The position numbers and the translations under genes are program-made. The notes under the pieces are model-generated. The model saw only the letters and a program-made list of their open reading frames with translations. It was not told the origin of the DNA and did no database searches. DNA of 64,000 bases, taken from Polymyxa betae A26-41 (taxonomy: Eukaryota; Protista; Endomyxa: Phytomyxea). Positions within the stretch are counted from its first letter, which is position 1; each line of letters opens with the position of its first letter. The stretch is from contig RBZT01000546.1 in the NCBI GenBank assembly GCA_003693705.1, positions 186,001 through 250,000 of the forward strand. Reading direction: 5' to 3'. Positions 1 through 64,000 of this stretch are shown here, in pieces.

Positions 1-10
1 TGTCGTCGTT

Positions 11-1658
11 ATGAATCCAGCCAGAGCTACACACAAGAAGCCGAGACCGGGGACCATTCGTTCAGTACAGCGAGAGCGCCCGCTGCTTCCCTTTGCCAAA
101 GTATTCCTCTATCTGCTTGTCCGGATCCAGTCTGATGTGCCTGTAGTCTGCTGATGCGACCAGGTCGCCAAATCAGGAGTCAGTCAAGTATGCAGGGATT
201 GGCAGTGGCAACGAGCTGTCCTCCCAGCACTTCGATTCGAATTGTATCTGGGAGGAAAAAATTGACACCATTAGGGCCGATGAATGCGGACAGATTGAAT
301 CGGCTCCTGAAGCTCAGGACCAAAGAAAGATTTCGCGCTTGCAGCGGCTTCTGGATGATCTGGATGTTGATATAGGAACAGTTAGAGAATTATGCTGGAC
401 TGGAATACCTTCAGAACTTCGAGCAACTTTATGGCTCATGCTGATGGTAGAACTCGTTGAATTCGCTGCTAGAGCGATTTTGTTCGTTCTGACATTTTGA
501 TATGTTCAATTTTTTAGCAGGTTGCTTCTTTGTGAGATAGCTTTCGAACCGATAGCGTCATTTTAGGGTATTGTTCCAACTAATCGATCAAGACGGCAGA
601 TGGCCTTGAACAGAAGAGTTCAGGAGTATCAAAGCTTTGCAAGACAACATTTTTCAGATACAGGCCTGTTCACTTCCGAACAGATGAAATCAGTGACCCA
701 AATCGATCTTGATTTACCTAGGACTTCTCCTGGATTAAGGTTGTTTCGGTTGCCCTCCGTCCACGCTGTAGGTAAACGCATATCGTAACCTCAACTCGAT
801 TTTTATTATTAGCTAGTCGTTGAGAAGAGTTCTATGTATATATTCTTTTCGTCATCCAGCTACCGGATATGTTCAAGGCATGAACGACCTTGTTACGCCA
901 TTCTTCTATGTTTTTATCGGAGATATAATTGGTCCAGAGAAAGTAACTGATCCTAGAATTTGCTTTGCTCTTACATTTTAATCGGCGGATTTAGGACCCA
1001 TTACTGATTGAGGCTTCTGATTTAAGTTCTGATCAGTGGGTTCAAGTAGAGGCATTTAGTTTTTGGTGCTTAAGTCGATTAATGGAAGGAACGCAAGACC
1101 ATTATACACGAGATCAGCCTGCAATTCAGTGGAAACTACAGGCTTTGAAGTCGTTAATGTCCCAAATCGACAGTAAGTTTCTTTTTTTTGCGTTGGCTTG
1201 ATTCATTATTCCTCCACAGTTGAACTTGACAACCATTTAGCTTCGCAAGAAATCTTGTACAGTTTCTTCGCTTATCGGTGGATGAATTGCGTCAGTGACA
1301 TTGTTCGGGCTTGCTAAAGTTAATTTACGCCTGCACAGTTTCTGATGAGAGAATTATCTCTGCGTCTTATTGTTCGACTGTGGGACACATACTTCTCTGA
1401 AGATAACGATCAAGGGTTTAGTGTTTTCCACGTCTATGCCTGCGCTGCCTTTCTATCGCGCTTCTCCGGTACTTTGAAGGTGTTGGGGTCCACAGTCATA
1501 GCGGCCATGTTTCTAATATTTTTTGCTAGACGATGGATATGGAAAGCATTCTTAGCTATTTACAAAGCGATCTGACATCCAAATGGACAGAAAGAGACCT
1601 AACTGCAATGCTGTCGCACGCCTTTGTGCTTAGATCAACGTATAAGTTGCAGGTTTAG
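11..1658 (+). CDS. GYP1: TBC-domain Rab GTPase-activating protein, Gyp1/TBC1D22 family (multi-exon; 5' end may lie outside the window)
   Basis: Spliced translation gives RELCWTGIPSELRATLWLMLM-GIVP, QIDLDLPRT (IxxDxxR finger), RHPATGYVQGMNDLVTPF (YxQ finger), FFAYRWMNC and MRELSLRLIVRLWDTY. Stop TAG at 1656-1658. Confidence 0.9.
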
Positions 1659-1959
1659 CCTGTTTTTCATCTTGTCAATCATATTGACTAAAGAGTCGAT
1701 AAAACTAAAACTGGCGAGCAGCGATATCATCATTATGCCGGTGTTGTACACATAGAATAATGCAGTTGTTGGAAAAGATTGCGTATTCTGTATGTTAGGA
1801 TGAAGACGGACGTCAGGAGGACAGGCCAGTACCGTAGATCTGGGCGTTCTCGAGGTAGCATCCTGGTGATGTCGGTACTTGGGTCCACCATACCGAAAGA
1901 TATGTGCAGTGGTGAGTACCTGTCTGTCTGCCATGCATCTTCCCGCTTATTAAAACCAG

Positions 1960-2916
1960 TCGGTGTTGTGAAGATACAGAGCGGAAGCGTCAGAGGCACA
2001 TGGTCCAGTTTGAATCACTGATTGGACCATGTCAGACACTTGGTCGTTTTAGACATTATCATGTATCTACAGATATGTTCAGGTTTCTGAGTGGTAATAT
2101 GGTGTATACTGAGCTAATGAGAGCCCAGATCGAACCTAGACACCTGGCCCACTGGAATACCAGAACCTTCATCATTATTCCCATTATCCGAACCTGCTCA
2201 GGACATCACTGAATGTATGGCCCTGAAACGTCATAAAGCATTTGTTGAAGATTGCATTCTGGCGACATTGCGTGATCAATTCACTTCGGAAATGAGTGTG
2301 GATTCTGATGTATCTGAGGATGTTATGTCATCAATTGAGGAACCAGTAGTCAATGATCAACATCGACCTTCACAAAGTACAAGCGATATCGACAAATTGT
2401 ATCGATCTATATGTGAATCAGATTTTAAGACGAAATGTAAGATTCCTGTAGAGGTGCTAAAGGCCCTAGAGCAGGCATTAAGTCAGGCGTCACCATCAGC
2501 ACGTATTAACTGGACTAAGACGTTATCATGTTTATTGCACATGTTTCTTAGTGATGGATCTCAATGGAGATCATGGGCAGATATGTCTAGCAGACTTGAT
2601 GATAATGAATGGATCAACTCTGCAGACAAATATAAGATCCCAGTTCTATTACACGATAGATTCGTTCAGTTCAGAGATCAATATGGTAATAATTTAACAC
2701 CTTATTTATTTACAAAGCTCAGTCAACACCTCATTTTTACTTCTATTCACTTTTCTTTTGAGTTTTCTGTCTTTGGGAGGAAATTTTTAATTTGTTTCAG
2801 GTATGCAACACTCAAATCGGGTGATGTTACCAGCTATATTATGGGCTTTGAATGTTGGATGTGAAGTTATTGGATTACCACCCAGATCTAAACGCTCATC
2901 TACCAATAAAAGATGA
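1960..2916 (+). CDS. Hypothetical protein (multi-exon; start uncertain, probably 1740-1960)
   Basis: ORF 2000-2212 joins ORF 2217-2864 in frame through a GT-AG intron at ~2083-2128. A second intron at ~2722-2800 leads to a last exon ending TGA at 2914-2916. No recognisable family. Confidence 0.5.
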
Positions 2917-2932
2917 TCTTCATCAGAAAATC

Positions 2933-4183
2933 TCAATCAGATTCCGACCAATTCGATTTCCTTGCGGGCCCCTTATCTCGTGGCCATTGTACGACCTTCT
3001 CAGATCTAGCCTTCATACGATGTAGTAAACGCCAACGTCGTTCCCGACGTTGATCAATAGACCAGGATGATGATAGGTCACTGTGGGATTGGAAATCATT
3101 ATTCTGATCATTGAAGTTGGGGTTCATATCCCGATCATCACTATCACCATCACTAGATTGCATTCGACCAATCAGAGCCTCAATCCGCTTCCGACCAGCC
3201 ACAATTGCATTCAGACGTTTTTCAGCCTGTTGTGCGGCATCCGCGGTCACGGTGCGGTTCAGCACGACCGAGGCCGATCTCGGTGGCATCATGACGGGTG
3301 GTCTCTGAGCGACTAGTTCAGGCATTGATTGAGCTCTAGGACGTGATTCTGCAATATCTGATAATGAATCAGATGATGGTTGTGCATCAATTAATAATGT
3401 AACAGGACGTCGTGTCACGGGCTCTATCAATCCTGTCGATGGCGCCGACCGAGTCCGAGTACGATCAGCACTGGACCAGCGCGGCAACATCCTTGGTACT
3501 GATTGAAACTTATTCTTGACCCAGGCCCGTACTCGTGTCCAGCCTGATGATGAGGACGATGGCGCTGACGGTCCGGGCTGTAATCTGCGGCCTGAGTGTT
3601 CGCCGGCTCGGGTTCGGAGCCGGGAATACAGGCCCGCCTCGGCCAGCGATTGACATCGACGGACTACATCGATCTGTTGAGCTCCCTCCATGCTGGTCGT
3701 ACACGACCAGGACATGGGCGATGATGCCGACCTGAGTCCGTCCTCGATCCGGGCCAGTACGTCGACGCAGGCATTGACGGACATGGTGGGCGACCACGAT
3801 GTCGCCACCGATGTCATGAACCGATTGAATTCGGGGCGATCCACATCGCGATCATACCGGCCCGCGATCGTGAGCAGATCGTGCAGGCCCAGACGTCGGG
3901 CCTGAGCTGGATCTATCTGGGCCCGGAATAGGATCCCGCACAGCTGCGCGTGCAGATGCAGAAAATCACCCGGAGACAGATGCGGATCATGATTAGTGGA
4001 GGATGGCGATGGGGCCGGCACGACTCGGGCCCAGATGCGATCAATACGGCGACGTATGGCGACATGCTGGCCCAGACTGACACGATCGAGATCGGGATCT
4101 GGTTTAACGGAACCTGTAGATATAGATCTCCATCCAGGTCCTGTATCTATAATACTCATTATTATATAATATTCATAATACAA
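2933..4183 (-). CDS. Hypothetical protein; N-terminal helical region resembling a degenerate EF-hand pair, low-complexity S/P/R-rich C-terminus
   Basis: 416-aa uninterrupted ORF. The LSPGDFLHLH...DVDRPEFNRFM spacing recalls EF-hand pairs but is weak. The true start is probably the Met of MSIIDTG (~4159). Confidence 0.55.
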   Translation of the reverse strand: MYYEYYIIMSIIDTGPGWRSISTGSVKPDPDLDRVSLGQHVAIRRRIDRIWARVVPAPSPSSTNHDPHLSPGDFLHLHAQLCGILFRAQIDPAQARRLGLHDLLTIAGRYDRDVDRPEFNRFMTSVATSWSPTMSVNACVDVLARIEDGLRSASSPMSWSCTTSMEGAQQIDVVRRCQSLAEAGLYSRLRTRAGEHSGRRLQPGPSAPSSSSSGWTRVRAWVKNKFQSVPRMLPRWSSADRTRTRSAPSTGLIEPVTRRPVTLLIDAQPSSDSLSDIAESRPRAQSMPELVAQRPPVMMPPRSASVVLNRTVTADAAQQAEKRLNAIVAGRKRIEALIGRMQSSDGDSDDRDMNPNFNDQNNDFQSHSDLSSSWSIDQRRERRWRLLHRMKARSEKVVQWPRDKGPARKSNWSESD

Positions 4184-4363
4184 TCATGTACACACAGATC
4201 GAGCTCTTCATACATTCAATATCCTATATCTATAATATCATACTCCATCTCCATCCTCTAACACCATTCACATCCAATACCTTCAATACCATCTGTCAAT
4301 ATAATCCCCTTCTTACTCATGTATGATTTTATTGCCTAAATAGTCACTGACTGAATCCTATCT

Positions 4364-5758
4364 CTACCGAGCTGGGTCCGTCTTCCAGTAAGATTGAAGA
4401 TCGTGAGCAAGATTTAGGGTTTTAGGGTCTGTGCTGACTGTCTCGCCATCTGGTCGTTTCTGCAGCAGATCCTGGACCAGACTGGTCAGTTTCACATTCA
4501 ACATCCGTTGATCACGGAGACGCTCAGCCCCATCCCGGACCAGGTCGTACTGATCCGTCACGGTTCGCTCCACGATCTGCATCTGTGCCTGAAGAGCAGC
4601 GATGGCGTCGTTGGCGGCCCATCCAGCGGACTCGGACACGAACTCTGCAGTTTGTATGGCCGTATGTAGATGTTGTAATGATGTGTTGATTAAATGTAGA
4701 TCGAGATTATGATTTGATATTGGTGATTGATCAATACATAATTGATCAATATTAATAAGAGATGTAGTATGTGATGGTGATATAATATCATATAATGGAT
4801 GATGATGATACGGTTCTAGTTCAGACACGATATCATGGACAGCACTCAGCTCATTCTGTAACGCAATCACTAGACAATGTAACGTATGACTGGAACATTG
4901 CTGTAACGAACGTCGTCGTAGCAGAACCGACTGCTGGAATCGACGTTCCCGTAGCTGTAATTGTGCATTCTGTTGACGTAGACGATGGAATTCATTGATG
5001 AGGGCGTCTAATGATCGAAATTCCTTTAAACATTCTGATAATGGTTGATCATATGATATCTGACATAAACGACGTCGTAGAACATATAACAGATCATCTT
5101 GACGTTGAAATCTCAGAGCGATCAGACGCGGGACTGAACCAAGACCATGCAGGTGGGCCGGTACGGCCAGCGACCGACCTGGATCGAGACGTAATAGTTC
5201 GGCCTCTAGCGTATCGATCGTCTGCTGCAATTGCTCCGGGGTCGTCCACGACGATAGGTCTGGGATCAAAAACCCTAAAACCCTTGTGGAAACCCTAAAA
5301 CCCTAACACGTACCCAATGACTCCAGCTGTCGTTGCTGTCGATCGTGCTCCACGACGCTCTGTTCCGATTGGCGTCGACACGCCACCAGCTGATCGTACA
5401 GGTCGGCGCATCGCCCGACCAGGACCCGGTGCGTGTCGTGCACGCCCTGCACCAGCGGCCCCAGGCCGTACTGCTCCTCGAGCCATTCGGGATCATCAGC
5501 GATGAGATCGTTGATAGCCTGACGTAATTGATTGAATAGATCCGTATATATTTGTATATGATGTTGGAGATCATCTGGAAGCACATTGATGTTATCTGCA
5601 TCTGGTCGGACTAGATCTGTAACGTGACGTAACGTGGCAGGTTGCGGTTTCGAGACAGGTGGTGCTGAATGTAATCTATGTGCACTGATTATAGGTGATG
5701 ATATTACTGCATAATTTGATAGAGCTGAACGACCTCGTCTATCAGCTAAACTCACCAT
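4364..5758 (-). CDS. Coiled-coil hypothetical protein (2 coding exons)
   Basis: ORFs 5303-5797 and 4364-5269 join in frame through a 39-nt phase-1 intron at 5313-5275. Sequence is L/Q/E/R heptad-rich. Probable ATG is MVSLAD at 5758. Confidence 0.65.
4413..4427 (+). repeat. Short telomere-like patch TTTAGGGTTTTAGGG inside coding sequence
   Basis: Directly visible, and in opposite orientation to the 5269-5306 patch. Confidence 0.5.
5269..5306 (-). repeat. Interstitial telomere-like (TTTTAGGG)n patch forming most of an intron
   Basis: Minus strand reads TTAGGG-TTTTAGGG-TTTCCACAAGGG-TTTTAGGG-TTTT. Confidence 0.75.
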
Positions 5759-6434
5759 ATTAAACCTATCACAATCATAGAACAGAGGAACGATCACGGA
5801 TCTCGTACCGTATTGTCACACTACCTGGCCAGTTATCGCAACGTCGTACTCGCCCCCAATGTACTACTATATCATGATGCTGGCCTTGTTAGGATGGGTG
5901 GCGCCTGCTGGCCCCTTTCACCTGATTTACGGGTGAATTACTGTAATGCCCTGAAATCGGTAGAATCTATTTGGGCAATGGGCCGAATTTATCCAGCCAA
6001 AGAGCGCCGCCTGTTGACCAGAAATCAGCGAATTAGTCGAATTCAATCCAATGCAATCCTTTCATCTGATTTCTGTGATTGCAGCGATATGTCTCTCTGT
6101 ACACGTATCATGTGATATTCCATACTGAGTTGTGTCTATCTATTAATGAATATATTCGTATGAGAGTTACATGATATCAATATGAATGTTATCTATATTA
6201 TCATCATATTAATACATAACCATGTTCTAAATATTACAATTTATTGATAAGATTTAGTAGTGGGCCACTACCTCCCTCTCCTCTATATATATATTGCTGC
6301 ATACTATAATATAGGTACGTTCATGGGATCGATTTCATCCTACTCTCTATCATATATAGAGACCATATAGCATACAGATCCGAGTTCGTGCTGGCTCTCG
6401 CCTCCATTCCCATCGATCGGATCTATATCTGCAA

Positions 6435-8096
6435 ATGGCTGATCATATAGATGCGCATGTATTACGTAAATATCAGACTATAGAGAAGATTGGCAAAGGA
6501 GTGAGTATCGGTCTGTCTATGTATGTATAGCCGCAGGTCGTACTGATCCCCCGATCCTGGAACTATTATAGGCCTATGGAATAGTATGGAAAGCACTCGA
6601 TAGACGTAATCGGAAACCGTTGGCCGTTAAGAAGATCTTTGATGCATTCCGTAATGGTACAGACGCTCAACGGACGTTCCGTGAGATTATGTATTTACAG
6701 GAATTCGGTAAGTTGTGTGTTCAGATAGGACCGGAGACCGTAACTGACCCCGATTGGTGTTTGGGGGCGCAGATCACCCGAATATCGTCCGTCTTGTGGA
6801 TGTTATGAAAGCAGATAATGATCTAGATATCTATCTGGTCTTTGAATATGTTGAACTTGATCTACATGCAGTTATTAAGGCGAATATATTAGAGGAAGTT
6901 CATAAGAAATATATTCTCTATCAGACACTCAAGGTCCGGGACCCAACCCCATATCCACCCCATCCCCGTCCGTTGCTGACCCCCTTCGCCCCCATCTGTA
7001 CAGGCCCTCAAGTATCTGCATTCCGGACAGCTGTTACATCGTGATATGAAGCCCAGTAACGTACTGATCAACTCCGAATGTCACGTCAAGGTCTGCGACT
7101 TCGGGCTGGCCAGGTCCGTGGCCGCCCTGCACGACCCCAACCGTACTGGACCCAGTTGACCACGTGCCCTATCGGCCCCTGCCCTGACTCTCGTCTGTTG
7201 CAGATAACGCCGTCCTCACCGAATATGTAGCGACCCGATGGTATCGTGCTCCGGAGATTCTACTCGGATCCAACTAGTGAGTGGCCCCGCTACCCCCTCG
7301 CCCGTACTCGCCCCTGGGGCATATGCTGACCATGTGTGTGTTTGTGTGTATAGTTATACGAAGGGTGTAGATATGTGGTCTATTGGATGTATATTAGGAG
7401 AGATGCTATTAGGGAAATCGTTATTTCCAGGCACATCTACAATGAATCAATTAGAACGTATTATACAAGTTATAGGAAGACCAACACAAAATGATCTTAA
7501 TGCTATTGGATCCGAATTTGCACTCACAATGTTAGAGACATTGAATATACCAGAACCTAAAATGTACCATCATTCATTAGCCATGGGATATACCCCCTGC
7601 ATATACTGATCTCATGTGGTCGTACAGGTCCTGGACGGATTTGTTCCCGGGATGCAATCCATTGGCTCTGGATCTAATAGATCGTCTATTACAATTTAAT
7701 CCCGATAAACGTCTATCAGCACGTCAAGCGTTAATGCATCCATATCTTGCTGAATTTCAGGGATCTGAAGATGAATCAACATTGGATCGCGTTATCAAGA
7801 TCAAGATCGATGATGATAAGAAGTCAGTTGCGGCCTTGCCGTCCGGGGGCCAGTACTCCCCCCCTCCCCCGGTCTCCGCAGTTGACGTTGCTAACATGCC
7901 GTTACACAGATATACGGTGTCGGATTATCGTGGGTCATTATACGACGCGATTCGTGCACGAAAGAAGCAGTTGAGTGCGGCTGTTAAACGCAGCACACCA
8001 TCAACGAAACGTCGTCCAGCATCACGGACATCGACGAGATCCTCCACCATGACCTCATCGTCATCAACTGCTAAAATCCGATCCACAGCCAAATAA
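6435..8096 (+). CDS. MAPK15: Mitogen-activated protein kinase, ERK7/8 (MAPK15) subfamily, 8 exons
   Basis: [13 protein letters not shown]...[40 protein letters not shown] (ERK7 signature), [14 protein letters not shown], activation loop [29 protein letters not shown]. Confidence 0.95.
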
Positions 8097-8120
8097 ACAA
8101 CTGTAATCGAACACATTATA

Positions 8121-8663
8121 TTAGTATGGACGTCCGCATGCCCGAACACCGTGCACGGCCACAATGTCGTCGTACGCGCCCGCGATCCGAATCTTGAGAT
8201 AACGTGCGGCAGCCTGAACCTCCTTCTGATACTGCTGCAGTTCACCATCGTGATTATCATCCAGATCTGTATGCGCAATATCAGTACCACGACAGGGCAG
8301 GGCCGGTATTCCCAACCCCCCCGGGTCGTACGTACGTGTGTCATCAACAGCGATGAAGTGAACGGGTTGGGGTGTCTCACATCTCTCAATGATCAGATGT
8401 TTGATATGTCGTGATCTGAGATCTATTGATTCTATGAAGGATGGCTTTGTGAATGCCAATATGAGATCTTGAGGGTATAAACCTGTTGATATCCAGAACG
8501 TCTTCACATCACTGTTAGACACACAACCTCTTATTAGATGCATATTGCATATATAGAGATGCAGGCACAGTTACCCATCGATTATATGAGATGGAGGATG
8601 ACGATTCTCCATCGATGTAGCTACCAGAATCTCACCACCATTCTCACTCAGCGCCAGATCCAT
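8121..8663 (-). CDS. IFT25: Intraflagellar transport protein 25 (HSPB11), 3 exons
   Basis: MDLALSENGGEILVATSMENRHPPSHIIDG / TFWISTGLYPQDLIL / ARYLKIRIAGAYDDIVAVH matches the IFT25 motifs HPPxxIIDG, TFWxxTGxFPQE and RYLRFxIxxxYDxF. Confidence 0.9.
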
Positions 8664-8888
8664 CGATGATCTACAACCCGATCGTCAAGTCTCAGTGGCC
8701 GTCATACTGGACCCCAGCACCCATCACCTGATCATATCAACATGTCAACATTCCTGATACTTTTATATGGGTTTGATGGGTTTTCTAATCACAAAGAATT
8801 CCTACCGAAATGTATGATCATTGAATACTGATAGAACAACATTCTATGTTGATTATGAGATATATGAAGGACGAATTGGAAACATAAT

Positions 8889-10803
8889 TTATGCAGATTG
8901 TAATCTGGGTTGAACCCAACCAGCTCTAACATTATGATGACGAAGATAACCAATGATTTGGTTCATGACGGTCAACTGGACAGCTTTCCTTTCTTCAACA
9001 GTTTTACATTCCAGATCCAGACTTCGATCCCGCGTAATCAATGATAAACATAGACGTCCATCAACATCTTCTGCAGAACGTCGCTTTAATACGCTGGTTT
9101 GTTTACCGCTACGAACTTGTAGAATATGTTCGATTTGTAGCAATCGACGTCCATTCCCCCATCGAATGATACCAGCACCGAGATCAACGGTCAGGTAGAT
9201 ACGTCGCCGTCGTCCTCTTCGTCCATGTTTGATTAACGGATACTCAAACATATCAAGACGCGGTTCAGGTTGTGATGTTTCATGAATAGATTCCCCACCA
9301 AATCGTACATTACGTCCACTGATAGTTTTTTCCACTGATTTTCTATTTGAAGCTGGATCTGACTCAGTATCTGATGCAAAATTCAGAGACAAAGATCTCA
9401 GTGCTTCACTCAGGATAACATCATCTGGATCATGAACTGATTTCATTGGTTGCTCTATCACGATCGCATTCCGAACACTACTTCGACTTGAACGTCGCGA
9501 GAGACGTCCTGAACCCGAACAGCTTGATTCGCTGGTATCAGCTTCAGCTTGTAGACGGAATACTTCCGATAAATCTGCAACTGCTCGTTGTTGCTGAACA
9601 TCGACTACATCGCCTGGAATGTCATTGTCTGATATACCCAATGTACCGGTATCGCTGGATGCTAACGATGGAATTGATTCGAAGCCAGGGGCGGTTTCAG
9701 ACGGCAACCGGACAGCAACAGGAAATAGTTGATCCAGTTCACTTAGAGATTCCTCTCTTGAGACGTAGGATGCAATCGGAGCATTGATTTGTTGCAGTGC
9801 GAGATCGGGATCGGCGTATTCAGATGAAAAACTAAGAGATAATGATCGTAATGCTTCAACAAAAGCTGGACCATCGGAAGGCTCTGATTCCACATCATTC
9901 TGATCAATAGATTGGCTGGATCGTCTGGACTGCTCATCACCATCGACATCATTACAATCGTTAATTGCAGCTTCCTCATCAATCCGGAACACATCCGAAG
10001 TTGACCGACTTGCTTGTTGATCGAACTTCGCTGCCTTTGGGGACGAATGCTCGCTTGCAGATTCGGAATCAATGGGTCCCTCAGAATATGGCTGTTCAAA
10101 TTCATCAGCATCAGTAAGTTGTTGAACTTCATGATCAACAGGAGCGACTGAAGCAGCTTCAGCGCCTTCACCCAGCAATTTGTCAGCAGCGATAAGCTGA
10201 AGCTCTTCCGTATTCAAAGATTCCTCGCTTGAAGCTCGGGTAACAGTCGGAGCGTCTTCCCGCTCTGAAGAGATATCGTTCTGCTTGGAATGCACTCGGC
10301 TTGGACTCCATTTAGATTTCACAATTGGTTTCTTAGGCGTGTCTTTTTCTTTGTTACTTAGATGTTCGAATTTGCTACAAACTGCTGATATCGCTGGATG
10401 ACGAACAGGAAGTTTTGGTTGAAATAATAGTTGGCTTGCTGGGGAATGCCTAGCTTGTCTGTGTCGATCTGTATCTGAGTTATTACGACTAATTGTGCCA
10501 CGAACCGAAACAGGGACATCGATCATATCCCAAGTTCCATGGCGATGGTATTTCAATGGTTGGTTGGGTCCCGGCCCAGTCCTATTTGCACTCATACCGG
10601 CTTAAATAATTGACATCCTGCTTTGTGTGTATTCGGGACAAGAAATCATCTCGCGTTGACTCATCATATCGATGAATCATTTGGCGATTCGTTAAGAACA
10701 ATGGGATAGAGAATGTTAAAGGGACCATGAATTTACTTGAGGGAGGTCCCGCGACTGAAGCCGAGGCCGCACCCCTTTCATCTTGGCTAACCTCCCATCT
10801 CAT
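8889..10803 (-). CDS. Protein with long acidic/Ser-rich disordered region and C-terminal PLC-type PH domain (5' end uncertain)
   Basis: 568-aa ORF ending LIKHGRRG...IRWG...ILQVRSGKQTSVLKR...LCLSLITRDRSLDLEC, which is a PH-domain pattern. ORF 10582-10803 may be exon 1. Confidence 0.7.
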
Positions 10804-11297
10804 AACGCCTTGAACTCACGTTGTTTGCTTCGCAAAGTCTGCTTTGTCGACGGCGTTGTCTAAACTTAGTAGCTAGTAACTGTGTCTACTTAAAACTTCA
10901 ATCTTGTAGAGAGGCAGCGCTGTCTTAACTGACAGTGACAAACATACAGAGCCAGGACGACGATATTATTGAATCTGGATCACATCGCTCCATATATTTA
11001 ACCTGACATAGAAATTCGAACATCATTCCTGTCGGCGACTTACAAAAACTGGCCTAACATTTTTGCCGACGGAGTCACCCGCTGAACAAGTTACCAGAAC
11101 GTAACGAGATACAGTTATGAGTACTGTATGTGACATAATAACTGACTTAGTGCCTATCTGTTGGAGTTGGACCTTCCACCCTAAGGCAATATGATGGGGC
11201 AATGGGGTCGCTCTGCGAGGAACCCATCGTTCATCGATCATCGTCGTCTTTGACGCACTTTCTGGGTCCATTCTCTTTATCGGCTGCTTCCAGCAGC

Positions 11298-12583
11298 ATG
11301 CCATCTCACTCTCATGTCTATTTTGATTGTGCGTTCAGTGATGATGGAGCTCTGCTGGCAGCCGCTCATAGCCAATCACTGATATCCGTCTGGAGAACAG
11401 ATAGCATTCTTGTTAGTGTGGCATCTTCGGTGCTGATCTAGTTTTGCGGCCGAGTCTGATTTTGGTTCATAGGATGCTTCTGATCGTCAATCAGATCCAT
11501 TACAGTTATGTGCATTTTGGTGTCTCCTGTTCTGCTCGTTAACGGTGCTGTACTATAGACGCTGTCATTGTAAACCGCAAATCAAATTGAATGCATCTGC
11601 TGGGCCTATATACTCGGTTCTATTCGCCGATCAGCTTTTAATCAGGTTTTTGATTAGCCGTATGATCTCACATATCGAGACTTATTTGCTGTTTCAGTGC
11701 AGCTGATTTGAATATACATGTTTGGGATCTTTCGTGCCAGGATCCAAGATCAGTTTTAACAAATCCTCGATTAGGATCACGATTGGGTGATCAGGCTGTA
11801 GTGGCCGAATCAAATGGGTTGGCTTATTGCTGTGACACCAAGGCTCTATATTCAGCTTCTGGCGATGGGGTCGCCTATCAGTGGGATCTTACAACGGGAT
11901 CTGTATGTTCGCCATCATTCTGTGTAGCTTTCATGAAAGTTTTGCTTAGATCACGAACAAATTTCAGGGGCATACAGACTATCTGCATTGCGTCTGTTTA
12001 GGTCCTCGACCTCATACTATCTTAACTGGATCAGAAGATGGATCTGTTCGTTTATGGGATACGAGATCGACTGACAGTCATGTAATACATTGTTCAAAAA
12101 CGAAAGGTCCTCAAATCGTTATTGTTGTGATAGCTTCGGCGCTCAAAACGTTTTGTTTACAGATTGGATTGGCGCGATTCATTGTAAAGACGATATAGTT
12201 GTAGCTGGGTCTGGCCTGGGGTATATCTATACATATCATACTGGTTCGCAGTCTCTCTTGCAGACATTCAGAGCAGATGCTCCAGTGTTGTCTTTAGAGC
12301 GAAATGAATACGATATAATATCGGCTGGCCGTGAGCCATTTATTTCTACATGGAATTCTGAAGGGGCAAGGAAGGTCAGTTAGTGAGAGTCTCTGAATAT
12401 CATTCAATCGTCTAACGTTGTTTTCTGCAGCTGCAAATTAACACAACAGCTGAATCGATATACAGGGTAAAGATTAATCCAGATCGAAGCAACCGGTTGA
12501 TGATGGCGTGCTCTGGAGCTGAGAATATGCTATCACTGTTTACAGACCTCAGTTTACCCCCATCAGTGAGAATGGCGGTCTAA
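11298..12583 (+). CDS. THOC6: WD40 protein, THO complex subunit 6-like (multi-exon)
   Basis: AESNGLAY...LYSASGDGVAYQWDL...FQGHTDYLHCV...ILTGSEDGSVRLWDTR and WIGAI, all THOC6-like motifs. Stop at 12581-12583. Confidence 0.8.
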
Positions 12584-12627
12584 TCGTAAAACTATTTCCT
12601 CCTATTTATTATAAATTTGGTTTATTT

Positions 12628-14257
12628 TTACACAGTGACATTTTCCCAAGTTTCAGGCCTGGTCCAAAAGAAGTCATGTCGATCTCCATAATAAGAACGG
12701 AGGATTATGTCGATTAATTTCCCAACTCGCTTTTGACGTTGAGAAAAAGAACTGCTTCTGCCTGATTCACAACCTCCGATGAAGGAATAAACGAATCGGA
12801 GTTCATTTGTTGGGAGCGTTTCGCCTTTTTCTGGATCAGGGATTGCGATAATTTCATCATTAATAACAATTTTTGGAGCATCTTCCGAGAAGATTGGGAG
12901 TGTTATCCGACCAAGAGAACAGTCGATTGTCAAGCGATCTTCTTTGACACTAGAATTGAAATTAAAAGTAGCACAGCCGACAGCACCAGACCCGATATGG
13001 AAGTGAAATACAGCGGAATCTTCAAATGGGATCGCCCCCTCAACAACAGCTGATCGTTTTGCATACCCTTGAACATGATGTAACGGACCAAATACAAAGT
13101 CAAGAATCTCCAAGACAGGCGTTGCAGACCATTCAAATGGACTGCAATTTGATGGCAACACTTCATTTAGTTCCTTGCTTGGGATAGAGAATTGATACAA
13201 AATATTCCCGACACAACCCAAGTGGTACTTCTCAATTAGTTCGGCTATCAGTGATACCCTTGGGGAGAATGAGACAATGGGCCACAGTGAAGATATCACA
13301 GATGTAGAGTCGACCCGTTGGAGAGCGTAAGCGGAGGAGAAAATTCGATACGAATTAACCAGACAATGCTTGCCGCTCCGTAAAGCCAGCTTACAAAGTT
13401 CGATGCAATCAATGTCACTAGAGCATTCACCAATATAAACCGCATCGATGCTTGTGGATGTTATCAGCTCCGTTGCATTTGAGAATTCTTTCAACTTCTA
13501 GTCAGAATCGGTCATTTCTTCGAAGTTTACAATTAAACTAAAAACACCTTCACAGGTTTCGGCGATGACGAGCCGATAGCTCCAACAACCACACAAGCGT
13601 TTTTGACTGACAGAGCCTGGAGCATGTTTTCAGATAAGCCTCCAACGATTCCCCAACGGATCTGGCTGCCAAAAAGTGAGCAATTGTCAAAGAGCTCAAA
13701 CACTGTTCCAAACCTGCTAAGGTTGGCTAGAGAAGGCAGTGCAACAGCCGCTTTGTAATAATCTAAGATGTGATGCTCAATATCGGCAGCAGAATGATTC
13801 GAATCGGCAACAGGCTGGACGTTCGTTTCGACCGATTCCACAACTGGAGCGCTTTCTTCAACTGCAGCTTTTTCCGCTTCAGCAGCAGCAAGAATGGCAT
13901 TTCCTTCTTGCCGTAAAGCATTTACATGTGAGAAGTAATTATTCCAAAACTGCTGTTCAGTGAGGTTGGCAGAGACAAGTTTCTCAGCTTGAAGTGCTAG
14001 CTGGTTATCGAATTGAACCACAGCTTCAATTTCATCATAATGGTCGTCAAGAACAAACTCGGTTTGTTCTGCATCCTTATCTGCAGGTGTCAAAAATACA
14101 TCATCCGACTACAACCAAATCAGATCGCCGCCTAGTAGAATCAAATATCGCTAACCTGAGCGAGGTCGATGATGGCCTGCTCGATCTGCTTAGGATATCG
14201 TTTACCAGGTCCCGGTATCCATGGTGGCGAGATATCGCTTGACTGTCCCTGGCCCAT
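12628..14257 (-). CDS. Fusion protein: N-terminal MGQGQS + BSD domain + degenerate Gfo/Idh/MocA oxidoreductase
   Basis: Exon 1 reads MGQGQSSDISPPW...AIIDLAQ-SDDVFLTP. BSD core is KLVSANLTEQQFWNNYFSHV. The same frame continues into IRWGIVG, IDAVYIG, ALRSGKHCLV, DFVFGPL, EDSA and YYGDRHDFFWTRPETW. Confidence 0.75.
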
Positions 14258-14433
14258 CTAATAGACCTGTGGCTCACCAGTCTAATAAATAGAGAAATGA
14301 ACAGATCAATAGTAACATTATCCCATTGTGTATGTATAAGCCTGTTGTATCACGATATGCACCGAAATTTCCCTAAAATTGCGAAACCTTGATAAAAGTT
14401 CGCAGATATTTTTCGTTGACGGCGGATAGTTGA

Positions 14434-15314
<881 letters not shown>

Positions 15315-15412
15315 ATTGGCTTCAGATTCTACTTTCTCCAAATAAATCGGAATTCTTTTTGTGTAGAATCGTGCCAGAAATAACTCTGTATTAATCCGTG
15401 CAACTACCTCGT

Positions 15413-16054
15413 TTAGGAATCGTTTGCACGAAGTCCAATGTTGTGAATTGCTGAGCGTCGGCCTTTTGGCTTTGGTGTCGCCGAAAGACGCTGAACGATT
15501 TCACTTGCGGCCGCTACGACAAGCCAGGTATGCTTCCAATGAGTCGGGTTCAACAATGTTCTTACTGCCCTGGTTTCCTCTTCCGATGCAGTTGGGTTTT
15601 TCTCCAGCCATGCTTGACATCCCAATAGCAAATCGTTCTTCCATCGAGCTAACTGGTATGCAGCGACAATAGCCTTGAGCTGCTCGATGCTTAGCGATCG
15701 AACGATATGGTCATGGTAATCGTTGTATTCGTCTTCCAACGATCGTGTCATTGGCGCAGACAGATCTGGCGAAGGCAATCGCTCGATGGTTGGAGCAATT
15801 GGTTGCGGTTCAGCTTCTGATACTGAAGACGCCGATTCTGCTTCGGGCTGAGCCTTTAGAAATGGCGCTTCTAATGGGGAGATATCATCGGGAAACATGG
15901 CCAACGTCTCGAGATCGAGACTGAATTCTAAACCCTGATCGTGAACACGATGTTCAGTTGCGCCGACATCCAGCACTAGTTCGTCTTCAAATGTAGGAAG
16001 GCAGAGATATTCCATGCCACTAAAATCCATCGTAGTCCAGTCTTCTGGGTTCAT
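15413..16054 (-). CDS. Hypothetical protein, 213 aa
   Basis: Single ORF preceded by a splice-acceptor-like site. Acidic/Pro-rich N-half and helical C-half; no family recognised. Confidence 0.55.
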   Translation of the reverse strand: MNPEDWTTMDFSGMEYLCLPTFEDELVLDVGATEHRVHDQGLEFSLDLETLAMFPDDISPLEAPFLKAQPEAESASSVSEAEPQPIAPTIERLPSPDLSAPMTRSLEDEYNDYHDHIVRSLSIEQLKAIVAAYQLARWKNDLLLGCQAWLEKNPTASEEETRAVRTLLNPTHWKHTWLVVAAASEIVQRLSATPKPKGRRSAIHNIGLRANDS

Positions 16055-16250
16055 CGCGCTACCTGAAATATATTAAATTAAGTTAAATCGAAATAGAAGT
16101 TTGATGCTAAAATGGATGAGACGACTATTCGTTGTCAAATAAGTCAAGTTGAGTCATGTTCGACCAAAACTTCGCTTCGTGTGACTCATTATTGGACCGT
16201 AAAACATGTGGCAGTGAAATAGCTATGTTGTTTTATCCATCTTTGATTAA

Positions 16251-18692
16251 TCAGAAACGGGGTTCAAGATCTGATTCTTCACTTGGGTGAACCACCTCAC
16301 TGTTGCTGCCTGAGAATTCGGATAGCTGACCGAAGATGTCGTCGTCTTCGACGACATGAAATTCCTGATCTAATGAACTATAAGTGAACAAGACATCGAG
16401 AGATTTTGAACTTCAGACCATCAAAAGAGATTTGTGGCCAGACGTCGCTATCAAAAGGTGTAGATGAGGAAGAATTCATCAGATCGAACATTGCTTGAGT
16501 CTGGATATGATTGCTTTCAGACTCAAAATTCGATTCTCCAGACCTTCACAAAGGATAAACTCAACAGATTTCATCATCTATAATTTGCTTACACAATAAA
16601 CTCATCATCAACTGGCAGATTATGAGGTGAATTTTGACAATTCGACTTTTGGTCCAATTCGGGTTTAAATCCGCCTAATTGAACAGTGAGTTTTTCGTTC
16701 TCCACTGAAAGTCGATCATTGACGAAGTTCCTCCAGACAGCCGGATCTAATGGGAAGAATCAGAGATTGACCGATAAGAAATGTCAGCAAATCGAACCTG
16801 GATGAATCCATTCAATAATGTTAGGTTGATGTACACTGAAATCAACGATCAAATTGAGAATTCGCAATATGTGGCTAATATTGCTATATTGCGCCTTCCT
16901 TTGTTCTGCAAGTTTCTGATTCTCTTCATAAAGATCGATAGCCGTAGGGACAAACTTCCCTTGTTGAAGAAACTATGACAGGCATTGAGTATCATAGTCA
17001 CCATTGCAATAGGAATGACCACCTCCTGTATCAATGCTGGAGAGGTCTTTGGGTTCAATATGGCAACAGCGATATTTTCCGTTATAAAGTGTAAGATCGA
17101 ATTCCATTTGAATTCAAAAAAGTACGACAGCAGAACAGGAATGAAATGTGATTCCACCATCGTGCTCTGAACTTTCGGTATGCCTGTGCGTAACAAAGAC
17201 AGGGCCAGTTCGGCCAGTTTCAATCTGGCGGCTCCTGTACGAGTTGAAATCCATTCTGGCTTCCTGCAATGACCATCATTTACCTAAAGGCTGAATCTCT
17301 GCACCCATCGGCGAGGGAACAGGATCAGGGCGTGGACTGTTCATTCCCATTTCAAATATCGCCGGTAATTTTTCCAGAATAATCGTAATTGGGAAGGGAA
17401 TATCTTCAGCGAAGAGTTCATCTTCGAAATCTGATGAAAATTTGATTAATTCAGTAAAAAACGTTTCGTCAAAACAGACTCACCTTGGCTTATTATGGCC
17501 TGTCTTTGAACAATGACGGAAAGGACTCCCAATCCATTCTCAAAAGCCGATGCTGAACCAGAGATAACGTTATCGATGAGATTATTCAGCACAGCCGGGC
17601 TCGATAAATGGTTTACTGCAATATTCCCAATGAATATGATAATGCACATGATCAGAGAAACTGCTCACCTAAAAGTGATGTGGATGATGCTGGACATTTC
17701 AGGACCATATCAATAAGGGCATGCGATGCGTTAATATGCACCAGCTCGGAATATTCAGATTGGAACAGCTTCACTATGGCGGGCATGAATTTTAGGTCAA
17801 ATAGCCACTGTTTCTGATTTAATAAATCATCATGGTAAAACAAATCGATAATCTGACCTTCCTATCGTTTGTATTTTCAAGATTGCCATCATCCCAACCA
17901 ATCATAATCTGCTAGACATAAGCAACAACATATCACAATTACAGATAGCATACAATCACTTCCAAGATCGATGTATTATCAATCTGATTGATTAAAGCTG
18001 ATACAATCTGCAGGATATTCATGGCATTGACACGATTACCGAAACGAGATCTACCTCCGGATTTCGGCTTAGAAATTGAGCGATTTCTTGATACTTCTTC
18101 TGGATGAGAACAGCGACGACTTTTCGAAAGTGACCTGCTCGTCGATTATCCACCTAAAATCAAGCTGATTTGAACAACTTTGCATCAATGAACGAATGCA
18201 ATACGCGTTGATCGCCATTCAAGACCAGACTGAACAATTTGCTCATGGCGTCTTCTGAAGAGACAATCGCCTCGGTAATCTGGGGCACTTCGCAGGCTAC
18301 AACCTCTGATGCGACATAGGCAAACCTAAGTAGCTGTTAACGGCGGTAATCCGATGTTCGGTAAAGTGCCTGACCTTTCATCATCCGATTTCGGATCAGA
18401 GGAGCCGGAAACAATTAAGCTCACCAACCCCAATATTGTCTCAGGTTTGGATAAACTGAGCAATTGCAAACAATTACAAACAAAAATGGACATTGAAAAT
18501 CTAAATGCTTGATTACAATTCCAACAGGGTGGGGTTGGATGATCTGCATTCTTGCAAGATATCATTATCGGAAAGCAACGCTTGCAAATTGCATTGCGTC
18601 TCGTCATCAAGTATAGCCGCAATGGAGCTGGTCGATTGCGATCCGACAGTATCTGCCAGCCCCGAGGTCCAAAACGAACCCTGCAGATCCAT
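16251..18692 (-). CDS. PPP6R: SIT4/PP6 phosphatase-associated protein (SAPS family), multi-exon
   Basis: LQALLSDNDILQECRSSNPTLLE-LSKPETILGLV, FAYVASEVVACEV, RAGHFRKVV, GAARLKLAEL, FFEFKWNSILH, and an acidic tail ending TGA at 16251-16253. Confidence 0.85.
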
Positions 18693-19221
18693 AAACAGGC
18701 GGCGATGGGTGCTTACACCCGCCTATAATCAATGAAAATGATATACAGGAGAATGTGAGCTCAGATGGGACAATTAGCGACCCCAGATCAAGTAATAGAT
18801 AGACCCCAGAGGCCCCAGGCCACCTTAATACGTCCTCTCTCTCGATACAACTCCGATCATATCATCTTTTTGTCGGTGATGAAATGCATGCCATCATGGA
18901 AGCTGCTAATTCGGCTTCCTAGACAATCGTTTACTCAACTAAGCGGTGCTACACACGATGTGTCCCTGAGCCTGGAAACTTGAATCCGCCACCCAAGGGC
19001 AGAATTTTCTCCCGATTGATTACACATCGTACATATAAAACGTGTTTAATGCTTTGTGTAGTGAAAAACATCAAATATCTGTGTTTGACAATGGTAAAAT
19101 CTTTTTTGAAAAGATTACAGATTTTTGAAAAAAATTGTGAGGAGAGGCTGCGCATCCCATGTCTTGTTGCTGTATCATTGCACTACAGTATTTGAAATCA
19201 TAATCGCATTTGTCGTATTAG

Positions 19222-20478
19222 ATGGATATTCTTACAAAGGAGATCGCACAGAAACGTGCTGCCCTATTGCAGGCATCAGCAGATAAACCAAAGAAGTACA
19301 GGAGAAGGAGCGAATTAGAGTCGGCCCCAGAGCCTAAGCCTGACCCGGCACCTGAACAGCCTTCTGAAGAGCCAACCTCCTGCGATCATTCTAAACAACC
19401 ACCTAACGAATCAGCTGTAGATCAAGATGTCAACGAGTCGAAAGCGCTGCCATATACTCACGAAGAGATATGCAAGGCGTTGAGAGCATTTGCGGTTCCT
19501 ATCCTGTTTTTTGGTGAGACCCTCTCCGATCAGTTAACTCGGCTTCGAAAGCTACAGCTGGAGGTAATCCGTTATCGTCAGTTAACATTCAGCTAATTTA
19601 ATGATCAGGCTCACGATAGAGAACATGGTAGTGCCGCTGGCAAACATGATAATCTACAGCGAGCCATCGAGAAAGAAATCGAAAGCGAAATGGTATTATG
19701 AAAGCTTGTGCGCATAATCGAATGAAATATTGAGTGCTTTTTAGGTCGCTGCCCATGTTAAGAAGGATTTTAACCCAAACCACGATAATCATAAGGTTTG
19801 CTCATTTTAAAAATTTTTTATTGAATTTGATTTATCTAATATTCAAATAGTCCTCGAGCTTGGATAAATATAGAGAGCAAAAGACACGAGATCAGTTCGA
19901 CAACGTCGAAGACTATGTTCTGTACTTTTTCAAGGTAAACCCTGCAGCGTATGGATTTCGTAGATTGTTAATGAGCCTGTTGACAGCGGCTTCTCCTACT
20001 TTGGGAGCAGGAGCTGAAAGAGCGACCGGACGATGTTAAGCGTTCTGTAAAAGGAAAGAAAGCGGCCGCCACACAAAAGCAAACCCATCTCTATATTAAA
20101 CCTCTGTTCAAGCTGTTAAAGGCACGAGAGACCCCAACTGATATCCTCAATGATATCACTATTATTGTTGATATGGCTATTCAACGTGAATACGTTAAGG
20201 TGACCTATATTCTTTCCTAGTCTTGCTAACGGATTTATAATTTGTCAAAGGCAAACGACCATTACCTACGAATGTCAATCGGGAATGCCCCGTGGCCAAT
20301 GGGTGTTACTATGGTTGGTATTCACGAACGTAAAGGGCGCGAGAAGATCTTCTCTCAGTCAATCGCTCATGTCCTTAACGATGAGACGCAGAGGAAATAC
20401 ATCCAGAGCATAAAAAGGTTACTAACATATGGACAAACTATCCATCCAAATCCTTCTAATACCAAGAATGTTGGCTAA
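19222..20478 (+). CDS. PRP18: Pre-mRNA splicing factor Prp18 (with PRP4-like SFM motif), multi-exon
   Basis: [41 protein letters not shown] and [19 protein letters not shown]. Confidence 0.95.
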
Positions 20479-20553
20479 ACTATTGGCACATTGTTCTACC
20501 GAGAGCGATCTTCTCAGCGTACTTAGTTGATAGTTGAGTTGCATTCGGCAGCA

Positions 20554-23212
20554 ATGGACACGGACGACATGCATATGACCGTTAAGGACCTGAAAAGGTT
20601 CGAAAAAGAAAAGCAGTTCATGGCCAGTAAGATCGCTGATCTTGAGGCCCAACTTGAGTCAGGACGAATTAAGCTTGACGAATTCAGCGCCATGCAATCA
20701 GTCCATACACAGGAGCTAATCGATGCTAAACAGCAATTATCTGAAGCCGATAATCGCCTGAAACTCAATAAAGAAGTCGGTGCGAAATTCGAGCGGTTAG
20801 CGAAAGATCGCGAAATCCGCATCGACGAGCTCGAGAGAGAGATTCGAAAAGCCAATGAGACAATTCAGCAACACGAAGAGAAGATCGAGGCGTTAGAACT
20901 GCAATTAGAGCAGGTTGGATCTGGACGTCAGGACTTGATTGATCAGAACGCTCTGGTTAATAAGCTCAAGAAGCAGCTGATCCAGGCTATAGCTGCAGCT
21001 AGTCGCGAACAGAACGATGTTCAGAACGCTCTGCAAACCACAGCTATGATGCTGCAGGAGATTCGAATCGAGTATGAAAAATTCACAGAAACGAGCCGGG
21101 CCGAGTTCCACGAACATCTCGACGCCAAAGATTCCGAATTGGAGGCGTTGCGACAGCGGCTGGAACGTGGAAATCAGGTGCATTTTGAGAACGCTAAACA
21201 TATGCTATTAGAACAGAAAGAATTGGTTGATGCTTTGAAAAACCAGTTTGATGAATACAGGAGAACGGCAGAACATATATTTTTGACCGAGGCCAAGAAG
21301 ATGGAAGGAAAGCTGAGCGCTCAAAGTCTAAAGCATGAGCTTGAATTGAAATATACAATCAGAGCTAAAGATCTACATTTCCGACGAATGGTGGCCGCCA
21401 AAGATGCCAAGATCATGAATCTAATTGAAGGCACCGACCTGCAGGCGTTCTTGGTGAAGCATGAGATCGAACTGGATCATTTGCGACGACAGCACGAACG
21501 TGACCTGGAGATCGTGAAAGAGGAAGTGGAAGAGGCACAAACCAAACAATTCCAGCAGCTACAGAACAAGGTCGCTGTACAGGAGCTGGACATTGAGAAG
21601 GCGAATCAGAACGTCAAACATCTGGAGACGAAATTGGGCGAGACATTGGAGCTCGTGAAACAGTCTAAACAGGAGATGATCTCCAAAGATGCAGCTCATG
21701 TTGCTCAGATGAATGAAATGCAAGATCAGGTTTGTAGACTCAAACGGGTTTACTTCGGATGGATCGTGATTGTCTGTTCAGGTTCGATTATCGCAGCAAA
21801 TGGTTGACGATTTAACCCGGGCACATGAGACATTACGCCATCGTATCGTTCGCCTGAAACTGAAATTGAATGGAGAAGGTCGAGATGATCTTGGTTCACT
21901 TCTGAAGAGATTGACCACCGAGACACATCGATTGTATGTTCTCTGTAAATGTTCACAGAATCTGTCGAATTTACACACGATGCTGTAGATCTGGTTTGTT
22001 TGAGAATTTGTCAGCCAAGCAGAAGGCTACGAACGAGATGTGTGATAAACTAAGAGCAGAACGGGATCGATATCGAGAAATCACTGTTGCATTGAAACAT
22101 GACCTTCTCGAGCGACGAAAGAACATAGAAGCGCTGACCAAGGCGTTCGAGACTTCCCTGAACTCGAACCTGAGGCGACAAATGGGAACGAGATCCCGTC
22201 TTACAGAAATCAACCCAGATCAATTCATTACCAACGATGCTCAGGATGCAGTCAGTTCTGAATCGCTTCGAGTTTCAATATCTGATTGAGGATTTAGCAG
22301 GTCGTTGGAATGGAGCCGCCGGACGACATCCATCCGACCTTAATTCGTGAGAAGGACCATGAGCGCATTCTAGATCGACTTCGATGCCTAACGCATGGGA
22401 TCCCTACCCTGCAATCTGATCTAAGCACATCACCATCTATTGGGAAGTTCAACATAGTTGAAGTGCAGACCATGACCCGAGCTATGCCCTTTAGTGATTC
22501 TGTAGGTCGGGCTCTGGATATGACCCGACCTCTATATCAATATAGAGAACCACATCAGCTTAGTAGAATGGCTGAAGATCAGGTCCTAGTTAGACATCAC
22601 ACCATCGACGATATTCAGCTCGGATTGAAGCTGATTTCTCAATTCAAGGCATTAACCCGGCAATATAGGTTTGGAAGATTCTGTATTGAATTCTGGAATT
22701 CTGACGCAATGGTTTAGAAATCGTGATAACAACACCAGCTTGATCCGAATAGCTTCGGCGCCGAAATCCAAATCGACTGCCGAGCAGTCAAAATTAGATT
22801 CTGAAACGCATCAGACCGATCCAGATCAAGATAACCAGCTGTCATCGAGTATACTGGCAGATCGTGCTCTGTACAAGAAGGATGCAGATGAAGGACCCAC
22901 TCCAAGGGCATATCAGAGCCAGGATAAACAATGTGATAGTAATAGCTCGAATAAGCAACAGCCTGAACGATCTTATCTTTCCAGTCATGTGACCAAATTA
23001 GAATTCGATCAGGAGGTGAATTCTGCCCATCAGCAGCCTCGACTGAAGGTAATCTGCAGTTTTTGGGTTCTACGTTATCTATTGACAAGAGCCCAATATA
23101 GAGGCGATTTGATACTAAACGCAACGAGCAATCGAAATCGAGACCAAGGTCTCGGCCAAATATTCGAACTAATATTTTAGGACAGTCTATTAATAAAGGC
23201 AATGATAGGTAG
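20554..23212 (+). CDS. Long coiled-coil protein of unknown function, multi-exon
   Basis: 426-aa E/K/Q/L-rich ORF continued through GT-AG introns (~21730, ~21934, ~22251, ~22669, ~23050) to TAG at ~23210-23212. Confidence 0.7.
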
Positions 23213-23263
23213 CAGGGCAATACTTGTCAAAGTGATTTAATTGATGTACAGTGAAAGTTGAGT

Positions 23264-24929
23264 TTAACCATGAGAAACATGATGCGTGTTAAGCTTGTAG
23301 TTGCCAACCTGTCCTACCAGTTTCGTAATGAATTGTTCGGGCACTGGAATCTCGATTGGGTCGCTCTTAGCGGTCGGGCCTGGGACACGAATATTGACTT
23401 CGGAGATATTGGAAGTAACAATGCTGGGATCCCTGAAGACAGCTTAGACACTCCCCCATTCAGGACAAGCAACATACTTGTTGATGCATTCTTGAGACAG
23501 AATTAGTTGGCATCCGTGTGTCTTATCCACAGCAATGCTTGGAGACACACCTGTCATACCAACTTCTACCGATTGACAATTGACGACTTCAACAGTCGAT
23601 ACAACATCAGATAGCAAGAGACCCGTTTTCTTGCAGCTGTCCATACAGATGGCTTTAACTTTGGCACTGACATGGATTGTAGAACCTTCACATTTGTAAA
23701 TGTAAACAGTATGAGTCATAAGCACACCATCTGGTAGCTCGACTTTGGGGTTGTCTACGAAGTTCTCGACAAACCACTTTCCTTGGCTATGCGTGATACT
23801 GGGCGGTTTCTTTACCGGCGCTTTGGCAGCTTTTGATGATGCACCATGCGTTCCTTTCTTTTCGGTCGTGGTAACCAATCCAGAGCGATCTTCAGCAGGA
23901 CGATTCTTCGACTTCATGTCAGCGGTGACTTTGTTGAGGCTTTTGGTGATATTGGAGCCTTGGTTGATTTCAGCGAAAACAGCTGCCATCCCAGAAAGTT
24001 GTGGCGGTTCATCTGAATGAACAACCGGCTGGGCGGGAGGAGGCGGTGGCGGAGGGCAGCCAGCTGGTGGCGGAGGAGGGCATTGTGGAGCCGCAGGGGC
24101 GCCAGACTGCTTGAAATCTTTCAGATCTTTGCCTTTAGCATTCCATTCAAGTCCAGTTGTGTGGTGCGCTTTAATGTAAGACTGCAAAAGCAGTTAATGA
24201 AATGAGCGGTGAGGCATCCTGTTCTAACAACCTTCATTTCAGATAATGATGTTTTGATCTGTTTAACGAAGTTTTTGTGATCATCGTCGGGGAACTGGGT
24301 AAGAATTTTGTTCAGATAGAACATCGAGGCCTCTAGCTGGGTTTGAACATGGCCTTGAGGCGTAGAATGAGCAACTATCCATAAAAAAGCCTGAGCTGCT
24401 TCTGCAAATGCAGCCTGATGATTGTAGTACTGATAACATACATATTAATGGATAAACACGGAGTTGGATCCATTGATTACTTTGCTGCGGTTATCCTGAC
24501 CAGCATCTGCTTCTTGGACAACTTTTGACAGTGGTTCGATGAATTCTCTCAGTTTCGCATCATCTGGTTTCTTGCACTGTGATGCAGCCGAAACTGCAAT
24601 GCAGATAAAATCGAAACCACGTTTAGCAAGATCACCCTACTAATGGGTGAATGGTTTAACACCCCAATAAGCAAAAAAAGTACAATATTCCCAACGTCAC
24701 CGCCGATCTTTTTACAAGTGGCTAAAAACGGCTCGGCGTGTTCGCTGTAATAAGACTTATAAGCATTGACAGATGGCGACGCTGGGGCTGCATCCGCTTG
24801 AACTGCAGCTGGTGCAGCACTTCGAGTGGGCTTCGATTGCCCAGGTTCCGAAGATATGCGGGTCTCGAACTGCTCTAGGCGTTGAACGCAAGCCTCGAAT
24901 CGTTGCATGACAGCGTCAAATGTAGCCAT
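23264..24929 (-). CDS. CAP1: Adenylyl cyclase-associated protein (CAP/Srv2), multi-exon
   Basis: N-terminal RFEACVQRLE, MFYLNKIL, YIKAHHTTGLEWN, poly-Pro tract, WH2-like AVFAEINQGSNITKSLNKV, CARP beta-helix KWFVENF...VDKTHG, and EIPVPEQF. Confidence 0.95.
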
Positions 24930-25242
24930 GCCGATGTTGATATCAATGTGTTATGAGATAAGACGATGGAGATCTCACCCCCTCAAGGACTATAAATATC
25001 TACTTGATCAGTGCACGTGCAACATAAACAACTGTCATGATGAGAGGCCGCCACCACTCTGCTTTACTCTCACTCAGCTCTTTGCAATTTTCTCTTTGCA
25101 GATCTGTTTGCATTTTCTGTTAAGCATCAACAATCGATAATGTATACATTAATGGCCGAGAAGGATCAGTAAGCAAAATTTTTGAAAATTTGTTCTCGTT
25201 CGATGGACTGTACTCGTGATCCTCAGAGAGGCACTTGAATTC

Positions 25243-26222
25243 ATGGAAGGGCGAAGGCGAATCTCACGGGCATCTTCAGCATCGATATTAGTTGCAGATC
25301 GGAGGCGGGGCTTCAATGCAGGCAGCAATCAGATGCCCAAGAGTCGACCGACCAGCGCCAATTCTTACAAATCTGCTTATCTTCGGAATGAAGTGCCATT
25401 TAGCTCGGATCGGGCAAGAAGCTTGTTACCGTATTCTCAGAAATGGACTCTTTCAAGTCAGGAACTATCGCCAAACGTCAGAAGGGCAATCTCGATTGCT
25501 GCCAACCAAGCCTATAAGAACATACAGCAAGTAAGGATGTTTTTTACATTCAATATTTAGCTAATTAATGGCAATAGGTGTTTTATGGAGATTCTTCTGC
25601 AGAGAAGACCGTTATCATTAAAAAGGAGACCCGTGCCGATTTGATGCTCGATCGATTTCTGGAGAAAATCCGGCGACTGAAAACTGGGGAGGCGTCAAGG
25701 GAGACGAGAACTGAACATAGTTGTCAGCCAGGTTCAGATGTAGCTATGAGCAGCGATATTGAGCAAAGTGACGATCTGCAAGATGATACCCTGATTGAGA
25801 GAGTAAAGCGTTCTAAAGCTGATGTGGTGAATGAGAGAAATCGAAGACCGGGTTCGGCTGCTGTCAGCAGGGAAAGCACAACCAAAGAACGCCATAACAA
25901 ACCAATCGACGTTAAAAGACAAATCAGCGTTTGCAGTTATGATACTGCAGACTCCATCGTAGAACGACGGGAACGGATTCGGAATCGTTCTATGCACATC
26001 GAACAGCATGTGATAGAGGCGCGCGAGCGGATTAGGAAAGCAAAAATTCGGAGGCATGCACAGATACATGCGATCACGGCCGCTCTAGAATCGAATCAGA
26101 TCGATCAGGAAAGGATTCGGGAGGATGCTGTTCTCACTGCTAAACAAAGATTATGGCGATGGAGAGCGCAGCATAGAGGCGATGATAGCGATCCTGTATA
26201 CAAATATAAAACCATAACGTGA
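25243..26222 (+). CDS. Hypothetical basic/charged protein, 2 exons
   Basis: ORFs 25216-25560 and 25578-26222 join through a GTAAG...TAG intron at ~25531-25577. R/E/K-rich. Confidence 0.6.
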
Positions 26223-26235
26223 AATATTACAAGAC

Positions 26236-27363
26236 TTATATTAGGAAGAGGGCGATTAGACCAGAGGCAGCAGTGGTTGCCAAAATGCTAAACTTACACA
26301 TCTGCCAGCTTGATGAATCATACAATTTGACGTCCTCTTCAATCACGTCTGCGCTCATTTTAGTTTTGTTTGCAGGACCTAAACCTGGACTATCCGGTTG
26401 TATCTGCATATCCAAAGGAGTCGTTGGTGAATTTAGAGTGTAGACAGCACCAGAGCGCAGTGGATCCGGATTAGAATTAGGGATTTCTAACAGAGGGATT
26501 TCGATGCTCTTATCTCGAAGTAATGAAGAGGGCAGTGGTGACGGCGATGACGTGTGCCATTTTCGAAAGGCTTGGTAAATAGCAATTGCTCCGAGGACCG
26601 CGATATTGATAAAGGCTCGTTTACAGAACCAAAACAGGATGAATCGGATCAGTTGCAGTGTGTTGATTGACACAAACATTATAATGATATCGGCCACCGG
26701 TGACAAAGCTGAATCGAGATATGATGCAATTCTGCCATTAGGATCAATTTCCAGTTCAGTTATGATTGACACCCTGATACGTTGAATCAGAGTCGCAAAA
26801 CAAAGCTGGAATAGCGCTGTTATAAAGAATGACCCGATGATATAGTCTAAATATCTGAAGCCGTATCCGATGAGCACGAAAACAATATCGAAAGGAAAGA
26901 TTGCTAATCGGGAAGGAGGCGATATTACGTATGTGAAAATGACCGGAATCAATGCGGCAACACCATAGCCTGAAACTGAATCCATCAATTCGGCTAGGAA
27001 ACTGTTGCTGATAGCTTCATTCCTTGAGTCTCTGTAACTCTTATATCGCTCGTAATGTTTGCGAAAGAAGTCTAGAAAGTTTGTGTTCTGGGGCACAGTT
27101 TGTACGGTTCCAGCAGCGTCCCAGATCTGTATCGATGCATTTGAGTCAGCATCCGGCGACACAGCTTCTATGTCATCTGTCGTGAGGTTTCGCCAGGTGT
27201 CGGCAAATGCCTTGAAGTGATCCTTGGTTAAATTGATAGAGCGTTTGGCAATTACGACAACGACGGTCTCGAGCAGGGAGGCTTGTGACAGGAGCAACAC
27301 GGAAGCTACTAGTAGAGTGGATATTAAGACATGAGTCCTGAACGTGTCCTGCATATCATACAA
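26236..27363 (-). CDS. Multi-pass membrane protein of unknown function (5' end uncertain)
   Basis: 375-aa ORF with about 6-7 hydrophobic segments and a C-terminal hydrophobic anchor (ILATTAASGLIALFLI). Confidence 0.6.
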   Translation of the reverse strand: MYDMQDTFRTHVLISTLLVASVLLLSQASLLETVVVVIAKRSINLTKDHFKAFADTWRNLTTDDIEAVSPDADSNASIQIWDAAGTVQTVPQNTNFLDFFRKHYERYKSYRDSRNEAISNSFLAELMDSVSGYGVAALIPVIFTYVISPPSRLAIFPFDIVFVLIGYGFRYLDYIIGSFFITALFQLCFATLIQRIRVSIITELEIDPNGRIASYLDSALSPVADIIIMFVSINTLQLIRFILFWFCKRAFINIAVLGAIAIYQAFRKWHTSSPSPLPSSLLRDKSIEIPLLEIPNSNPDPLRSGAVYTLNSPTTPLDMQIQPDSPGLGPANKTKMSADVIEEDVKLYDSSSWQMCKFSILATTAASGLIALFLI

Positions 27364-27627
27364 TACTGTATGGATGTAACACTACAATCAGAACGTGTCC
27401 ATGCATGGGGCTCAGTCAACTTTGCACAGCTCGCTTCAGAAAATTGACTACAGTACAGTGTACGCGCAATTCACTTGATACAGCCATTACCAGGTCTGTA
27501 AGACAGCTAATGCAACATCATACTTGCAAGTTCAAGAAAAGAACATGGTCTTGCATATACTCTCGACTGCTGTCAATGCCTTCTTTACTAACAATTAAAG
27601 CCAAACACTCCTTGCTGCCGTTTTATT

Positions 27628-31093
<3,466 letters not shown>

Positions 31094-31162
31094 GGGTAAT
31101 TTCAGCAAACCGCCAAATTTGTGACCAGAAATAAAGATAAATGTCTTAATACACTCAACTCT

Positions 31163-31423
31163 GCGATAATCATTCTCCGATATCACGATCTCCGATAGAA
31201 AATCTCCGGTAAATCTCGATTTCCGATAGATCCGAAAATGGCGATAAGTCAATAACCGATATTCTCTGATACCTGATATTCGGTAAAAGTTTGATAAACA
31301 AACCGGAGAACTGAATACTGTATTCCAATTAAGGTAGGTACTCCACTGCTTATCGGCCAAAGTGAGAGCTGTTATCGGAGACAACCAAGATTCCCTTCCT
31401 CCAGCCAATTTTCCTCCGATAAG
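31163..31423. promoter_or_regulatory. Dense array of CTCCGATA / CGATA motifs upstream of the LeuRS gene
   Basis: Exact CTCCGATA at 31175, 31190 and 31414 (+) and at 31373-31380 (-), plus several near-copies. A regulatory role is inferred only. Confidence 0.4.
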
Positions 31424-31851
31424 AAACCCTTCGATGAGCACGTTTTGAACAATGGTTGAGATCGCGGTCCTTGTAGAATCTTGTATTGCTGAGTTGACAA
31501 TAAGTGGCATCAATCGTTACAGAACTTATCAACAGCGGATTCGGATTCTTCATCGCTTGGTTGATATCGTTTACGAATAAAGTGGACTTGGGGTCAGGGG
31601 TAGGGTTTGTTGCATTAGGTAACAAACAACATTCAACCATGACCTTGGAAAGTGAAAACCTATCATCTATTTACGACGTGATGAAATGAATCAACAATAT
31701 GATGATAGTTTGAAATTCTCCATATTGGCATTTCTCAATTTCTGGAACGGAACCCTACAAATTTGCTGTTTGATGATAAACTATGAAAAATATACATTTG
31801 TGTACAGATTCCAGGAAATATTAGGCCCAGAAGGGAAGATTAAAAATGAAT

Positions 31852-32193
31852 TTAGGCTGCAACTTCTTCAACAAAGTGCTCCGCAACGTCAGCGCTATCG
31901 ACTTCAAAATCAGCCTATTCGATGCATGTTATCAATGCGGATCGCGACAGAAAGCAATGGAACTTACTGGGTCATAGATAACCTTAAGAATAAGGGAGCA
32001 TGATGGACATCTGGCGACGGTCTCTCCCATTAAAATACTATCCTATGACAGAGAATCAGCTAACGGCAACAAGATTTACTGTCCTGACCAGAGAGAGCAG
32101 GAATTGATCACCACATGGACAAGGGAAGCTATACATAGCAGAATCTTCGTCGAACTCCATGTCATCGATATCAACTTCATCATAGAAGGTCAT
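31852..32193 (-). CDS. DPH3: Diphthamide biosynthesis protein 3 (DPH3/KTI11, CSL zinc finger), 3 exons
   Basis: MTFYDEVDIDDMEFDEDSAMYSFPCPCGDQF / GETVARCPSCSLILKVIYD. Confidence 0.95.
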
Positions 32194-32390
32194 TATTACA
32201 GCCCTCTTAGCTGGAAATGATCCAGAGAAAAATAGCAAGAATCCCGGCGCACTTTTCCGCAAAATTCGGATTAACATTTGAAAGATTAAAAAGGTTTCGA
32301 TGAGGAACTCCTTGAAATTCAATTCACAAAGTAGGTAGCTTAAAGACAAGCAATGAAGGTATGTATTACTACATCTCATTAGTGTCGAAC

Positions 32391-35300
32391 TTATTCGTTC
32401 TCACTATCATTATCTGAGTCAATATCAACATCTGCAGACCTCCTGGCAGCGTCTTGCGCAACGGACGTATCATCAGCATCTAAGACAAGTTACATCTGGA
32501 GTTAGCAGGATAATAATTGGTCTTACCGATTGCGACACAATGAGTGATCGCATATAATATCTTTTTGTGCATTACATCTAGAGTAGAATATCTGGGAAGC
32601 TCAAGAGAAAAGAAGCACGTATGAGAGATGGGAAGGTAATCGTCAGGGGACCGGTCGGCTTGGTGCATTCGACTGATTTTGAATTTCCTATCGAAGTCTT
32701 CCGGCTTTAATGGAAGTCGTGAACGTCCCCAAACAAAACGCAAGAACTGACAACGTTCAACGTCATCCAGTTTCTCACGAAGCATCTTCCAGAACAAAAT
32801 AATGTGAGGATCTTGACCCGAGCAAGATTCATAGACAGTCATTTGCTCAAGCAGTTCAATATTCATCTGTTGGAACTCTTAGATAGACATACAACGCTAC
32901 GTTTGGCAAATACTTTTGGGCGCCCACAAACTTCAACTTCCAACTCGTGCCATGTAAAAAGAGATAGCAACGGGTAGGGAACGACTGTGGCAAGGCCACG
33001 TTTAATAGCTTCGCATTGTATCTTGAATTCGTTAAGCCGATAATGAATCAAAGCTTTTGAGAACTGATGCCGATTCTCCCAAGTTACCTGTTTGCGACAA
33101 TCAGACATGGAATTCAAGAGGGAAGGCACTTCCGTACTTGAATATGGTGTCCTCCAGGAACCAGAGGATAAATCCTTTGATCTGATCCAATGACAACGAA
33201 TTTGGAGTTCACGCAGGCAGTGAAATACTCGGGTGGAAGGTCTCCGCTGTTTTCGAACTTCTTCAATTCGTCTAGGATTTTAAACGACAAGAGGTCGATT
33301 GAAAGAACATCCTCTTCTGTGATTACGTCTGAAACTAGTGGCTTCCAAACAACGGATGGCAAATCAAGATCCAAAACCTAAGCGCCGTAATCAGTTACTT
33401 CAATTATTAGCCTGAAATCTTATAATACATTTTTTGTGCGAATCGCTAATCCCATCAGTTTCCCGACAAATTCGTACATCGCAAGATGAAGTGGACTGAC
33501 AGAAGAGGGACGCGGTACGAATTTCTCCCTGTTGGTACCAATATTTTCGCGGCCGTTGGGACACCTTATGAACAAAGGCAGTAGGTCGGAATGCAGCTCA
33601 TTGCAGAAGTCTTCAATAGAATTACGGTAAGGGCCACCGTAATCATCACTAAATTCTCCTTTGAATACAGTCTTCCAGGCACATTTGCTCTTCTCGAGCC
33701 GGAACATCTTTGGGTCACGATTGTTCAATTGCTGGAACGCCTGCCCAAACAGAGACCTTTGACCTTTAACATCCATTTTTCGAGATTCTCTTAACTTAAC
33801 AGCCCGGAAACGATCAAGTTCTAATTCCCGGTCCGAAGGCGAGCATTTTGTCTCCTCCAAGGCGCGGTTCCAAAGAACTTCTTTGGTCCGGAAGAATATC
33901 AAACCACGAATAGCCCGAATACCGTCAGCCAGAGTCGACATGCCAGCTGGAAGGGAGAAGTCGACTAAGCTCATCATTGAAGAAATCTGAACATTAAGCT
34001 GCTGAATCGTGAAAAGACGGATTTGCAGTTCCCTCAAAGGAATATCTTCAAGCAAACGGTATGGAAGTAGATCCTCTTGCTTGACCTCCAGTTCGTTTGC
34101 TTTCATATGTATTGGATCGAGAGTGGATTTCTCTACCAAACGATTGATCATGTGGACCAAATCCTCATCTCCAGCTCGGGAGAACTTAGACATGATTGCA
34201 TCAAATTCAGAAAGATCGGAGTCATCAGCTGCGTTCATCTTGGCCTTTTCGCTTGGCCAGGAACTGATCGTTTTCCAGATCTTTTTTGAAAACGGCCTTG
34301 GCAGAGGTTCCTTCATCAGAATACATCGAACAATGTTATCGACGAGCAAAACTGAATCGAACCAAGGCTTATTGCGTTGCTTGTTCTTGGTCTGATGCTT
34401 CGTACGCTGGCCAGTTCGAACAAGCATTCGGCCATAAATCTCAAATCCTGATAACGCTAGATACCAGTGATCATTTGAATTCTTTCCGAACATGAAAATT
34501 CGAAACTTGCTATAAGACTCGGCGGGCTGGTTCATGCTAATATCCCATGTATGGCTTTGTCCTTTCTTTTGTAAAGAGCAATCATCACGATGTTCTCTCA
34601 GACAAACCCAATTTGATCCATCCGTACTGCCTTCCAGCCGCCAGTTTCGAAGCGCCTCAGTATCATAAGAATTGTAATGACGAAGAGTGTACTTGGTAGG
34701 AATGATTCTCCTATCGAGGAAATCGATAACAAACCATTGGTCTTGATTAGGCTGAGAAACACAACGTACTGATTCTCTTCCAACAATCGCCGATTTAGGA
34801 GCAGAGTTATGCTGAAGCGAACATGCCTCGACGCGGACTAATCCCATATCGGCAGGATTCTGCCAAGTATCTGTCAGTTCATTGGTACCCAAATAGTACA
34901 GAATTCCATTCGTATCGAGATCAGCGGCATACACAAACTCTTTCTCTTCTTCTTCCCAAGCCAGAGCATCTCCATCAAGTGTTCCGTAGATCTCAAAACC
35001 AGAAAGTGATAGGTACCAATGCTGGTTCGAGTTCTGGTCAGTCATTATAATGCGGAACTGAGAGTACGATTCTTCAATGCCAGTCAAAGACCAGGAGTGG
35101 GATTGCCCTTTTCGGCAAAGAGACGTATCGTTCCGGTGCTCCTTCAGTACAACCCAGGTGACGCCATCGTTTGACCCCTCCAACTTCCAGCTGCGTAAAG
35201 CTTCTGTATCCCAAGAAGAGTAATGTCGGAGCGTATAATAAGTTGGCGTGATGGAATGATCCAGAAAATCAACGATAAACCATTGATTGGGCATCGGTTT

Positions 35301-38300
35301 GGTAACACATCTGACCGCTTCTCGGCCAACCAGTGCAGATGCTGGTTTCGAATCCAGCATTAATGATGACGCAGTGACTTTAACCACGCCGAGCTCGGAA
35401 GGATTCGCCCATGCAGTAGTATTCTGGTTTGTCCCAAGGTAGTATAAGATGCCATTCGTGTCCATATCCTCTGAAAATGCGAATTGAATACCCTGCTGGG
35501 CGGGATCATCTGAAACAGCAGCCTGGAGACTCTCTGCTGGAGCTGCGGGCGATGCCGCAATTTCAACTGGAGCGACGCGGTCTTCATCGAGGGATTCCTC
35601 TTCAATCGCAGCTTGTCGCTGAATCTTCATTAGCTCAATTTTCTCCATGGAAACGTTCAATTCGATCAGTGCCTGGAAAAAAGAAGAATAGATTCCTTTG
35701 CTGCTCTGGGCAACATGCATATGGTTCATCAAATCTTTTAGAACGCAAGATCTGCTGGAATCAAACTGGATACCAAGCCGGATGAGATAAGAAAGAAGCC
35801 GGACAAATGATAGGCGTTGATCGCCAGAAGAGACAGCAATGACTTCGAATATCAGGTTAACAACAGGACCAGAGAAAACGATGCGACCCAAATGGCCTAA
35901 TGCTCTCATGGTCGAACTGTCTTTTAATTGGGAATTGTCTTCTGTTAATGATAACAGAACATCTTTCGACTTATCTCCTGGAGATATATTGATCGGCGAC
36001 TCATGGACGAAGTCGGTAAATATATTTAGAATCCAGATTATGAGTCCAGGATTCGGTTGACAAAGAGCATCGGCTTCGCTCAATATCTTGGAATGCGGAT
36101 CTGAAATAATACCTACCATATGGTTGAGCGCTTCTGCTAGCAGCTGCCGAGCAACTGGTGCAAATTGTCTTAGAATCGATATTGAGAGCAGCTCTTGGTT
36201 CAAAGGACCGTTTGCAGAGAGAATTCTGACAGACTGAGAAGCAGAGATAACTTCTGAGATTGTTGAATCTTCACGTTCCAGTATTTTATGAATGGATGCT
36301 CTTAAAACATCCAATCCATCGGTAGGTTGCGAAAATTCAATCAGGCGAATGAATTTCACCAAGAAATCGTCATCGCCAAAAACTCGAAGAGATAATGGAT
36401 TAGCCGGGGGCCAATTTTGCAGCATTTGCAAGATACATCTTCTTGAATATGTGATTGATAACGCTTCTTCCGTCGCTGCCATCGCAGAATACAGCTCGTT
36501 CTTGTTCAAAGTTTGTAGTTCGGGGTAGTCAACGGTTCTTTTGGGGATGCTGCGCTGCACCAGTTCGTCCAGAGAGGCTTCCATAGATTCTTTTGTCGAC
36601 TTCAGAATCTTGAATGCAGCATTAGTGCTTTCACTTTTTTCAATATTTAGATTTCGCTGATGATCGTCTTCAGAGTTGCCAGATGTGTAAGACGAATTGC
36701 CATCATCATCACAGTGATCTGCATCTGTAAAGTTGTCGACATTATCAAGAAGGTAAAGAATTGCAGCCGATGTGTTGTTCGAGGTTTTCGATAAGGCAAC
36801 GGCGCATAGCTTCCTTGGAAAACCCATAAGGCTCAAAGTTAGGGCAGCTTTGTTATGTTCTTCTAAACGATCTTCGGTTTGCAGCGCGGCAGCATTTTTT
36901 AAAACATAATCGCTTGCCAGCCTTCGGTCCATAGAATTTGATACCAAGGCTTTGGTGCACCACCGCATTGGGTAGCCCATTTTCAAAAGAGAACGAGCAA
37001 CAATATTGATGTCGCGACCATCTTCGAGCGGATCTTCTGCCGATCGCAATCGGATAGCATTAGACTGAGAAAGTGGCTTGCTGCGAAGCTGAACACGTCG
37101 TAGATACACTGGAACGGAATTGCCTTTGCACAAATCGAATGATAGAGGAAGAGAAAATGGTCCGGATCGAGCTAGGAGGTGATCGTCCCCGGCCAAGGAT
37201 GTTGCCAGCATACCATTGATGAACACAAAAATTTGACCCTTTTGTAAATCAACAGAGAACACGACACGGTACCAAACATTAGGGAAAATTTTACGGGTCG
37301 ATTTTTTTCCAGAAACGCGCCCCAGAATATCGAACCTGCCGTCAGGCTTGACAGCAATGCCGGCGGACGAGCACTTGATAAGATTGCAATCAGAATTAGC
37401 AGGTAGAGTTGGAATGTTAACATCCATAATAACGGAATAGCTGTCCATGTAGGGTTTTCGACCTAATGTTCTTTCGATATTGATCCAGGCATTAGGAAGC
37501 ACCGAGATAAAGAATTCAGAATCGGAATGACTTTTAGACAAACCGATGATATCACTGATTTTGACGTGATTGCTGCTGTCAGAAGAAAACTGGTAGTATT
37601 CCACATCTCCCATCGGTTTGAGAGCAGCTGTTGTCTGTTTAGAATCAATATTGTATGTCTGCACATGCATGACATGCAAAGTTGTTTCTTCATAATCCGC
37701 ATGGCAAAATTCAAGCGAGGATTGGCAAAGGTCATGAACTTGCTTGGCGTCTAAAGCGATGCCCCAGATTCCAGCCTCTCTAAATTGGCCGTTAATTCCA
37801 GAGCAGAACAATGTTGTTCCACTTAATGGCAACAAACGACTAACATCAAATCTCATTCCTAGGAAAAGATTAACAGAGAATCAGTACACAAGAAACATGG
37901 ATACAGTACCCTTTGTAGGAATAACTAACGAGCATACCAACGCACCGTCGATGAAAGCAGAAACACAGACTGTGCGTTTCTCAGATACACTTAATCCTCT
38001 TCGGTCAATTACAAGAACAGCATGATGCCATTCATCGCCTATGTCTTCAAGAATGATCTCCTCAGATATATCAGATGATCCGCCATCGGAAATGACTAAT
38101 TGTAATTGACGGAAACTTGAGTCGCAAAGAAGTTGGGCAGAGCTGTTTGTCTCCGGCATAGTTATGGAAAGAAGCGAAGAAATTGACTTGGTCGGGAATA
38201 ATACATTTTGTGATGGCTTGAAACGAACACATACTGTGACACCAGGAGCGGGCATCTGAGGGTCGCACTTGAAGCTTGAAGACAGACCACCAGAAATGCT

Positions 38301-41300
38301 AGGAAATAGTCCCCCATGTTTCAAATCTTCATCGACAGTAATTGGACCTCTATAAACGGCTTGAACATCATTAACGAAATTGCGAGCTTCTTGACGCTTG
38401 CGAGCATCTTCTTCCAAAAGCGCATCCTGGGGAGACTTGCGTTTCTCGTTGAGTCTGGTCTGTTCCATGTCCAGTGGAAGTTCGTCTAAATACCCGTAAG
38501 CAGCGAGGAATTCAATGTCGATATTCGTCTCTTTGGTTCTAGGCTCAATAAGCTTGAAGAGCACATACTTTCCTGCTCGTATCAGGTCGCATTGCACAAA
38601 CGCGTTGGTGGATGCTGAAAGATCTACAAAGGCGACTGGCTCGACCGCTGAAGGCTCAGAATCTTCAGCTTGTTTCCTTGAGATGAAAGATGAATACTGG
38701 GAAGCGGTGAAATTGTTAAATGGCTCTGTGGACGCGACCTCAGATAGATCATCAAGAACGAATACCAAAGCTGAAAGCAGAGGTGCAGTAAACGTCTCCG
38801 GGTCTGGGTTTCTTGCCGAAACAGCAGTCAGATAGACAATACGGCCTATAGGTTCTGGCTCAGCAATGATGTTCACATTGCGTTTTGCAGTAGTGCAGTA
38901 AACGTCCTCATTATCCAAGAATACATTAGCCGCTTTGTAATCGTCACTGTGTTGTCCACCGTCAGTCGACAGCAATGACAGTTCGAGGCGAGGAGCGCGA
39001 GAAGCTGGAATTATTGGGCATTTTACAGCTGCAAATCCGATAAAGAACTTCGAAGGAGGCCCTAACAAAAAGGCTGACTGAGGATAAGGAGGATATGTGA
39101 CATCTGTTGCCCCAATAGCAACAATAGGAGTTGGAGGAACTTTTTTGGGGGATTCACAGGAGACGGCATAGTTCGCCTTGTCCCCACAGACTACATACTG
39201 GAAAGACAAATTCGGAACGGGAAATTCCACTTTCTTGGGCACTCGACTTTCAGAGCCAAGTAATGATCCCCAGAGCCAAAGTTCTCCTTTTTCAGTGACT
39301 GCACAGGTATGCGACTGACCACCATCGATCCAGACGATGCGTTCTTTGCCAATTTCGTCCACAAGCAACTTGGGGGTAGATTCATGATTTGTAGTGCCAT
39401 TTCCAAGAACACCACTCGGATTTCCTCCCCAAAGGTAGGCTTCGCCATCTTTTGTAAGAGCCATTGAGTGATCCCAGCCGGCTGATATTCTGACCACGAC
39501 CTTGTTCTTGAAAGCTTGAACAAGCCTAGGTGCAAGAATATTTTGGTTCGTTCCATGGCCGGTAGCAGGCCGAGAGCCTTCATAGCCGTTTCCCCACGAA
39601 TACAGCTGCCCACTGCTGGTCAGGGCCATCGAGTGATCCCAGCCACCTCGAACTTCGACAAAAGATGGACAATTTTGCACTTTTTCGGGCATGAGCTTCT
39701 TTTTTGCAGTAGAGTTCAAGCCAAGCTGTCCCCTCAAATTGCGACCCCACGAATACAGCTCTCCTGAAGCCGTTAAAGCAAGGCAGTGGAATGCACCGAC
39801 GCCGATACGAGTGACCTCAACAAACTCCAAAATGCCTTTGACTTGAATAGGCACCTTCTGGTCTGACACAGACCCATTACCCATCTGACCTTCGTTTCCC
39901 TTTCCAAATACCCACACGTGATGGTCGGAGTCTAAAGCAGCTGAGAACGAATTACCGGCACAAACTTGGACACAAGTGACGTGTTCAAGGGCCTGGACTA
40001 ATTTTGGCCTGGTTACAGAAACTGTATCCCCATGACCTAACCGTCCTTCTTGGTTGTTACCCCAGCTATAGATTTGACCATTTTCGGTTAAAGCCAGAAC
40101 ATGCTGATTGAAACATGAAACAGACGCCACAAGACGACCGTCGAAACCGTCAATCAGTTTGGGGATCTGAACAGCACTGTTGTTTCCATGTCCCAGGCGA
40201 CCAGCACCACCGTGTCCAAAAGAATATACTTGGCCGGGCTCGATTTCAGTTTGAGATGACGAAGCGGCAACTGTTGTTGTCAGAAGATCAACGGCCCCAG
40301 AAACTGAGGTCATTGCAGAGCTGGCAAATGACATTCCCAAACTCTTGGATGAATGATCACGACGTAAGATGCTGTTATCTATCGGCAAATGGCCATCAGC
40401 ATTGAGGTCAACAGAAGATGCGACGCCATCGCAAAACTCTGCAGACTCGACACTGGAGCGCGAGACCGAACGGATCTCAGCTATCCCTTCAAGAAGCTCA
40501 CCGTATATCTCAAAACCGCTCAAGGAAAGATAGTTGTGGTTGTTGGAATTCTTTCCAGTCATCAGAATTCTGAAATGTCTGAAAAACTGAGTGATTCCAG
40601 GAAGATCCCATGAATGCGCTTGGCCCTTCTTGTTCAAAGAAGTATCATCAACATGTTCGCGTAAAATGACCCAATCTGATCCATCGGTAGAGCCTTGAAA
40701 TCGCCAGGATCGAAGAGCTTCAGTGTCCCAAGAAGAGTAATGGCGTATTGTATACTTGTTCGGACGGATGAGATACTTCTTGAAATCGATCGCAAACCAA
40801 GCGTTGTTCATGTCATTGCATAGGCAGCGAACTGCTTCTCGACCAACTACGGCAGATACATGATGCGAATCAGCTTTTACTTTGGCAACAGTAACTTCGA
40901 CTAGGCCCAATGTCATTGGATTCTGAAAAGTGCTTGTTCCATTCCGGCAGCCTAAGAAATAAACAATTCCATTTTCGTCCATATCCTCGTGATACGTGAA
41001 TCGACGAATTTTCACTCTTTTTACTGGCCGCTCCACTAATCCGATTGACTGCAGATGCGTTGTAGTTGTTCCGAAAAACGCTATGGCACCATAATGCGGT
41101 TGACAGACGATGCTGCGGATGTCGACCATATCCTCATCTTTGATTAGGCGACCAAAAGCGTGAACAGAATCGTGATTGGTGGTAAGAATCAAAGTTGCAA
41201 TAACCACAGCATCCGGGGCGCCTGCAATCGAAGAGGTTCCAGCATATATTTCAGACAAAGGAGCTGTAACGGCTTCGACACGCACAATAAATTCGTCGGA

Positions 41301-44300
41301 TTTCAAAGACACAACATTAGCTGTTCCCGAATCATTTGCGCTTCCCGCATGCCTTGGAGCCATTTCGGTGTTGGAATCACCGAGAGCGTAGGACACCCGA
41401 ATTCCGAAAACACAGCGCTGATCAGCCCAAATGCAAATTTCAGAAATACGTGCGTCCATAGAGCTGGATATAGTTTGCTCGAGGAAAAGACCATCATCAA
41501 ATGCTGCAATATTTACTCGCCCTTGATCAGAGGCACCAAGTGCCCTGGAGTAGTGAACATCGCCAAAGAACCTTTAATGAGGTAAGATTGATACGATCAA
41601 TTTGACTTGACGACGTACCTTAAAGTGGCTCCTTTCTCATCAACGCACTCGGGATCGTGTAACTCACGCCTTCGTTTTTCTAAGGCAAGGGCTCTGGGCT
41701 CTAGATTACTGGTCATGTTGATAAGTCCATCAGCCAATGGCTCAGACACAGAGAGTGCCTTTTTGCCTATCAGTTGCCCATATCCTGCTTCAATAAACAA
41801 GGCCACGAATTCGGGGTTTTCAAATAAACTTAAAAGCACTTTAAGTGCCTGGCGCTGAATCTGCATGAAAATCTGCCGAGCAGTTTGGAATCGGCAAATG
41901 TGTTTCGTAACAGTAGCTGATAAAAATTTCCCAAGTATCTTGATTAATTCGGCAGGATTTTTGACATGCGAAAGCGACAGTTCAACGTTGGAACGGGCTG
42001 TAAGCTGAGCGAGCTCGGAAACAGTAGCATCCTCTCCGTTATCCAAATTAATTACGAAGACAGATCCCTTATTCTGCTCCCGAATCATCCGTGTTACTGT
42101 GCCTTCTAACGACTGGCTATCGGTAGATTCATAGACAACACGGGCTCCCTGCCGTACAGACTCGATGTTTCCTCCAAGAACAGACAAAGCCGACACAGCG
42201 CGTCGGACGCTGGTGCAGAATTCCGAGGGAACAAGAGGAGAATTCCAGTCTAAATCTTTTGCACGTTGCATGCGCATAGATTGACAAAGCGAATCGAGCT
42301 CAGCAGGAAGAGAGGACAAATTTTGCAAACCGCTCCATAAGACTTCATTGAAAAGACTCTTCCATAACGTTGACCGAATCAGAACGCGAGACAGTGATAC
42401 GTATTCGGATCCAATAGCATCACTCTCAATGCTCCAGGGTACAAAACGTAGTTGTTGTACAGTTGGCTTGTCTCCAACCCAGGCATAGTAACCGTCAGGA
42501 CATTTTTGCAGAAACTTGGACGGATCGAAGATAAATCGAATACATTCACCAGCAGACATAGAGATTGCAGGAAATGCAGCCATGCTCCCATTTGCTTTAA
42601 GATTGTTGAAGGCCACACCAAGATCAGTTCCACAAAGTGTGTAACGAAGCTCCCCATCATCCATATTCAACAGGACTCCAACGACATCGCCTACTTTCCA
42701 AGGCACAGGTCCTCCATAAGAGGAACAGCCATCATGCCACTTTTTTCCACGCATCCCATCATAGGCCCATGAAAACTTGTCGTCACCAACACCATCACCA
42801 GCGCCAACAGGAGCAAATTCCGCTTTAACAAATCCAATTTGTTGTAATCCAGCTGTCTCAAGGACTGCCTCGAAATACCACTTTCCAGAGGTAACCGATA
42901 CGTCAGCAACTGCAGTAGCGAAACCAGTGGCAGCCTTCAAACGATGCCATCCATCAATGTCGATTGTCCCTCGTTTCACGGAGAATGACAGTGATGTAGG
43001 TCCTGATCTCGCACCACATCGTTGCTTATAGTGCAACAAAGAAGCCTCGATGGCGGCTTTACGGTTGATCGCCTCGGTTTCTTCAGCTTGACTGTGTTCG
43101 GATCCGCCATCACAATTGTTGCTTCCAGAACGAGGAGGCAAGTGGAAACTTGCTCCAGCTGCTCTGTCGAGAAATTCTACGATCAGACTGGATTTCTTAG
43201 AGAGAGCTGATATGCCTGGAACAGTGGTGGTATTGTCTGAAAATTCAGATGGCAATTCTGATCCCGAAATTAATCGATCATCACTCGGAGATATTCCTGG
43301 AAGGATATAACGGCATATTCGCACAGCTAGAAGTTTGCCCACAGGAGATCCGTGAGCGGCTACATCTAGAATGATTTTAATCCAGGATCTGGAAGAAAGA
43401 ATTCTTTGAACAGCAGGAAACTGACAGCTACGAAGCAGTAGCCAAAGATACTGATTGAAGAACGCATCGAACTCACCAACGACAGGAGGCTCTTTACGAA
43501 TTAAAGGACGACCTCGAAGACCAACATCATCAAAATGATTTTTGTACCAATACACAGAAGCGTCACCAAGATTCGCTTCCCGTATGCGGATTTGCCATGA
43601 CGATCGATCGACTTCAACAACTCGATGATCTTCCTCGGTTGGAGTTGGTTGCAACATGGTAACCTTGGACTGGTACCCAGTCATTGAAACTGCTGCATAA
43701 ACGGGACCCGTAAGATTGTCAAAAGCGATGCCTTGGGAAGCCCCATTCTTCATAAACTCAATAGTGCCAGCATCAAAATCCAGCTGAACTCCAATTGTGT
43801 CACCAGCAGTGTATGACGCACCATAAGGTCTGTTTGTAGAAGAATTGTAGTTCTTGTGACCAAGACCGCCGATATAGCCCCAACCTCCTTGCGAGCCGAT
43901 CCAAGTACTGGCATTATTGATCATGAAGCGATGAGGAACCACCCCAACAATGAATTTCCATGAATTACTTCCATTGCCGTCATAATCAATTCGGAACTCG
44001 ATCAGGTGTCGATCTGACGAGTAAGTTTGAACTCCCTTAACGGTATGCCACGATTCAGTGTTGTTTGTGTGCATCACTGTAACAGGCTTGTCAGAGTTAG
44101 GGCCACTAAACTCGATCTCTCTGGTATCACGCGTGTCCCAATAATCAGGTGACATTTCCGATTGCCTGTCAGGGTGCTGTTTCTTCGAAGAAATGTATTC
44201 CGCGTCGCCGTCCAGAATACCATAGATTTCAAATCCAGATAGTGCTAAGTACCAATGCTCGTTAGAATTCAAACCAGTCATGTATATCCGGAAATGAGAA

Positions 44301-47300
44301 TAGGATTCTGTAATATTCGGAATGTCCCATGTGTGTGTAGCTCCCCTCGTATTCAAAGAGCGGTCATTGCTATGGGAACGCAGTGTGACCCAGTTATGTC
44401 CATCATTGGAGCCTTCAAGATTCCAGAAACGCAACGCTTCAGTGTCCCAAGAAGAATAATGCCTCAGCGTGTAATGCGTTGGAATAATTGAATGCTCCAA
44501 AAAGTCAATTACAAACCATTGGTTGGGACTGGGCTGGGAAACACATCGAACAGCAGTACGGCCAACAACAGCAGAAATAGGATTGGAATCGCTTTGCTGA
44601 GATGATGATGTAACAGAGACGACACCTAAATCATGGGGATTGCGCCAAGCTTCAGTACCGCCACACGTTCCAAAAAAGTATAAGATGCCTTTCGTATCAA
44701 AATCCGATTCATAAACGAACTCTTGCCCTTTGTGCTCAAATTCTTCTGGCTGGACGTCTTCTTTGGCTAACTTTTCATTATCCGGGAATGTCAGCATACA
44801 GATTTCGCATTCGAAAGTAGGGCGATCATTAAAAAATGTGCAACGGCGGCAGTACCAATTTGACGGGTGTGCACTGGCAGAATCGATTTGCATAGAATCT
44901 TGTTCATTGGGATTCACTGAAAGGGTATCGGATTGCAACTGCTTATGTTGCCTCATCTTCCAAACCAAAGACATTTGGTTCAAAGTGGCATGAAAGATCT
45001 CATCCAGACACTCGAATGATGGAGTAGGCAGACTGGAGGCTGCATAAGCAAGCATTCTGACTAGTGACCATGCTGCAAAACGAATATTCCATGGACATGA
45101 TCTCAGCTCTCCATTCAACCGAAGATCCTTACACACCTCTTGATCAGCTAGTATGGCACGATTGCTGCCAGGGAAAGCAACAAAAGGCGTCAAATAACGA
45201 GTGATGCCGATCCGATGAAGTAGCTGCAAATCATGAGGGCCGAATTCGATATTACAAAGATCAATTAGGTGTAGTTTAGAGACATCGTCTAAATTCCCTC
45301 GAGCAATTAAGGAGCCAGCAATATCGAAATATGTTTCCGATAAATAGTCAGTGATGACAGGACCAACAGTGGGAATGCTCGAAGTGAAGTGTCTCTTGAT
45401 AATTTTGGAGGATTTGTTCCCTGGCTCGGGTGATTGTCGAAAAGCACCATTGAAGTGAAGCAACAGCTCTGGCAAAAGACCATCAGATTTGACTGATTTC
45501 ACTAAAACAGAAAAGTAGTGCAATCCAATCAAGCGCATAACAGCGCGAGAGCGTTGAATGATCAAACCATCCATTGTAGCTTCCAAATCGACATGACGAG
45601 CAACAATAAACTTGATAACAGAGCGGATCAGAACAGATTCCGGATCTTGCTTAACAGATGCTAAACGGGTTCTAACTAACATTAGCTCTTTTAACCTTCG
45701 AAGAGCTTTCATTGTGTTCTTCAGCAACTTGGTCATCACTTTGGACTGACTCCATTTGTTTGTTTTCTGCATCATTAACATCGGACCAGTAAGCTCAGTG
45801 ATCGAGTTAGATCTAGAAACACTCAATGAGCTAAAGCCCGAGTCGCATTCAACTGTGGCATTTCTGTCGATGTGATCAAGCTGACTGGCAGATACATGAC
45901 CTTCATCGCCTGATGTTAAAGCAACTAATGAAGCTGCAGCTTGTATGACAGGGCCATCTTCTATGTTCATTCCTTTGAGGCCTGCGGACGAGGCAGAATG
46001 AGTGCCGGACGCATCAGAGTCGCCAGTTAATTTTGGCTCGGATTCAAAGATAAATCCAGAATCGGCACGAATGGGCAATAAGAAATTGACACGATTCTTG
46101 ATGACAGTCAAGCATTGTTCTATATCTTCACCTTGGGCTTTTAAAGAACGTAATTCCAGCTTCATTTCTTGAGCCTTTTTCCACAATCGTAATATGCTTT
46201 CAGGCGCTTTACTATTATCCCCCTCGGAAACTGTAGTCATAGCTAGATTGACACGATGCGTAAGCTTTAGAAGGACGGCAAACACTCCTGCAACGGCTTT
46301 ATTTGCGTGGTCTAGGATGGAGCGTTGAACGATGTGACGATCTGGCATCAAACGATTGAGCTTTGACAGCAGTATCTGCCCGTTGCCGGTGTCATTAATA
46401 ATGTTCTGAAGAAATGCCATTTCGTGAGATTGCGGTTCCAGCGAGGATGGCGAAGATTCAGCGCCCAAATGGGTATCACTATTTAACACCGCAGGGAACA
46501 ACTGAGAGATATTGATATCCACTTCCAAGAGAGAAGGGAGAAGACATGGAAATAATGGATGCGTTGGCTCAACACCGGATTTAAAAAGAACCAAGACAGA
46601 TCCCTGTAATTCCTTTTCTGCAACTGAGGCTGGCGGTCCAGAAATTAGTGAGGACCCCATCTTTCCACATAACCAGGAAATGTTCTGGGTAAAGTCGCCA
46701 AGCCATGACAAAGGGGTGACAATGACAGTGCCCAACACTGTTAAACGGTAACCCCATCCAGTGCCACTTCCTCCAGAATGAAAGTAAACCACGACAGTGT
46801 CTCCATTGACAACAATAGATTCAGCAGGCCAGTTACTGCCATCTGCAGGACCGTAAAGGCATTCAGTAATAGGATCTCTCTTGTTTGGAGACTTGTAAAG
46901 CTGAACGTAATCCTCTTCTGACTGTGTGCTGCATTTGGCTATATCAAATGTGACAATTAAAGACTGAGCATCTTTGATCGTGATGATTTCTTCACGATCA
47001 ACGTTATTCCGATACGGATGACGGCTTTGAACAGTGCGCTTCTTGTCAACAGACATCTCGTCTTCGGGTTGGTTAATCTCACGAACCAACGACCAAAGGC
47101 CATCGCACTTCAGGAGAAATTGAGACACAAAAGGAAGTAATTTTAAGGCCATATCAGATCCGTCAACCTGCTCTGTAAATACGCTGAGAGCGGCAATTAA
47201 AGGCCTCGTTAATTTGCAGATGAGCGATTCTCGCAGAATGTCTTCTCCAACACGACGCAATCCTTCAGAGGTTTGGTCTTTGTCAATTATATCATAAGCG

Positions 47301-49758
47301 AATGTGATAACGCCCAAAGATGCATCGATTAGGTTCCTGGAGTACTCCCAAACGACGTTCAATACTGCATTGCTGATGCGAGCCTTTTCCGGATCGTGTG
47401 AAGTTCCATCGTCTTCATGAGGGCCACCATCGACGTGAGCTTGCAAAGAGCCGGGTAGGGATGATGCACCGTCTGTTGCTGCGGCGCCTGTTGACGAACC
47501 CAGAGCTGCTGGCGCCGAAGCCTCACTACTGATAGCATTATTCGGTACTATGCCAGCTGCTACATCATTGTCGTATACTAAATCCGATGACCGTGATGAA
47601 GCCGAGACATTTGCAGCCGCTCGATCCTCTTCGGTAGAATTGGAATTGTTGTCCGCAGCTAAACTTGACAAACGAGATGTGTCCCCGGGATGAGAGCCTT
47701 CGGAACCATCAAAAGAAAGATTTAGGTATGACCCAGCCCTCGAAAGCAGATGTTTCTGGAAACTCTGTAATATCAGCAAAATATTCGACTCATGGTGGGT
47801 TTTGCCTGGAGATTTTAAAGCCGACTCAACTTCATGAACACTTGCAGAGATGAGACTTTTCAGAACTTCCATAACAACTCGACTAGAATTTGCAGGAGGA
47901 TCTTGTGTGCAAGCTTGCTCGAGTTCATCAAGCAGCAGAGATCCTGAACTGAAGGATGAAAATCGAGATAGTAATAGTTCAAAAAGATCCTGCTCTGGAC
48001 TAGAGAGCGCCTGGCTTCTGCCATTGCCAGCAGAATTAAACTTGTCAATAAGTCTTCCCAGATACACGACTTGGTCGGAGACAGAGGAATAGAAAAATTC
48101 GAAGGCTTCAGCTAGAATTTGGGCGGCTTCTGATTGCACAGCTTCAGAAACAGCCAGTGCTGTATTGCTGACCAGACTATTTGGCCTCGGAGCCGACGGT
48201 GTCTCCAAGAACTTGAAGATCTGCTTACGAATACGATTAACTGCAGATGTGGAAATATGGAACTCGTTCTGTGGAAGCTTAGCACGAACCGTTTGGTACA
48301 GATGGACTTTCAAAATCCGAAGACATGCAACAAGTATATACATATTGGAAATATACTTTGAATCTGGACAAGCGTCACATGAAAAGTATCCTGGCGATAC
48401 AATGTCAATGATGTCTGATAAAGCAGACAAAGTTTCAGGTTTGACATCAACACATAAAGGTTTGTACAGCACAGCAAGACGATTGGGATCATCATTCCAA
48501 ATGTCTTCGTCCGGTTGCCGAGCGTATGGCTGAGATAGCCGATCGATCTGAGATATGACGATAAGGGTAGCCAAACGACCATCAACAGCTTCGTCGCCCT
48601 CTAATGATTCCAAATTTTGTGCGTATCGTTGCATTATTTGGTCAGGCGTTGAGGGAAAAACGCCATTATCGTTGACTGCCTTAGATTCTTCGGATAGCTG
48701 TGAGCCATCGCCAGACTTTTTCTCGTCATCATGAGTGTAAAATGGGAACTGCATACCCGTGCTGCTTCGACGCCGAGCACTTAGTACGTTAGGTCCGACA
48801 ATGGACAAACTATGCCTTCGCTCCGCCGCTTGAATGGCTGATTTTGAATTGCTGTCAACAGACTGCAGTGAAGGTGCATTTTGTTGAGCGCGTCCATTAG
48901 GCCGATAATTAATGATATAGCGTAGTGCATCCATCACATCGCGACCTTTGCCAATCTGATCGCTAACTAGAAGAACCCTGCACAATGAGAGAAATTCGAC
49001 AAGAGATCCACGAGCAAGCGCCACATTAAACAGAACCTTGGCGGCTTTGGCCCGCCTTTCAAGTGAATGGCGATTGTCAGTAACCAGGGCTCTGATATAA
49101 TCCAAAAGCGGACTCAAACCGCTTGCAATATCTGGACTAAAATTTGGACCATCAATTAGCGTTAGAGGAGCAGTATCATCCAGAATTTCGCACAAAAGGC
49201 TCAGAATATCATCGACAACATTTGCATCAGAGTGTTGGGCAGACTTGATCAATATCAAAAACATTTTTACCGATGTTTTGATCCCAATCTTCGCGCTTGC
49301 TGGTAGCGGCGGCGCGTCAGTTTCGATCCGATTTTTTAACGCACTGGCACTGGCCTGGGTTCTATTTCGATCCCGAATAATTTCTCTCCGAATTGCATTG
49401 TGGATTTTTTTGATCGCATGAATGCGTTTGTCAATTTCTGTTGAATAAGTATTTGCTTTTCTGTCATTGCTAAGGGCAGCAATATCGTCCATCAGTTCAT
49501 GCTGAACTTTCTTGGTATGGGGACGAAATCCGAATACCGGTCCAGTGGCTTCTGCTCTGGTGGTGAACTTTCTGAACCGAATACGCTTATAATCGCGTGC
49601 ATTTCTCTTTAAGAACCCATCCTCAAAAAGCTCATCATTACAGGCGACAAGCCTATTTCTTTAAATCAGCACGAAAATGACCAAATCATTTGCAATTACC
49701 TCTCATCAACCTCGTCGTTAATGCCAACATCTTTGATGACAGTGGGGTTATTTCCCAT
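32391..49758 (-). CDS. Giant HERC-like HECT E3 ubiquitin ligase (~5,600-5,700 aa, ~9 exons)
   Basis: ORFs 41597-49492, 37881-41459, 33420-37856, 33114-33374, 32863-33129 and 32480-32866 are separated by short GT-AG intron-like gaps. HECT motifs: FKGEFSDDYGGPYR, FVGKLMGLAIR, FLRFVWGRSRLP, LPISHTCFFSLELPRY. Also RCC1 repeats, SPRY domains and the large-HERC-like N-terminal LARGSL motif. Confidence 0.92.
34430..44720 (-). repeat. Four internal protein-level repeats of a HECTD1-type discoidin/F5-8C-like domain (~44220-44720, ~40495-41005, ~34980-35485, ~34430-34940)
   Basis: Each copy carries D-x-x-GI-x-Y-x-x-G...NP...GR-x-x-VRC...WF-x-x-DF...YT-x-RHY-x-S-x-DTEALR-x-W-x-x-x-GS-x-DG-x-x-W...LSGFEIYG. 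Confidence 0.9.
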
Positions 49759-50371
49759 ATTCTAGTGGCTGTAGATTAACTAACACATAAACAGGGAAGG
49801 AGAGGTATAAATGATACAGTGACAATATTACTACCAATCGTCAATCACGGGTGGTACAAGAAAAAGATCGTACCTCTCGTCCAAGATTGATCGAGCGAAA
49901 TTCAAGTTTCGGTGGCAGATCAGCAGATCTCAACAGATAGATTGCGAATGTCAGATCGTTTAGAGATGTGACCCTGAAGAGAGATCTCTTCGATCAAAAG
50001 TGGATAGTAAGTAGGAACGTAACGCAATCAGACTGCAATCGCAGTCGCAGCCTTAGACATGCGCATCATCCCGATACCGTCCGATGATCTGGGGGTTGTG
50101 AAGACCATTTTCGGCCTGTTAAGATAAGCAGGAAAAAAGTGATGGTTCTAACGTCTCACAATCGCATCATGTCACTATCCTCTTTGAAATTCCTTTGATT
50201 GGTTTAATATGTTATCCTGTCGTCTTGCTGAACGTAATATTCGTAATACATTCTGATGGACGTTGCTTGTTAGCGTTATATGCTCGAAAAATGTGTCATG
50301 TGAATTTTACAAACATCTTTTCAAAGTAAAAGATGTCACTTTAAAAAGATCATATTGGTACTTCGCTGTCC

Positions 50372-51223
50372 ATGTCATGGATACTAGTGCTGAACGAGCA
50401 ATGGTTTGAAGATGTTGTCCAAGAGTATTTCAACCATCTCTCGATCGCGTCAAGCAGATTGCTATATGAAATAAATCAGGCCGTTCGAATTCAATCTTGG
50501 TGGAGAGGTGTGTCATGGAGACTTCATTTAAAACTGCTTAAGTAATGAACATTATTTACTGAATCTGAAAGCAAATACTGATATTCATACAGCGAAAGAG
50601 TTGTTCAGATTCAGCAATTATACAGAGGCTATCGAGGCAGACAATTGTTCAAAATTACCAAATTGGAGCACGCAGAATATTTACGAAGGCTTTGCTACGA
50701 CCATGCTGCTACTTTGATTCAGAAAATGTAAGCTATCATATTGTAATTATTTGTATGTGGTTTGAAGTTGAATCCAGCTATCGGGGCTTCTATTCGCGAA
50801 AGACCAGGTTCGACTTCTATGCTAGAAGAAGATACATAAAGACTGTACAAATCGAAGGAGATGAGTTGAATCGAAAGCTGACTGAACAGCTGGAATTGAG
50901 CAGGCAGATAACAGAAGAGAAAGAGAAAGTAGAAGCAGCCAAAGAATTCCATACAATTACTGCCAGTCTGCATCACCTTTTAAGTACAGCTGGAAGGCCA
51001 GGGATCTTCCGTTCTTCATACGGTGAAGCGTATTCAGCTAAAGCTTTCGATATTCCAGTCGAAGACCACATCAGAGATGCATTTAAGGTAACAAGCAGCT
51101 TCTGTACTTAGATTGAAACTTAATACTTCGAAGATCAAGTTCAGGAAGAGTAAGACAGGAAGAAAGCTCCTTCAGAAGAAGGAGAGGATCAACACCAAAC
51201 GAATGAATGTTGATAAGGCTTAA
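50372..51223 (+). CDS. SPATA17: IQ-motif calmodulin-binding flagellar protein, SPATA17-like, 4 exons
   Basis: AVRIQSWWRG, VQIQQLYRGYRGR, AATLIQK-YRGFYSRK-FDFYARRRYI and HHLLSTAGRPGIF. Confidence 0.85.
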
Positions 51224-52452
51224 CATGGATGCATATATAGTAGAGAGCAATAGTTGGCACGTTTTTTATGTAATTCTACGTTCGATAAAACAGTGCCAAA
51301 ATTCAATTCTAATGCTTTTAAGCAGCGAGATCTTGAACATTATCTAGGCTTTTGACTGCAAGAGAGCTTTACAAGTTAAAAAGCAATAGCCGAATTCTTC
51401 CTAGCTTAGTCTCTCCATTAAGAAATCAAGCAATTAGAATTGAATATCTGTTCGAATGACAGACTTCATATTTTCTGGCCACTGTTCGGTTAATAAACTG
51501 GATGACGAATACCTCTCGGTGGCAATAACTAAGCGATTCACTTCCGGGCACAAAATAAACGAACAGATTTTAATATGTACTGTTTGCATTAGTATCATTA
51601 TAAGAAGAAAGCAAGCCTATTGTGCATAATATCAATGAAGCAGATGGATTAAGCGGCTGCCTTCAAAATCGGGCTGCCCATTATGGAACCTTCCACTGAA
51701 TGTAGTGACGGTCTATGTCAGATGATTTGATTCATAAATTAATTATAGTTCTTATGCATGAAGGCATTTGCTTCTGATTGCAAGTGGACATTATAATTGT
51801 GACCTCCATCGGATCTGATACGAAAAAGTTCTCGCTTTCACGTGCGGCTCGCTGTTGTTCTGAGGACGCATCGCTAGCTGATAAGTGCCGATTGAAGGAA
51901 AACGAAGGATGAAAAAGCCAAAAAGACATTCATCTACCCTAATCCATATCATAACGATCACCAAAACCTGCTCATCTGATGCAGTTCAAACAAAACCCAA
52001 ACCAGTTTTGCAGCTTGGCCAATGAGAAGAAATGTGGAAGAAAGTAAGTACAGGTGGATTCCGATGCAAACGCCTTTCCTGAAAGCGCTAGTCAGCAAGA
52101 AGAGTTGGGAACTTGCGACATTTCAGAATCTGGCAGGTTGTTTTATAAGACGATAAATCTGCTCTAACTCAAACTGAAATTTAGGGGCGCTTAATCTCTG
52201 ATCCCAGAATTAGACCCAGCACAATTCAAATAACCAATGACTATAAAGATTTGCTGACGTTCTGCTTCTGGAATTGTGTTTCGTGATTGCAGCGGTTTGG
52301 ATGATAGTCACGTTGCAAATGATCGTTGATCTGTTAGAGGAATTTCAACAGACAGGATCGCATTCATATTGAGAGATGATATATAGGCGCAACCTTACTT
52401 ATGTCAATCGGATCTGACAGAAATTGTGGTCAATTACATTCATATTAATGAA

Positions 52453-54168
52453 ATGTTGGCATTGATAGTCAGCTGCTTTTTGGTTTTGCTTGGCATCTGG
52501 TTGTATAGATTCAGGACAAAGACATATGATGTGGCGTTTTTCCATCCCTTTTGGTATGGTATATGCAATCAGTTTACAATGACTAGCTCATTGTTAAGAG
52601 CAGCGCTGGAAGAGGCGGTGGAGAACGTGTACTTTGGCATTGCATTAAAACCTTACGATCGCAGTTTGGATCTTCGATTCGTATATCGATTTATTGTGCA
52701 GATGATGCAGCCAGTCGATCAACAGACGACATTATAAGTTCTGCAAAACGATGTTTTGCAATTGACCAAATAGACGATATCCATTTCGTCAAGGTAATGA
52801 ACTGCTTATTACTCTACTCACAATCTGCTAAATGCGAGTTCAAGTGTAAAACTTATCGCTTAATCGATCCTAAACTTTATCCATTCTTTACTCTGATTTT
52901 ACAAAGCCTTGGCTCCATGATCTTGGTTGGTCAAGTGAATTGATTATTCCACTGCTAATAATTACAAAGGGAATGGAATGCTTATTAAGGTATCGTCCAG
53001 GATTGTTCATCGACAGCACCGGATTTGCCTTCATTTATCCAATCGCACGATATCTATTCCGTTGTCGAGTAGCATGTTATACACATTATCCAACAATTAG
53101 TACTGATATGTTATCAAAAGTTATGGAATCTCGTCCCTCTCATAATAACAAGCCAAGGTTCATCATCAAATTCCCGGTCTTCGCTTTGCTGAGTTAACTG
53201 TTAGAGTCGCTTCCAGTCGAATATTAACTCGCATGAAGGTCTATTATTATCGGTTATTCGCTTGGCTATATAGCCAATTCGGAAAATCGGCTGAAGTTGT
53301 CATGGTAAATTCCAGGTAATTCCTTCGCTAAACGGCGTGATCGTCTCTTCAATCTATTGATAGTTGGACCCGAGATCATGTTTTATCATTATGGCAAACT
53401 GAATGCTCGATTGTGTATCCTCCATGCGAGATAGGCGAACTCTGTAAAATCCCATTGGGCAATCGGCAACCTTGGATTCTAAGTGTGGCCCAATTTCGAC
53501 CTGAGAAAGATCACATGCTTCAATTAGAGGCGTTCGCTTTAGTGCTCTCCCTCGTCAAGCAACATCGAAATCGTGTCCGGCTTGTTTTGGTGGGTGGTGT
53601 TCGAAATTCTGATGATCAGGTAGCTCGTCTGGTTGATCATTATCTGCCCTTGTTGAGTCTTTTTTTAAGAGTTTAGTTGATGAGTTAGTCAATCGAGCAA
53701 AGGAACTGGAAATCCATGAGAACATTGATTTCCATATCAATGCCAGTTATGACGAATTATACAGCCTGTATGAGAAATGTTTCATAGGACTTCATTCAGT
53801 AAGTTTTCCAATTGTAGCTGTTAACAATAACCGACTCAATTGATCAGATGTGGAATGAACATTTTGGGATTGGCGTTGTGGAATATATGGCTGCTGGTTT
53901 AGTGACAATAGCACATAATTCAGGAGGCCCTCGATCTGATATCGTAGTTCCTTTCGAAGGAAGACCTGTTGGTTATCTCGCTGATGGCACACCAGAAGCT
54001 TTCTCGGAGCAACTCGTTTCTGTATTAAATGGTTTCTTATATCGTAATGATGACCTGAATGGTTTACGAATGGATGCTCGAGCTCAATGCCAAAAGTTTT
54101 CAAATGAACGTTTCAAAGATGCATTTCTGTCAGCAATGGAACCGTTCTTTCAAATAAAGATTGGATAG
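52453..54168 (+). CDS. ALG11: GDP-Man:Man3GlcNAc2-PP-dolichol alpha-1,2-mannosyltransferase, multi-exon
   Basis: N-terminal TM segment, FFHPF...[48 protein letters not shown] and [17 protein letters not shown]. Confidence 0.95.
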
Positions 54169-54219
54169 TATGAGCAATAATATTAACTGTATGGAAGATA
54201 ATCGAGAATTCGAGTGCTA

Positions 54220-54677
54220 TTACAGATCGAGGCCTTCGTTTTCACGATCATCATTGCCATCTTGAATATCCTCCAAGTTAGGACCAGACTCAGGTATATA
54301 GACAGGTTGAGATTTTTGAATCGGTGCTTCGCCGTAGCCAGAAGCATGACTCCCACAACACTGCTCCAGCCTCTCTCTTAGCTTAGCAATCCGTTCTTCT
54401 TTCCTTTTAATCACGTCTTTATTCTCAATTCTGTACAATCAGGTTAGATTAGATGCGTCAGAAATCTATTATATACATCGCTTCATTATAAATAGGATCG
54501 GGAGGTGATGCCTCTAACAATTCCTGATAAAACAATTACGAAACCTGCATGGATGAATTGCGTTGGACACGTATGTACTTGGTTAGAACGAATCAAATGC
54601 TGAATCGATCGCTGTATCTCATCAATCTCTATGCGAATCAGTTCTGGATTCAGAGTCGTTTGCATGTTGTCTGCCAT
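54220..54677 (-). CDS. Small coiled-coil protein, possibly Tma17/Adc17-like, 3 exons
   Basis: EIQRSIQHLIRSNQEL...EA..ENKDVIKRKEERIAKL...EGLDL resembles the fungal Tma17-like pattern (NSIxHLxRSNxEL...GVYL tail). Resemblance is from memory, not searched. Confidence 0.5.
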
Positions 54678-54833
54678 TGCTTAAGCAAAAGCCTTGTTGG
54701 TCTACACAGTATAAACAGACGATATAATCTTTATGGTGATACGCAGTTTTATTTCCATTTTTAAATTGTGCTGGAGAGTAGGCAGACAAACCTTATAGGA
54801 GTATTATCATCAACAAGTCGTGGGATTTCGTTG

Positions 54834-55928
54834 TCACGGGTGGCTTTGGCGAGCTTCATTCGCATTTGCTATGACTGATGTCGGATTGTTCAACTCTCTA
54901 TCCTTCATGGAGTATTCGACAGCTTTAGGTGCACGGAATGGTGTTAGAATGTCATCCTGCTCTGAATAGGTCTGGAAATCAGCTTCGTCATTATCGCAGA
55001 CCCAAGCGTCGTCAACCTAAATAATGTAACAAATACCGTTTATCACACAATTTCTTGTATACCTGAAATAGCTCGCGAGCGATGTGCTTCACTACTCTTA
55101 AAATATGGCTGGCCTTTCCTGACCTCTTATGTTCGTTCTGTTTCGTGAGAAATCATCAGATTAACGTAATTTTGGATTGGTTAATTACCTTGAACGTTCT
55201 TCCGTAAATAGATTGAAGTCGAATCTTGAAGGCAGGTTTTTCGACATCTGTAGCGCCCTCGTTAACGGGTTGATGATATTCAAGAGCTACTAACATTGAG
55301 TATACAATTGCACGAACTGCAAGACTTTTCTTTGCTGCGAGTTCGCTGTTTTGGACAACTCTTTCGAGTAATGCAATTCCCCATTTAGCAATTGCTCGTT
55401 GAATGTGGAAGACATCCGGAGTAATGATTTGCTCAATGATTGAAGTTGCTTCTTTTAGCAATACTGCAGCAATGCAATCGACAAGAAGAAGATCTTGATC
55501 AGAAGTGGCAGATGTTAAATTGTGGTTGCTTGGCATGTTATTGAATATCTTGACTTTTGTTTCTTGCGTGAAGATTTGAGGACTGCAGAAATGGAATAGC
55601 TGCTTGAACTGCATCTGTGCTTGGGTTGTATATATAACTGACACCTAGCTATTGTTGATTTACAATTTGTCAGCAAACAACAGCATACTTGATACTGTTG
55701 ATTAGGAATGATATGACGCAGATAGGCTCGTGTTCCTGAATTGGATTCCGCCAAGATCCAATCGTGTCCATTCAATCGCCATTTCCGGCCGCTTATTCGG
55801 TAGTATACCTGGCACGAGTCGTTACTTTCAAGCCGCAGGGGTAATCCGGTAGTAGTTCCTATCAAAATTTTGATCGTATCTATCCCTTCGGTAAAAGCCT
55901 GAAGGCGAATCAAACCAGCCATAAACAT
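54834..55928 (-). CDS. Hypothetical protein with possible N-terminal FN3-like beta region, multi-exon
   Basis: ORFs 55515-55928 and 55156-55644 plus further exons ending TGA at 54834-54836. YLRHIIPNQQYQV is FN3-like (LxPxxxYxV). Confidence 0.5.
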
Positions 55929-56078
55929 AATACGAAATGATTAGCAATCCTGTCTCAGAGTCTCAACCCTAGAAAGAGATACCATAACTAACAACTGTTC
56001 ATATCAGTTTTTTTGATCTCAATGAAATCTGCAAAATCTAAATCTCTAAGCATGCAAACATGATTAAATAAGGCATCT

Positions 56079-58717
56079 TTATATGAGTAAAACCTCATCA
56101 TTTTGAGACCGTTCTATTCTTTCGTCAATCTTCTGTGCTACTGGTTTGACCTCCCTTTCCGATTCTAACGACGCCTATTATGAATATGAGATCAGTAGCC
56201 GTATGGAGAGAAACGCAGGATTACCAAAAGAACCATAAGGTCGCCATAATGAGATTTGAGCTCTTCATGTTCAGACTGTAGCTGCTCATAATTTTGTTGA
56301 AGTTCCTCGAAAGAAGCATGATGCTTCCCTTCCGTTAGACAGTTCAATTCCTTTTGCGCCAAATCCAGTCGATATCTTGTGAGAGCAGCTTCATCTGTCT
56401 TATCAGCTAATGCCTTTAACGCTGACGCCAAATCCGATTCCAGCTCTGCGATTTTGGATCTGGCCGCGATTAGTTCGTCTGATATTAACGACGACGGAAT
56501 CATTTTTGGTTCGGACGGAGCAGCATCGTCACGAAAAATAACCACCAAAGTGAGAATACGCGAATCACATAGATCAATAACTCGATTTGCTTGCTCAACA
56601 AAGTATGAGTCAAACAGCTGAAGCTTTGTGAGCAACATCGGCTCGTAAGACATCTCCAATCGCGGCTTTTGAAATTCTGCAGCTGATTGTAACATTGATA
56701 AACGCGACTTGAAGTTATCAACGCCGATTTGAACCATTATGATGCGATGAAGCAAAGAGTTGTAAATCTCAGGATCAGCCACATCAAGGCAGAAAGCCCA
56801 GAGCAGACAAGACAGCCCAGAAACTATGGGATCCATGGACTTCCACGATTGCCCAGCAAGGAGTGTTTCTGTAAGATGCGAGGCTTGCAATAGTGAATGT
56901 ACAGCTTCTTGAGAGCTAACGAGAAGTTCGCAGAGCAGAAGTAGTAAAGAGATACGAACGCGAGCATCCGCATGAGATGAATCAAATGCAACTTGAATGG
57001 TTCGAATGATGCTGTCAAACAAACGAGGAGCTGGTCTGTCATCAATTGGTACTGATAAAGCTGTAGTAAGAGCTATCTGCTTAGCAACATCATTACGACG
57101 CCTACAAGTGTTCAGTGTCTCTGCAAACGGGAATCTGACACAGCTTACGTTATGATAATTAGTATGCGACAGGTGGTCCAGAATAGTAAGCAGTCTCCGA
57201 GACATTTGATATCGTTTTGCCATCGAGACAAAGATTGAACCAACTCGGTTCCGAAGAGCCCGGTCCTATCAGAATCAGAATCAGGAGCCGGCGCCAAAGT
57301 TGAGACGGCAGATATTTGTGCAGGATGGTTTTGATAAAAAAAAGATTCCAAAACAAAGAGTGCATTGGAGCAGATAATGACATCGGCACCATTCATTGCT
57401 AAGCGAAGATGATAAACTGAGAGTGAGCACGAATTAATAGTGAGATCAGAAAATACTGAACATGAGCTTTTACAGCCAATAAGGGATCGACCGACAACTC
57501 TGAGAAGGGAACATTTCATTTCCAATGATACCATATCATGATCGATAACTTGATAAAGTGCATCAGCCATTCCTTGAGAAAAGAACTGAGATTGGAAAAT
57601 TCCTGGAATGCGACATACTTGGGAGATGACAGATAATGATAGTTCGAAGGAATGCACAATTTCTCGAGTAGATGATGATTCTACAGATTGTTCTGAATCC
57701 TGGTTCTCAGTTTTCGTAACATCATGAGAACCATTGCCACTTTTTAGAGCTTGCAAATTTAAGAGAAGGATTTTAGGAATACGCTGAATACAGCCTATTT
57801 CCCCAAAATACTTCACGTTGGAATCGGTGCCTTGAAGCAATAAAGCAATTAGCCTGTAGCAATCACAGGCAACAACTCCAGAGCCGCCCTCATCAGTGGC
57901 GATTTCTAGAAGTATCTCAAAAAGCCCATCAAAAACAGCAATCTTTTGTATGGTAGGATTGTCTTCAGCCAGCGCTTCGAGCAGCTAAAACAATCTTAGA
58001 TAACAATCAATAAAACATGAAACATGTTGAAATAACCAGAATAGCATCATTGCGAAGAATTTCTGGAGTGTTTATGAGAAGCTCCACGATGGATTTTACA
58101 AAACCAGAATGACAAAGAACGAATTCCTAATCCGTATAATTTAGGGATTATTTTCAACGGATTGCGATGCATTACTTGAACGCGAGTTCGCTGAAATTTC
58201 AGCGAGTTGAGAATTAATCGAAGAGCGAACAATCTAACCGGCAATGCACGAGGCTCAGTGAGACATTGATGGAAGTTGGTAAACAATCGGTCGCAATCCA
58301 GCATCATTTCAACATTTCTTGTAGCATATTCTTTTATATCCACAGTATCAACTTGCTCTGTAATTAAGCCAAATCAAAAACCAAGCTAAATGGTATGATA
58401 AAGCAATATATACCATCGGATGTAGTTCCCTCCGTTTTCTGTATTAAATCGCTGGTTAACGCTACCAGAGTTTTCATAATCTCAGAGCAGACGTCTTCAT
58501 CGTCTCGTTGATGATCATTCTCAATTATATCGACGAGTGCCTTGGTCAAGACCTCAGCCACACGAGATTCAGTAAGATCCGGAAGCGGCAGTTCAGCCAG
58601 CTGCTGAAGAGCATCGATCTTCTCATCTATAACAGTGGAGTGCTGGACTCGCGATAATAATCTATCTATGGATCGAACGGTGTTGGATGCCGACCCCCCT
58701 GTCAAGAAGGAGAACAT
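56079..58717 (-). CDS. USO1: Vesicle-tethering factor Uso1/p115 (armadillo head + short coiled coil), multi-exon
   Basis: SIDRLLSRVQHST..DEKIDAL, LLEALAEDNPTIQKIAVFDGLFEILLEIATDEGG..VVACDC..LL.GTDSNVKYFGEIGCIQRI, and a C-terminal coiled coil with DLMVLL. Confidence 0.85.
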
Positions 58718-58926
58718 GAGACAAGTGCCTGTCTATCAGCAGCTGATAGTTACTACTGATAGTTACTACTTGTAATTGTAAGCTGCTTGCTGGCAGTACC
58801 AGCATCATAGACTGATGACATTGGGACCCTTCAAGCAGGCCTCCGCTCCGCAAACAACCAAATAGGTAGCTACATATTCAATCGCAATAATACAACGTAT
58901 ATCATTACATTGGCGTTTAGTATGAT

Positions 58927-59889
58927 TCAAACGATTCGTTCCAGTTCGGTTGCATAACCAAGAGTGTGCTTCATAAGCTCGTGAGCAGGAATATAGAATG
59001 TCTGGTCTGCAGCCGGTCGAAACTCGATCGTGTTGTTCTTGATTTGCCAGCCACGGCTGGTGCAGAATTCGCCTAGCTTCTGTGCATCTGATAATTTTAA
59101 CAATTTCAGAGCATCGTTAACAGATAATTGCTGATATGCTTTCTCGGCGCATTCAGCAATGTTGTCTCTAGCAGCATTTACGAGAAAGTCGACAAAGAAC
59201 TTATATTCTGGGAATGGGACGTTAGAACTAGCGTCCCAAAGAGCTCTGTAACTTCCTTCCATTAATTCCTGCTCCAATGTAATGGGATATGCAATAAATT
59301 CGTTGCTGTGCGAATGAATTGGTAGAAGTTCAAACTCGGTATGGAATTCAGCGATTCGGGATTGTGCCAATAATTTGAGGAGATGCAGGCCCAAAATTGG
59401 CCATTTCTTTGGCGATTCAGGCAAGGAAGCGCTAAAAAACTCTGGCTTAAATTTTGGCAAAACGGCAGAACGAAATTTCCTACGCATAATCAAAGTAGTA
59501 GGGCTTCAGCTGGACAAAATTCAACTCAAAAGACTCGAGATCTTTCTGATGAAGACTAACAAGCACTGCTAACTCGTATCCCTGCCCTAAAAACCAGTTC
59601 ATACGAAAATCGAAGAGCAAATAATAGATGAATTACGAGCTGTTAAAAGATGCTGCCGAACTTCAGCATTATTGAGATCGACTGGAGGGGTAATAGGCAA
59701 TTTCAACAGGCTCAGCTAAAAAAAAAAAAAATGTCATTCCAAACGAATTGCAGATAGATACGAACTGATTAAGGGATATGGTTCACATACCTTGAAAGAA
59801 TTCACCAGAGTCTGGCATTTGTTGAAATCAGGGGTTTTGCTGGAGAAAGCGGCTTGTAAGTCCTTGAGAATCTTGGCACATTCGGTCAT
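58927..59889 (-). CDS. RPN12: 26S proteasome lid subunit Rpn12 (PSMD8), 4 exons
   Basis: QLKPYYFDY, LPESP...ILGLHLLKLLAQSRIAEFHTEFE, LEQELMEGSY, RDNIAECAEKAY and the C-terminus YATELERIV. Confidence 0.95.
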
Positions 59890-60010
59890 GGCTGGTGTGT
59901 AATGAGATCACAAGATAAACAAGTGACAAGGACCAGATAGACGATCAATAGCAACAGAGGCTAGATGTATAGAGATATGTGATACAATCGAGATGTCACG
60001 TAATTCCACA

Positions 60011-60044
60011 CTCTCACTCTCTCTCTCTCTCTCTCTCGCTCTCT
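60011..60044 (+). repeat. (CT)n microsatellite in the RPN12/CSN3 divergent intergenic region
   Basis: ctctcactctctctctctctctctctcgctctct. Confidence 0.9.
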
Positions 60045-60432
60045 ATCCCGTAGTTAGACTCAATAATCATACAATCAGGTTCACATTCTCATATGTGTGA
60101 ACTCAGTTCGGTTCCAAAAATTGATTGGTACATTTTCACTGAGATTCATGTTTATTTTCACTCATTAGATTGAGCAATGTTATCAGCCTTGCTTCATTCA
60201 ATGGCGTATCGCATTTTTTTAGAAAATAATACGAAGCTAATTACTGGAAGTTTTGCATTCAGTATAATGCATTACTGATTAACAATGAATAATTAATAGT
60301 TGATGTATAATTTCTGACAGGCTGCTAATAATGGAGTAGTGAAATCCCGTTGACACTATGTAGTGCGGTGTAATCGGTGTCGGCCGTCAGCCTCATTTGT
60401 TAGTTTCATAGAATTTATTCGCAAGTAGCTAG

Positions 60433-61924
60433 ATGCATCCAGAATCTCATGCATCTGCTAGTCCAAGGAAGCCTAATGCTGATTCAATGAAACATGTGAA
60501 GGAGGAGATGACGGTCAAGGCCGAGAAAAGCTTTCGTGATCACTGCTTCTTCTCATCTCTGGAACCCATCGTTCAGGTGTTTGTCCTGTAGGTCTTGTAA
60601 ATATCTTTAATTTTGCATTCATCTTGTTTACCTTTAGTTTAGAGATTCAATGCTGAGCGTAAAAAAGTTATCAATCGATTATCGTAAGGCGTTCCTCACC
60701 TGCTGTCTGAACTTTTTGAATTCGGCAAACAACGATTCCTTCGAGGCTGCACCCCCTAAAGGTTTACAGTACACATCTGGTCTGTAGCCGATTTTCTAAT
60801 TCTTTATCTTGAAGTGATGCATATCGTGCGCTCTTTTGTTCAATCTGATTTCATCTCGATGCCGGAAACTAGAGCCATTGTTCTACCTTTAAGGCGTTGC
60901 TTGGAACGTATTGTTGCTGATAGACATGCCATTACTGCCTTACATGCCGTCTTTGTCCAACTTTGTGTATCACTTGGTAAACTTATTGCCCTACGGGTGG
61001 TTCCCAAATATTTATTGTGAATGCTTTTCCAGATATGTATGATGTGGCATTGCCCTTGGTTTCATCACCTATCTATGACATTCATTCGACTTTTCTTCCT
61101 ACATCACTGGAGTATTTGTCGTTTCATTACTTCTCAGGACTCGTTTATGCCGCCTTCAAACGATTCGATAAAGCTTTATCTAGTTTTGATCTTGCCATCG
61201 GTGCCATTTCTGTCCAGATCAGCGCCATTCAGATTGCTGCATATAAGAAACGTGTGCTAATCGACATCATTGTGAATGGTTCTCATACACCATTGACCAA
61301 GCTAATATCTCCAATTGTCGTGAAAAACATCGAGACTTTATCAGCACCTTATCATCAGTTTACAGTTTCTGCTGCCCTTGGGCATCAATCGTTAGAAACT
61401 TCGTTTCGGGAGCATCAAGGCCAGCTTTTGCAAGATGGCAATATTGGCCTCGCCAAGCAGGCTCTCTCGTCTATACAGAAAATGCAAATTGCCAAATTGG
61501 CTGGATCATATATGACGCTATCGCTGTTTGAAATTGCCAAAATGATTGGCATCGAGAACTTGGCTTCTGTAGAGGACATTGTCCTCTGTATGATTGAAGA
61601 GGGTTCTATCAATGCCACCATTGATCAGTCCAGGCAGATGCTAACGTTCTTTGATGATTCCGGTACTTTCGCAGATCAGGTCTGTATCCATAGCATCCTT
61701 TAAGTTCTACACTTAAACTGGGAATTTAGGAATCATTGGATAAATTGTTCGAGCAGTTGCAAGAGATAAGTGCTGCTCACGATCGTGTTCTGGCTAAGAA
61801 TATAGCCTTAGCTACAGATAATAGGTTCTTATCCAAATCAGTTGAGAGCCATTCAAACCCTGAAGCTGGCATGTTTTCCACCTCAGAAATGCCTTTTAGT
61901 GATATGCATCAACTTTTTGGATGA
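60433..61924 (+). CDS. CSN3: COP9 signalosome subunit 3 (PCI domain), multi-exon; start approximate
   Basis: ITALHAVFVQLC, YLSFHYFSGLVY, SAIQIAAYKK, DGNIGLAKQ, IAKLAGSYMTLSL and MIEEGSINATIDQ. Confidence 0.85.
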
Positions 61925-62167
61925 TTCCTGTATTTGGCTGATGAATAAATTCCTGAGATGATTACTTTATTTTATATTATTTTGATAATATCGTATCAAT
62001 GGCTTCTTTCATGTACCAACTGTTCAGAAAACGTGAAATGTGAATCTGATACCTGATTGATCCGCAGTGTCAAAGATTTAACGTTTACGCTGTTATAGAA
62101 ATCGTTTTCCGATATTCGATTTGGGGTGACCTGCTTTTAACAGTATCTGTAATCAGCCATCTATTGA

Positions 62168-62788
62168 ATGGAGTCGACCATCTATGCCCAGGCTTCTTGC
62201 TCAAATCTCCATCCTGATTCTGATTTCTTTAACAATGCTCCAGTTATTCCCATTTATTCACTGCCTTTTGCCCCACCAGACCTTCAAGGTAGTTTGCTGT
62301 TCTATATTAATAAGTTATGCTTATCGCCTTGATAAGGTCAAAGGAAATCCGACCCATTTCAAGATTCAATATTGAATCTCAGCATTGTAATTTGAAATGA
62401 ATCTGCTTCGTTATGTAAATAATGACAAACTGAGTCTTAGGCAAGCCGAAATGCATCCGTATCAGTAGGAAACCAGAATCTATCCACAACCGGCAGAGGC
62501 AGATATACAAAATCATCTGTATTCGTTGAACCTTTTTCAATTCGTATTAACAATAAGCCTTCCTTGAAAGAACAATGGGAAAAAGAGAGAGCCGAGGTCA
62601 AAGCCAAGAAAGCAGCCAAAGAGAAACAAGCCAGCCAGCCGTTTGAAAACCCACGATGGGCAGAGCCTCAAATCTCCAACGACTCTGCTGACAGGATCAG
62701 GGTTTCATCGTCTTCCAGTCTTCATCGCAGAATCGTCACTAATCCGATCGACACTTCAAATGCCAGGCGTTTCAATCTTGATAACTAA
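62168..62788 (+). CDS. Small hypothetical protein, ~4 exons
   Basis: An in-frame chain can be built from ATG 62168 through GT-AG introns into ORF 62564-62788. No family recognised. Confidence 0.45.
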
Positions 62789-63062
62789 AATCTATATATA
62801 GGAGCACGCTGTCTTTGTTGGCCATGACGATTAATAATCGAATGCTGTTGTCGTCGTGAGTTGAACGTAGTCCAGTAAGATTATGTTGGAAATCAATTTC
62901 GATGAGCGTATATGCAAGGTCAGGTATGGCCAGACAGAACTGGTGTTGGCTAGTCGCACCGCCCAGACGTCCCTTTAGACTTATTGCGGAGGTGAAAGTT
63001 CTGACTGCTGCCAGAATGAACCGTCAGTCAAGCATGAGCGTCACCTCCTGCGTTCGGTCAAC

Positions 63063-63803
63063 ATGGCAACAAACGGCATGTCCTTCTTGCCATACATCGC
63101 TCATTTCCCATTTAGCATTGAACAGTCATCGACAACGGGAACCCGTTACTCCCTACCGATTCCATCCCTTGACAAGACTGCTGAGCGTTCCCTGATTCTG
63201 ATCATACTTTCGCGTATCACTTCCTTCATTGCATATCGCTTTTTATCGGCGTGCACGATTGTCGCCTTGTCACTCGACAGCCTAATGATGGCTCTGGATG
63301 CTGATTTCCCGTATGGATTTTGGATTTGTTTCTTGCCAAATTTCTCTAAGGTAAATGTTCTCAGTGACAAAGATGAATCGGTCATCCAGTGCAAAACTGG
63401 CAATGACAAAGAGAATGGACTGCGTCTTTCGTTTTCAAGCAGTAAAGTTGAGATGAGGCGGGATTCGATCAGCATCAAACCGTCGTCTAAAATTTCAGTA
63501 ATGGGGCCAAGGGCCAGATCCGGATCCGATATTGAAAAGATGTACTGCAAAATTTTCTTATCAGTAAATACAGTTCATCACTGCCGCTGTTCAAGGCATG
63601 GAATCAAAGCAAGCCTATCACCATCTGGTTTTTTTTCCAGATTGTTTAGACGCTTCAAAGCAGAATCGGATCCAGATGCGACCGTTTACACTGCTCCTTC
63701 TCTAGTTACAAGGTCATGTATGAATGACACCAGCAGTCGGAGATGGTTCTGGCCGGCTAGGAGAAGCAGGACATATTACACAGTGACGACGTCCAAGACT
63801 TAA
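63063..63803 (+). CDS. Hypothetical protein, 246-aa ORF with a hydrophobic segment
   Basis: Long ORF only; no recognisable domain. Confidence 0.4.
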   Translation: MATNGMSFLPYIAHFPFSIEQSSTTGTRYSLPIPSLDKTAERSLILIILSRITSFIAYRFLSACTIVALSLDSLMMALDADFPYGFWICFLPNFSKVNVLSDKDESVIQCKTGNDKENGLRLSFSSSKVEMRRDSISIKPSSKISVMGPRARSGSDIEKMYCKIFLSVNTVHHCRCSRHGIKASLSPSGFFSRLFRRFKAESDPDATVYTAPSLVTRSCMNDTSSRRWFWPARRSRTYYTVTTSKT

Positions 63804-64000
63804 TTCCTTAATCATGATTTGAATATTGGTGGTCTTCATTATGGCATTTTTGTGTCTAGATAACTTTATTACAGAACACTCAATGCACTTTGAAAGAGAC
63901 ATAAATAAATAATTAATATGATAGAATACATTTGAGTAGTTAATTCTACCGTGTTGGAGCGTTTTGGGGTGATGAAAAGAAGGCACTTTGCTGTACCGGA

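Follow-up and report, generated by a model that had tools for sequence, protein, structure and literature searches.

Positions 32391-49758 on the minus strand of the 64,000-nucleotide window (the whole stretch of Polymyxa betae A26-41 DNA that was analysed) are a single expressed gene, encoding a giant HECT ubiquitin ligase whose domain combination is so far undescribed. The protein is best read as a lineage-specific HECT. On balance, and judging from sequence, it is probably a cytosolic class I, large-HERC-related ligase whose beta-sandwich modules recognise protein substrates.

Gene structure and expression

The region holds three long open reading frames (ORFs) with stops between them. The gene model was built from these ORFs, a reading of their junctions, an RNA-derived contig and a colinear orthologue, P0006. 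All seven introns are GT-AG and 47-51 nt long, and the spliced coding sequence comprises 17,028 nt, with a TAA stop codon at 32393-32391.

32391-49758, minus strand: whole coding region, 8 exons, 5,675 aa
49758-49700, minus strand: exon 1, first 19 codons and 2 bases, starting MGNNPT
49653-49699, minus strand: intron 1, 47 nt, GT-AG, frame restored; P0006 ORF uninterrupted at this point
49652-41619, minus strand: exon 2
41572-41618, minus strand: intron 2, 47 nt, absent from contigs of runs X3 and X8
41571-37910, minus strand: exon 3
37859-37909, minus strand: intron 3, 51 nt, absent from X3 and X8 contigs; X9 loose ends agree
37858-33429, minus strand: exon 4
33378-33428, minus strand: intron 4, within the HECT domain
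33377-33138, minus strand: exon 5
33088-33137, minus strand: intron 5, within the HECT domain
33087-32914, minus strand: exon 6
32867-32913, minus strand: intron 6, within the HECT domain
32866-32527, minus strand: exon 7
32480-32526, minus strand: intron 7, preceding exon 8
32479-32391, minus strand: exon 8, an acidic tail of 29 residues beyond the HECT C-lobe, ending at the stop

The RNA comparison covered positions 37000-42999, which take in introns 2 and 3 and thus the joining of the three large exons. A 10,291-nt contig from run X3 covers 37000-42932 and lacks exactly the 51-nt and 47-nt introns; run X8, from a separate study, likewise shows both joints. Every exon aligns in order with the orthologue P0006 (5,333 aa), at 42-76% identity (45% in the N-terminal region) and with no gaps at any junction. 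P0006 starts MGSAQS, with an identical 20-residue offset, and its ORF runs off between VAI and G, the same point as the intron 7 junction, which suggests that the position of this intron is conserved. The whole predicted domain architecture is kept in P0006. A first-pass annotation had proposed one protein of about 5,600-5,700 aa, a range that includes the 5,675 aa of the spliced model.

Domain architecture

The modules found, from the N- to the C-terminus, are as follows.

47102-49651, minus strand: N-terminal ~850 aa, possible HEAT/ARM-type alpha-solenoid scaffold (weak language-model look-alikes)
46742-47020, minus strand: CUB-like beta-sandwich (Pfam CUB E 0.002, below cut-off)
44798-44857, minus strand: NZF/RanBP2-type C4 zinc finger, WYCRRCTFFNDRPTFECEIC (exact W-x-C-x2-C-x3-N-x6-C-x2-C)
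44183-44740, minus strand: discoidin/SUN-like module 1 (Pfam F5_F8_type_C E 8e-10; alignment A1)
43658-43957, minus strand: SPRY domain 1 (Pfam SPRY E 6e-16; PDB RanBP9/10 SPRY)
42524-42883, minus strand: SPRY domain 2 (PDB ryanodine-receptor SPRY E 2e-14)
41037-41450, minus strand: jacalin-like beta-prism lacking the canonical GXXXD loop for sugar binding (Pfam Jacalin E 1e-8, 36 bits)
40461-41009, minus strand: discoidin/SUN-like module 2 (Pfam Sad1_UNC E 2e-8; alignment A1)
39264-40232, minus strand: RCC1-like domain (RLD), a beta-propeller (Pfam WD40_RLD E 6e-79 and six RCC1 repeats)
38436-39053, minus strand: DOC/galactose-binding-like candidate, a lead only (language-model look-alikes)
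37677-38318, minus strand: candidate LamG/ConA-like domain 1, split by intron 3 (sequence motifs only)
37080-37508, minus strand: LamG/ConA-like jelly-roll domain 2 (Pfam Laminin_G_3 E 0.001; AF2 core pLDDT 75-88)
36726-37010, minus strand: two UBA-like three-helix domains (Pfam UBA_7 29.6 bits in two stretches; UBA E 0.002)
34962-35501, minus strand: discoidin/SUN-like module 3 (Pfam; AF2 model pLDDT 96.6; fold searches)
34413-34961, minus strand: discoidin/SUN-like module 4 (Pfam Sad1_UNC E 7e-9; alignment A1)
32528-33608, minus strand: HECT domain, interrupted by introns 4-6 (Pfam and PDB order)
32615-32617, minus strand: catalytic cysteine codon, Cys5617 in SHTCF (aligned to the catalytic Cys of HUWE1, AHTCF)

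Most of these modules had been named in the first-pass annotation, and the HECT domain with its intact SHTC cysteine, the zinc finger, two UBA, two SPRY, jacalin-like, RCC1-type and four discoidin-like domains were all recovered. Pfam HECT positions 3-53, 57-135, 131-193 and 195-300 fall on successive exons, and residues 441-615, 619-690 and 754-855 of HECTD3 match the HECT exons with their order kept. The zinc finger carries the Thr-Phe...Ile pattern of ubiquitin-binding NZFs and its Cys pattern is kept in P0006, with faint Pfam matches only; the UBA-like domains are conserved in five sequences, and their model helices have a pLDDT of ~80. Both are predicted to be of ubiquitin-binding type, as had been proposed.

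Of all the domains, the RLD scores best, and the PDB RLDs of HERC2 and UVR8 match it at E 1e-56. The two SPRY domains each exceed the Pfam cut-off (together E 2e-36); the RLD and the jacalin-like, UBA and HECT domains reach or exceed it as well, and the jacalin-like domain is also present in P0006. All four discoidin/Sad1_UNC modules lie at or above the Pfam cut-off; their mutual identity is 54-64%, and 72% column identity in alignment A1 indicates strong constraint. Support is weaker or indirect for the zinc finger, for LamG domain 2 and for the CUB-like region, also claimed earlier; for the last of these, beyond the Pfam value, a 10-sequence profile (A6) matches the CUB domains of C1r/MASP at E 1.3e-4. 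Further CUB-like copies occur in P0001, P0005 and Phytophthora cactorum P0157. Paralogues have these modules in common with the giant ligase, and P0001 (4,268 aa; SPRY, CUB-like and HECT) is the closest non-orthologous HECT found, its C-lobe being 49% identical.

The earlier count of up to about eight folds from carbohydrate-binding families is mostly real at the level of folds, with two members remaining leads. One is the DOC-like candidate, which has language-model look-alikes (CEP104_N, ANAPC10, NR2C2AP and F5/8-C; score 0.95) and is 30% identical to P0045, but has no match in Pfam or among PDB profiles. The other is the first of the two LamG/concanavalin-like domains claimed; the second matches ConA-like folds as a model (Foldseek E 2e-9; VIA Z 10-13.5). 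The N-terminal region had been called HERC-like and helical. It matches no Pfam family, and its look-alikes TRRAP, MMS19, HEATR5A and PSME4, weakly recognised by the language model, make it a weak HEAT/ARM-solenoid lead.

Probable class and proposed mode of action

SPRY domains have been reported to be exclusive to class I HECTs (PMC3673628). Among the nearest HECT relatives in a word search, SPRY and HECT occur together in five of nine matches, and the closest solved HECT N-lobe is that of HECTD3, a class I HECT. The giant ligase is therefore best read as class I and large-HERC-related, as placed by its SPRY domains and nearest HECT matches.

In the proposed mechanism, a long helical scaffold carries roughly twelve modules of beta-sandwich or propeller fold (CUB-like, four discoidin/SUN-like, two SPRY, jacalin-like, RLD, DOC-like and two LamG-like), through which the ligase would recognise protein substrates or adaptors multivalently. 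The lectin-type folds would bind proteins, not sugars, by analogy with HERC2, HECTD1, HECTD3, APC10 and muskelin. The NZF finger and tandem UBA would bind ubiquitin, either to retain substrates that already carry it or to direct the C-terminal HECT domain as it lengthens chains. An N-terminal myristate could confer reversible membrane association.

Possible membrane association and proposed substrate recognition

The 5,675-aa model contains no signal peptide and no hydrophobic segment compatible with a transmembrane helix, which argues that the lectin-type modules are all cytosolic. It does have an N-myristoylation consensus (Gly2, Ser/Thr6), which is kept in P0006 and makes peripheral membrane association plausible. 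The earlier description of the ligase as membrane-bound is thus plausible in this peripheral sense, at most via a lipid anchor.

The same consensus would suit a HERC1-like regulator of membrane traffic, in which the RLD binds phosphoinositides or a small GTPase on the membrane reached by the myristate, trafficking components are modified and the other modules are secondary. HERC1 has been reported to bind clathrin and to act on ARF1 (PMC3673628), and the RLD here resembles those of HERC1 and HERC2. We regard this reading as unlikely. The RLD is equally similar to those of UVR8, RCC1 and the HERCs and so carries no specific HERC1 signal; the WD40 repeats of HERC1 are absent by Pfam, and twelve further recognition modules, conserved in P0006, would be left unexplained.

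Slightly less likely still is the glycan-sensing ligase proposed in the first-pass annotation: a membrane-anchored E3 whose lectin-type modules would detect glycans that have come to face the cytosol, as at ruptured compartments, where the ligase would then assemble ubiquitin chains in the manner of SCF-FBXO2/FBXO27. The ubiquitin-binding-type modules, the myristoylation consensus and the strong constraint on the discoidin modules would fit such a role, and the lectin-family folds are real. The discoidin-like model is closest to the sugar-binding CBM32, and LamG domain 2 lies near the sugar-binding CBM40 and LG domains, so glycan binding is compatible with the fold alone. However, the jacalin-like beta-prism is the sole domain here with a sugar site readable from sequence, and GXXXD, the motif of the jacalin sugar-binding loop (PMC4059138), is absent from it both here and in P0006. 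Sugar-site residues could be shown for no module; a myristate alone gives only weak membrane binding, and the N-terminus is acidic. The structural neighbours of the discoidin-like model also include muskelin, SUN2, APC10 and IFT25, which use these folds to bind proteins; among predicted structures, those nearest to it are BTB/BACK-type adaptors of ubiquitin ligases (CUL3-adaptor-type). The module recurs across eukaryotes in BTB/BACK, RBR and HECT ligases and in kinases, in proteins with SPRY, RING/IBR and RanBP fingers, and is widely found inside cells in the substrate adaptors of ubiquitin ligases. Glycan sensing is therefore unsupported. Protein recognition, the preferred reading, accords with the report that SPRY, DOC, LamG3, RLD and UBA recur in class I HECTs as domains for recognising substrates (PMC3673628).

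It is highly improbable that two or more adjoining genes were joined by hand, for example across a break near 41500: although stops separate the three ORFs and the RNA comparison was limited to 37000-42999, a single contig runs over both gaps between the ORFs and lacks their GT-AG introns, the HECT and LamG 1 domains run across junctions, and a single orthologous ORF has all parts in order.

Comparison with known systems

The HERC2 family belongs to class I, and its choanoflagellate members combine RLD, APC10/DOC and SPRY (PMC3673628). The giant ligase resembles it in its size, RLD, SPRY and DOC-type candidate between RLD and HECT, but lacks Cyt-b5, MIB-HERC2, CPH/Cul7 and ZZ domains by Pfam and has one RLD only. 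Likened by its domains, it adds to HERC2 the jacalin-like, four discoidin/SUN-like, CUB-like and two LamG-like modules, the NZF and two UBA.

SPRY is combined with Laminin_G3 in the class I families HECTHe1/HECTEx1 (Grau-Bove et al. 2013), and with a RanBP-type zinc finger in KIAA0614 (HECTD4) members of Phytophthora and Tetrahymena, a family also reported in Rhizaria (PMC3673628). The giant ligase shares both pairings. As described, none of these families has jacalin, RLD, DOC-like, CUB-like and UBA domains together with four discoidin/SUN-like modules; no described HECT family compared has all modules together, in keeping with the earlier claim that the combination is new among characterised ligases.

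HECTD1, which belongs to HECT class II, carries a galactose-binding-like domain of the Sad1_UNC type (PMC3673628). Four modules of the giant ligase match this same Pfam family, although HECTD1 has one such module, not four, with ankyrin repeats and MIB-HERC2, and belongs to another HECT class. Its domain may be of the same subfamily as the four modules here. HECTD3, whose HECT domain matches in order and whose DOC-type domain lies upstream of it, differs in having 861 aa and DOC and HECT only, and the three matches are weak (E 9e-7, 0.23 and 1e-10).

SCF-FBXO2, FBXO6 and FBXO27 are cytosolic ligases in which a beta-sandwich recognises glycans newly exposed to the cytosol; sugar binding belongs to a dedicated FBA domain, and the ligases themselves are cullin complexes of the RING type. 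The giant ligase lacks an FBA domain, and these complexes are a functional analogue for the glycan-sensing idea only.

Gene structure and transcription

The giant HECT gene occupies window positions 32391-49758 on the minus strand. Between 49492 and 32480 this strand has a succession of three very long ORFs, of 2,631, 1,192 and 1,478 codons, together with three short ones. When the gaps between them were read in the window, seven GT-AG introns of 47-51 nt were found, with the frame regained at each.

Exons of the giant HECT gene, from ORFs and junction reading (window positions)
49758-49700, minus strand, exon 1
49652-41619, minus strand, exon 2
41571-37910, minus strand, exon 3
37858-33429, minus strand, exon 4
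33377-33138, minus strand, exon 5
33087-32914, minus strand, exon 6
32866-32527, minus strand, exon 7
32479-32391, minus strand, exon 8

Together the exons amount to 17,028 nt, equal to 5,675 codons and a stop, in agreement with the ~5,600-5,700 aa proposed in the first-pass annotation. This protein size is the arithmetic sum of exon lengths, and all searches and fold predictions were run on exons taken singly. The window has a GC content of ~44%, and a root metatranscriptome contains part of the stretch.

Comparison with four public RNA runs covered window positions 37000-42999 (6 kb); one of them, the raw-read run X24, gave no reads in this interval. In run X3, a single contig of 10,291 nt extends over 37000-42932 and omits, to the nucleotide, 37859-37909 (51 nt) and 41572-41618 (47 nt); the ends of both read CT..AC in plus-strand orientation and hence GT..AG on the strand of the gene. 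Both splice joints are also present in X8, a run from a separate study, and loose ends in run X9 fit the first joint. The portion of the X3 contig that lies below 37000 measures 4,456 nt, the spliced length reaching 42 nt beyond the stop codon, which is consistent with splicing of introns 4-7. Since the X3 contig spans the joints, the large exons are carried on one RNA, and a break near 41500, which would have divided the locus into separate genes, is absent. It is very likely that a single expressed gene at this locus encodes a giant HECT ligase that looks active; that the gene model is an artefactual fusion of ORFs, given a contig that crosses their joints, is barely credible.

Exon 8 (32391-32479) encodes, from its predicted junction, a strongly acidic tail of 29 residues beyond the HECT C-lobe. 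Most HECT domains stop within a few residues of the end of the C-lobe, and the acidic tail could be regulatory.

Orthologue and distant relatives

An exhaustive profile search, with residues 1-1200 of exon 4 as the query, recovered P0006, an orthologue of 5,333 aa encoded on a 47-kb Logan contig. P0006 is fully colinear with the window exons when these are compared one by one.

BLASTP matches between window exons and P0006
Exon 2 residues 1-651, P0006 21-713, 45% identity
Exon 2 residues 747-2667, P0006 707-2571, 42% identity
Exon 3 residues 23-944, P0006 2605-3446, 44% identity
Exon 4 residues 140-1475, P0006 3788-5073, 50% identity
Exon 5, P0006 5075-5152, 63% identity
Exon 6, P0006 5154-5210, 74% identity
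Exon 7, P0006 5212-5324, 76% identity

The matches run from exon to exon without gaps, which supports introns 4-6, and the N-terminal offset of 20 residues corresponds to exon 1 and the split codon. The P0006 ORF ends just after ...HCVAI-G, the exact site of intron 7 (window 32480-32526), so intron 7 seems to be conserved between the two genes. The other six introns are missing in P0006, whose ORF is otherwise unbroken over 16 kb. The order of its Pfam domains (Sad1_UNC, two SPRY, jacalin, Sad1_UNC, RLD, UBA, two F5/8-C and HECT) is that of the window protein.

More distant relatives were also found. P0045, an ORF fragment from GCA_041443045.1, is colinear at 26-33% identity, and its contig carries a HECT ORF further downstream. 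P0016, a foraminiferal transcript (Nonionella stella), is 31% identical to exon 4 residues 17-1146. A word search with exon 2 (2,677 aa) returned, among proteins of 1,472-4,685 aa, solely distant SPRY-based matches. The window protein carries ~15 recognisable domains on one chain, in an arrangement kept in P0006 (42-76% identity) and partly in the more distant P0045. It provides an RNA-confirmed case of extreme modular giant HECT design in protists, and corrects a probable annotation gap for a crop-associated, unculturable parasite.

Domain composition

The HECT domain is complete in both its N-lobe and its C-lobe, with Pfam positions 3-300 of 306 spread over four exons; in P0006 it is matched in one piece (Pfam E 1e-62). 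The catalytic cysteine codon, at 32617-32615, lies in ...SHTCF..., which aligns to ...AHTCF... of HUWE1; the catalytic Cys is intact, as described.

The two SPRY domains and the RCC1 propeller noted earlier are matched in Pfam, the latter as an RCC1-like domain (RLD) at 266 bits. A HERC1-like trafficking role centred on this RLD would draw on that match, but it is unlikely. In the Pfam results neither the marks of HERC1 (two RLDs and WD40) nor those of HERC2 (Cyt-b5, MIB-HERC2, CPH, ZZ and several RLDs) were found. Orthology to HERC1 or HERC2 was rejected, as their family-specific domains are absent and there is one RLD only. The N-terminal 850 residues give weak HEAT/ARM-solenoid look-alikes, which leaves unsupported the proposal of a HERC-like N-terminus.

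The zinc finger WYCRRCTFFNDRPTFECEIC fits exactly the RanBP2/NZF consensus W-x-C-x2-C-x3-N-x6-C-x2-C, although Pfam gave faint zinc-finger matches only. In it, Thr-Phe follows the second cysteine and the last two cysteines enclose a hydrophobic residue, a combination that is the signature of ubiquitin-binding (Npl4-type) NZF fingers. The two predicted UBA domains are borne out by Pfam (UBA_7 in two stretches, 29.6 bits where the cut-off is 27), by a model with two helical triplets (pLDDT ~80) and by conservation in five sequences.

The two three-helix UBA units come after the jelly roll of LamG #2 (37080-37508, minus strand). In a model of LamG #2 with the UBA pair, pLDDT averages 64 and reaches 75-88 in the core, and LamG #2 resembles ConA-like jelly rolls, including LG domains, pentraxins, CBM40 and the N-terminal half of clostridial neurotoxin binding domains (Foldseek E 2e-9; VIA Z 10-13.5). 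In the model this resemblance is a match of fold only. LamG #1 (37677-38318, minus strand) crosses intron 3 and has just the typical pattern W-H-x-V...F-I-D-G...G-x-F-x-E...W-G-x-A-L; as a candidate domain it is a lead only. Of the two proposed LamG/concanavalin-like domains, then, the second is upheld by its fold, while the first is a sequence pattern.

For the proposed DOC-like domain, the language-model neighbours are CEP104_N, ANAPC10 and NR2C2AP (score 0.95), but neither Pfam nor, with a two-sequence profile, the PDB gave a match, and a putative DOC/APC10-like domain here is likewise a lead only. For the DOC-like region and LamG #1, no paralogue was found in the P. betae genome. At E up to 1, Pfam found nothing credible in either of these two, nor in the N-terminal 850 aa or the middle region at 990-1590.

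The CUB-like domain is matched by Pfam at E 0.002 for the window copy. A profile of ten copies, taken from the window protein, P0006, two further database proteins (P0001 and P0005) and a Phytophthora cactorum protein, matches the CUB domains of C1r and MASP at E 1.3e-4, and this part of the first-pass annotation is retained. Two proteins of Ph. cactorum (P0157 and P0158, ~3,920 aa) contain at least five CUB-like copies (E-S-x-H-P-Y...W-G-[FY]-[KR]) together with MIB/HERC2 and Laminin_G_3; their listed domains do not include HECT.

The discoidin/SUN-like module

Four modules of ~175 aa match F5_F8_type_C, Sad1_UNC and F5_F8_type_C_2 in Pfam, each of the four above the cut-off of F5_F8_type_C or Sad1_UNC.

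Discoidin/SUN-like modules (window positions)
44183-44740, minus strand, module 1
40461-41009, minus strand, module 2
34962-35501, minus strand, module 3
34413-34961, minus strand, module 4

Their discoidin-like nature is confirmed by Pfam together with the predicted fold. Modules are 54-64% identical to one another within the window protein and are similarly close to their positional counterparts in P0006, which indicates that the copies are old and strongly constrained. A 27-nt segment of module 2 (40716-40742) has a two-mismatch alignment elsewhere on the same transcript contig, probably in module 3 or 4, so the four modules retain short, near-identical stretches of DNA.

The profile search with exon 4 matched 5,094 representative proteins at E up to 0.001, mostly through this module. 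The module itself is matched at ~45-55% identity, with the motif D-x-D-x-N-G-I...N-S-N-x-H-x-Y-L-x-L-S-G-F-E-x-Y-G (alignment A3). The module often occurs in tandem and in very different proteins, among them BTB/BACK proteins, giants that combine ankyrin, kinase and polycystin, and ligases of the RBR and HECT types; in 37 longer proteins it is accompanied by SPRY (12), kinases, RING/IBR, RanBP fingers, ankyrin and HECT. For module 3, AlphaFold with 59 sequences gave a model of pLDDT 96.6, for which the Foldseek matches were CBM32, muskelin and SUN2 (E 1e-7 to 2e-9). The best predicted-structure matches are eukaryotic BTB or BACK clusters, such as the plant BTB/POZ protein At2g30600 (TM 0.88). 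From these structural matches and the partner domains, the module looks to be a recognition unit that ubiquitin ligases commonly use inside the cell. A module so abundant and highly conserved, common to BTB/BACK and RBR ligases and probably to those of HECTD1 type, has a ligand worth finding.

The glycan-sensing proposal and cellular location

The suggestion that the lectin-like modules make this a glycan-sensing ligase was examined on the discoidin and jacalin-like domains. The discoidin module model lies near CBM32 modules, which bind sugars, and about equally near the discoidin domain of muskelin, the SUN domain of SUN2, IFT25 and APC10 (TM 0.55-0.66, 11-23% identity), which are protein binders. 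No universal sugar-site motif is known for the galactose-binding-domain-like fold.

The jacalin-like beta-prism itself is sound, with Pfam Jacalin at 36 bits where the cut-off is 22 (E 1e-8) and a match in P0006 too; the piece gave no match in the PDB. Among the lectin-like modules it alone has a sugar site legible from sequence. Mannose-binding jacalin-related lectins form this site from a GG loop together with a binding loop of the GXXXD type (PMC4059138). The C-terminal binding loop of the domain reads FFGTTTTHLQSIG in the window protein and FFGSVNESGLGSLG in P0006, and on alignment by eye the Gly...Asp pair of GXXXD is absent from both. A GXXXD-like GSAND is encoded at 41331-41345 in the middle jacalin loop, but it is not kept in P0006 and is therefore probably due to chance. 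With the jacalin motif lost in both proteins and the discoidin model as close to protein binders, a glycan-sensing ubiquitin ligase is not established from these sequences. Glycan sensing by lectin-type modules is favoured by none of the results here and is quite improbable.

A broader form of the same idea is that the discoidin/SUN-like module, ~50% identical across thousands of eukaryotic proteins, is an ancient, very strongly conserved sensor of a non-protein ligand, for example a glycan or some other small cytosolic signal. If so, the window ligase would be a multivalent sensor ubiquitinating ligand carriers at membranes; we regard this as very doubtful.

The protein was also described as membrane-bound. 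Outside the cores of beta-strands, no stretch of 19 residues is TM-like in hydrophobicity, and the N-terminus is acidic, unlike a signal peptide. With neither a hydrophobic helix nor a signal-like N-terminus, a transmembrane or secreted protein was rejected in favour of a cytosolic one. What survives of the description is a plausible myristoyl anchor: both MGNNPT (window) and MGSAQS (P0006) fit the myristoylation consensus, with Gly2 and Ser/Thr6 conserved. A lone myristate beside an acidic stretch gives weak, reversible membrane binding.

The reading that we prefer, with fair rather than high confidence, is a scaffolded, multivalent ligase of protein substrates. In such a ligase the NZF and UBA would act as candidate ubiquitin binders, and a lipid anchor would give reversible attachment.

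Paralogues and family placement

The P. betae genome contains about a dozen HECT loci, including giant paralogues that have discoidin-like, SPRY and LamG/UBA modules in common with the window gene.

Giant HECT paralogues in the P. betae genome
C941:146953-157044
C940:52158-61533
C846:241556-248256

By these common modules, at least three giant HECT paralogues and the window gene are taken to form a family of giant mosaic ligases specific to this lineage.

Class I HECTs comprise HERC1, HERC2, KIAA0614/HECTD4, HECTD3, HECTEx1, HECTAm1 and HECTHe1, and SPRY in the N-terminal part is reported to be confined to this class (Grau-Bove et al. 2013, PMC3673628). Several of the pairings seen here are known within it: LamG3 with SPRY in HECTHe1/HECTEx1, SPRY with zf-RanBP in KIAA0614 of Phytophthora and Tetrahymena (KIAA0614 also occurs in Rhizaria), and RLD with APC10 and SPRY in a choanoflagellate HERC2 (PMC3673628). 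A full-text literature search for HECT with jacalin, SPRY and RCC1 gave no report of the combination. RLD, UBA and SPRY have been acquired repeatedly in HECTs, and further unusual HECTs were expected (PMC3673628). The window protein has the SPRY of class I, in two copies (Pfam E 2e-36). Its closest solved HECT N-lobe is that of HECTD3, matched successively by exons 4, 5 and 7, and SPRY and HECT occur together in five of its nine nearest HECT relatives by word search. On the strength of its SPRY domains, the HECTD3 match and these relatives, it is filed as a putative HECT of class I type whose combination of domains is new.
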